DNA of 64,000 nt from Octopus vulgaris (taxonomy: Eukaryota), in contig OX597817.1 in the NCBI GenBank assembly GCA_951406725.2, positions 30,938,001 to 31,002,000 on the forward strand. The letters run 5' to 3'. The notes beneath the pieces are model-generated. The model was not told the DNA's origin. It ran no database searches and saw nothing but the letters and a program-made list of their open reading frames with translations. Shown here piece after piece: positions 1 through 64,000 of this stretch. A program made the position numbers and the translations under genes. How positions within the stretch are numbered: position 1 is the first letter of the stretch; the number at the start of each line of letters is the position of its first letter.

Positions 1-649
1 TAGGGGAGTCGATTGCAAGTACATTCTCGTACAAACTCACTTCATTTGACTGTATGTCGCCACTGAGGATAGTGAGAGGAGCATGTGAGTTTGATGTCCG
101 TGAAGTTCTTTCTCACTTAAAAAGAAAAACATCATGGTTAAGCATTGGTGTAGCCATGATGTTCTGATGAACTGAAGAGCTAGCTTTGTCACGTATATTT
201 GCCATGTTACGTGTATATTTGCAGCGTAATCCTACAGATATTAAGTGATTAAATATATTCACCCCTCATACCTGCTGACATTTTATGGTTTCTATGTATG
301 TATATGTATGTATACACATACACACACACACACTCTTATATTTGTACGAATGAATGATTTTTTATGTATATTGATATATAAAAACAAACATTAATTGACG
401 GATCAATCAATACAGTTACGAAGGGTATCAAATTTTATCATTAAAAGGGAAAGCTTGATAGTAACTTCGTAATTTCGGCTCAGCTACATTCACCACTCTG
501 GCGGAGGCCACGGTTTTTTCAAGCATTGCATCTATTTTGCCTTTCTTTCAAAATTAAAGTTTAACTTTACTTTTTTTAAATATAGACACAAAAGTATCTG
601 GTCATTTATCTCTGCAATTACAACATCTCTTTGCCTGAAAACATAGACA

Positions 650-930
650 GAAATTATATCGATCGGCTTCACAGCCGATTCAATAAATTGTTGAACTACG
701 GAGCACCTCTTCTCATTTTGATATCCAGAACATAGAGACCAAACCTCATTGGTTAAATATATCTGCAGCCTTAAAAACGAATGGCGAAAACATTAAAATA
801 AACTAGACAGTCATTGAAAATGTCAACCTATACAACAACATTCTAGCATTCATCCTGAATCTGACGACAGAATGCAACATATTTTTAACTAAAAGTCTGA
901 GCTTTTCTCAAAGATCGGTATCTCGTAAGA
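650..930 (+). mobile_element. Degenerate Penelope-like (PLE) GIY-YIG C-terminal fragment
   Basis: Frameshifted translation gives QTSLVKYICSLKNE...IN(W*)TVIEKCQPYNN, resembling the PLE C-terminal 'T.LSKYIW.LK...I.W.II.K..PY' motif. Confidence 0.45.
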
Positions 931-1548
931 CAATTTCAACTACAGACGGGCAAAATCCATAGTTCTATATGCATTAATCAGCAACGAAAAAAAAAACGTT
1001 TTAAAAAATACATTTTGTACTGATATTTTTACATTTTCAAAGTCATAAGATCTGTTACAACACATTTAATACCATGATAATAATGTTTACATTTACCAAT
1101 ATTTACCTTTTCATTTTCATATATTTTCCTTCTTGTATGAGTGTATGCGCATATATGTGTGCATGTATGTATCCATACACACATCAATGCAAACACCCAT
1201 TCAAACATACACACGCATATAGATATGCATAAATACATAATTTTATTATAAATATGTTTTACTACATATAATTCTTGGTAATATCCACTTTTGTACTCGC
1301 AACTCTTTTTATTATACTGTTATGTTTTATGCATGCAGCTTTTTAACTATTATGCATACTGCACGTATTATATGTATTACATAAATATATATATATATAT
1401 GCATTATGTATTATGTATATTTTATAATTTATGGTACATATTTTATTTTACTTTATATTCTATATATTAGTTATATATATTATATGTATGGTTGAGCATG
1501 TGTGCAAATTTATGGATATGTAAGAATGCATATATTTATGGATATGTC

Positions 1549-1579
<31 letters not shown>

Positions 1580-2009
1580 GTATGTGCATGCGTGTACATA
1601 CACCCATACATGCACAAACATGTGCACGCGTGTTTGTCAAGTAACAGATGAATAAAAAAAATAGATATACAGGCGACAGGATACACTGACAAATATATTT
1701 AAAATCAATTTAGTAGAGAGACATTTGTAAGCGTTTATCGTTATGCGTGTACACGCATACACAAACGCATATATCTTATATGTGTATGTTTGTGTGTCTG
1801 AGTCTATGTTGCATAAGTATATATGGGAATGAATGAAAAGAGGCATAGCTACATGAACAGATATGGATAATCGAATTATTATAGCAATATATATGTGAGG
1901 ACTTGTATGTGTGTCTATACGCAAGGCTTTTGACTTCTATGTGTCTCCGGAAGCGTGTGTGTGTACCGTGCGTATGAGTGTGTGTCTCTGTGTGTGTGAA
2001 TGTGCATAT

Positions 2010-2346
2010 GTGAAGGCTCTTGGATTAGTGGTTAGAGTATTCGGCTCACGATCGGAAGGTCGTGTGTTCAATTCCATGCGGCGCGTTTTGTCCCTGAGCA
2101 AAACACTTTATTTCACATTGTTTCAGTTCATTCAGCTGGCAAAAATGAGTAGTACTTGTATTTCTAAAGGCCAACTTTGTCTTATTCTGTATCTCATTCT
2201 GTATCACGCTGAGTCTCCCGGAGAACTACGTCCAGAGTATGCGTGTCTGTGGAGTGCTCAGCCACTTGCATCTTAATTTCACGAACAGGCTCTTCCGTTG
2301 GGCACATCAACTAGAACCCTTGTCGTCACAACCGACGGAGTGCCAG
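2010..2346 (+). mobile_element. Older tRNA-derived SINE sharing its 3' half with SINE family A
   Basis: tRNA-like head (TAGTGGTTAG...GTTCAATTCC); 3' part TCTGTGGAGTGCTCAGCCACTT...ACCGACGGAGTGC matches 3663-3758. Confidence 0.75.
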
Positions 2347-2380
2347 TTAGTATGTATATATTTATGTATATAAATTTATC

Positions 2381-2703
2381 TGTTTCAGTCGCCTGCAGTC
2401 TTGCTGGGGCACCATCTAGAAGGGTTTTGGTCGAACAAATCGACCCCAGGACATTTTTTTGAAGCCTAATGCTTATTCTATCGGTCTGTCAAGCGGTGAT
2501 GAGGGGACAAACACAGACACTCATATACATAGATAGACATATACATATAAACGACGCGCTTCTTTCAGTTTCTGCCCACCAAATCCACTCACAAAGCTCT
2601 TGTTGACCTGAGGCTATAGCAGAAGACACACGTCCAAGGTGTCTCGCAGTAGGACTGAAACCAGAACCATGTGGTTGGGAAGCAAGCTTCTTACCACACA
2701 GCC
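2381..2703 (-). mobile_element. SINE family B copy, internally deleted
   Basis: Reverse complement matches 8925-9345 (GGCTGTGTGGTAAG...GAAACTGAAAGAAGC...GACTGAAACA). Confidence 0.8.
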
Positions 2704-2723
2704 TATACATATATATATATAAA

Positions 2724-2980
2724 AGAAAAATGTTACTAGCAGGTGACTACGGGACTCGAACCCGTACCCCTCAGATACCGCCGGCCGAGTGCGTGAACTA
2801 TTAATTTAAATGACTCCCCCCTGACAACAATTACCGTCAGTTTTAATGCTAAATAATTTTCGAATGTGGGGAGGGGAAATCGTTGCTAGGGAGCTGTTTA
2901 GCTTAATGGTTAGGGCACTCGGCTAATACTTGAGGAGTATAGGTTCGAATCCCGTAGCTGCCTGCTGGCAACTTTTTTTT
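2724..2980. repeat. Divergent inverted pair of tRNA-like (Pol III A/B box) units
   Basis: + arm 2889-2980 has TAGCTTAATGGTTAG, GGTTCGAATCCC and a T-run; - arm 2820-2724 has GGTTCGAGTCCCGTAGTCACCTGCTAGTAAC and a T-run; the arms are imperfect reverse complements. Confidence 0.65.
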
Positions 2981-3382
2981 CTGTCTTTGTTGCTGTAGAA
3001 GGTTGTAGGTTTTTCCCATATCGAAGTACGATAAGCTGAAAAAAGTTTGTTAATTTTTATAGTTCATGGTTAGCGTCAAGGGTTGCTATGAATGCGAATG
3101 AAAAATATATGTAGTTTAGATATAACACAGTATGAATGAGATGAACGAGAACAAATCTGAATATGAGAAAACCTTACATAGGAATGAAAATAAAGAACAT
3201 TTTCTCTATATTTAATGATGTACAGAAAAAAGAAGATACCTTCTGACAGACCGTTTCAGGTGTGTGTGCCACTCTACGGAGAAGATACACGGCTTCCGAG
3301 TTCAATCAACAACTTATATCAGCTACGAATAAAGTAGTCAGGAATTAAACTAACTCCGTCGTGGATAGCCTATTTTGCATGA

Positions 3383-3772
3383 TGGAGGCGCAATGGCCCA
3401 GTGGTTAGTGCAGCGGACTCGCGGTCATAGGATCGCGGTTTCGATTCCCAGACCGGGCATTGTGAGTGTTTATTGAGCGAAAACACCTAAAGCTCCACGA
3501 GGCTCCGGCAGGGGATGGTGGAGCTCCCTGCTGTACTCTTTCACCACAACTTTCTCTCACTCTTTCTTCCTGTTTCTGCTGTACCTGTATTTCAAAGGGC
3601 CGGCCTTGTCACTCTCTGTGTCACGCTGAATATCCCCGAAAACTACGTTAAGGGTACACGTGTCTGTGGAGTGCTCAGCCACTTACACGTTAATTTCACG
3701 AGCAGGCTGTTCCGTTGATTCGGATCAACCGGAACCCTCGTGGTAACCGACGGAGTGCTTCCAACAACCAAA
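3383..3772 (+). mobile_element. Young tRNA-derived SINE family A, full length
   Basis: A box TGGCCCAGTGGTTAG, B box GGTTTCGATTCCC; TSD ATTTTGCATG at 3372-3381 and 3773-3782; near-identical to five other copies. Confidence 0.92.
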
Positions 3773-5136
3773 ATTTTGCATGTTTGTGCTGTTGTTGAAG
3801 GAGATATTCGGAGGTCTTCTCAGGGACTTAATGTGAAATATGTGCGTCAGTTTCTCGAGTCGCCTTGAGGCCGCTCTCAAGCAAGTAATTTGAGTAAACT
3901 ATTATCTCCCAGCCATAATCCAGTCGTTATATGTTTTTAGAATATTTTTATTTTTGGGTGGGATATTGTTTTCTTTACTTCTTTTATGCAAACTGTCAAG
4001 TTTAACCCGAACGCCCTGTGTATATATAGAGATACATGTGTATGCGCGTGCGTATGTGTGACTATTCTTAACACGCAGAATCTTTGCTAAAACTAATATT
4101 TCATCCGGCTAGATCATCTTTAATTTGAAATTTTTTTCCAGCATAATAAGGCTCTGTAATTCTTTTGTCTTATGTCCAAAGAATGGCCAATTGTATATTC
4201 TCTTTCTAATTACATCTAAATTTTTAAAATGTTTGTTACAGAAAAACCATCTTTCTGCTTGCATTGTTTGAGATCTTGGAATTAGCTATTCAATTCTTCT
4301 TTCTTTTTTTCTTCTTGAAAATTAACTGTAAATTGTAAAAGAGAGCAATGTCCAACGTTTATTGCTTCTTTTAGTGTTTCTGTCATTGCTTCTTTTAGTG
4401 TTTCTGTCATTGTTCAGCTTTCGCTTCTATGGAATACAACTCTTTCAATGAAACCCTTGACTTGGAAAAGTTGCATTTAATTGTATCACTGACTGAATAA
4501 TTTGTTTACCAGGCTAATCCGCAAACTTGTCTCAAAACATTTCCACTCTCTGTTATGTCATTTCATCGGTAACAAAAGTATGACAATAAGAATTTGAACT
4601 CTTGCAACGGTGTATAGGATTGTTAAGTTCAGGTTCAACATATATTATTTTTGGCTTTTAATTCTTTGATTTTTTTTTGTCCCACTTTTGTGAAATCGTT
4701 TCAAATTTTTGTTACGTTTCAGCTTGAAAAGAATTACCAGTGAAAAATTTTAGTGTCTATTAATATGCAAGTTTTAAAGCAGTAAATGTAATGGAGACCC
4801 CCTACCCGAGTCGCATTCCCATTGTCTTTTGCATATATTTACATATTACCTAAGGATCTCTAATAATTATAAATGTTAAGGTACAAGTGTGTTTCCTTGT
4901 AGTACGCCAGAAGATGTCACAAATTCATCCTTGTTGCCCGAAGCAATGCGAACATAAGAACACACGTCAATGTACAAGGACATATTAGCATTAAGGAAGG
5001 AATCTGGAATTTTACAAAAGCTTAGGGTGTCTTGAATTGTTGCCATTTTTAAACAATCAAAAACCTAAGAAAATTGCAGCAAGTTTACATGATCGCGTCT
5101 TTTCGAGCGGCAGATATCAGTGTATATGCTGAATAA

Positions 5137-5350
5137 TGGTTTCAAATTTTGGCACGAAGCCAGCTGTTTTGTAAGAAGAAATTAAATCAATTACATTGAT
5201 CTCAATGCTCAACTGGTACTTATTTTATTGATTCCGAAAGGAAAAGGCAAAAATCGAACTCAGTGGAATTTAAACTCCGAACGGAAAACGGCCGAAATGT
5301 CGCTAAGCATTTCGCCTGGTGTGCTAACGATTCAGCCAGCTCGCCACCTT
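5137..5350 (-). mobile_element. SINE family C copy, diverged
   Basis: Matches 28685-28916 (AACTGGTACTT...GAAAGG...CAGCTCGCC.CCTT). Confidence 0.75.
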
Positions 5351-5361
5351 AAGCATATGTT

Positions 5362-5786
5362 TAATAAATAGAGAATTCCAAACTCATTCCCTATGGATAC
5401 CGTATTTATTACAACGAGTGGCTTGTAAACGTATCTAACGAGCGAAATCGAGTTAGATACGTTTACAAGCCACGAGTTGTAATAAATACGGTATCCATAG
5501 GGAATGAGTTTGGTATTTTATTTATTACACACGAATAAACGACCATATTTTATTAACCCAATAACTAAATTCTTCACGTTTAGTTGTAACTTATGAATGA
5601 CAAAAGTAGCGCCGTCACCGTGACCTCGGGTCATCACCATATATTGACCAATCAGAAGCAGCGCTGTCACCGTGACCTCGGGTCATCACCATGGATTGAC
5701 CAATCAGAAGCAGCGCTCGCAGTATCTGACATATGTTAGATATCAAAAATATCTCAAAGTGTTCTCACTCACATGTGTGTAATAAT
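5362..5786. mobile_element. Non-autonomous foldback element (Crypton-like) with ~165-bp palindrome and 2 x 52-bp direct repeat
   Basis: Arms 5378-5439 and 5452-5513 are near-perfect reverse complements, extending to 5362/5527; 52-bp tandem at 5608/5660 carries TTGACCAATCAGA; right end TGTGTAATAA mirrors TTATTACACA at 5522. Confidence 0.65.
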
Positions 5787-6989
5787 AATATTTATTTAGC
5801 GCCATTCCGATTTTGCGTGAAGCCATAATGAATACTTAGAATTAATTACTTCATTATTCTTCCAAGTCTTGTGCGTATATGTGCACTTTGATATCGTGGC
5901 AAAATATTATTTTCTTTCTTTTGAATTGCCATTGTTTTAAATTTTCCGTTATTTTAGCAGATCATCTCCAATGACTAAGGGATTCATAAATAATAAATGA
6001 AGTTTGGTAGAAGGAAAAAAAATATTGTACATCTAACAGAATTTCGTTTCGTCCAACAGTTTTTCTACAAACAGTTACGATTGCCAATTTTTAAAAATTT
6101 AGCTAATTTCTTCAGAAGTTGCTTGAGGCACTCCGAGTACGACGCTATTCGATTCCAAGTTGATGGCTAACAACCCATGACATCGAATAATATTTATTAT
6201 ATCAGATTTATATCGCAAAGCATGCCGCGGCTCGCTGAAATTAATTTAGCTCTTTACTGAGAAATTGTTAGGGGGGTGTAAAGAAAGTTCTCAAAGCGGC
6301 TCATAATAGTGCATTGACTTATTTTAAGGCTATAGTTTTCTACCTAGAATTGTTTATATAATGTTTGTATTTTTCTTCACCTACATTTCTTAATTTTCTA
6401 ATCTATTTGTAAAAGTGCCATTTTCTTCACCAAAACGACGGTGCTCCAGCATGGCCCCAGTCAAATGACAAAAAGAAGTATAAGAATAAAGCAATTAAAT
6501 GGAATATACCGTTCTCCTGGTTTTCAAAAGAATTATTTTCTGTGTAATTTCTGTGTATTTTCTGTGTAATTTAAGGCAATTAGCAAAGAATTTTATCTAA
6601 AAAAAAAGCTGTAATTTTAATTATTTATCTCTATCATATAATGACTAAGTAGGTTTCCGCTTTTTCAGAAGTGTTTTGCGTACCTTCTTATGTGCAAAGA
6701 TTTGTATGATATATCTGAAATCAATATTTCAACAAAATTCCGATTTGATGTGAAGCGAGTTAAGATCGTCAAATAATCCATGTTTGTTCTGCGACATTTC
6801 TTTATCGGTTTATGTTTATTTAATGGTAGTTGCGACTTCCGTTGAAACCATCATGTGAAAGATCCAGAGTGATGAAAATCTGGAGTCGTACAAAAGTTAT
6901 CAGATGATATGGTGACATGTTTCTTCTGAGAAGTTGTTTATCGAGAATGAAATGTTAATAATAAATAGGGCGTCAACGGCAGCTACAAA

Positions 6990-8480
6990 TGAACATGATG
7001 TTTAAAAGCTTACCAAAAACTTTTTCTACTGAGGATGCGATTACAGGCATCATAGCAAAAAGCATGAATCATGAACCCAAATTTGGAATGATATTTTCCA
7101 ACTGTAACTGTGTATTTTATTGGGGAGGGGGAAGAAAAACAAGGGTTTATGAATGCAGTTCCTGAAATTCGCTGTCTTTGAAATTTTTTATGATTCGCAT
7201 CAGCATTGTAGACTTTTGAAAATGCCATTCAACCCTTCTTACAGATATTGTCAGAGAAATGACAGAATGCCAGAAACTTGTTTATAGCTTCTAATGGTTT
7301 TGTTAGACCCCACGATGATTTAATCGACAATTAGAAAAAAATGCTATCCGAAATAATGATTTTGCATGTCAGGATCCACAAGGTCAAGTTTTATCATTTG
7401 ATCAGTTCTCAAAAAAGACAATTTCGCTTTCTTTCATTCATTTGCAGATTCATTTCAATTTGTTGTAAGTAGAATATCAAATTGATCTCGCAGTTTCTGC
7501 AAGATTTCGATGAGCTTTTCAATACCAATAGTGCTACTTCCTGTCTGCAATACAATGGTGCTAATGGAAGATATAGTGTTGAACCGGATGAGTGACAAGG
7601 CTATTCATCTCAGCGAGAACATTTATATATTAGCTCCTGAAAATTCACGTCTGACATTCCGTATCAGGTTGCAGAAAATACTATTGGGTAAATGTGATAC
7701 CATTGAGACTTCATACAAATGATTTCACACTATAGACTCTGACAGACTCAGGGTACTTGATACGCGAGAAGTGATTGAAAGCCCGCGAGTGTCAGGATTT
7801 ATCAACTTTTGGACCATAAGTAAATATATTATAGACACGTTTAATAGTTCTGACTAAGATAACTACGCTGTTGAATCTGTACCACACAAATTCAGTATAA
7901 AGCATCTACATGGTGAGAAAATAGCGACATGATTTTAATCAAATATCCTTTGTACTCACTTGTACTTGGATACTATTTGGGAACCATTGTCATATTATTG
8001 ACCCCTGCAAGTCTTCCAAGGAAATTTTCAATGTTTCTTTTATCAGGTTTCCAATCTCAGTACTTGTTTTCTCACAAAAGTCTAGAAAAGTAGATATCTC
8101 TCTTGAATCGTAAACGCACAATCTATACTTTCAAAGTAACATGATAAATGTTGTCTGTTCGACATGTATGGAATCAGGGGTCACATCAACTATTATTGAA
8201 CATATTTTGCCTTCGATCTTTCAGAGATTAACAAGACTGAAGCAAAAAGAAATGATTTCAGTTTGTGATTCAGCTAACAAATAATGTACTTGCAACATAT
8301 TTTTTCTTTTGTTCTGGCTTTCTTTGAATTTCCTGGTATGGGTTTTTAGTACGGTATCCTATTGAGATAAAACTCAACAAGCCTAAGAAGGCTACCAATT
8401 TGAACATTGCAATCAGGTGAGAAGTACCACAGAATGTCAATATTCTTTCAACCTTCACAAAAAAAGTAGCGGTAATTACA
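6990..8480 (-). mobile_element. Decayed hAT-superfamily transposase
   Basis: Minus-strand frames give HYLLAESQTE, IIVDVTPDSIHVEQTTFI, CRGQ*YDNG, AIFSPC, LNLCG and the dimerisation-like PNL...MPVIASSVEKVF; many stops and frameshifts. Confidence 0.8.
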
Positions 8481-8924
8481 CGGTGTAAAATATTACTCTA
8501 GTTATCATTCTCTGCTACACTTTTTTTCATGGAGAACATATTCCATGCAAATGTCGGAATGAAATCTTTATTGAAGCGCCTTCTATGTTGTATTATTCAC
8601 TTTATAATAGTTACTACGTTCGCCGTCCGGAATTTCGTTAAATAATTCTTTTCATTTTTCTACGGTAGACCACAGATTCTTTGTTGTTAATTATCATTAT
8701 GTCTGCTTTTTCCAAAGATTCGACATACTAAACAAAATATGACTTTGGCTTCTCATTCCCTCCCATACATTTCGCCTTTGTAGTCTCTGTATTTAAAGAT
8801 GCTACCCGAAAATGTTTGCCACTCATTCTTGCTTTGAAATGTTTCAAGCAAGGGTATATATATCCTTTCCATATTTTAAAATTATTTTCTGCATTTCTTT
8901 CTCTTAAATCTATCCCTGCTATTC

Positions 8925-9104
8925 AGCAGTGGCTGTGTGGTAAATAGCTTGCTTACCAACCACATGGTTCCGGGTTCAGTCCCACTGCGTGGCACCTTGG
9001 GAAAGTGTCTTTTACTATAACCTCGGGTCCACCAAAGCCTTGTGAGTGGATTTGATAGACAGAAACTGAAAGAATCCCGTCGTATATATGTATATGCATG
9101 TGTG

Positions 9105-9135
<31 letters not shown>

Positions 9136-9345
9136 TTGTGTGTCTGCGTTTGTCCCCCCAACATCGCTTGACAACCGATGCTGGTGTGTTTACGTCCCCG
9201 TAACTTAGCGGTTCGGCAAGAGAGACCGACAGAATAAGTACTAGGCTTACAAGGAATAAGTCTTGGGGTCGACTTGCTCGACTAAAGGCGGTGCTCCAGC
9301 ATGGCCGCAATCAAAATGACTGAAACAAGTAAAAGAGTAAAAGAG
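8925..9345 (+). mobile_element. SINE family B, full length, with internal (TA/TG)n
   Basis: Head GGCTGTGTGGTAA...GGTTCAGTCCC, internal microsatellite, tail (GTAAAAGA)n; more than 10 relatives in the window. Confidence 0.9.
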
Positions 9346-10005
9346 TCTTTTTCATAGCTTGCTCTTGAGTAGTGTTATTCTATTGATATTCAAGTGTGAT
9401 ATATTGGGGCATAGTACATGATCAGCAGTTTCGTTCTAAGGTTTCGATGAACTCGGGTTTTCTGATTGTTCATCAGCAGATATTCCAGTTTCCAAGGATA
9501 AATATCCACCACTTTAGAAGTAATACTCATATCATGTAAGGACATGTTTGTTGTGTGTTACCGTCTATCACTTGCTTTTCTTTCTCTTTGCTTTTATGCT
9601 TCAGACTTACACTGATATTATCAAAAATCATATCTTTCTTACAGCGAAGGATAATATTAATAAAATAGTTTTAGCTTGGAGGACATCCTATTAGAGATAA
9701 TCTTCACTGCTTGTGTGTATGTGTGTGTGTAAGCGTGTGTGCGTGCGTGTGTGTGTGTAAGCGTGTGCAAGCGTGTACAAATGTGTATGTATGTATATAT
9801 GTATGTGCGAGTGTGCATGATCTATCCTATCTTTTAAATTATAACGGGAAGCCAGTAACATGAAATGTGTAAAACATTTTACTGATTGCTGGAGGAATGA
9901 ATGTAGAAAAAAAATACGGAAGAAAGAACGAGAGAGAAAGCTTGTATGTGATTGTGTCTAATTCAATAATGAAATCAAATATTTCAAGCGGTAGTTTCTA
10001 GGAAA

Positions 10006-10393
10006 GTGGAGGCGCAATGGCCCTGTGGTTAGTGCAGCGGACTCGCGGTCGTAGGATCGCGGTTTCGATTCCCAGACCAGGCGTTGTGAGTGTTTATTGA
10101 GCGAAAACACCTAAAGCTCCACGAGGCTCCGGCAGGGATGGTGGTGATCCCTGCTGTACTCTTTCACCACAACTTTCTCTCACTCTTACTTCCTGTTTCT
10201 GTTGTACCTGTATTTCAAAGGGCCGGCCTTGTCACTCTCTGTGTCACGCTGAATATCCCCGAAAACTACGTTAAGGGTACACGTGTCTGTGGAGTGCTCA
10301 GCCACTTACACGTTAATTTCACGAGCAGGCTGTTCCGTTGATCGGATCAACCGGAACCCTCGTCGTCATAACCGACGGAGTGCTTCCATCCAG
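10006..10393 (+). mobile_element. SINE family A, full length
   Basis: TSD TCTAGGAAA at 9997-10005 and 10394-10402. Confidence 0.92.
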
Positions 10394-10807
10394 TCTAGGA
10401 AAATTTATTAAAAGGAGGTGAGTGAGGTGGAAACAAATCATGGTGATTCAGATAAGGACGTAAGGAGTAAGGGCAAAGCAGAAGATTAGTGCTGGTGAGA
10501 ACATGTAAGCCCACAACTACTAATGGGGTACCCAGCTAAAGTTAGTATATCGTTGTTTTATAGCAAAGTACGGATTAATGATTCGTAGCCGACATCAATT
10601 GATGTGTCTAGGCTTGTGTCACTGCCACCGAAAACTGACTGATGTATCACGCGTATTCGTTACTTTTCATATCTATTTTTCAGCTTTGACTTGCAGGGTA
10701 TCATTAGACCTACCATGTGGACATTTGCAAGTATGCTTAGATTTAGATGCTTTATTTTTTTATCCCCTACAGGCAATTATTTAATCCCTTAGAGGAATAC
10801 AATATAT

Positions 10808-11630
10808 TTTCCTAAATTAGGCACAAGGCCAGAACGTGACTGGAGGATGTTAGTCGATTAAATCAAGCTCGCTACATAATTAGCACTACTTTATAGACTC
10901 CGGAGGGACGAAAGCCAAAGTAGACTTCGGTAGGACACAAACTCGGAAGACAAAGATCCGAAAGAAATACTACTACACAGTATTTCTTTCGATATAATCG
11001 ACTTAAGCCGTTTGTCTGTCCTTGTTTGTTCCCTCTGTGTGTAGCCCCTTGTGGGCAGTAATGAAATAAGAAATACTGCTACACATTTTATCATCATCTT
11101 TAATAATTTCTAATTGAGGCATAAGGTCAGAAATTACCTAACGGTAAGTTAGGCGATTGTGTCGGCCCAGTACTTGACTGGTACTTTATTCTATCGATTC
11201 TGAAAGGAAAAAAGGCAAAATTGAACTCCACCGAATTTGAACTCAGAACATTAGGAAGCTGAAACAAATACCGGTGCAATGATGAAAGGATAAAAAACAA
11301 AATTGAGCCTCTACGGAAGTTGAACTCAGAACGTAAAGATGGACGAAATGCCGCAAGGCTTTTAGCCGGGCGTGCTAACGATTCATCCGCGTCACCGTCT
11401 TAATGACTGACATTGGTTTCAAATTTTGGCATAAGGCCAGCAGTTTCGGGGTAGTGGGTAAGTCGATTACATCGAACCCAGTGCTCAACTGGTACTTATT
11501 TCATCGACCACGAAAGGATGAAAGGCAAAGATGATCCCCGGCAGCATTTGAATTCAGAGCGTAAAGTCAGAAGAAATGCTGTAAAGTAACTTGTCCGGCG
11601 CGGTAATGATTCTGTTTGTTCAACGCCTTT
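10808..11630. mobile_element. Cluster of SINE family C fragments, mostly minus with one plus 3' end at 10989-11070
   Basis: Repeated GAACTCAGAAC / ACTGGTACTT / GAAAGGCAAA motifs. Confidence 0.7.
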
Positions 11631-14147
11631 GCAAGGACTAATATTAAGGTCTAATTTCATGAATATTTGTTTTGTTACATAACATAGCTATTGAAACCCT
11701 ACGAATATTATTATTATTATTATTATTTTTGATGGGGTGGGGTTTACTGAGCATGTCTAATAAAAAGAAGCAAATATTTATTCTTGAAAATTAATGATAT
11801 TCCCTATATATTTATGGTTGAATATATATTTACCATTTCAATGTAAACAAATGACTAAAATATAGTTCTGATACTAATATACCGCAAAAATTACAAATAA
11901 CAATGATCACATTTACACTGCAAATATTTCTTGGAAAAGGATTAATGTCACAAAATTTCGTTTCACTTTGATATAAATATATTGCTTTTTGCCTTTGTGT
12001 GGCATGAATAAATTAAAAATGTTGTTATGACAGCAAACCAGGCATTGGTGCTACTTTGACCTACAGTTAATAGTATGTGAAAGAAAATAAAACACTCACT
12101 AGTCAGTCATTTGAAAGAAAAAAATATTTAGAAAATAACTGCTATATATTTGGTCAGACAAGAATTGATTATGTGACCAGAACTGAAGTGTCAAAATTCT
12201 CTGAACCATATATGACTCATACATCATTAGAAAGTAATTATCTATGGATAAGTTTAGTTATGGGAATTCTAGAAAAATCTCAAGAGTATTTTTCTCATAA
12301 GGTTAAACCTCCCTACTTGGCAATTGCTGTACAATATTGATGTTTTTGTGTTGTCATTGTGAAATGTTGAATATCTATCTTGTCTTCTCAGTTACTATTT
12401 ACTCTCATTGACTACTATCAATATAAATGTATAATTTTGTCATTCATTTTAAAACTTATTTGTTATTTCTAAATATAAGATAGATTATAATAGTTGTTGT
12501 TTTGTGACATTGACAAATCGCCAGAAACATCATGTCATCAGTTTAGTTGGTTATTATTTACTTACTAAGTAACTACTTCCCAGTTAATATACACCATGTA
12601 TCATATAAACTGTCAAAAACATAATTATTTAATACCACACGATCTGACAGTATTATAAAAGAAAATAGATCGTTAAATCACAATTTGAAGTTTTGATTTA
12701 ATTGATTAAAATCTAGTGTGCATGAAACGTTATATCGGTTCAGATTGCGTATATGTATGACTGGTATTTATTTCATTGATCTATTATAATCAGTAATAGT
12801 TAATTTGCCAAGACAGATATCGGACTAGTGTTGCATGTAACATTTTTCTTTCATTCAGATTCATTTGAACAAGTTCTTACAAAACAAAGAACTGTCTGTA
12901 CATGAATTTATTCTACTTTTGTAAATAAATACCATAAAACTTACCGAAATATGATTTAATTAATATGAAGTTAGTTTAGTTAGTTTTTCTTTATATTTTT
13001 GCTTTGTTTTATTTTTCCTTTGTAAATGAAATGCTTATATGTGGAACACAAAACCTATTATTTGCTGTTTACTTCTATATATTTTTTCAAGTAGAAAGCA
13101 ATCAAAAGCTTCCTTAATGTATTATCTCTTTTAAATTAAGCATTAATAGTCTTCAGGATTTTACTTTGAGCTAATTTCGTGACAAACAAAGGTAAATCAT
13201 CTAATCGTGGTCTCCTCAGTTTAAAGCTGTGTTTGTAAATCTTTGAACTGATATCTTGTTTATTTTGTCTATTAATTAAACAATGCGCTATTATTGACAT
13301 GTGAAAGAGAGGAGGATTTATAGAATCGTTTGAGCATGAAACGAAGTGACCTGCAGAATTTCTTCTGGTTATTTACATTTCTGAGTTCAAATCCCGTCCA
13401 AGACAACTTAGACTTTTACCCTTTCGGTGTCAGTAAAATAAAGTTCTTGTCAAGAACTGGGGTCTTGGAATTAGCTATTCCACTCCTCTCATAAGTAGTA
13501 GCCATACCTGAGTTACTAACAATTATTAACGTGGTAAAAATATATCAATTCTATGACATTATTTGTCATACCAATAATATGGCAATATATTAACCCTATG
13601 TATACTGCTGAAATGCAAAAATGCAAAATAATGAATAACCGTATGAATGCTGCATTAAGTACAACAATTTCACCAGTAGACTTCATCTACGCGAACAGTT
13701 ATATTATTATAGTCGTGATAGCTTTGCAGTGAATCTCTCCTATTAAAGTGTGAACTAATTTTCTCTAGCTTACTTGCAACGCAAACTCAAGCACGCGATT
13801 TATTTACTTGATAGATGAAGTAATCAAATTAATTCCTAACCAATCAGTGATTAGCGAGTTATATATCAACATGGTTACCTAATCAGTAACAGCTTTTTCT
13901 GTACACACAGTGGCTGAAAGACACAAATTTGTGATTCTACACTCAATACAGCACAAAGAAGAGATCTTCCTTCACATGATACTGCTTGAGAAACATCACG
14001 TAGCAGGAGATATTTCATAATAAGGAAAAGGGAACTGTAAATCACACTTCATCATTAACAGACTGTCTGTGTGCCATAGGACAGCTTCATCAAGGCTAAA
14101 TTGTGGCTTCACAACAAGATGGGGTATGTAATTAGTTTTCCCCTTAA

Positions 14148-14361
14148 CTCTTTAGTATTCAGATTATTCTGTCAAATGTAATGCTTATGTAATCAAATTG
14201 TTTTGAATTAATCATGCAAAAACATCGTAGCATTGAAATTTTGAGGATGTGATTGCTTATTCTTATAATGACATTGTAGGATAAGTGGGCAAAACCAGAT
14301 CCGGCCAGTTTGAACAGGTACAATATTTTGGCCGGATATGGCCGGTTTAAATACTAAAGGG
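14148..14361. mobile_element. piggyBac-type MITE
   Basis: TTAA-C(T)CTTTAGTATT ... AATACTAAAGGG-TTAA: TIR plus TTAA target site. Confidence 0.75.
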
Positions 14362-15007
14362 TTAAATGAGGTTATTTGTTCTTTGAATAGAATATTTTTG
14401 CCGGCTCTTTTTGCTTGTTCCAGGTGTTAATATGAATTTTAAACTTCCTTTCGCTTTCCCCATTTATTAGTTGATCCCATGAACCTGTTGTCACCTACAT
14501 CGAACTTGTGAAGGAGAAGGCTACATGTGTCTACCATATTCCACTTGAAAGAAAAGGCATCATGTCACAAAACCTAGACAGAAATATTTAATGAGCATAT
14601 CATTCTTTTGAAGAGATCTGACACCACTGAATTCAACAGCTTTTTGCCCAAATATTATTTGTGTTAGACAAGTCACCTATATAGCTATGGTCACTCTCTG
14701 GCCGGCCATAACAAACAACATTCTAAATATTATTGCTTTAATGTTTTAGAGTGTGCCACTTTCGGATAAATGAACTACTGACCTAAATGTGTGTGTGTGT
14801 GTGAAGTTATATTATCACTTTTAAGATTAGAACATTGTATCCGGTATGTGACTAACTGTTACACCAAAGGCACTTTACATTTATAACCATCCAACTTAAG
14901 ACCATAGAGTGAAGATTACGCAGGCCAGTGGCTTATCAACGGAGACCTCAACGGAAAAGCATATATGTGTGTGCATATGCCTATACATACATACATATAG
15001 ATATACA

Positions 15008-15049
<42 letters not shown>

Positions 15050-15086
15050 CACACGCGGTCCATTCAAAATGTGACCGCGTGTATAT

Positions 15087-15280
15087 CGTTGGCGATTTTT
15101 CTTTCCCTCCGTCTTCCCTTCCTTGGATCTTTTCTTTTCCTATGTTTCTGACGAAGAGCTCCGCTCGAAACGTTAAATCATCCTTCTTTCTTTCCTTTCC
15201 TGAGCGTCCAATAACACTATACTTGTTCCACGTCCTCGCATTGTTGTGTTTTCTCTTTGTGTTTTCCTGTTTTGATTAAC
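15087..15280 (+). mobile_element. PLE-derived pseudo-LTR-like repeat
   Basis: Second copy at 28050-28232; contains a hammerhead core; ends in (TA)n. Confidence 0.7.
15144..15179 (+). ncRNA. Minimal type I hammerhead ribozyme motif
   Basis: GTTT-CTGACGA-A-GAGC(TCC)GCTC-GAAA-CG-TT-AAAT: intact CUGANGA/GAAA core, helix II, palindromic ACGU helix III. Confidence 0.7.
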
Positions 15281-15330
15281 TATATATATACATACACACA
15301 CACACATACACACACACACACACATGCATG

Positions 15331-15377
<47 letters not shown>

Positions 15378-15534
15378 CTGGGGGTGTCAGAAGATCTACA
15401 CTGCCAGAAATAAGAGCTCTTCTTTCTAGCAGTGCAGGTGTTGTAACACCCTAAATCTTATTTAATGACATTTATTGTTTTCCTTTTGGGCGAAACTCTG
15501 CTAACTAGCTACCTCATTTAATTATTTATGTATG

Positions 15535-15580
<46 letters not shown>

Positions 15581-15706
15581 TAGATAGATAGATAGATATA
15601 AAATATTGCTGTATGTATAAATACTCATACACAAGCACGCATACGCATATCTATATTCTTTTATTCTTTTATTTGTTTCAGTCATTTGACTACAGCCATG
15701 CTGGAG

Positions 15707-15766
<60 letters not shown>

Positions 15767-15807
15767 ATGTGTGTGTACATGTTTAGATACATACATACAT
15801 ACATACA

Positions 15808-15839
<32 letters not shown>

Positions 15840-16276
15840 GAGGGGATAGTCTTTCTCAAAACGAGCTATATTTTTAAAATTATCTTGAACACCTACTCAG
15901 ATTTCTATGTTATGTTTATGAATTTTTCTTTGTTATTCTTTTCCTATTTAATCTTCAAAGAGATTTCAATACAGAATCCTTTAGAATTTGTGACACAAAT
16001 GCCATCTCAGTCTTGATTAATACAAGGATTCACTGAAAATATTTTACAACGATTTAGCAATTGAAGGATAGCGATTAATTAAAGATCTAAAAACATAAAC
16101 ACCGAGCTTTAGAAGGATATTCCGAATTTAGGCTGATGTTGCGGAAATTTCCGTTTAGATAAATTAATTGAAAACTTGTAGTTTTAAAGAGAAGCTTTAC
16201 AAAAATGTTGCAGAAAAGGGTTTTATTGAAATAAAGATGTGCAGTTGTATCGTTGATTTAGCTTGTTGGAAAATAG

Positions 16277-16359
16277 CGAGTGGCTGTGTGGTAGGTAGCT
16301 TGCTTACCAACCACATGGTTCCTGGTTCAGTCCCACTGCGTAGCACCTTGGGCAAGTGC
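16277..16359 (+). mobile_element. SINE family B head fragment
   Basis: Matches 8925-9008. Confidence 0.8.
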
Positions 16360-16760
16360 TTGAAGAAGATCAAGATCAATAAACACCGGAAGAACCAACA
16401 TACTCCCAAGCCTGGTAAGTGCTTCCTAAATCTATCACACTTGATGACAGAACTACTGCAGCGATACAACACACCGGCCCTTCTCTGAGAAAAGCTCTGT
16501 CCAAGATCAACACACCTCACTATTCTGAGGAGTGCACATTGTGGAAATGCCCCATCGATGACCCTGAATTTTGCATTAAAGGAACACTTGCAGGCAGCCA
16601 TCTACGGAAATGCCAGACTCGGGAATTCGCAGTGCACATCAAGGCAACACAGCGGAACAGGGGCAACCTTAGAATCTTTGAGGCTATCCTCATACATGAA
16701 AATAAAAAAATCCCAAGATCAACAATAGAAAGGAGCTACAGGAAGCTAGCTGGTTGTTAT
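16360..16760 (+). mobile_element. Internally deleted PLE fragment (C-terminal region)
   Basis: LRIFEAILIHENK/PKINNRKE resembles the PLE GIY-YIG C-terminal 'LEA..I....P.IN..E' motif. Confidence 0.5.
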
Positions 16761-17339
16761 AGCAACACCCTTCTGCGCAATACATGCAATACATGAATAA
16801 ATATATTGCTTTCTCACTGAGAAGTATTGTTATTTCACTAGACCAAAACCCCTCGAAGAAAAAATAATGTCAAAGAATATTTTCAAAACAAGCAAGGAAA
16901 ATGTTGAAATCTATATGTGTAAGTTCAATACTTTTTACTTTATATTCGGTATAGCCTTGCGTTGCAAATGCTCTCAATGCTATTGTTACCAATTGTAGCG
17001 ATGCAAATGGAGCGATGCAAAGCACTCTCCCAAGTAAATCTTTACATTAAAATAGTAGCCCCAATAAAAACACGTACATAACCATTTATACTTTACTGGA
17101 AATAGATGTCAACATCCATATCACAACTATAAATGAAACAATATATGCACCAGCAGCGAAATAATGAAAGTTTGTATTTCAGCAAAATGACTCATGTGGG
17201 AACATCTAAACTCCCTCAGATGACGTAGAAAACAAGCATGCAGTGACGGACAGAAATCAAAATATATTCTCACTGAATCTTTAATGATATCAATAACTGG
17301 AGACTAAGGAAGAGACAAATTGTACAAAAATAATAAATA

Positions 17340-18720
17340 AACAAACAGAAACTACCTGAAATCAAAGAATTAAAACAAGTCATGTGTGCTTAATTGCAAA
17401 CAGTCCGTCGTTATGATAAACGGCGGCGATTCTTTGAAGAGAACAAACAATTTAAGTTCAATGAAAAACATTTTTTTCCAAGAATTACGTAAAAACAAAA
17501 TCAAAAATCAATTCAATGCCAACAGCTGGAAAAGAATTCGGGAGAGGAATATCGATAGCAAATGAATCTCCAAGCACCGGGTGTCTTCAAAATAAGTACA
17601 GCACCATCTCATTAATTGCAAGAAGCAATAACAACACCAGAACGGTAAAAAGTGGACGTTCTAAACTTCTGATTAACATATGAAATGCGGTAACAATTAG
17701 TTAACCTATTCAAGTGGGAAAAATCACATCATCTGGGAAAAACCATCTTAGTCTCCAATACTAATGAAACAGCTAATTTCAAATCTACAAACTTATAAAT
17801 GTATAAGGCCTTGAATGCTATAATATCGGAAACAATAAATAATTATCAGAAAAAATAATCTTTCCAAAGAATACATGTACTGCTACAAAATTTCATATGG
17901 TTGTAAAGATTAATTACTGATGAACAAATTATAACCGAAAACTGCAGACAATGGAGTATAACATGTTCTGATTAACAAATAAACATTTGGAAGTGTTCCT
18001 CATTCATGGACTCTGTAATCTAACGATTCTACCAATCTTCCTTCCTCAAAGATAATAAAATAAGAAACAAAGTTTTTAAAAAGTCTACTTGAAAAGGAAT
18101 CTACTGCAACAAGGCAATAACGTAAAATGAGGTAAAAAAGAAGAAATATGTAATGAATATGCATTACAAGGTTTAGACTGGAAGGATAATGTAATTGGTT
18201 CTGGAAACCTGAAAGTATTAACAATTACCAAGTAAACAAAATCCGAAATAAGTAAATAATAAACTAGAATGATATCCTAAAAAAATATGTAAATGGCACC
18301 AATGGTATTGATGTCTTGTTCGATCATGGACTTTCCTTTTCACACAACTGCTAGAGTTTGAGCATAAAACAAAACCAAAGAGGATAGGGCCTCGGGGAAA
18401 AGAAGACTAGACAATTAAGTAAAATAGTTCAAGAAACAATTATCAACTTTCTGAATTTGGAGAAAGAAGCGTATCCCAAACAAGATTTATGAAGTTTTAC
18501 GAAGAAAATGACGTTAGTGGTTCTCCAGGAAGAAGATGAGTATCTGCCTTTTCACTGCTATCTTGATGTCTGTGCTAGATAGTGATGGTCTTCTAATAAA
18601 TGAGATTAAGAAAATTGGAAAATATTAACATGGTAACATGGCAAGCATTTGCTTATTACTGGACAACATGGCAACCTCAAACCTGAAAAGCAATTTTGAT
18701 GCAAATTATCGACCTAACCT
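17340..18720 (+). mobile_element. Decayed Dong/R4-type non-LTR retrotransposon (RT region)
   Basis: VRRYDKRRRFFEENKQFKFNEK, SYGCKD*LLMNK and FGSVPHSW match R4/Dong RT motifs. Confidence 0.7.
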
Positions 18721-19299
18721 TAGTGAAGATTGCACTCTTGGGGTATATAACGATGTAAAAACTACGAAATGGGGACAGCATTGAACAACAGTGACATTAA
18801 CAATAGCAATACAAAGAATGAACAAAGAGATAATTTTGATGAGAGTCCTAGTATTCTAAAACTTGATAGTAACATTTATTCCTTGAAAGCTGATCTTTCC
18901 TCACCTACTTCTACACTAATCCCTATATGTTCTGAAACAAATCCCTATTAATGCGTCTGTCATTAAAAAAAATTGCATATCGAAATGTTTAAAAAATTTA
19001 TCGTAAATTATTTCAACTGGTCTTGTATGAAAATAAACCCTAGAAACAATGAGGCATGCAACGCTATTAAGCAAAATTTACCTATGCTCACAAGATGGTG
19101 CGCACACACATTCTCCGCGCACACAAATTCGTCAAAAGTAAAAAAAAAAACCAACTAAAGAGAATAATTTCAGGTGCGAAATCATATCCACCAACAACGG
19201 AACTAAGAGTTAAACGATGTGAGTGACCTAACTATAGAACATGTCTCAACCAACTGACAAGTTCGGAATTCCATTTTAAACAAGGACAAAGATTCAAAC

Positions 19300-19860
19300 T
19301 TATTAGTGAGTTTACCTCTGCATCTTTAATCTACATCATAACTTGATCAAGATCTGGACACAAATATATAGGGCAAACAAAAATGTCACTGCATAGGGAA
19401 CAACTAAGTTTCCAATGATATAGACAAGTACCATTAAGCGAACACATAGAGATGTGCGTGAAATCTCCAACCGAAACCAAAATTTTCCTACATACCAATG
19501 CAATGGAACAACTTCTGTACAACAACAATAAAATAAAGAGACGGCATTTTCGAAAATATATCAACCGCGCCTGAATATGAGCATATAACCAATAGTGGAC
19601 TTTACATATAACTTAGTTCATAAAACATATTTTTTTTAATCTACAAATAATGAAATCGCTTTCCAAAAATAAAATGGATAATTACATCCCCTGCTTCAAA
19701 TAATAACAATCACAGGTTACCTACCCTAAAATTTATATATTTCCCGATTCATTTACAAATTATCCTTCCTCCCACTAACTTTTTATGACAGCATGGAATT
19801 ATAACATTATCACTAACTCTTTAGTCATGATTAACATAAGCGAAACCGGTCGACTTTGTA
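19300..19860 (+). mobile_element. PLE 3' remnant: GIY-YIG domain plus degenerate hammerhead
   Basis: SLIYIIT*SRSGHKYIGQT (GIY-YIG signature); AGTC-ATGATTA...GAAA-CCGG-TC-GACT at 19823-19854. Confidence 0.65.
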
Positions 19861-19956
19861 AATATCTTATTTCATTAAAATATATTTTTCCCAGCATAAA
19901 ACTTCTGAGAATTTTACAATATATATGTATGTATATATCTATGTATGTGTGTATAT

Positions 19957-20145
19957 TACCCAACAACCGTTTGACAAGCGGTGCTGGTTTGTTTGTGTCC
20001 CTGTAGAGTATCGGCAAAAATTGCTGATAAAATAAGTAATGGGCTTTAAAAAATAAGTTCTGAGGTTAATTTGTTCAACTAAACTATTCACGGAGAAGCA
20101 CCAGTATGACAGCAGACAAAAGACTGAAACAAGTAAAAGATAAAA
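19957..20145 (+). mobile_element. SINE family B 3' half, diverged
   Basis: TTGACAAGCGGTGCTGGTTTG...GACTGAAACAAGTAAAAGA. Confidence 0.65.
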
Positions 20146-21194
20146 TATGGATCAGACACGGCACGCAATGAGAGTGATACAAGAGAAATCTGCCGGAGGT
20201 TTTCAATCGTGATACTTCTAAGCAAATTATCAAGATTTGGCTAAAAATTTGTAAAATAATCGTGGATTGTCACAGTGAAGAACAAATTGACAAGAAGGCA
20301 AAATATTTTGGTGGGTATCAGATCACATTGTGAACATTGATAAATTAATGTAAATTAAAGGTTATTTTGATAACAAAAATAAATTATAAATTATTTTCGG
20401 ATAAGGGTCTGAGTTGTGCAAATGATTGGATTTTTAGCAAGACAATCCCCAATTTACAAATCACAAATGTTAAAAAAAACCCACTTTTATGTGAAATAGT
20501 TTGAAGATCTGGACTGATCACCCCCAACCAACAGAACGCGATCCAATTAAAAATGCCATGGCGCATTAACAAAGACAATTTGATGAGAAGCAAATGAATC
20601 AAAAGAGGTGATGCATGTGGTCATATGGTCATTTAGCAGGTTTGATGATTAATTCCTGAAAACGTCTTTCAGGTTTTAATCAATTTCCATTGTTTGCGAG
20701 AATTCTTAGAAAATAAACGTGGACTAAATAATCATTAACTAATTATTAGAACCACTCAAGCTTTCTGCTCTTTTTTTTATAAAAAGAAATATGATGCGAA
20801 CGTTATTTCTTTAAACTTTACAGAACGTTTAAGCAGGGCAGCAATATGGCAAGGAGTGTATATACATTATAATCACCTCACTTTTCCATACCAGCATAGT
20901 TGTCACTCCAACACAGATCACAACAGCCTTTGAAGCAAAAGCAGTTCCTTAATTCAACTTCAAATACGAAAATGGCAGAACATAAAATTTAATGGCAATG
21001 TCAGCAGGTGAAGAACTCTTCCTAGTAAATTGCCATCGCACATAATTGGATAGCTTGGTCATCTGCTTTCTCCATTTCCCCATATTTCAATATCATACGG
21101 TTTTGTATTCCTTATACATACTGAAGTGTCGCACTTTCGTTCAGGGAGGGAAACAGTGAAAGAGAGAAAGAAAGAGGGAGAGGATGAGAGAGAG

Positions 21195-21520
21195 AGATAC
21201 TCTGTCATCAATAGGATAATAGCTTTCTGGATTGCTTCAACATCGTTCTTATACAATACTACGACTTTCAGCACTAAACAAAGTCTTAAACAGCAGAAAT
21301 TATCTACAACTGTCAGTGAACTATCTTTGTCATCTAATCTCTGTGGTTTCTTAAATGTTCTTGAGGATCTAAATATGCTGTTCCTTGTTAATCTCCTTGA
21401 TATCCCACAGCATTCTCATGTGTTTATTGGTTTTTACTGAATAATATCTACCTCCTCCCTATATATTGCACAAAGTTAATTCCCATATGGTGCATAATTC
21501 TTGTTTCCTATTGCAAAGTT
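21195..21520 (-). mobile_element. Decayed Dong/R4-like C-terminal fragment
   Basis: Minus-strand MLWDI... and EAIQKAIILL resemble the R4 REL-endonuclease C-terminus. Confidence 0.4.
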
Positions 21521-22064
21521 CTGCTTAAGAATTTTGCTATATTTATTTTTATGTTAGTTGACTGACGCATATCGTCCCACATTCAAATTTTGCATAGATA
21601 ATCTGTAACAACAGAAACATTTATGGAGAAAATACTCAAAATGTATAGAGTACATAAATTTCTGATTATTGAACTAAATAAACTACTGCGTATAAATCAT
21701 TGTACATAATCATTTGCACAGATGAAGAGCATGAATGATATAAAGTTATCACTGAGAGACGCTTGTGTCCTTTCAAATATATATATTGCATTCAAAATAT
21801 TCCGAGGGCAACAGTTTGAATAATAAGAAACACTCATACATTTTAAAGGAACAGATATAGAATATTTTAAGTTCCATTAGCTATTATCACTCCTGATGAT
21901 TTAGCCATGGTACCTGGATAAAATATATTAAATGAAATGCGCATACAAACACGTACAAACATATGATATGATTTTGCTTTGGCTTAGCGATACTAATAAC
22001 CACTTGTTAGAGCGTGTACATGTGCTTTAGAGTAAGGCGTCAGGTGAGAGCAGAACGTAATATT

Positions 22065-22648
22065 CTTTTCTCCTCTTGGCAAAAGGCCCGAAATTTTGGG
22101 GAAGGAGTTCAGTCGATTAGATCGACCCCAGTATGCAACTGGTATTTAATTTATCGACTCCGAAAGGATAAAAGGCAAAGTCGACCTCGGAAGAATTTGA
22201 ACTCAGAAAGTAAAGACAGAGGAAATACCTATTTCTTGACTACCCACAAGGGGTTAAACACAGAGAGGACAAACAAGGACTGAAAAACGGATTAAGTCGA
22301 TTATATCGACCGCAGTGCGTAACTGGTACTTATTTAATCGACCCCAAAAGGATGAAAGGCAAAGTCGACCTCGGCGGAAATTGAACTCAGAACGTAGTGG
22401 CAGACGAAATGCCAGTTTCTTCACTACCCACAAGTGGCTAAACACAGAAGGGACAAACAAGGACAGACAAACGGATTAAGTCGATTATATTGACCCTAGT
22501 GCATAACTGGTACTTATTTAATCGACCCCGAAAGGATGAAAGGCAAAGTCGATCTCAGCGGAATTTGAACTCAGAACGTAGCGGCAGACAAAATAGCGCT
22601 AAGCATTTCGCCCGGTTTGCCATCGTTTCTGCCAGCTCGCCGCCTTAA
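22065..22648 (-). mobile_element. Trimeric SINE family C insertion
   Basis: Three ~185-bp tandem units inside a single TSD CAGAACGTAATATT (22051-22064, 22649-22662). Confidence 0.85.
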
Positions 22649-22996
22649 CAGAACGTAATATTAACTGAGGACTGACAAAGGTATAGGAGTCTCTAAATCA
22701 ACTTCATTCACTTAGACCTGTTTCTGTTCTAAGAGACAGTGTGTTCAGAGATGAATGCTAGTGCAACAATCGATAGCTTCCTCGGAGCATGCTCTAGCGC
22801 TCAACTCTGAGTGCACTGCTTCTAATAGCAAAAATAGATGTAAGCAACTAAAGTTCATCACGGGGCTCCTGTTCCATTATCATTCATTAATATGTGGGTA
22901 TGTGTGTGTAAGTGTGTGTGTATGTATGCGTGTGTGAATACAAATATCATACATATATATATATACATACATATTCATATACATATATATATATGC

Positions 22997-23107
<111 letters not shown>

Positions 23108-23340
23108 TTTACTCCTGAGTGGTGCTACTGGTAACATGTAATCCAGTACAACCTGTCGCATGGTCAGGTCGGCGGCGACTACACTAGTAACCACACCAGG
23201 CTTGCTTGGTGAGGAGAGTGTTGTTGGACACCCTGCGGGATGAAAAATAACACACGTCAAAGGGCGGAGGAACTCCTGAACAGTGAACGGCCATCCAACA
23301 AAATATCTGTAAATATGTATATATATATATATATTATATG

Positions 23341-23385
<45 letters not shown>

Positions 23386-23391
23386 TGTACG

Positions 23392-23427
<36 letters not shown>

Positions 23428-23704
23428 TGTATATATATGTATATTTTTACATTTACATATATATTGTTTTATATCCTTCAATTGCATATCTTTTACTTTT
23501 CTTTATATTTATATACATTATTTATATTTAATTCTTATTAAATTCTTATTCACACATCGTACCTTTTTTATATATTTTTTATATGTTTATATATGTATAC
23601 TTTTACTTTTATAAACATATTTATATTTATTGCATATCTTTTACTTCTTTATATTTATATATCATTTTTATTTACATATGTAAATCCCATATCGTACTTT
23701 TCGA

Positions 23705-24222
23705 TAATGCCTAAAAATGGACAGTCTGGCCCTAAAGTACCCAAAAAGTTAAATGTTGCAAACTTTAAATTATCAAGCAACTTGCAATTATTCCGCGAAG
23801 CTATAGGAAGTATGAATCTTGACCCAAACAATCTATGAGAAGATTTCAAAACAAAAGTATTCCAGGTTGCAAGTTCGTCAGTGGGATTTAAATCACATAA
23901 GTCCAATGACTGGTTCTCAGATAGATCAGCAGAAATTCATGATCTACTTTTAGAAAAACAAAACTTAGGCAACACACTCCTTTCTCAGTTCTTTAACCGC
24001 AACTCAAACGAAGCTTACAGAAAGCTGAAAAGAAAGTGCAAACTGCTCTAGGGAAAATTAAACACGAATGGTGGAATGATAGAGCAAAAAGGGCACAAAA
24101 CGCAGCTGATAGAAATGATGCCAAAGGTTTGTACTCTTATGTTAAGGAGGTATATCGCCCAAAATCTTCTTCAATAGCTCCAGTGAGAACAGCAAATGGA
24201 CGTTTGCTTCTGACTGACACCG
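23705..24222 (+). mobile_element. RTE-clade LINE ORF fragment (region between APE and RT)
   Basis: PKKLNVA...DWFSD...WWNDRAKRAQNAADRNDAKGLYSYVKEVYRP...LLTD, typical of RTE/BovB; contains a stop and a frameshift. Confidence 0.8.
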
Positions 24223-24395
24223 TTTCTATTCATGTTTTTAATCTGACCAGACTGAAATTGGGAACGTGTAACCTCAAATAACAGTTTTTTGTGATATTTC
24301 TGCTGCTTTTAATAAAGTATATTACTCTAACTCTGGTATTTGAGCACTCTTTTTGTCCACCAAGTTTCACATTTATATGCTTACTCCTGTATAAT

Positions 24396-24431
<36 letters not shown>

Positions 24432-24433
24432 TC

Positions 24434-24745
24434 TGTAGCCTCAGGCCCACCAAAGCCTTGTGAGTGGAAACTGAAAAGATGGAAACTGAAAGAAAACTGT
24501 CGTATATATGTGCATATTTGTTTGTGTGTGTATGTTTGTATATGTGTCTGTGTTTGTACCACCAAGATCGCTTGACTACCGATGTTGCTGTATTTACATC
24601 CCCGTAACTTAGCCGTTTGGCAATGCACACCGACAGAATAAGTACTAGGCTTACAAAGAATAAATCCTGGAGTCGATTTCTTCGACTAAAGGGTGTGATC
24701 CACCATGGTCGCAGTCACATGACCGAAATAACTAAAACAATAAAA
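24434..24745 (+). mobile_element. SINE family B, 5' truncated
   Basis: Matches 9015-9340. Confidence 0.8.
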
Positions 24746-24749
24746 AACA

Positions 24750-24793
24750 TTTATGCCATTTTAAACCCGAGCAACGCCGGGTTTCTTTGCTAG
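24750..24793 (+). mobile_element. Helitron 3' terminus
   Basis: AAACCCGAGCAACGCCGGGTTT hairpin followed by CTAG; same hairpin as the 30690 element. Confidence 0.65.
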
Positions 24794-25510
24794 CATTAAT
24801 ACAAAATTCATTTAAGAACACGTGTAATGTATGTGTAATGATTATATGTAGTAAACAAATGACAGAGAGACAATTATTAGTTGATATAAGAGAAATAACT
24901 CAGAATGGCCAGTGGCATATACATGATGAACGAAGAGAAATAAAGATATACCAAATATCATAAAACATAAATTCTTGGTTTATTAAAACTGTTTTTGTAT
25001 CAAGAGATATAAATTCGAGTTTTTGTTGTATAAAGATTATTTGCAGTTCTGTTACCCATTTTGTAGGTAGTTAAGTTTATCTTTTACTAACTAATAGGAG
25101 AACAGGTGGAAGGAGGAGAATTTGTTTCTCCGATTTGGCAAGTAGAGAAGTGAAAGTTGTGTAGTCCAACCGTGACAAACCATACGTGAAGTGCTCCTTT
25201 CTGCTAGCGGCCAAGCGAAAAAAGGCGATAGAGATGAAAGAAATAGAACTGAATTTGGGTACTGTATTTATACATGTTAGAAAGATGGCTGTGGAAAGTA
25301 TTGGGATTTTCTTTCCTGAACTATATTTAACCGAGGAATGTTCACTTAAACAATAGAACTTATTATGTCTGATAGTAGACTCTCATTCAACTTGTAGTGG
25401 AAATGCCAAGAACAATAGAAATGAACTCGTAGAAAAATCTGAATTGCGTATAGAATCTTGGCTAAGAATTTAGGAAGTTATTTGCTGTGTGTGTGTGTGG
25501 CACTAATAAT

Positions 25511-25764
25511 GTAAATTTGGACAAACGGAAACTGAAAGAAGCCCGTCGTATATATGTATATGTAGATATATATATGTGTGTGTGTTTGTGTGTCTGTGTT
25601 TGTCCCCCCAACATCGCTTGACAACCGATGCTGGTGTGTTTACGTCCCCACCGATAGAATAAGTACATGGCTTACAAAGAATAAGTCCTGGGGTCGATCT
25701 GCTCGACTATAGGCGGTGCTACAGCATGGCCGCAATCAAATGACTGAAACAAGAAAAAGAGTAA
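25511..25764 (+). mobile_element. SINE family B, 5' truncated
   Basis: Matches 9050-9340. Confidence 0.8.
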
Positions 25765-26448
25765 ATCAAGTTCCAGAGCTCTAAGAAAACCAGCCAAGAC
25801 ACCATCAGTTGCAGCTACAAACGAACTACCTTAATATTATTGCTGGCAACACTTAGGGTCAGATTGGGGACACACTGTCAGACAGTTAATATGTGAATAT
25901 AGGATTGGAAGAAATTGAAGTAAGTTTCACTTAGATAAAAAAAAAAGGAAGAAATTTAATAAGCGGTCTTCATTTGCAAGACAAAGCATTGCAAATACTT
26001 GAAATTTTACATGACACTACACTTCAGAGCATTAAATCTAAAGGTTGCCTAACATCAATATTTCATCGAACTCAATACTTCACAGAATCTGTTTGCAACA
26101 ATATGAAAAATATTAACATTGTATATGTTCAGAAAAGATGCATCTGCATTATGAGCTAAGAACTAAGATATTTCAAATTTCTAATTAGGAAATACAAATT
26201 GATAACAGCCTAAACTTCTGGCATGAATGGTTCGGTGAATTAAGTCTAATAGAGCAAGTTACACATAATCTCATTACTCGTGTTCTAGATGAAATTTATT
26301 TGGGAAATAAAAACAATCAATTTCTAAGAAAATATAATCTAGTTTCTCTCAATCAGGAGCATTTGAATATCTGTATATACATACATTTATTCACACACAC
26401 ACACAAATTTACATATATATACATATTATCTAATTACATATATAATAA

Positions 26449-26560
<112 letters not shown>

Positions 26561-26863
26561 CTATATATACATATTTATGTATATACACATACACACTTAT
26601 ATATATACATACATACATATGCATATCTATATATATATGTATGTAGATGCGTATGGGTATGTATGTGTGTATATGTATGTATGTATGCATGTATTTACGT
26701 TTATACTACCCATAGAAATAAGTAAATTGATAAATACATAAAACAATTTGCTGTAAAAGTTGAAATAAATGAAGTAAAACAACGGAAATTAATGACTTTA
26801 TTTTCAATTATCATTCCAAAATTGAAAAATGGGCCTATTTAAATATTTTTTCAGTTTTGTTTC

Positions 26864-26896
<33 letters not shown>

Positions 26897-27170
26897 GTAG
26901 TAGTAGTAGTGTTGCCTGTTATTGTTGTGTATTTTCCTTAATTTGTCAAGGTCGCCTCAAAGCAAATTTGACTAATTCATGCATCGTTTTGAATAAGAAC
27001 AAAAGCGAAAGAGAAACAAATAAAAATAAATAAAAAACAAAAAGCAAAAATATTGTAATCTTGTTTATGTTTGTTTCTACATTGATTTTTTTTTCTTTAC
27101 TTTTTAAAATTCTGTTTTGAATATTTTTTTTTTTTTTTTTTTTTTTTGCATTGTTTCTTCTTTATTGCAG

Positions 27171-27179
27171 TTCAGAGAG
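27171..27179 (+). CDS. Candidate 9-nt microexon (phase 1-1, xQR)
   Basis: Long T tract + TTTATTGCAG | TTCAGAGAG | GTATGA; frame-compatible with the 33969 exon. Confidence 0.4.
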
Positions 27180-27475
27180 GTATGAACATAGTCGTTGTCT
27201 GGGAAAATGTCAATAAATTTACTAATCAGCTTCAGCATACCAACAAAATGTTTCAATTATCCAGATCCTTAGTCAGAGGAAAAGAAATCTTTGCAAAACA
27301 TTTCCATATTAATAATTCCAGTTTTCCAATTCACAAATTTGGAATTAAATGTTGAATTCTGTGAATTGGAGATTTAAATATTGTTGTTAATTTTCTCCTT
27401 CTTCTATCCGTATGTTTATGTGCGTGTGTGTATTACTCTGTCTTTTCTCTTTTCTCTCTTACTATATCGTATTTT

Positions 27476-27563
<88 letters not shown>

Positions 27564-27655
27564 TGTATGTATGTATGTATGCATGCATGCATGCATGTGT
27601 CTGTGTGTATATATATACATATATATATATATACATATACACACTCATATATACA

Positions 27656-27707
<52 letters not shown>

Positions 27708-27711
<4 letters not shown>

Positions 27712-28045
27712 AGGCGCATGGTTCAGTGGTTGGAGCATAGAGCTTACGATCGTGAGGTTGTCAGTTCGAATCCCGGACCGGATAGCGTGTTGTGTTCTTG
27801 AGCAAGACACTTTAATTCACGTTGCTCCAGTTCACTCAGCTGTAGAAATTAGTTGCGACGTCACTGGTGCCAAGCTGTATCGGCCCCTTCGCCTTTCCCA
27901 TGGATAACACTGGTGGCGTGGAGATGAGAGGCCGGTATGCATGGACGACTGCTGGTCTTCCATAAACAACTTTGCCCTGATTTATGCCTGAGAGAGTGAC
28001 TTTTTAGGTGCAATCCCATGGTCAGTCATGACCGAATGGGGTCTC
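27708..28045 (+). mobile_element. tRNA-derived SINE related to family A head, with a different 3' tail
   Basis: GGCGCATGGTTCAGTGGTTGG...GTTCGAATCCC, central TCTTGAGCAAGACACTT, distinct tail. Confidence 0.75.
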
Positions 28046-28049
28046 GTAC

Positions 28050-28337
<288 letters not shown>

Positions 28338-28624
28338 TATATACATATATACATACATATAGGGTTGGCCAAAAGTCACCTGACAGTAAATCAAAACCAT
28401 TTAATACCAAGATTGAAGCAGAAAATTATTTTATATGAGACTTCGCTAAGAAATAGGCAAATGTTGAACGAAAAACGCTGATTTTAACTCACAGCATTCA
28501 ATTATTGAACATTCATAATTGGAATGAATAAATAAAATTGAATATTAAGTATTTATGGAAATTTTAATTTACTGTCGGGTGAATTTTGGCCAGCTCTGTA
28601 TATACATGCACACATATTTGTATG

Positions 28625-29205
28625 TGTGCGCACGCGGCCTCCCACCTCATAGATATCCGTCGGATGTGCTGGTACAGACATATCTGTTTCTTTACTACCC
28701 ACAAGGGGCTACACACAGGGGACAAACAAGGACAGACAAACTGATTAACTCTATTACATCGACGCCAGTGCGTAACTGGTACTTAATTTATCGACCCCGA
28801 AAGGATGAAAGGCAAAGTCGACCTCGGCGGAATTTGAACTCAGAACGTAACGGCAGACGAAATACGGCTACGCATTTCGCCCGGCGTGCTAACGTTTCTG
28901 CCAGCTCGCCGCCTTACATACATGGTACAGACATATCGTTCGTCTCCTCAATTATCCTACAAGGGCTTTGTTCTCCATCGACGTAGCAGCTGCGAACTGA
29001 AAGAGGCTTCGTGGAAGGTCCCGTACAAGATGGATGGATGTAATTGGAGAAAATCTCCGGAGGCTTAGCATCACCTTGGAGGATGCAGAAGGGGTGGCAA
29101 GGAACCACCAGCCATTGTGAGCACTCTGTGGACCTGGTCAGCTCTACGCTCGAAGGCGTCTCTGAGACCCCCAGCCTTGGATGAACCCAGCCTCACCAAG
29201 TAAGA
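28625..29205 (+). mobile_element. RTE LINE 3' end interrupted by SINE C
   Basis: RRMCWYRHIVR...(W*)KRLRGRSRTRWMDVI matches the RTE C-terminal motif. Confidence 0.7.
28685..28916 (-). mobile_element. SINE family C, full length
   Basis: TSD TGGTACAGACATATC at 28670-28684 and 28923-28937. Confidence 0.9.
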
Positions 29206-29444
29206 GAATGAAGCGGAACGAGCGAGGCGATGTGTGTGCATGCGTGTGTATGTGTATTGACATGTGTATTAAATTATATGTTTATTGTTTAAGAAAAATC
29301 TGAAAGACAGACAGACCGACAAACAGGCAAGCAAACAAGCAGATACACTGGGGGACAGACAGACTGACTTGCAGTCAAACTGACAGCAATCAAACAGACA
29401 GACTAGCACACAGATAGAGAGAGACAGACTATCAGAGAAACAAA

Positions 29445-29448
29445 TATG

Positions 29449-29507
<59 letters not shown>

Positions 29508-29548
29508 GCAGGCACGCAGGCAGACAGACAGACAGCTAGGTAGGTAGG

Positions 29549-29621
<73 letters not shown>

Positions 29622-29625
29622 TGAC
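29445..29625. repeat. (GATA)n microsatellite blocks
   Basis: Direct reading. Confidence 0.95.
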
Positions 29626-30131
29626 AGACAGGCGGACGGACTGGCAGACAGATAGATAGAGAATGGCAAAGAGATTAGGGAACTAACAGAGATAATGTAT
29701 AAAAACAACATGTATACACAAGTAATTGAGAGAGAGAAAGACAAATATAGAAGAATAAAGATTATTAGAAATAAGAGAATGTAGGGAATGATCTTAAAGA
29801 GTACGAACCAAGGAATAGTAATTGTATCAGCGAAAGAAAATAACAAGTGAGAAAGAGATAGTAATGATGTGTGTGTGTGTGTGTGTGTAAGAGAAAGAGA
29901 AAGCGGGAGTGAAAGAAAAGAGAATGAGCGAAAACAAAAGAATGTTGTCGAGAAAATATTTAAAAAGTGAGGTGGAAGAAGCAAAGAGCTTATTACATAA
30001 ATTAGTTTATCCTAAATTTACTTTCTGCAACAAGAGAATTAAATATATTAAATATATTAGCAAACATATTTCTTATAAATTTTCAAGCATAAATACTCAA
30101 ACAATGTAATTTTACTCACGTAGTTAATTGA

Positions 30132-30505
30132 CAATGGCCCAGTGGTTAGGGCAGCGGACTCGCGGTCGTAGGATCGCGGTTTCGATTCCCAGACCGGGCG
30201 TTGTGAGTGTTTATTGAGCGAAAACACCAAAAGCTCCGCGTGGCTCCAGCAGGGGTGTTGGTGAACCCTGCTGTACTCTTTCACCACAACTTTCTCTCAC
30301 TCTTACTTCCTGTTTCTGTTGTACCTGTATTTCAAAGGGCCGGCCTTGTCACTCTCTGTGTCACGCTGAATATCCCCGAGAACTACGGTAAGGGTACACG
30401 TGTCTGTGGAGTGCTCAGCCACTTACACGTTAATTTCACGAGCAGGCTGTTCCGTTGATCGGATCAACCGGAACCCTCGTCGTCGTAACCGACGGAGTGC
30501 TTCCC
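30132..30505 (+). mobile_element. SINE family A, slightly 5' truncated
   Basis: TSD TAATTGACAA at 30125-30134 and 30506-30515, with CAA microhomology at the 5' junction. Confidence 0.92.
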
Positions 30506-30689
30506 TAATTGACAAAAATGATAGAAAAGTAACAAAGACTGATACTTTTCTGGGTTCAAATTCCTCAAATTCTGATTTTCTCGTTCAAATTACACCATTA
30601 GATTACTGAGATTAAATTTTGTTTCAATTTACAAAATAATCTTTTACAAAGAGAAAATACAGAATTTGAAATTAATGTTTTATAAATAA

Positions 30690-31089
30690 CTAGCAGTATC
30701 GCCCGGCGTTGCTCGGGTTTGTAAGGGAAATAACTATATAAGTATTTTTAGAGAGTTATAGCCAAAAAATAGCAAAAAAAATGCATTAAAAATGGAAAAA
30801 AAAATATGGTAAATTTTTTTTTAAATCGTTGACTCATCGTAGACATTTTTAGAGAGTTACTTTCCTTATATAATATCGAAAAAAATGCATTAAAATGGAA
30901 AAAAATGAGGGTAAATTATTTTTAAAATCGTAGACTCATTTTAGACGCGCACTAATACCCAGAAGGGCTCGATATGAATCACGACTATAAGATACCCAGT
31001 TTTGGTTAAACTGCACCGCAAAATGTGGGAGTAGTTAGGAATCTAAATCGTAGGAGACAGACACACAACTGGACTTTTATATATAAAGA
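30690..31089 (-). mobile_element. Non-autonomous Helitron
   Basis: Minus strand reads A|TCTTTATATATAAAAG ... hairpin CCCGAGCAACGCCGGG ... CTAG|T; no TSD; internal ~105-bp duplication. Confidence 0.85.
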
Positions 31090-31684
31090 TATTACTTGGT
31101 CGTGCGTTTAAAAAGTTCTTTTTTTCATAATAGTTTTTCAAGTTTGATCCTACAACTCAGCGCAGTGAGCAGGTATCTTCTCCTGTGGATTGATCAATAT
31201 GAGTGGAATCTGGTAAATGGGAAATGTACCGAAGCCCAGTGTTGATATATATAAAAACACTTTGTGACATAGATGAACATTGCTCAAAAGATTCCAGATA
31301 TGTACATGTGATCATTTGGATGCTGAAGAGCTAAGTAGTGAGGTAACCATGTGTTCTAAAGGAAGACTTTTGCTTATTAATTAAAATTAATAATCTTAGT
31401 TTGGGTCATATGATTGCACCACGACAACAACTAGCATTTAATCAGCTACCGACCCTGCTACTTAGCTTGAACTGACTAACAGGAATGAACGCATCATCTA
31501 AAGGTCAACCTCATTTGATACTCGTGGTTGCACTACAGCTTTGCACTACAGCATTTGATTGATCAGACTGAAATTTTAATTAATGCAGGTCATAAACTGC
31601 TAATACTAATATTTAATTTCTATGATATGCGTTCAGTGGCCTTTTGTTTTACATTTATCGGTATATGTGTGTGTTCTTGCGTGT

Positions 31685-32648
31685 TTGTGTTTGTATGTGT
31701 GTGCGTATCTTTTCCTGGCGTTTAACAGCGAAGATTGTAGATATCCGCAAGAAAACTGAGCCGAGTCTCTCATTATTTTTGTCCAGTATTAAATTAAAGT
31801 CAATACATTGTCCTTGTCACTTTAGCTGTTAGAAATATATATGAAGAGGACCAATGATTGATCCTTTGTAATCCTACAACCAATGACACTATTGTTCATC
31901 ATTTGCAAAATGGAAATCTAACATTAATATTTGAATCACTTCCTCTATTCAAATAACTGAGTGACTAGCTTTCTTAAATAACAACTGTGTCAAAACTCTA
32001 AACAAATTTGATAGGTTTCGTTCAGTATAGGCCCAGGCCATGTCTAACTGAATAGCACCACCTGGTGAAGTCTTTTAGTCATATATGGGGCACCATAGTC
32101 CACTCTTGCAAAGAGTTATTATTGTTGGAGACATATCCGGTTGTAGGAGGTTGGTCCGGGATTTTTTGAAGAAATTTGTCCAGTAAACATTCGAATTTTA
32201 TGGGATCCATTTCCGTTTTGACGTATTTTGGTATGGAATTAAAGAGAGCTGGACCGGTTGAGGTAAAGTAATTGTGACGTAATGTTGTTATGTGTACGGA
32301 GTTCGATTTTTGTAGTGGGCCAAGTCTTGGATGGGTTTTAAAATTGATGCTAACATCATTTGTGCAATATTAATGGAATATTTTCCACATAACACAAATG
32401 ATGTAGCACTCCCGGCGGCGTTGGAGAAAGTAGAGATTGAGTTTTTTTAGTCGACCCCAGTAATCAATGCCTCTCATACCGTCTATCTTTCTTGTTATGG
32501 ACTTCTGGAGTGCTTCTACTTTCATAATGAGTTGCTTCGTATGTGGGGACCTCAGTGGGCAACAGTACTCAAGATGGGGTCGGGCAAAAGTAGAGTAGAG
32601 AAGAATGATGGTGTAGGCATCTATAGACCGGAAAGTTCTCAGAATCTA
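31685..32648 (-). mobile_element. CR1-type LINE 3' end (ORF2 C-terminus plus ~400-nt 3' UTR, CA-rich tail)
   Basis: LLYSTFARPHLEYCCPL...LKKLNLYFLQRRRE...LDKFLQKIPDQP...MVPHI*; one internal stop. Confidence 0.88.
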
Positions 32649-32908
32649 ACATCAATTAGCTCTTGCCTAAAGGTGGCGTACAATAAAGTGTGAGCACTCT
32701 CATACTTTCCCACTCAGTCCCTCGCTCATATTATTTCTTTCTTTTATCTTACACTTAACATAAATGGTTAAATTATCTGTCTATAACTGAAGAATAAATA
32801 TCCAGAAAATGCAACCTTTTATTCGTAATTATTTTTCCATCACATTTCAACTCTGCGCTATAGGTTTACCTAATTAGGGATGAATTTTGCTTAAATGACA
32901 ACATGAAA

Positions 32909-33071
32909 TTAATAGTTATCGCCATACTAATATGGCAGTCTATAAATATAAGACTAAAACTTTAGTCTTATATTTATAGACTGCCATATTAGTATGGCGA
33001 TAATATTAATATCCAGTAACGCTGCCGTAATCTCCTTTAGAGAGACTTAGTAATTTTAATATTTCTATTAT
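32909..33071. repeat. Insert with perfect 43-bp-arm palindrome, flanked by a 13-bp direct repeat
   Basis: Arms 32916-32958 and 32961-33003; TGACAACATGAAA at 32896-32908 and 33072-33084. Confidence 0.85.
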
Positions 33072-33287
33072 TGACAACATGAAACTTTTACAAATATATT
33101 TAGGCTGCACCATTGTAGAATATGATTTGTATTAGTAATAGTCTTATGTATCTATCAATCTTGATTATTTCAAACTCCTAGAAAAAATAGTTGCTAAAGC
33201 GAATATCTATATTTCGTCAAATAATTGTTCTCCTGCAGAAATATTCCTTATCCGCTGTCCCTTGTATGTTTTGACAGTAGCATATAT

Positions 33288-33519
33288 ATTTCTTTACTAC
33301 CCACAGGGGGCTAAACACAGAGGGGACAAACAAGGACAGACACACGGATTAAGTCGATTACATCGACGCCAGTGCGTAACTGTTACTTAATTTATCGACC
33401 CCGAAAGGATGAAAGGCAAAGTCGACCTCGGCGGAATTTGAACTCAGAACGTAACGGCAGACGAAATACGGCTACGCATTTCGCCCGGCGTGGTAACGTT
33501 TCTGCCAGCTCGCCGCCTT
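33288..33519 (-). mobile_element. SINE family C, full length
   Basis: Near-identical to 28685-28916. Confidence 0.9.
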
Positions 33520-33968
33520 ACATACTTGAGACCCTACAGACGTATCTAGATTTTACTGAAAGTCGGAGGCCATCATTCACTAAACTGTCAATCATTGTCT
33601 GATTCTTTTCTTCAGTTGCTATCAGAGCATCTATAAATTTTCATCTATAAAATTAAAATTTCTGAAACGTGTGTATAGGCTGACCTTCACAAAGCGAAAA
33701 GATCCATCATTCTACCATTCAAGTTAATTGAGAATAACAATGAAGACAAGATATAACTCTGCCTCACGTCGACGTTAATATCAAAGCCATTGTTATAATA
33801 CTGATTTAGATGCAGTTCATGTAATTTATATTAATGGACTTTAAAATGGTGATATTGTAATCAGAAATCACGGAAACTAATTATATTTCAAAATGAGTTA
33901 GTAAATGTTGTCAAGTACCTCTTCTAGAAAACAACAAAGTTAATAAAAATTGATTTCTAAAATTTCAG

Positions 33969-34079
33969 ATCCTGTTACAGCAGGAAAATCTACTTTTCAT
34001 TGCTTGATTAGCATTTTGATTGTGTCTATTACTTTTTGCTATTATATTATATCCAGAATTACATTATTCAATATGTTCT
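33969..34079 (+). CDS. Candidate 111-nt exon encoding a hydrophobic C-terminus (GPI signal or TM-like)
   Basis: AATTTCAG | ... | GTAAGT; only the phase-1 frame is open: (D)PVTAGKSTFHCLISILIVSITFCYYIISRITLFNMF. Confidence 0.4.
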
Positions 34080-34605
34080 GTAAGTAGGTAACATAAAATC
34101 AAAGACCAAAAATTCAACCACTTCATTACTTTCAATTCTGAAAAAAATAGCAAGAAAACTTAAATCACACTGTCTAATTGCAATCAACAGCATTCAACTG
34201 TTACTTCTTCACTTATGAGCAAAACACTCAGCAGCCCCTTAGGAAATAGGACAAAACAGCACAAGACAGGGAATTTCCACCTTCCCAATCTCTTCTACCA
34301 GAAGACCAATTGTCTTGAGACATCTACATTTACTCAGATGCTATTCAATAGCATTATCTTAAAATGATTAATCTTACCCTCTGACTCAATGTAAAAAGCA
34401 AAGATGTTATAAAACTAGCAACAATATCAAAACTCCTGTCCCTCTCAGGGACAGTACTTCAATACAAACGCCCAAATGCATAAGCACAAAATCGTAGAAC
34501 TTAGACAATATCCAACATAACCATAACAGCAACTGCATGGCATTCAACACCAGTGTAAACTCTCAGTATGGAAAGACAGCATCGTTTGTAATAAACCAGT
34601 GCATA

Positions 34606-35436
34606 TGGTGCCCCATATATGACTAAAAGACTTCACTAGGTGATGTTATTGAGTTAGACACCGCCTGGGCCTATACTGAACGAAACCCATCAAATTTATT
34701 CAGAGTTTTGATACAGTTGTTATTTAAGATCATGACTGTTTGAGAAAGCTAGTCACTCAGTTATTTGAATAGAAGGAGTAATTCAAATACTAATGTTAGA
34801 TTTCCATTGGATGGAAGCACTCCGTCGGTTACGACGACGAGTGTTCCGGTTGATCCGAATCAACGTAACAGCCTGCTCGTGAAATTAACGTGTAAGTGGC
34901 TGAGCACTCCACAGACACGTGTACCATTAACGTAGTTCTCGGGGATATTCAGCGTGACACAAGAGAGTGACAAGGCCGGCCCTTTGAAATACAGGTACAA
35001 CAGAAACAGGAAGTAAGAGTGAGAGAAAGTTGTGGTGAAAGAGTACAGCAGGGATCACCACCATCCCCTGCCGGAGCCTCGTGGAGCTTTAGGTGTTTTC
35101 GCTCAATAAACACTCACAACGCCCGGTCTGGGAATCGAAACCGCGATCCTACGACCGCGAGTCCGCTGCCCTAACCACTGGGCCATTGCGCCTCCACAGA
35201 TTTCCATTATGCAAAGGGTGAACAATAGTGTCATTGGTTGTAGGATTGCAAAGGATCAATCATTGGTCCTCTTCATATACATTTCTAACAGCTAAAGTGA
35301 CAAGGACAATGTATTGACTTTGATTTAATACTGGACAAAAATAATGAGACTCGGCTCAGTTCTCTTGCGGATATCTACCATCTTCGCTGTTAAACGCCAG
35401 GAAAATATACGCACCCACATACAAACATACACATCC
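34606..35436 (+). mobile_element. 5'-truncated copy of the same CR1 3' UTR, interrupted by SINE A
   Basis: Reverse complement of 31687-32097; flanked by TTTGTAATAAACCAGTGCATA at 34585-34605 and 35437-35457. Confidence 0.88.
34809..35197 (-). mobile_element. SINE family A, full length
   Basis: TSD AGATTTCCATT at 34798-34808 and 35198-35208. Confidence 0.92.
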
Positions 35437-36088
35437 TTTGTAATAAACCAGTGCATACTGGAGAAAATAATATAGTCCTCTACGAAACATAATCATGATC
35501 TATCCGAATTATTGCATCTGTGTAATGCATTTTAGTATTTAACCAACTAATATCTACGTATGATATATTTGCTAGATCAGATTTGAGGTACACTAATTAA
35601 AAACCTCATGCAAGACGGTTTTTAAAGAAAGCTTCTCTATTTTTTCAGTGAGTATTGTATTAGAGATAGTTTATGCTGTGGTTAATTAGCTGCAGGGTAT
35701 CCTTGGTTCATTTAATTGAATATTTTATCACTGGTTGCTTGTATTAACACAACATTGCTCATCTGACTAGTTAAGCTACAGGGCTCAAGATAGAGAAATC
35801 CGGAGTATAAATTCAGCTGCACAGACTTTAATCAAGCAATTAACACTAATTAACATTTAATTCTACCAGCAGAAATTTTCCTAGATTTTAAATTAGCCAA
35901 CAATTGTTGAACAGAATATGTAATGGGCTATTCAATGATTTATTGAATAATTGGATGATATAATAGAATATAATATTTCATATATCTATATTTGTGTGTG
36001 TGTGTGTATGTGTGTGCGTGTGGTGTGCACATGTGCATATCTGTCTGTCTGTATGTATGGACATATATATTTGTGTGTGTTGTGTAAT

Positions 36089-36129
<41 letters not shown>

Positions 36130-36267
36130 TTTGTGTAGTCGGTGTGACTGTTTTAATACAATCAAAAATACCAAAAACAAGAATTACTCAATATTAAAGA
36201 AGAGCCTAAATGTTTTATTATTTGGCAGAAGCATGAGGACTGTGATTTCAAAATTTCATTTATAATG

Positions 36268-36655
36268 GTTTTCCAACCACATGGTTCCGGGTTCAGTCCC
36301 ACTGCGTGTCACCTTGGGAGAGTTTCTTCTACAATAGCCTCGGACTGACCGAAGCCTCCTGAGTGGGTTTGGTAGACGGAAACTGAAAGAAGACCGTCGT
36401 ATGTATGTATGTGTGTGTGTACGTGCGCATACGCATGTCTTTGCATCTGTGGTTGTCCCCTAAAACTTCTTGATAAACGGCGCTGGCGTGTTTACATCTC
36501 AGTAACTTAACAGTTCGGTAAAAAAAGAGACCAATAAAATAAGCCTAGACTTAACAAAGGGTAAGAACTGGGGTCGATTCATTCGACTAGAAATTCTTCA
36601 AGATGGCGCCTCAGCATGGCCGCATTCTAATGATTGAAACAAGTGAAAGGTAAAA
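36268..36655 (+). mobile_element. SINE family B
   Basis: Matches 8955-9340. Confidence 0.8.
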
Positions 36656-36700
<45 letters not shown>

Positions 36701-36981
36701 TGTAGCCGTTGGTTATGGCAGGTCATAAAGTTCACATTAGTTTCACGCCTATTATTGCTCCCAATAATATTATTGGCGATTTATAAGACCTACTCGCCGG
36801 GAATAGACAAGACAAGAGTAGTAGACACATGAGACAGAAAGCCGTTGAAGAGGTCACAGAATATGTGACGACAAAACTTTGACAAACTAAAAATAATAAT
36901 AACAAAGTTAAAGTGAATGTCAAATAGATAGTGCCTGTGTTTAATTGGCAAAAGATGACCCTCTCCAACCCAAGTATAACA
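36701..36981. mobile_element. Possible solo LTR
   Basis: TGTAGC...TAACA termini, ~280 bp, imperfect 4-bp flanks ATTC/ATAC. Confidence 0.35.
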
Positions 36982-37039
36982 ATACGATACTGCAATATGA
37001 TGACATTCTGTACTTTCGTTCTGTATGTCTTTATTTTTT

Positions 37040-37385
37040 ATCTTTTATTTATTACGAGTGGTCATGCTGTACACTAAAACCTATAGCCGAACAAGCCGAC
37101 CCACTTTTTTTAACGTCTGATACTTTTTCTGTCGGTCCTGTAGGCGAACTGCTAAGTTAAGGGGACGTAAACAAACCAACACGGTTGTCAAGAGACAGTC
37201 AGGGCCAAACACAAAGAAAAGCACACTCACACACATATATGTATATACGACAGGGTTCTTTCAGTTTCCATCTGCCAAATTCACTCACAAGGCTTTGGTA
37301 GGCCCGAAGCTATAGTAGAAAATATTTTCCTAAGGTGCTACTGTGGAACCCAACCCAGAATCATAACCTTCTAACTACACCATCA
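37040..37385 (-). mobile_element. SINE family B, diverged
   Basis: Reverse-complement match to family B. Confidence 0.7.
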
Positions 37386-37415
37386 CGCACCCATTATATG
37401 ACAATTATATATACA

Positions 37416-37454
<39 letters not shown>

Positions 37455-37618
37455 TTGTGTGTGTTTGTGTTTGTGTGTGTGTGTGTTAAGTGTGTGTGTT
37501 AAGTAATCTATTTTCCTACATCACTTATATATGAATGGTGTAAGAAGGATTTCTGTTACTAAAATATAGTGTAGTTTCAAATGAAATACATGCACATACA
37601 CACACACACGCGCACACA

Positions 37619-37650
<32 letters not shown>

Positions 37651-38044
37651 CATGTGTGTGTGCACGTGTGTGTGTGTGTGTGTGTGCATGTGTGTGTGCA
37701 CGTGTGTGTGCGTGTGTGTTAGTCGTTTCAGATTAAGGACTTAAATTCAGTTTGTAAGTGAGGATATGTGACGGGAGCTTCCATTGGTCAGTTCAGGTCG
37801 CTTGAATTAGTTGATGCAGTAGCGACATCAGATTATCTTATACATGCTAGAATGTGATGAAGGACTCAGTTTAGTTACCTCAGGTGTGTAGGGTTTGGGA
37901 GCTCAGTGGTATTAGAGATGTCAGCTTCTAATGGAGAAGGGACGAGTTCTACATGTGTTGAGGTAGTCTGTCAGATGGTACGGGTAATAATTCAGTTTGC
38001 GTACCATGCACAGCTATCTGATGCCCTCTTGGTAAAGAGAGCAT

Positions 38045-38846
38045 CAGAACCTAGTTCCCACAAAAGCTGTTCGCCGGGAGCTGCAAAAAGCCGGATTTCA
38101 CGGGAGGGCTGCAATCAGAAAACCACTACTTTCAAAAACAAACGTTGCAAAGTGTTTAGTAAAAACCTACAGAATTGGTCCCTAGAGCAGTGGAAGCATG
38201 TTACTTTATCGGACCAGTCAACCTTTACCTTATTTCCGACCACCAGCCGAGTGTACGTCTGGAGACAGCCAAAAGAGGCATTTGACCCAGTCTGCCTTCT
38301 TCCAACTATTAAACATGGAAGAGGATCTATGATGATCTGGGTGGGGGGCTATATCTTGGAAATCCGTTGGCTCAATGGTTTCCCTTCATTGTAGAATTAA
38401 TAGTCAAGACTATTTAAGCATTTTATCTGATCAAATTCATCCTATGTTTGAGGAACTTTTTCCGGAGGGAAACGTACTCTTTCAGGATGATAATGCACCA
38501 ATTCACACGGCTAAAGGTGTTACTGAATAGCGCGAGGAACATTCTAGTTAAGCTGAACATCTTATCGGGCTACCACAGTCCCCAGATCTCAATATTATTG
38601 AACAGTTATGGTGCATTTTAGAAAAACAAGTAAGGAGTCGATATCCTCCACCATCATCACTACAAGAACTGAAGACTGTTTTAGCTGAAGAATGGACAAA
38701 AATTCCTTTGGAAACAATTCAAACTTTGTACGAGTCCATACCTCATAGAATTCAAGCTGTAATTACTGCCAAAAGCGGTCATACCCCATATTAAAATAAA
38801 TTTGTTTGAAATTTTAAGGTGTTTCCATTACTTTGTCCAACCCCTG
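38045..38846 (+). mobile_element. Tc1 (DD34E-type) transposon 3' portion, pseudogenised
   Basis: WKHVTLSDQSTF, VYVWR, KHGRGSMMIW, FQDDNAPIHTAK, QSPDLNIIEQLW, stop at 38794, right TIR ending ...CCAACCCCTG. Confidence 0.9.
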
Positions 38847-39006
38847 TTTATATATATATATATATTTAGCAACGAATTGCCTTACCGCAAACCCTTAATT
38901 GCTTAGTATTACTTAAATTTTCCTCGAATGAGGCTTTTACATGCCGAAGACTACTTGGTGTAATTGATAATTATTCCAAATTAATTAATTTCACCCTTCA
39001 TTGTTA

Positions 39007-39044
<38 letters not shown>

Positions 39045-39452
39045 TATAAATATATATATATATTTATATATTTATATATATACATGTATGTATATATGTA
39101 TATGTGTATGCGTGTATCGTTGTGTCTATGTTTGTCCCCCACTACCACTTGACTGCCGGTGTTGGTTTGCAAAAGCGACTAATAGAATTAAAAAATTCTT
39201 CAAGATGGTGTCCCAGTATAGCCGCAGTTTAATCACTGAAACAAGAGAAAGAATAAAAGATTAAAAGGATACATGAACCATAGGACTGTAAGTAGTACGA
39301 AGTTGCCTAGCAGTGTCATACGGTATTGACTATAGACGATGTATATTGACTGGAAAGTAATTAGGTGAGCAAATGACAACAGAATGAAACATGATATCGT
39401 ATTAGAAAGGATACACATACAAGCAGAGAACAACGAGCAAGTATGTATATGT

Positions 39453-39492
<40 letters not shown>

Positions 39493-39778
39493 TCAGGGTG
39501 AATACTTGATAACTGTAAGCACCTGTATATGCCAGTTAGTGGTGTAGGTGATAGGGTATATTTATCAAAAGAAAAACAGGATGCAAAGGGTTTAGCGGTA
39601 CATATGTTTCTGGCTTCATTGAACTGTTTATATCAATGCATAATTGATGTAACATGTATGTCAATAGCCTTCTTCAGCCGCGTACAATTACCACACCAAA
39701 GACATGTATTACATTATAGCAGGTTTGAGAAGTTTATTGTTTCGAATTTATGTGAATGTGTATAGAATAATATATAAG

Positions 39779-39940
39779 TTGAATAAAGTTAAAATATGGC
39801 CTGGTTTACACGTTTTTTGTTATGGTATCTTAACATTAAAAAATTATTTTGTAATGCTTTTATGATCATTGCAAAATATATTTATTTTTTATGTTAACAT
39901 AAAAAACGTGAAAACCAAACCATGTTTTAACTTTATTCAA
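39779..39940. repeat. Imperfect ~160-bp foldback (MITE-like)
   Basis: TTGAATAAAGTTAAAATATGG... / ...CCATGTTTTAACTTTATTCAA, with inner arms also complementary. Confidence 0.7.
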
Positions 39941-39947
39941 TTGGTAC

Positions 39948-40002
<55 letters not shown>

Positions 40003-40079
40003 TGTGTCTTCATGGTTTGCAGATAATGCCAGAGCATATTCACAGTTGTTCCCCGTCCATGGCGAAATTTAAATATTCC

Positions 40080-40293
40080 GTTCTCCTATAGTCACAAGGC
40101 CTAAAATTTTTGAGGGAAGGGGCAAGTTGATTACATCGACCCCAGTTCTTAACTTGGTACTTAATTTATCGACCTCGAAAGGATGAAAAGCAAAGACGAC
40201 CTCGGCGGAATTTGAACTCAGAACGAAGCGACAGACGAAATATCGCTAAGCATTTCGCCCGGTGTGCTAACGATTCTGCCAGTTCGCCGCCTT
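40080..40293 (-). mobile_element. SINE family C
   Basis: Family match; degenerate TSD TGGCGAAAT..AATATT. Confidence 0.8.
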
Positions 40294-42117
40294 TGGCGAA
40301 ATAGAATATTAATGCATCTATTCATTCTCCATACATTGCGGTAGATTCAGATGTTAATGTCTGATTGTTGGTTTTCGTCAACGGAGAACACCTTTAGACA
40401 TCTTTAGACAATGTATGTTCAAAACACACGTGATTCACCAGTCTAAGGGGACCTCGAGACACTTCAGTGTTTCGATCTCATTATGTATCTCTTCAATTAA
40501 AGCTACCGCTACTGACGGAAGACGCTAACAAGAGAATAAGTTGTTTATATGAATCAGCAAACAAATTATTTTTCTGATGCATGCTAAAGTCTAGGAAAGA
40601 GATAATAATTTATGTGATGCTCGCAGAACAGTGAGAGTCTAAACAACAACGTATCCATTCTTAATGTCTTCTTGACAAATTCGAAAGTAAATATCTGATC
40701 GCTGTTTTTTGTTAGCGAAAAACATCGCCACCCTCTAGGCGATGTCTGTTTATAACACATGCGTTTCACCGATGTAATAGGACTTCGAGACACAACCAAC
40801 AGCACCATGCACAAGTAGCTTCGGAGTATTTCAATGATATTTGACAGGATATGCTTGTCATGTTGTCTATGATCTCAAATGCCATTTAGCATATCAAATA
40901 CTCTAAGTAGACTATTTTCCAGCTTGTTTGAAGGAATTTTGACACAAATTAGTAGGTTGGAATTCATTCAAGTTTCCTTCGAAATCTTAATCCATAATCT
41001 ATTATTGTGATATTTTAATGTATCTAAAAATTACTATTATGTTAGTGTCAATGTAAAGATTACTAATACAAATGACATGCAGATTTCAACTTTTCAGGAA
41101 TTATAAATCTTTATAAAGCTTTATGATATTTAGTTTCATACCTCTAGATTCTAAGTTCAAATCCTTCTAGATCTGATATTGTTGTTCAATATTTTGTGTT
41201 TAATAACAGAACTACTAGTAATACATTGAACTTTACTTGACTATACTCCTCTGCTACTAGATTTGTAAAATAAAATCGATAATATATGCTAATTGAAATA
41301 CAGAAAACCAATCTATATATTACGAATGAAACCTCTTCATCCAAGAGTAATTGATATATATCTTGCTGTGTACCTTACTTTCTGGCCAGTGACCAAGTTA
41401 TTTAATTCTAATTGCCTAGAAGGGAAATTGCTGCCAGACACATAACGTTATTTTTCACTGGACAGCATATGAAAAGATTTTACATATTGGCTTTCACATC
41501 ATATTACATTGAAAGTGGCGAAAGTAGTATATGATATACTCTGAGCCTTGTAGATTCCGATGTTCGGCTTTATTACCAAGTCCACACACACACACGCACG
41601 CGCATGCATGTATGTATGTATGTACTTAGGTATGAAATCTTTTATTCATCTAAACAATTGCATAAGAAAAAAATCATTGTATATTAAATATTAAGAGAAT
41701 TTCTGTTTGTTGATATTTACCATTTTATCAGTATATATACTAGTTTCCAATATTGGCACACAGTCATCAATTTTGTGGGAGAGTATAGTCGTTTAAATCA
41801 ACTTCGGTACTTAACTTGTAATTCATTTTACTGACATATATGGATGAAAGCAAAATGTTCACAGTTTGAATTTGGACTCAGAATGTAAGAAATTGTAACT
41901 AAATACAGCAAGGTGTTTTGTTTGCTGCATTACCAAATCTGAGAAACCCTTGCCTTAATCTTGGTACATATTAATGTAATGCAACATGATTTGCAAAGCA
42001 CTTGTTTTTCCAAAATAGATGAAAGAGGTGAGTTAATCTGTAGAATTGTTCTCACGTTCTGCACCTTCATTTATTTTGGTAAAAAATTCTTTCTTTCTAT
42101 ATATATATATATATCTG

Positions 42118-42170
<53 letters not shown>

Positions 42171-42174
42171 GTAC

Positions 42175-42370
42175 ATGTGACAGTTATTCGGTAGCCATGA
42201 TAAGACTCAAAGTTTCGGATGCCGGGGTGGAAATCCACGCCGCCATCTCTTCAGTTATCCGGCCATCGGAAAAAATGCTATCAAAATGTTATGAAGAGAT
42301 GGCGGCGTGAATTTCCACCCCGGCATCCGAAACTCGGAGTTTTATCATGGCTACCGAATAATTGTCACAT
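42175..42370. mobile_element. MITE with ~80-bp TIRs (TGT...ACA) beside (TA)n
   Basis: TGTGACAGTTATTCGGTAGCCATGATAA...CGCCATCTCTTCA / TGAAGAGATGGCG...TTATCATGGCTACCGAATAATTGTCACA. Confidence 0.85.
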
Positions 42371-42448
42371 ATTATATTTACAGATAAATTCCTCTATTTA
42401 CATAATATCTAAGTCTCTTTCATTCTTTTGTTGTTTTACCATTTTCAT

Positions 42449-42510
<62 letters not shown>

Positions 42511-42904
42511 ATATATCAGAAGCAATTTTCTTTGATATTGCACAAATTCTATACTATTGTTATCTCTCTACATACATTACATACAAGCATGTAATGTGTG
42601 TGTGTGTGGGGGGGGGGTATAAATTTCGTAGTCAATGGATCGCCTTTCTGCTGAATATTAGGTTATCAACTTATACATGACACAACATAGACACGTTTAC
42701 TAAAACTTTTCAGCAAAACTTGCGCGTAGCTTCAGTAAACAATAATAAACAAAAGGTTGAATAGATGCTGTGAGTGGGTGGTTGCTTTCAACGAGTACAA
42801 ACAGGAAATAAGTTATTTCGTAAGTCTAAAGTGCTACATTTGTTTCAATTGTTGATAACTTCCAAGTAGACCCCAAACCTCACCAAGATTTTAAGCCATT
42901 TTTT

Positions 42905-43425
42905 TTTCATTCTTTTACTTGTTTCCGTCATTTGACTTTGACCACGCTGGAGCACCGCCTTTAGTCGAACAAATCGACCCCACGGAAGTGTAGTTAAGAA
43001 GCTCCATTCGCAGGCACCTGGGGCAAGTGTCTTCTACTATTGCTCTGAACTGAGCAATGCCTTATGAGTTAATTTCGTAGATGGAAACTGTATAGAATTC
43101 TGTCACATATCTGTGTGTGCGTGCGTGCGTGTGTGAGTGCGCGTGCGTGTGTGTGTGAGTGCGCGTGCGTGTGTGTGTGAGTTCGCGTGCGTGTGTGTGC
43201 ATGTATGTGTGTGTGTGCATGTATGTATGCGTGTGTGCATGCGTGTCTTTGCGTTTGTCCCTACGCCGCTTGTTTTTTGGTATTGGCTTGTTTTTGTTTC
43301 CCCAACTTAGTGGTTCGGCAAAAGTGCGAGAAACAAATATTGGTGTCAATTCGTTCGACTTAATCCTTCACGGCAGTACCCCAGTATGGCCACACTCCAA
43401 TGCGTGAAGTAAGTGAAGGTACAAA
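42905..43425. mobile_element. Two diverged SINE B pieces, back to back
   Basis: 42905-42981 is a minus-strand 3' end; 42985-43425 is a plus-strand copy. Confidence 0.65.
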
Positions 43426-43579
43426 AGAATGTCGGTGCACTGTTCTAAATCGATTAATCTTCGCACCAAGTTCATTGCCATTTTATTCCGGCGTACCCAC
43501 CCTCATAGCATGACTCCCCATGTTCCTCACAAAATCGAAGACCATAACCGTTAAGATTTCACGTTGTTTATTCGAAACT

Positions 43580-43965
43580 GGATGGAAGCACTCCGTCGGT
43601 TACGACGATGAGAGTTCCGGTTGATCCGAATCAACGGAACAGCCTGCTCGTGAAATTAACGTGTAAGTGGCTGAGCACTCCACAGACACGTGTACCCTTA
43701 ACGTAGTTCGCGGGGATATTCAGCGTGACACAGAGAGTGACAAGGCCGGCCCTTTGAAATACAGGTACAACAGAAACAGGATGTAAGAGTGAGAGAAAGT
43801 TGTGGTGAAAGGGTACAGCAGGGATCACCACCATCCCTGCCGGAGCCTCATGAAGCTTTTAGGTGTTTTCGCTCAATAAACACTCACTGCGCCCGGTCTG
43901 GGAATCGAAACCGCGATCCTACGACCGCGAGTCTGCTGCCCTAACCACTGGGCCATTGCGCCTCC
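43580..43965 (-). mobile_element. SINE family A, full length
   Basis: TSD TTTATTCGAAACT at 43567-43579 and 43966-43978. Confidence 0.92.
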
Positions 43966-44239
43966 TTTATTCGAAACTATGCTGCAGCAGACCGCAGTAA
44001 TTTTTGAAAACCAAACTTCTTACTAATGTTGACAAAAGACAACAATCTGTATGGCTAAGTATTGTTACCAGATAAATTACAAATTAAAATCATGTTTTCA
44101 GAAAGAATTTTACAGATTTATTTTGTCTTTATATCTCAAAGTGCAACGGTCATTTACAGGGTGCAAAAGGAAAAAAAAAGGGTATCAAAACGTAATACAG
44201 GTAAAAAGCAACAACCTACTCAATTCACACAAACGAAGA

Positions 44240-45446
44240 GATACAACTGACTTAATTTCCTCAGAAGAGTATTCCTACATATTCAGTTGTTAGATATGGA
44301 GACTTTTATTTTGATGTAAGTATATAAGTAATTACGAAGGGATACAACTGACTTAATTTCCTCAGAAGAGTATTCCTACATATTCAGTTGTTAGATATGG
44401 AGACTTTTATTTTGATGTAAATATATAAGTAATTACGAAGGGATACAACTGACTTAATTTCCTCAGAAGAGTATTCCTACATATTCAGTTGTTAGATATG
44501 GAGACTTTTATTTTGATGTAAGTATATAAGTAATTACGAAGGGATACAACTGACTTAATTTCCTCAGAAGAGTATTCCTACATATTCAGTTGTTAGATAT
44601 GGAGACTTTTATTTTGATGTAAGTATATAAGTAATTACGAAGGGATACAACTGACTTAATTTCCTCAGAAGAGTATTCCTACATATTCAGTTGTTAGATA
44701 TGGAGACTTTTATTTTGATGTAAGTATATAAGTAATTACGAAGGGATACAACTGACTTAATTTCCTCAGAAGAGTATTCCTACATATTCAGTTGTTAGAT
44801 ATGGAGACTTTTATTTTGATGTAAGTATATAAGTAATTACGAAGGGATACAACTGACTTAATTTCCTCAGAAGAGTATTCCTACATATTTAGTTGTTAGA
44901 TATGGAGACTTTTATTTTGATGTAAGTATATAAGTAATTACGAAGGGATACAACTGACTTAATTTCCTCAGAAGAGTATTCCTACATATTCAGTTGTTAG
45001 ATATGGAGACTTTTATTTTGATGTAAATATATAAGTAATTACGAAGGGATACCACTGACTTAATTTCCTCAGAAGAGTATTCCTACATATTCAGTTGTTA
45101 GATATGGAGACTTTTATTTTGATGTAAGTATATAAGTAATTACGAAGGGATACAACTGACTTAATTTCCTCAGAAGAGTATTCCTACATATTCAGTTGTT
45201 AGATATGGAGACTTTTATTTTGATGTAAGTATATAAGTAATTACGAAGGGATACAACTGACTTAATTTCCTCAGAAGAGTATTCCTACATATTCAGTTGT
45301 TAGATATGGAGACTTTTATCTTGATGTAAGTATATAAGTAATTACGAAGGGATCCAACTGACTTAATTTCTTTAGAAGAGTATTCCTACATATTCAGTTG
45401 TTAGATATGGAGACTTTTATTTTGATGTAAGTAGATAAGTAATTAC
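44240..45446 (+). repeat. Tandem array, 12 x 101 bp, each unit with exon/intron architecture
   Basis: Units start at 44240+101n; unit = GATACAACTGACTTAATTTCCTCAG | 51 nt | GTAAGTATATAAGTAATTACGAAGG; only about 9 substitutions across the array. Confidence 0.95.
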
Positions 45447-46323
45447 AGATGGGTTCGTAGTTATAGTTAAAAGAGGAACGTAAAGAGAAAGTGGAAGTTT
45501 TCTTTTAGCAGGTACTACTTGAACTAAAATTAAGCAATGGGAAATTAACTTAAATAAGCCAATGAAATATAAAGAAATATCAAATAGCTGAGGGTGAACT
45601 GAATGCAATGGGCAAAAGATTTCTTAATCAATTGACATTTCATTTACAGCTGAAAATAGAAAACAAAATCTAGTATAATTTTCGCACATAATGTCGCACA
45701 AAAAAGACATAATTTCAATAAGTTAAGATTGAATTGGTGAGGATTTATTTCCCATGTTTGAGTAAAAGCTTTCTTTGTTAGTGGAGGATTATGACCACAA
45801 CGGTTTAGCGTAGCTAGTATAAACCGGCTTGAACAGTACACAATAGTTTACATGTGCAAAAATATGGCTATTGAAGGCTTTTGGGCAGCAGTAATTTACA
45901 TAATTTTGAACAAAATTCAACCAAAAGAAATGTTTCCAAAAGGCCCATATAGCATCTTTAAGGTAATATTTGCTTTCACCCTATCTTTAAAATAGGAAAA
46001 TAATAAATGTAAATAAATACATGGATATTAATAATTTTGCGTTATAATATTTATATGCGAGTTAAACAAAGAACTAAGTCTAAACCAAAACAATTCTGTC
46101 CATTTTTAAGAGATTCAATAGAGTGTTTTCCAAGAAGAAATAGATGTAGATGACATAAAAATTACCCGCTGAACAGAATAAAAATTAATTGCAATTTTGC
46201 ATAGAATAAACTGAAAATTTATTCAATTATCATACATACTTTATACAAATTTTCTTTCATTCTCACTCGCTCCATTTTGTATATATATGTGTTTATACAT
46301 ACATGTATATATACATACATATT

Positions 46324-46364
<41 letters not shown>

Positions 46365-46519
46365 GTGTGTACGTGTGTGTGTGTATGTGTGTGTATGCAT
46401 ACATGTAATGTATGTGTATATGTACGTGTGAGTGCCTGTGTGTGTATATGTGTGTATAAAATTTCATATTCAATACAAGGAGAAATAAGTGCTTTTATGA
46501 TATTTTGTTTCACTTTCAG

Positions 46520-46896
46520 GATTTACTGCTTCATTTTGAAAACAGTTGAAGATTCTACGCTTCTTTCAATGAACCAAGCAAAACTAAAATGAATGTGTCT
46601 ACAGGGAAGCACTGCACACATGAAGATAATGTCTTAGATTCTCTGGGAACTTCTATATCACTAGCAGATTTTATTCATTAATTTTGAAAAATATCTTTTT
46701 CTTTCTCATTCTTCTAAATAACTTTGGGGAATCTTGTTCTTTTTTGGGGGTTTCAATATATTTTTTTTTTATTGTTTCTGTTAATTTTAAACCGAGTTGT
46801 AAACATATCTGAATTGTAATATGAAACTATGGAATCAGTTTTTTTATTATCTTTTTTATTAAATTTAGATAATGTGTTTTTTCTTTTAAAAATAAA
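46520..46896 (+). other. Candidate terminal exon / 3' UTR
   Basis: Strong acceptor TATTTTGTTTCACTTTCAG|G; all frames close within 75 nt; U-rich sequence with AATAAA at 46891. Confidence 0.35.
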
Positions 46897-47220
46897 GAGG
46901 AAAGTATATAATAGGAGGAATATTTAGATTTGCTATACAGTTTTGATAATATATATTTATTATTTTCATTTTGTTTTAGATTTAGATTAGAAAATAAACT
47001 TTACAGAAAAATCTATGATTCTGTATTAAAAATTATATGACATATTTCTTTCGCATCGTGTTATGAATCACACATGTAGAAATGATAAAAATAACACAAT
47101 AATAGCAGGCTTGCACTGAGTACCAGGTCTATTTTCTCAATAAAATATAAAACGGGCCGAAAAGTTTATACATACACATGCATATACACACACTCGCACG
47201 CACACACACACACACACATA

Positions 47221-47372
47221 TGGCTGTGTGTGCGAAGCTCGCTTCTCAATCACATAGTTCCGGGTTCATTCCTACTGTGTGGCATTAGGACAAGTGTCTT
47301 CCACTATAGTCTCGGGCCGACCAAAGCCTTGTGAGTGGATTTGGTAGACGGAAACTGAAAGAAGCCAGTCGT
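47221..47372 (+). mobile_element. SINE family B 5' half
   Basis: Family match. Confidence 0.8.
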
Positions 47373-47839
47373 GACAAATTTTATTTTCTATTGTGGTAAA
47401 ACATGACAACTAACCAAAAGATTTGTCGCACAATGACTAAGAAAAATATATTGAAATTAATAAAAAGCCTGACCTATTTGAACCGGTTATCAATTTCAAC
47501 CATCTCAGAAAAACAACCCTTTCTATTTTTCTTTCTTCCTTTTTTCCTTTCTTTTTTCTCGAATATTCTTTTGTTTTGTAAAATTACTTTTCATCTGATG
47601 ACTACAGTCTTTTATAATAATGTAATATTCTCATTCTTTTATTAAAAAGTTACGTATGAAATAGTTGTAAAGATCTGACAACCATGGTATGACTATAAAC
47701 TACATCTGGGAGTGGGACCCTGGGGTCCTGGTTTCAGGGTTTGAGGAGTGTGGAACCACCTATTAGCCACTATTATTCTCAGGTCTGCTCTGGCCCGAAC
47801 TCGTAGCACCTGTAAGGGTCCCAAATATGGTTTAATTAG

Positions 47840-50108
47840 CAAACCCTTCTGCGACTGGGGCGGTGGACCAGTACATTGCAATTGCCGCATTCCCTGCATG
47901 GCGTAAGAGGCGACTAAAAGGGGCGGGTGCGAAGCGACTGGGAATCCACTCCTCATAGTAATTTCATATTCCTAAAAAGGCAACAAGAACACGACAAGGG
48001 GTTGGCTGAAGGATAGCGTCTAATCTCACCTTAGTGCTAGGGTGATGGAATGTGCGTGGGTGTAGCACAAGTGAGGTGAAGAGGAGAGAGATAGGGAGTG
48101 TGATGATGAGGAGAAAGAATGATGTGCTGGCACCGAACGAAACTAAGATGAAAGGTAAAGGAGAGTACCAGTTTGGTGATGTGACTGAACGAGTGTCGGG
48201 CGCGGGAGGGGGAGGGCTCGTGAGGGAATGGCATTGCTGGTGAGTGAGCGTGTGAAGGAGAGTGTGGTGAAGTGGAGAGAAGTGTCTTCTAGGTTAATGT
48301 GGGTAAAGATGAGGTGGGGAGGAGAAATGTGGGTGTTTTTTTTTAGTGCATATGCTCCAAGGAGTGAAATGAGTGAGGAAGAAGTAGAGGAGTTCTGAAG
48401 AGAACTAACAGAGTGTGTGGATAGGCTGGGAGAAAATGGCTATGTGGTGGTGTTGGGTGATTTGAATGCGCGGGTGGGAAATGAGGGAGTAGAAAATGTA
48501 GTAGGAAAATATGGAGTTCCTGGTCGGAATGAGAGTGGAAGGAGTTTGTTGGAAATGTGTATGGAGCAGGAGTTGGTGGCGGAGAATAGTCTTTTTAAAA
48601 AGCGGGAGAAGAATAAGTTCACATGGTGGAGGGTGGAGGTAGGAGGGAGGAACAGCAGTGACTGGGCCTTGATGAATTATGTGTTAATTAATAAGAGAGT
48701 GGTAGGAAGGTTGGAGGATGTGCATGTGATGAGAGGTGAAGATGGAGGAGTGTCAGATCACTTCTTAGTAGAGGGTAAGTTGAAGTTATGTTCAAAATGG
48801 AATGCTAGATGAGTGACAGGGAGGAGAGAGGTTGTGAAGGTGAGTGAACTGGATATGGGAGAGAAGGAGCAGGAGTACGTAGAGAAACTGAGAGGTGAAT
48901 ATGAACAGGTTAAGAAACTCGACTAAAGGCGAAACAAGTAAAAGAGTAAAAGAGAGAGAGGAGATATGCGATGTGGAGGAGGAGTGGGAGGCTTTTAGAG
49001 GAGCAGTAATGAGATTGGCGTTCTGTGGTATGTGATACACGAATGGTTGGAATGGGTGTGAGGAAAGGTAGTGAGTGGTGGAATGAGCAGATAAAGGATA
49101 TAGTGGCAGAGAAGAAAAGGGCCTTTGAAGAGTGGTTGCAGAAATGTGATAGAGAAGCTTAAGATCACTACTGAGAAGTGAAGAGGAGAGTGAAGAGAGT
49201 AGTGAGGGGTGACGAAATGGGAGGTAAGGGAAAGGTTCGGGAAAAAGTTGAGTGAACATTTTGTAAGAAATAAGAAGATATTTTGGAAAGAGGTACAAAG
49301 GTGGTTGGAGGAAGGGAAGAAAGGATGAAGGATGTAAATGAAAATTTGTTGAAAGGAAGTAAGGATGTAGAGAGGAGATGGGCAGAGTATTCTGGTGAGC
49401 TGTTAAATGGGGAGGATGTCAGGGAGGCAAGTATAGTGGCTGTAGGAGCAGGGAAGAGAATGCCAATGGTTGCGGATATGAACTACAGGGCAATTGGAAG
49501 GGAGAAGGTGAGGAAATCCTTGTGGAAGATGGTAAACCGGAAGGCGCCAGGTATAAATGAGGGTACAGTGGAATACGTAAAGAGAGGAGAAGTGACAGTG
49601 ATTTAATGGTTAGTGAGGCTTATGAATGTTCTGGCAGAAACGTTAGCATGCCGGGCGAAATGCTTTGCGGTATTTCGTCTGTCGTTACGTTCTGAGTTCA
49701 AATTCCCCCGAGGTCGACTTTGCCTTTCATCCTCTCGGGGTCGATAAATAAAGTACCAGTTTTGCATTGGGGTCGATGTAATCGACTTAATACCTATGTC
49801 TGTCCTTGTTTGTCCTCTCTGTGTTTAGCCCCTTGTGGGTAGTAAAGAAATGGGTATTTCGTCTGTTGTTACGTTCTGAGTTCAAATTCCGCCGAGGTCG
49901 ACTTTGCCTTTCATCCTCTCGGGGTCGATAAATAAAGTACCAGTTTTGCATTGGGTCGATGTAATCGACTTATTCCCTTTGTCTGTCCTTGTTTGTCCCC
50001 TCTGTGTTTAACCCCTTGTGGGTAGTAAAGATATATATATGGCTGGAAGAGTACAAAAGGACTGGTGTAGTGCCTGTATAGTGCCACTGTTAAACGGGAA
50101 AGGGGATT
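47840..50108 (+). mobile_element. RTE-clade LINE 5' portion (UTR, APE endonuclease, start of RT), pseudogenised
   Basis: SAYAP, VVLGDLNARVG, SDHFLV, KAPG, KDWCSACIVPL; multiple stops; interrupted by a SINE C dimer and a SINE B tail. Confidence 0.9.
49631..50031 (+). mobile_element. Dimeric SINE family C inside the RTE
   Basis: Two ~185-bp tandem units (TATTTCGTCTG at 49671 and 49855). Confidence 0.88.
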
Positions 50109-51994
50109 TGGGTATTTAATTCCTCAATTCTACGTCCTCATTCTTACCTATCAAGAAATATTGCCAGCTATACTGATCGGATAAGCATTAGTTTTATCTA
50201 TTCTGCTACATATAATGAGCATTATACTCACATTACATATATGTTATATGCATATGGGTGTGTAAATATACAGGAGTGTAGGAATGCATGTGCACATATA
50301 TATTCAAAACTGATTATATTTTGTCATTACATACTACATCTTAAAAATATGGTCTAATTTGTTGATTATTACTCGCTCTTGGATTTAATTACGCTTTCTC
50401 GCGGTTAGAAACATGGCGAAGTTTTGTGAGGAGATTGTATAACCAATGAAATTCATATTCGACTTATCAATATTTTTATCATCATGCGATATCTCGTAAA
50501 CACGAAAAAAGTGACTTAACCCCATAAATCGCATTGCTCTCAAGTCACAGCTCATCGTCTTGAGAAAACGAAATGATACATTAGATTTTATAGTTGTGCT
50601 AACCTTTGAATAAGCTTGACCTGGGGGAACAACAACAGATTATTCATTCGAGCTAAGGGAGAGGTGAAAAGTAAAGTTATTACTAGCTGAATTTTGTCTG
50701 GTTCACAAAAATGCACGACCCTGGTGTTTTTATTGTTCTGTTGAATTATACTGTAAGTCAGTGAGGCTCTACTTTAATTGTATTTCAATATTTAGTTTTT
50801 AATCTAGTTTGAGACTGCTTGGCATTTCATCTTTCGGGAGAAGAGTTCTTGGGGGTAAAAATAAGAATAAGTAATACACGAGTAGATTCAATTCACTCTA
50901 TTATGACCCACATACCTGTAAATACCTGTGAATCCTGTAAATTAGCAGCCTTTTATTCGTGTTAGAAATCTATATTCTGCTTCATTAAAACGGGTTATAA
51001 AACAACAATTTACAACAATAAGTCAATGGTGTATATTTTTTATCTAGAGATTATAAACGCTCCCTGGGTGTGGTTTTTATTTACTAATAGCATAGATAAC
51101 CTCGGTTAATCAATACACAGTACCGAGTTTATCACAACACAATATTACGTATGTGGCAAAAGGCTCTCTTAGAGTAACTTCCTCAGCCATATTAACGTTA
51201 TTCTCACAATCCTATTCTGATGTCAGACAATGATGCTAAAGATAGTGGCAGAGATAGTCGTAACGTTAAGAAAATAAACGTTAGTTCTTCTGACAAGTCA
51301 TCCTAGCGTCGAAGATAGTAGAATTAATCATGATAAACTTAGATATCGAGGTATTAGCTATTGTCTTTAATTCCTTAATTAATTAAGAACTAAAATTAGA
51401 TTGTTAATCTATTATTTTTTATGAAAGAATTTTCTAGAGATTTCTTTGAAGAAGAATAAGTGGCTTTCAAATTTAACTACAACTCTCAAAGGAAATAAAA
51501 TTTCATTAAGCAGGCTGCTTTGCAATTCATGTTATTTTTGGTCAGAAAGCAACGAAACATTATTTTTTTAAAGTGATATGTTAAATCTTTGCAAAATAAC
51601 ATAAACCATTGTAGGCCCCATATACAATGTTATACAGTGCCTCAACCGATAGTTTTTCATACTATTTTCCAAGTGAGGTAAATTAGCAATGAGTAAAATC
51701 CTATACCTGTCATCCGCCTACCTCGAAAAACGCATTTGAGTTTCCCTTTCTGTAATCTGGTAGTCCCTAAAGGTAGATGTATGTTAGCTTGTGAGAGTGA
51801 GAGGTGTACAAGTCATGTACAGAGGTGCAGTAAGATAAGTGAGAGTCAGCGATGGACTTAGTGTACAGGTAGTGTATTATCAGCTCTTTCTGTTTATTGT
51901 CATAATACAGGCAAAAATAAAGACATTTTTATATCGGCTAACCATACTTGTGTTGATGACCCATGTTTTATACCCAAATCTATTATATTTCTTA

Positions 51995-52300
51995 GTCAAA
52001 TGAATCGACCCCAATAATTAACTCTTTTTGCCGAGCCGTTAAGTGGCGGGGGCGTAAACAAACCAACACGGGTTGTCAATCGGTGGTGGGAGAGAAACAC
52101 AGATGCACACAAACATATTTTTCTTATATTTGTTTCAGCCATAATACAACAGGCTTCTTTCAGTTTTCCGTTTACCAATTCCACTCACAGGACTTTGGTT
52201 GGTCCAAGGCTATAGTAGAAAACATTTGCCCAAGGTGCCACGCAGTGGGACTTAACCAGGAACCATGTGGTTGGAAAGTAAACTTCTTATCTCAAAGCCA
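51995..52300 (-). mobile_element. SINE family B, diverged
   Basis: Family match. Confidence 0.7.
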
Positions 52301-52453
52301 CGCCTTCGCCTTCGCCTAGCAGATGAGGTCTTAAGGAGCAAACTCGGTAAAACTCAACATACATACTTGCATGCAAACATGTATATCTATACGTAAATAT
52401 ATATACATAAATATATGTATGTATGTATGTATATATGTATGTATGTATATATA

Positions 52454-52860
52454 CTCTCTTTTACTCCTTTACTTGTTTCAGTCATTTGACTGCGGCCATG
52501 CTGGAGCACCGCCTTTAGTCGAACAACTCGACCCCGGGACTTATTCTTTTGTAAGCCCAGTACTTATTCTATCGGTCTCTTTTGCCGAACCGCTAAGTGA
52601 CGGGGACGTAAACACACCAACATCGGTTGTCAAGCAATGCTAGGGGAACAAACACAGACACACAAACACACACACACATATATATATATACATATATACG
52701 ACAGGCTTCTTTCAGTTTCCGTTTACCAAATCCACTCACAAGGTATTGGTCGGCCCGAGGCTATAGCAGAAGACATTTGCCTAAGGTGCCACGCAGTGAG
52801 ACTGAACCCGGAACCATGTGGTTGGTTAGCAAGCTACTTACCACACAGCCACTCCTGCGC
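52454..52860 (-). mobile_element. SINE family B, full length
   Basis: Reverse complement of 8925-9345. Confidence 0.9.
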
Positions 52861-53171
52861 CTATGTATGTATGTATGTATGTATGTATGTATGTATGTAT
52901 GTATGTATGTATGTATGTATGTATGTATGTATGTATGTATATATGTATGCATGTATGTATGTATGCATGCATCCATGCATGTATGTATGAATGCATGTAT
53001 GTACGTATGTGTGTCTGAATGTTTACCCAATTTGTCCTTTAAGCTCGCATCTTCTAGCTCCAACTCAATTCAGTAGTCAAATACCCGTTCTTATTGTCTA
53101 TAGCATTATTCTCTGATCCTCGATTACTTTGTACTATCGCTCAGCTCAACAACTACTCAGTCCACGTGTTT

Positions 53172-53219
<48 letters not shown>

Positions 53220-53865
53220 CTATTTCTCTCTCTCTCTCTCTCTCTTTCTGTCTTACTAGCAAGTGTGTAACTACGATTACTTTCTCTCTCTTTCTCTTTT
53301 TCCCTCCGTCTCTCTCTCTCTCTCTCTCTCTCTTCCCCATCTCTCACTCTCCCTCTCTTTCGCTCCTGATCATCTTTTGCCATCACTTTCTCTTCTATTC
53401 GCCTTCTTGGTCACTTTGTTCTGAATAACTAGATACAATGTAGAACAGTGACAACTACTTAGCCATGAAGAGAAACAGTAACCTCCCTAATGTTGAAATC
53501 ATGATACAATTCGCCCAGCACACTCCGCAGAGTTATTGAAGAATGCAGGATCAGGAGGACCCCATGTCTTGACACAATGACACCTTTCTGGTACTGTTGT
53601 TAGGAAGGTCTTCCAACCATAGAATTCATGCTACAAATACAAAGTAAAAGCGTGACGTAGTTATCCGACTCATCTGAGAAGGTAGTAATGCTGATTAAGA
53701 TAGGACTACAACAGTGACACTTGCTCAATCCATGCAAGCATGGAAAGTGAAAGTAAATGATAATGAAAAACTCTCTCGTCGAGGACGATGTATGATTATT
53801 CAGCTGTTGCCGAACGAACTGCACAACTGATTTGTTTATAGAGATTAAATGTATGTGCTGTACAT

Positions 53866-54063
53866 TAGCTCACTCTCTCCGTCAAATCAACATTCTCTGA
53901 ACAAGTGCGCAGTGTGCCACACGTCGAGCATCGAAGTGATCGCAGAGCAACGTGATATGAAGTGTTTTGCTCAAGAATGCAACGCACCACCCGGTCTAGG
54001 AATTGAAACCACGATCTTGCGATCATGAATGCAACTCCCTTACCGCTAAGCCATGCGTTCTCA
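53866..54063 (-). mobile_element. tRNA-derived SINE with family A-related head and a third tail type
   Basis: Minus strand GCATGGCTTAGCGGTAAGG...GGTTTCAATTCC...TTCTTGAGCAAAACACTT. Confidence 0.7.
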
Positions 54064-54091
54064 TAATAACGATAACGTGTATGTGTGTGTG

Positions 54092-54127
<36 letters not shown>

Positions 54128-54325
54128 CGTGTGTGTGTGTGTGTGTGTTATTTGCGTGCATTTATGTATGTATATATATATAACGACCTCAAACTCACAA
54201 GAGTAAACAAGAGAGACAGAGACGGGCAGAAACAAGGAAAATGCCCCTTGTATTTGAACACTATGCAAATATTCTTTTAAAAAACTTTTCTTTTAATTTT
54301 TCCAAAATTTAATTGTCTTCCATAC

Positions 54326-54367
54326 TTACAGTTGAAAAAGTCTGCGTGACTGAAACCAGTACTGAAA
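54326..54367 (+). ncRNA. Degenerate hammerhead motif
   Basis: CAG-TTGAAAA-AGTC(TGCGT)GACT-GAAA-CCAG-TA-CTG; helices intact, two core substitutions. Confidence 0.45.
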
Positions 54368-55759
54368 TGTTTTTTATAAAATTATTTTAGCATTTTCTGT
54401 CTTGACTTTTTACCATATATATATATATATATATAACAATAACGATGGTTATGATACCTGATCAGTCTACTACATCTCACATATCGTTATCATTTTGTGA
54501 TAAAGGATGGCGACCACTGCTAGTGAATATTTGTTCATGTGTCTGTTGAATCAAATATGACCAGGAGCTAAGCAACAACTTCAAGAAGAACAAGAGCAAA
54601 CCCCATAACATCAATTTGACAAATGTTTAAAGAATGAAAACCTATAAGTAACAATATGCAGTATAACTTCTCTTAAATGAAGACACTCTGCTATGTAAAC
54701 GTTGTAAATCTTCAATCTCGGTTAAATAAGAATATAAACAAATCTGCCCATATTATCGATGTGCTGAAAAAGAAAAATAGACGGAGTGTTCTGGTGAACG
54801 AGTTAGCTCTTAGTTGACCACTTCTCAGAGAAGACAAACCCGGAATCCTTTCCCAATTAATAAAATAGATCAGCTGTTTAAAAAATAGGCATGAATTAGG
54901 TCAGTACCAAGGTGAATAACCTAATCTATACATTTGTACTTTGCCAACTTGTTAATTAAACAATATCCGTTAAACATAGTGCAGCGCAAACCAGAAGTGA
55001 AATAAATTCAAATATTATACATCCACACTGTGGGCAAAAACGAAAGTAAATATTCGGCTATTCATTTCCTACTTCTATCAGAACATTTCGTAACACCAAG
55101 GCATATACGTGTATCAGTGTGTGAATATACGTATGGCTGTGTGTGCGAGAGTATGCATGATGTACGACTGTATGTGTATATGGGCTTCTGCATGTAAAAA
55201 TTTTAATATATCGACGTCTTATTTTTTTACTTGAGAATGAATGTCCCTAAAGCAACCAGACTCATAACTTGGTAACGAAAATATAGTCAATCACAACAAA
55301 TTTACAACATTTTTAACCAATGCAAAGCAAGCGTCATAGCAACACTGAGAGAATAATGATACATCTTACTGACAATAATAATAACACCGACAATCGTAGC
55401 AACAGCAACAAAATATAATCTCTTTAGTTTGTTTTTTATTCTTGTAGTTTTCAGTAAAAATTTCCACAAAACTTATGATTGTTCCAAATTAAAAGCATGC
55501 CAGTAGGTCTGTCACAAAATTGAATTTTGAAATTGAATTTTAAAGTATTCGGTCTATTCATATAATACTTCAGCTTTCTCCTATTAAATTTACTGCATTA
55601 AAAAATCGAAATTTATAAAACACAAGTGGGTTTTTTTTTTCATTAAGGAAAGAAAATCGGTGTAAATATTTACATGAAGACCGTTAAAAATATTCAGCAT
55701 TCGAGTATTTTTGTTATACTAGAGCTGAGAGAAATTCAGCTTTTTAAAGTGAAAAATTT

Positions 55760-55795
<36 letters not shown>

Positions 55796-55949
55796 TGTCT
55801 TCGACATCGTCGTTATCATTATCGTTATCATCACTCCCATCACAGCTATCAATATTGCCATTAACTTCATAATCACACCAACATCATTATCAACATATTT
55901 TTCACTGTCATCACTATCGCTATCATATTTTTGTATTGGCGTCAATCGT

Positions 55950-55950
55950 A

Positions 55951-56045
<95 letters not shown>

Positions 56046-56140
56046 ATTATTATTATTATTATCGTTATCGTTGTTGTTGTTGTTGCTGTTGTTATTGCTG
56101 TTGTTGTTGTTAGTGTCGTTGCTGTTATTATTATTATTAT
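55950..56140. repeat. (ATT)n/(GTT)n microsatellite
   Basis: Direct reading; similar blocks at 56554-56736 and 57301-57400. Confidence 0.95.
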
Positions 56141-56553
56141 TGAATGAGAGAGCAGAGCATGCCATCAAAGTGACACTGGGGTAAAAATATATGAAGCCCA
56201 GTATTCCCATCATGACTACCAGTCTAATAAGGGTACACGAGGCACAACCATATGTGCGTGACATGGTGATCTCATATCAAGATAAACAGCATATGACATT
56301 GCAGGTGGGACCCAGTTAGAATTTTCGTCAGGTCGAGTAGCCCATCCCGCTCAAAAGGTCCCTGAATAAAGGTTGTTTAAGAATGTTGAACGAAACATCC
56401 ATGTTTCCAGAGGTGAATTATTCAAATCCCAAAGAATCCTTCTCAACACTTGGCTATGATGCTCCCCCACTACTTCTGCTCGTGATCAGAGATGCACATA
56501 TCGTCAGCCACTGAGGGACATGTTAAGGTCAAACAACTGACAAGCAAATCCGT
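56141..56553 (-). mobile_element. Non-coding element inserted in (TAA)n, truncated copy
   Basis: Paralogue of 56737-57167; flanked by (ATT)n on both sides. Confidence 0.75.
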
Positions 56554-56554
56554 G

Positions 56555-56653
<99 letters not shown>

Positions 56654-56696
56654 ATTGTTGTTGTTGTTGTTGTTGTTGTTATTATTATCATCATCA

Positions 56697-56736
<40 letters not shown>

Positions 56737-56737
<1 letters not shown>

Positions 56738-57299
56738 GAGTGAGAGAGCAGTGCATGCCATCAAAGTGACACTGGGGTAAAATATACGAAGCCCAATATA
56801 CCCATCATGACTACCCGTCTGATAAAGGTACACCAGGCACATGCATCACAACCATATGTGTGCGACATGGTGATCTCATATCAAGATAAATTGCACATGA
56901 CCTTGCAGGTAGGCCCAGTTAGAATTTTCTTCAGGTTGAGTAGCCCATCCAGCTCAACAGGTCCCTGAATAAGGGTTGTTTAAGGATGTTGAAAGAACCA
57001 CCCATGTCTCCAGAGTTGAATTATTCAAACCCCAAAGAATCCCTCTCAACACATGGCTATGATGCTCCCCCAACTACTTCTGCTCTTGATCAGAGATGCA
57101 CATATCGTCAGCCACCAAGGGACATGCTCAACTGGTTAAGGTCAAACAACTGACAAGCAAATCTGTGGTATTGAGCAGAATATTTGCTGTAGCCCATCTT
57201 TTATACCAAGACAAAACAATGTACATGATAACACTTCCAATCAGTTAAGATCAGAAGCCATGAGAGCCACTGCCTGGTACTGCATTACTGCATCAGGGC

Positions 57300-57300
<1 letters not shown>
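56737..57300 (-). mobile_element. Non-coding element inserted in (TAA)n, longer copy
   Basis: Shares its left end with the 56141 copy and extends ~135 bp further; flanked by (ATT)n. Confidence 0.75.
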
Positions 57301-57383
<83 letters not shown>

Positions 57384-57829
57384 TATTAATGTTATTATTG
57401 GCTGTGGTAACGGTGTTGCTATAAACATCATTACCTTCACCATCATCTTTGTTATGAATGTCGTATCATCATTGTTATCAGAATCATTAACCATTGTTAA
57501 CACAATTATCCTTATAATCATTAACAGCTTTTTTCATATTATCAAAACTGTAAATATTGCCGTTGTAATAAATTCTTGCACCAGCAACTTTTCTATAATC
57601 TTTATTGATCTAATCAAATCTTTACATTTTAAGGATACAGTAGCCTACTCTTCCTTACATTTGTCAACATTTTTCCTCACAGCAATCCAATGATTACAAC
57701 ATTATCTATTGAATAAAATATTATGTTTTTAGTCAATACATACACACCAACACAGAAACACACCATACGCATATATAAATATGCGTGTGTGTGTGTGTCT
57801 GTGTATACATATAGACACACACATATATA

Positions 57830-59016
57830 TAGTTGAAATTTACAGAAAACAAAAGACGAAGACAGGTGTATAAGCAACAAGCAGGTGCATTAGTTTGACG
57901 TTCGGTAAGGTGAGAAAGTGTTTGACGTTTCGAACCTACGCTCTTCAACAGAAAGGCACACGAAGAAATAAACAGAGATAGAATAAAAAAAACTTGTGCA
58001 TTTAGCGATCAAATAAGCGAATAATAAAATTAACAGACAAGAGGAAGTACACAAGGAATGTATTAACTTGATGCTCCGTAAAAAGAGAGAGTTTGACGTT
58101 TCGAGGGTCTCCGTAGTTTATTAACTGCGTTATTTCTTTCTCTGTTGTGAGTTTCGACTTTGTTAGGACTCTTGAGATTTGGTGGTTTTCACCTGTTGAC
58201 AATTTGAGATCTTTTAATGTTTTGTCGGAGTTTCGATCATTCATGTAGAATTAGAAAGTATTGTTTGGCCGAATATTGGATGTTATAGTTCCTAGGATTA
58301 TGGGTGACTACAAATTAAATATTTTTATTTATAATTTTGTTTTCACCTTCAGGGTGGGTGTTTCTTCCAACAATTTATTTATTAGATCCTTTTAGAGTAT
58401 TTCTATTTGTGAAGGAAGATATTTAGTTTTACCTGTCATTTCTGTCATCTTTTTGTATCTGTAGTTATTGAGTATACACGTCTTACTATATATACTTTTT
58501 GTGTGGAAGAGTGGCAAGATCTAAAATCTAAATATAGATGTGTATCTGTGTTCATGCAGTAGAAATCGGTTGTAACAGTTTTATTTTCTTTAATTATTAG
58601 TCCAGAAAATTATTAGAAAGTTCCAAATACGAAGCATTTATACGAGAATGTTTCCAGTTCTCTATCAAATACCATTGGAAATGTTGATCATACGTAATTC
58701 TAGAAAGAATATAGATTTTTCTTCCAGGTATTGCATTATTACTGTTACAAACTTCGGAGTTGCTTCCGTTCGCACTGCCGCGCCTTGTATTTGTGGGTAA
58801 TATGTGTTATCGAAAACTTAGTTGTTTTGCAACGATGTTGCAGAGAGAATAGATAAAAAGCGATCCTTGTTAGTTTTAACGTAACCAATCTCTACACAAA
58901 TATCCTTCATGAATAAGGATTAGAAACAATAGAATTCTGGATATGCAAATACCCACACAGAATTCAGGAGAGATTTCCTAAAGAGATTTTATTTGAAAGA
59001 TTGCGGTTGGTTCTGT
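57830..59016 (-). mobile_element. Decayed Penelope-like element with inverted 5' segment
   Basis: Minus strand: LQNN..DNTYYPQIQGAA...MQYLEE and TDTHLYLDFRSCH. Plus strand 58860-59016: ILVSFNVTNLYTNI...LRLVL. Hammerhead in the 3' repeat. Confidence 0.8.
57919..57955 (-). ncRNA. Hammerhead variant (CUGUUGA core)
   Basis: TTT-CTGTTGA-A-GAGC(GTAG)GTTC-GAAA-CG-TC-AAA; second half-motif GAAACGTCAAAC near 58090-58103. Confidence 0.55.
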
Positions 59017-61198
59017 ATATTTGTACAGTCAAATGAATTTTATCTCTGATATAAAGCAGTGGTTAGATATAATGCTGTTCAGGTTGACTAGCTTTTCATC
59101 ACAACCAAATTTCGAAAATACAAATGCAGATGAGTCATTTAACTGTACTCAGTACCCATGGTTAATTACAAATGAAAATTACCTTATCAATTCCGAATTG
59201 TTATTCATGTTTCCAGGGTCATGGTGCAACAATAATATAGCAATGAAACAAATTTGAATCAAGGTTTTAAATATTACTTCGCTTACATTTCACAGCACCA
59301 CACCTTCATGGTTTAATTTTTAAAAAAGTTTTATTCTTAAACATTATTATCTTTCAGCTCTCCTATATTTAAGACTTCAGTTCAATTTCCAAGAACTTGT
59401 GAGATCTATTTTAGCTTCAATGTATTCACTGTGAATTGGAAGATTCCTCAATCTAACAAGCAACATACAAAAATCAATCTCTTAGGAATTGTCTTGATTT
59501 CTGAAACAATTCTTTGTTTTCAAGACATATTGATGTCCATGTGTAGGTGTATAGCTTCGGAAACATTGATAAAGAATGGGAAAGTTATAGAAAGAGATAG
59601 AAAACTTGAAAAGTAGATTGTGAGGAAAATAAGATTAATTGATGAGGGGAAACAGTTGATGGGGAGCAAAAAGAAGAATTGTATATGTGTATGTGTGTGT
59701 GTGTGTCTGTGTCTGTGTCGGTCTGTGAGTGTGTGTGTGTATCTGTGTCTGCGCCTGTGTTTCTGTGTGTGTGTGTGTGTGTACATTTACATATATGTGC
59801 GTGTGTTCATTATTAAGATGGATAGATATACATATTTCTGTATATATGTATGTATGTGGATACACGTACATATATTTCAAGGAGATGTAGATAGACTGAC
59901 TATGCGTCAACAGATTACATAGTTAGGCAGGCAGATAAATAAATATAAATACATAGATTAATTGATTGATAAGTATATAGACAGCTACGTAACGAAATTA
60001 CATCTGCATATATAAAAACTACCTTATCATGCAGCTTGCTTCTTAAGAATCTAATATTGCAATTTATTGAATGTTAGTAAGAAAGAAGTCAATACTGTAG
60101 ATTTTACCAACCATTTCTGCCTTACGGCAGAATGTAAAGTTTGCTTTTGCCTATTTCTATTCAATAATACCAAAGTGGACTTTGCGCAAATATCAATATA
60201 TATCTCGGGAATAACGAAACTGATAAAAATAAATTTCTCAGTGTAATTTTATACTTGATTTGTTCACTTGAGACACATATCCTTTGTTTTGTCCATAGCG
60301 TGTACCGTTTTGAAATCCCTCGACTCCAAAACAGAGAGAAAGGGGAGACGGAGAGCAATAGAATAGAAGAGAGAAAGAATATGTATAAAATAGAAATAAG
60401 TTATAAAAGTGATTTTTAAGCATAAAATGAAATTATTTAAACAACTTGAAAATATTTAAATTAAATGAACGGTAATACAAGCCAAAGTATTGCTTGCTGT
60501 TCTAGGCTCTGATCAAAGATACTTATGATCAAAATCATTCAGAATGTAACCATTCCTTCTTTTTCTGATGTAAAGTGAAATTAGATTACGTTATTGTGTC
60601 CTTATTTTTCAGTCATTGGGATGTAATTTGAGCGATTTGGGAGCTATTTTTCTCAGGTTAATCAAGAGCTCAGAAATCCCCTCGTTGCTGCGAGACCTCT
60701 TGCTTTGCTTGTAATTTCGCGATCTTTGTGTTCAAAAGATATGAGATATACCTTGGAGTGGTTCACTGATGTATTGTATTGGTATTCTTTAAGGAAACGT
60801 TCCTTGAAAAATGAAACGAATATATAAATTTGTATTCATCGGTAGTAATTTGTCTTTCTTAATTATTTGAATTCTTTCGCTAAGAATAGAACTTGCTTCC
60901 ATAAAAGAAACAAAGTTCTACTGATCAAATTAAGTTAACAACAAGGATGAAGGGATATGTAGAAAAGTCGTGTACACTTTTATTCTTCCATTTACAGACT
61001 GTATTTGCAAAGTCTTGTGAGTCTCTTCCTTTCCATCAAATTTTAACAATTAGACATTCAGTAACATAAGCAAGAGCAGCAATAATTATGGGTACAAATG
61101 TAAATTTAACTCCTATATGCAGAGGAAATGTAAGTACTTGTTTCCCTTTCTCGGTGATGTTGAAAGAATTTCACATTAGCAGGGTAGCTGATTTTATA

Positions 61199-61620
61199 CG
61201 TGGTTTGATGAATAAGTAACTGGGCTGTTGCCATAGTAACGAAGTTAAAGCACGCGGAGTGAATCCACTTGGCGCAGATTGATATTGAACTCTGCTGTTC
61301 AAGAGGCCGATGCAAACTTGCAGAAAGTGTCTGGAGAGGATTGTATGAACCGCACACAAGTGTAGAATGGGTCAGACGTTCCAGCAAGGCGGAAAAATTG
61401 TCGATAGTGACGAACATTCTGGGAGACCTGCGACCAGCAGAACTGAGATATACGTGCAGATATACGTGCAGCTGTGATGAGAAGGCCTCGAGTTGCCATC
61501 CGTGAGTTATCAGAGGATGTGCGGATTAGTTACGGTTCAGTTCAGTCCATTATCACTGAAGATTTGGGTATAAGACGCATGTCTGCCAAGTTTGTGCCAA
61601 AACTGCTTTCAGCTGACCAT
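61199..61620 (+). mobile_element. mariner fragment (left TIR plus HTH region)
   Basis: TA-CGTGGTTTGATGAATAAGT; SGRPATSRTE, IITEDLGIRRMSAKFVPKLLS. Confidence 0.85.
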
Positions 61621-61771
61621 TTGTTTCAGAGAGCACAGCTTTACAAATGAGTGGTTCGCAACATTGCCACACTTCCTTCTCTTTATCTGATCCTTCATTA
61701 ATCACCGCCTAATTGGACTCACAATAAACCTAGTTGAATTTATTTAAACGGGCTATGTCGAAAAACCTATA

Positions 61772-61987
61772 CTAGGGTGCGCTGAAAAGTTGCTGGCTTT
61801 GAGGGTATCATGAAAGGCTAAGTTGGAGGCCTAAACTTCCGAGTTCTTTTACGGGGCTTAGAAAAATGGAAGAACCGTTGCAATAAGTATATGAATCTTA
61901 GATGGAAATATGTTGAACAAAATCATAATTAATTGATCCTCCTGTATTTTCTTTTACCCAAATCCAGGCACTTTTCAGTACCCCACG
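61772..61987 (+). mobile_element. mariner-derived MITE
   Basis: TA flanks; TIR GCTGAAAAGTTGCTGGCTTT / AAATCCAGGCACTTTTCAGT; residual LEKWKNRCNK...YVE. Confidence 0.75.
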
Positions 61988-62062
61988 TATATATAATATA
62001 AAATCAAAAGGTTTGTTGTTTTCTACATGTGTCTGTGTGTGTATATATGTGTGTGCGTGGGT

Positions 62063-62144
<82 letters not shown>

Positions 62145-62716
62145 GTATTACTTTTAGAGTTTAAAATATTGTGCGAGTTATTCAGAACCCTCAAGTTTCT
62201 TGTTAATTATTTTTCGAAAATATTACGCAACAAACTAAGACCAACTTTGAAACTCCTATAGAATGTTCAGCTCCACAACTAATAAAATTATCCTGAGGTG
62301 TAAATATTGCATGACAAAACTCAATTTAAATCAGTTTTTAGTTCATTAAAATCTACATTGGAATCTACTGGGTGACTGAAGAGATAGTCGTTTACAAATA
62401 TATTTGTAGCAGTACTAACAGGAAGTGGTTCAATTCATGTTTCTGTGTTCGATTAAGTAAATAGTAGGTAATGGTGTCGATGTAATCAACTAACTCCATT
62501 TCTACATCTGACCCTGTGCCTATGTGAGAAATTATTTGTAATAAAGTATTACTTTGCTAAAGTATTAATCATCCACGCAAATAAAAAAAAACTAATAAAA
62601 TCTACAAACGTACAATAGTGGAACAATTTTTCGAAATTTCATTCTTCTAAGTGCAATGATATAAACCAAAATATTCACATTTGACCATACTTTTCAATAG
62701 GGAGTTTAATGAAAGT

Positions 62717-63107
62717 GTGGAGGCGCAATGGCCCAGTGGTTAGGGCAGCGGACTCGCGGTCATAGGATCGCGGTTTCGATTCCCAGACCGGGCGTTGTGA
62801 ATGTTTATTGAGCGAAAACACCTAAAGCTCCACGAGGCTCCGGCAGGGGTTGGTGGTGATCCCTGCTGTACTCTTTCACCACAACTTTCTCTCACTCTTA
62901 CTTCCTGTTTCTGTTGTACCTGTATTTCAAAGGGCCGGCCTTGTCACTCTCTGTGTCACGCTGAATATGCCCGAGAACTACGTTAAGGGTACACGTGTCT
63001 GTGGAGTGCTCAGCCACTTACACGTTAATTTCACGAGCAGGCTGTTTCGTTGATTCGGATCAACCGGAACCCTTGTCGTCGTAACCGACGGAGTGCTTCC
63101 TCCTTCC
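62717..63107 (+). mobile_element. SINE family A, full length
   Basis: TSD TAATGAAAGT at 62707-62716 and 63108-63117. Confidence 0.92.
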
Positions 63108-63418
63108 TAATGAAAGTAGAGTAGAGTGACACAACGTCCGTCGATTTCTGTTCATGAACTTGTAGTTTTGGTTCGAGTTGCTGTGCAAATGTTCTACCAG
63201 GTGTCAGAGTAAACAACTCAAGGTAATTTTCAAGAATGTTGATAAGTTCAGTTGGCTCACTCACATAAAGCTTAACTTTAACTTTACTTTTGTTATCTTC
63301 TGATGGAGTTTAATTTTTTATTGAAGCGCTACCTTCTCGCCCACTGGGGAAAATGAATGTGAGCACATAAGAATTTGATTCCAATAGGTCAATTTCTGTG
63401 ATCATAACGTTGACCATA

Positions 63419-64000
63419 TGTGGTCTGATCAATAAGTATCCGAACTGTTACCATAGTAACGAAGCTAAAGCACATAGATTGAAGTCAAAGGCACAGAATG
63501 ACCTTAAGCTCTGCTGTGCATGCGCACTAAGTTTTAACGTTCTAGCTCTCTTCCGCTATTAACAGCAGTGCTTGGAAGGAACGTGTGTAGCGTGTGATCG
63601 ACGCATTCACAATGATAGAGTAAGTTGAGCAGAAAATCTGCATCAAGTTTTGCCAAAATTTTGGCAATACCTGCTCAGAAGCCTACGCAAAGTTTCCAAA
63701 AATATTTCATCGTTCTCGACACGATCAAAATCTTGTGCAACTGAACCCCCAGTGTCTTTTTGGTCAGCTGAAAGAAATTTTGGTACAAACTTGGCAGACA
63801 CGCGTCTCGTACCCAAATCTTCAGTAATAATGGACTGAACTGAAGCATAACTAATCTGCACATCCTTTGATAATTCACGGATGGTGATTCGCCGATTTCC
63901 CCTCACGGCTGCATGCACATTTGCGATGTTTTTCTCAGTTCTGCTTCTCGCGGGTCTCCCAGAACGTTCGTCACCATCCAGAATTTCTCCGCCTTGCTGG
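63419..64000. mobile_element. mariner element with internal inversion, runs off the window
   Basis: Plus strand: TIR and EQKICIKFC...SEAYAK. Minus strand 64000-63695: ERSGRP...RRITIRELS...RRVSAKFVPK. Confidence 0.85.

What the first reader, a model, noticed from the sequence alone, without database searches (positions are those of the whole stretch)
44240..45446. Tandem array of 12 complete exon cassettes (branch point, acceptor, 51-nt exon, donor, 50-nt mini-intron)
Seen: each 101-bp unit reads AACTGAC-TTAATTTCCTCAG | AAGAGT...TTTTGAT | GTAAGT. That gives a 51-nt, frame-preserving segment (first 44265-44315, last 45376-45426) between consensus splice sites, separated by 50-nt introns. Frame 0 is open in all 12 copies (KSIPTYSVVRYGDFYFD; S>L in unit 7, F>L in unit 11). 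Units 2 and 8 carry a weakened donor (GTAAAT) and unit 12 a variant acceptor (TTCTTTAG). Established: a donor-to-branch distance below about 50 nt can sterically block splicing of neighbouring exons (alpha-tropomyosin exons 2/3); here the distance is about 36-41 nt. Inference: a recently amplified real exon that could act as a nascent mutually exclusive or copy-number-variable exon cluster, rather than an inert minisatellite.
Basis: partly seen in the sequence, partly recalled or inferred. Interest (0 to 1): 0.82.

Follow-up and report, generated by a model that had tools for sequence, protein, structure and literature searches.

The report
Exon-like minisatellite, likely inert repeat
A 101-base stretch that looks like a small exon with both splice signals is copied head-to-tail 12 times in a cephalopod (likely octopus) genome, against likely two copies in one relative and one in another, but no host gene was found and the relative's single copy is two bases longer, so it is likely near-neutral repeat DNA rather than a protein-changing splice switch.

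Summary
The array is real: 12 x 101 bp at 44233-45446, each unit with a branch-like CTGAC, an AG, 51 nt and GTAAGT/GTAAAT. The signal combination is rare by chance (0 of 17,884 window 101-mers).

Short-read contigs show the same head-to-tail junction in organism B (lengths fit two copies) and an unbroken single copy in organism E. It is therefore not an assembly artefact; it likely grew 1 to 2 to 12.

The functional reading is not supported:
- No host gene was found.
- Two frames are open, not one.
- E's segment is 53 nt, so not frame-preserving.
- 10 of 12 copies give the same peptide.
- The steric limit blocks only neighbours: donor k to acceptor k+2 is 151 nt.

Splicing is untested.

Best reading: a whole-exon variant of the lancelet 'mirage' and human F7 repeats, in a weakly constrained transcript, with inert extra copies (0.45). 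A never-spliced pseudo-exon minisatellite is nearly as likely (0.40). Interest is low.

The parts
44233..45446 (+). Tandem array of 12 x 101-bp units plus a 2-nt (AC) microhomology at the ends
   Evidence: TRF; units in register from 44235; microhomology
44265..44315 (+). 51-nt exon-like segment of unit 1 (AG before, GTAAGT after); keeps the native upstream flank
   Evidence: organism A contig ends where unit 1's private base leaves the 31-mer
44316..44365 (+). First of eleven 50-nt chimeric spacers (20 nt from the donor side, 30 nt from the acceptor side); donor-to-branch 36 nt; in-frame stop if retained
45376..45426 (+). 51-nt segment of unit 12; the unit has 4 private differences (others 0-1) and keeps the native downstream flank
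44102..44200 (+). Candidate upstream exon (99 nt; TTCAG before, CAG|GTAAAA after); unverified
   Evidence: one of 2 plus-strand candidates outside the array; no credible protein match
44201..44264 (+). Candidate native 64-nt intron in front of unit 1 (donor-to-branch about 50 nt); unverified
   Evidence: sequence
45497..45511 (+). Candidate downstream acceptors (AG ending 45508 or 45511; 82 or 85 nt after the last donor); unverified
   Evidence: sequence
46500..46519 (+).
   Evidence: sequence; its frame has no homologue; outside the stretch laid

Best explanation
A 101-bp segment holding an exon-like 51-nt cassette with both splice signals is repeated 12 times head-to-tail, likely having grown from one copy by a tandem duplication and later unequal exchange, and it is likely a small exon of a non-coding or weakly constrained plus-strand transcript whose extra copies are predicted to be skipped without changing any protein. 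Shown: the array, the 2-nt microhomology at its ends, the same junction in organism B and an unbroken copy in organism E. Inferred: the order 1 to 2 to 12; that the cassette is a real exon behind a native 64-nt intron; that the 50-nt spacers are too short to splice; and that the spliceosome mostly uses unit 1 (native acceptor context, first donor by scanning as in human F7) and jumps over the rest. This is a whole-exon version of a 'mirage' repeat.
For: Array and microhomology. Organism B contig of 112 nt runs 45363-45446 then returns to 45346 with exactly the consensus-unit differences; it and a 49-nt contig match the lengths predicted for two copies, with depths 52 and 100 against 46-56 for four of the five other contigs laid from that run (the fifth is 23) (depth is only a hint). 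Organism E has one 972-nt contig through the whole unit. The splice-signal combination is rare (0 of 17,884). A second candidate exon ends 64 nt upstream; the rough chance of this is 0.5%, computed after the fact. The donor and 17 spacer bases are identical to consensus in E. The terminal unit is the most diverged, as described for mirages (PMC3087553 passages). Mirages and F7 pseudo-sites normally stay silent. Weak coding constraint: +2 nt in E, no homologue.
Against: No RNA shows that the cassette is spliced, and no host gene is identified. The unit is no better conserved in E (4 substitutions and 1 indel in about 98 nt) than the roughly 95% background implied by shared words. GTAAGT shows no significant plus-strand excess (18 vs 9, p=0.12). 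The branch A at -15 is closer to the AG than usual (own knowledge). A genome holds very many arrays, so a 1-in-10,000 signal match can arise by selection of the example (inference).
Confidence: 0.45

Rival explanations
1. Ordinary neutral minisatellite of intronic or intergenic DNA whose unit happens to contain a pseudo-exon that is never spliced at a meaningful level.
For: No family at its curated cut-off among 448 frames scanned; no homologue in 3 word-seeded searches and no credible one in 1 exhaustive search; frame-breaking +2 nt and background-level divergence in organism E; weaker pseudo-cassettes occur in the window (77 of 17,884 at loose thresholds).
Against: The full signal set is rare (0 of 17,884; 2 of 40,000 shuffles); a second candidate exon sits 64 nt upstream; only 2 of 9 variant sites lie in the 51-nt segment (p=0.085, not significant).
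Confidence: 0.4
2. One reading: a real coding exon whose copies are used variably. The mechanically allowed form would be inclusion of non-adjacent copies (1 to 6 repeats of a 17-residue motif), not strict mutual exclusion.
For: 51 nt is a multiple of three and frame 0 is open in 12 of 12 copies; frame 0 is also open in the upstream 99-nt candidate; adjacent donor-to-branch distance of 36 nt is under the roughly 50-nt threshold (PMC5740500 and PMC7969005 passages); exon-plus-intron repeats are used this way in SmPoMuc (PMC2576457 passages).
Against: Segment is 53 nt in organism E, tolerable only near a protein's end or if the gene is decaying; no host protein found; 10 of 12 copies give identical peptides; non-adjacent joins face no steric bar (151 nt); the steric threshold comes from vertebrates and is untested in cephalopods.
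Confidence: 0.1
3. Assembly artefact, or a dispersed satellite or transposon fragment.
For: Units are nearly identical (mean 0.96 differences per 101 bp among units 2-11); the exact count of 12 was not checked in raw reads.
Against: Head-to-tail junction in organism B short-read contigs; the organism A contig breaks exactly where a multi-copy graph predicts; no other copy in the window; the contigs over the unit's left part in A and E have ordinary depth; no Rfam match in the array.
Confidence: 0.05

Closest known systems
Amphioxus 'mirage' minisatellites (globins BflGb6 and BflGb9, Adh3, troponin C, PGBD5; PMC3087553 and PMC3902484, passages read)
   Same: Head-to-tail copies carrying AG/GT signals, unit length in the same range (10-160 bp), variable copy number, most diverged unit at the edge.
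   Different: Each unit here holds both signals and the whole exon-like segment, whereas the mirages described in the passages duplicate one boundary. Mirages sit in known expressed genes; here no host gene or RNA is shown.
Human F7 intron 7 37-bp VNTR (PMC1557585, abstract read)
   Same: A run of identical donors made by a VNTR; there the pseudo-sites are functional but silent because the most upstream donor is chosen.
   Different: F7 repeats only the donor; here every unit also has a branch motif and acceptor, so skipping to a non-adjacent copy is possible in principle.
Sterically enforced mutually exclusive exons (57 human clusters with donor-to-branch <50 bp, PMC5740500; OGDH exons 4a/4b, PMC7969005; passages read; alpha-tropomyosin case recalled only)
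   Same: Donor-to-branch distance between neighbours is 36 nt.
   Different: Twelve near-identical copies instead of diverged alternatives; the bar covers neighbours only; no coding host gene or validating reads.
Schistosoma mansoni SmPoMuc exon-2 genomic repeats (PMC2576457, passages read)
   Same: A whole small exon with flanking intron is the tandem unit, up to 20 times.
   Different: SmPoMuc units are about 1 kb with spliceable introns and give expressed peptide repeats; here spacers are 50 nt and expression is not shown.

Membership tests
Mirage minisatellite | Minisatellite-like head-to-tail duplication whose units carry AG/GT splice signals | tested here: met
Mirage minisatellite | Unit spans a real exon-intron boundary of an expressed gene | tested here: inconclusive
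   No host gene found; no informative RNA run; signals rarer than chance
Mirage minisatellite | Copy-number instability | tested here: met
   Between organisms: 12 in the window, likely 2 in B, 1 in E. Variation within the species was not tested.
Mirage minisatellite | Edge unit excluded from homogenisation | tested here: met
   Unit 12 has 4 private differences, all others 0-1
Mirage minisatellite | Extra sites do not disturb normal splicing | not testable with these tools
   No RNA contig laid on the unit
Mutually exclusive exon cluster | Neighbouring segments of similar length and sequence in one frame | tested here: met
   (trivially, as near-identical copies)
Mutually exclusive exon cluster | Internal exons of a protein-coding gene with conserved frame | tested here: inconclusive
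   Leans against: 53 nt in organism E; no homologue. A 17-residue peptide is too short for the homology tools.
Mutually exclusive exon cluster | A mechanism that excludes every pair of members (steric, <50 nt donor to branch) | tested here: not met
   36 nt for neighbours but 137, 238 and 339 nt for copies 2, 3 and 4 apart
Mutually exclusive exon cluster | Reads show one member per transcript | not testable with these tools
SmPoMuc-type expressed exon repeats | Spliceable introns between repeated exons | tested here: inconclusive
   Spacers are 50 nt; human introns have a threshold near 65 nt with rare 37-65 nt cases (PMC4463651 abstract); a cephalopod minimum was not found in the listing

The most novel reading that the evidence does not exclude
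A real small exon has been amplified 1 to 2 to 12 times with spacers below the spliceable limit, so transcripts can take only non-adjacent copies: an 'every other exon' array giving 1-6 repeats of a 17-residue motif, and a natural graded experiment on exon definition and minimal intron size in a cephalopod.
Probability: 0.08. Interest if true: 0.7.

Novelty: new variant of a known kind. Interest (0 to 1): 0.25.

Why it matters
If the cassette is spliced, relatives with one, two and twelve copies form a ready series for asking how a spliceosome picks among identical whole exons and how short a cephalopod intron can be, and it would show the first step by which exon clusters arise. If it is not spliced, it is an ordinary minisatellite and a reminder that perfect-looking splice cassettes in repeats need RNA evidence.

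Tried and rejected
RNA: no RNA holder listed. One run guessed to be RNA (X20, share 0.06) laid nothing on 45346-46260; this is no evidence either way. The laid stretch ended at 46260, so the joint to 46520 and the upstream joint at 44200 were not examined.

Host gene search: 444 of the 773 filtered stop-to-stop frames of 36 aa or more, plus 4 sub-frames, were scanned against Pfam. 7 of 448 had a match at E<=0.01, none at the curated cut-off; 3 were transposon domains. Minus-strand frames outside 24-49.6 kb and the shorter plus-strand frames there were not scanned. Word-seeded homologue searches with three candidate exon frames found 0 hits (weak evidence). The exhaustive search with frame 44033-44290 gave 2 hits, both repeat proteins whose scores are summed over repeats; rejected after pairwise comparison. 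ESM Atlas best scores were 0.87 and 0.77, with low recognition.

Other readings: structured RNA rejected (z=+1.28; the 36 Rfam matches in 42000-48000 all lie outside the array and below gathering score). Spliced-leader-type array rejected on anatomy (the unit has an acceptor; own knowledge). Plus-strand donor excess is not significant.

Not available: no whole genome was held, so genome-wide dispersal of the unit was not tested. Earlier-finding look-ups by place, sequence and relatives returned nothing for this locus.

Literature searches (listings only, except papers named as read) listed no paper on this locus or on a sub-110-bp whole-exon array. The library lacks most subscription papers, and no supplements were read.

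Full report
Observation. The array is as described: 44233-45446, period 101, 12.0 copies, 98% matches. Twelve 51-nt segments run from 44265-44315 to 45376-45426, each preceded by CTGAC and a pyrimidine-rich AG and followed by GTAAGT (GTAAAT in units 2 and 8). The amino-acid changes in units 7 and 11 and the variant acceptor of unit 12 are confirmed. There are 9 variant sites in all; units 2-11 differ by 0.96 bases per pair on average and unit 12 has 4 private differences. The ends share a 2-nt microhomology. No other copy lies in the window. Other notes of this scan on the same genome call it octopus (unchecked AI notes), which agrees with my recall of the SINEs in the window.

Chance. I scored donors and acceptors with rough matrices of my own, setting thresholds after the fact to the unit's scores. 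Of 17,884 overlapping 101-mers outside the array, each made into a tandem unit, 0 pass with the branch motif and 8 without it. At looser thresholds 77 pass, 2 of them with a branch motif. Of 40,000 shuffled strands 2 pass. So the cassette is about a 1-in-10,000 event for one array, which is notable but not decisive when picked from a genome full of arrays (inference). The open frame is not evidence: 4,540 of 5,699 random 51-mers have an open frame, and frame 1 is open in 11 of 12 copies as well.

Reality and history. I laid contigs of 4 of the 24 listed runs on 45346-46260, which holds unit 12 and its right flank. In organism B a 112-nt contig covers 45363-45446 and returns to 45346. Its 3 + 1 differences are exactly those of the consensus unit against unit 12, so the same junction exists in another organism. 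That contig and a 49-nt neighbour have the lengths that a two-copy allele predicts at k=31, with depths 52 and 100 against 46-56 for four of the five other contigs laid from that run (the fifth is 23); the tool warns that depth is not copy number, so 'two' is likely, not shown. In organism A a 327-nt contig carrying the left flank ends exactly where the window's own 31-mer graph branches; this run may be the window's source. In organism E one 972-nt contig passes unbroken through the unit, which near-identical tandem copies would not allow. Most of the right flank was not covered in any run, because a filter leaves contigs out. Whether A, B and E are separate species rests on coded labels. The simplest history is one copy, then a duplication at a 2-nt microhomology, then expansion to 12 (inferred).

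Is it a coding exon? In E the ungapped match ends at 45415, and the 30 loose letters that follow match the window again from 45414 at 28 of 30 places (compared by eye). E thus has 2 more bases before the same donor: 53 nt, not a multiple of three, assuming the same acceptor, which I could not see letter by letter. This rests on one contig. Divergence in the unit (4 substitutions and 1 indel in about 98 nt) is like the roughly 95% background implied by shared words. No host gene was found: 7 of 448 scanned frames had a weak Pfam match, none at cut-off; three homologue searches were empty; and the 2 hits of the exhaustive search were repeat artefacts. These blanks are weak for 17-33 residue exons. 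On the other side, one of only 2 plus-strand candidate exons outside the array (44102-44200) ends 64 nt before unit 1, roughly a 0.5% coincidence computed after the fact. That gap reads as a native short intron with about 50 nt from donor to branch. Splicing itself is untested.

Mechanism. Shown by arithmetic: neighbours are separated by 50 nt with 36 nt from donor to branch, but copies two apart by 151 nt with 137 nt. The steric threshold of about 50 nt (PMC5740500 and PMC7969005, passages; vertebrate data) can therefore exclude only neighbours, not enforce one-of-twelve choice. A retained spacer carries stops in all three frames of the 152-nt fused exon. With 10 of 12 copies encoding the same peptide, a one-of-n choice would make almost no diversity. 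If the cassette is an exon, the likeliest outcome is use of unit 1, which keeps the native acceptor context and has the most upstream donor, as in the scanning shown for the F7 VNTR (PMC1557585, abstract). This step is inferred by analogy.

Comparison. The closest kind is the lancelet 'mirage': tandem copies of exon-intron boundaries, unstable in number, with diverged edge units and no reported effect on the mRNA (PMC3087553, PMC3902484, passages). I reached it through earlier notes of this scan, and two unchecked notes report single-boundary cases in this same genome. This array works like a mirage but differs in holding both boundaries; membership is open because the host gene is not shown. 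It fails the cluster-wide exclusion test for mutually exclusive exons. SmPoMuc exon repeats (PMC2576457, passages) show that whole-exon units can be functional, but with units of about 1 kb. PMC2812944 (passages) describes tandem repeats at exon-intron boundaries altering human genes. Eight literature searches listed no report of this locus or of so small a whole-exon array; the library is incomplete and no supplements were read.

Verdict. Observation confirmed; interpretation partly supported. My odds are judgements, not computed results: inert whole-exon mirage in a non-coding or weakly constrained transcript 0.45; never-spliced pseudo-exon minisatellite 0.40; functional coding copy-number or switch cluster 0.10; artefact or dispersed repeat 0.05. 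Interest 0.25.

Noticed in passing
window 33969-34079 (+): 111-nt exon-like segment (TTCAG before, GTAAGT after) with an open, hydrophobic 37-codon frame; no homologue, Pfam or Atlas match.
   Followed up: partly
window 7373-7464 (+): 92-nt exon-like segment with a GTAAGT donor and two open frames; no Pfam match.
   Followed up: partly
window 27140-27352 (+): Very long pyrimidine tract and CAG followed by a 60-codon open frame; no homologue.
   Followed up: partly
window 37726-37759 and 60990-61135 (+): Further TTCAG/TACAG ... GTAAGT pairs (about 22 and 132 nt) that could belong to a spliced non-coding transcript; read by eye.
   Followed up: no
window 45497-45515 (+): Pyrimidine tract, AG, CAG and an immediate GT: tandem acceptors followed by a donor-like dinucleotide just downstream of the array.
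   Followed up: no
window 38036-38791 (+): Decayed Tc1/mariner-type transposase pieces (HTH_Tnp_Tc3_2, DDE_3, both below cut-off).
   Followed up: no
window 48000-49620 (+): G-rich decayed LINE-like stretch with a weak endonuclease match.
   Followed up: no
window 5370-5720: Near-perfect palindrome of about 130 bp followed by a 52-bp tandem repeat with CCAAT boxes; likely transposon-derived (read by eye).
   Followed up: no
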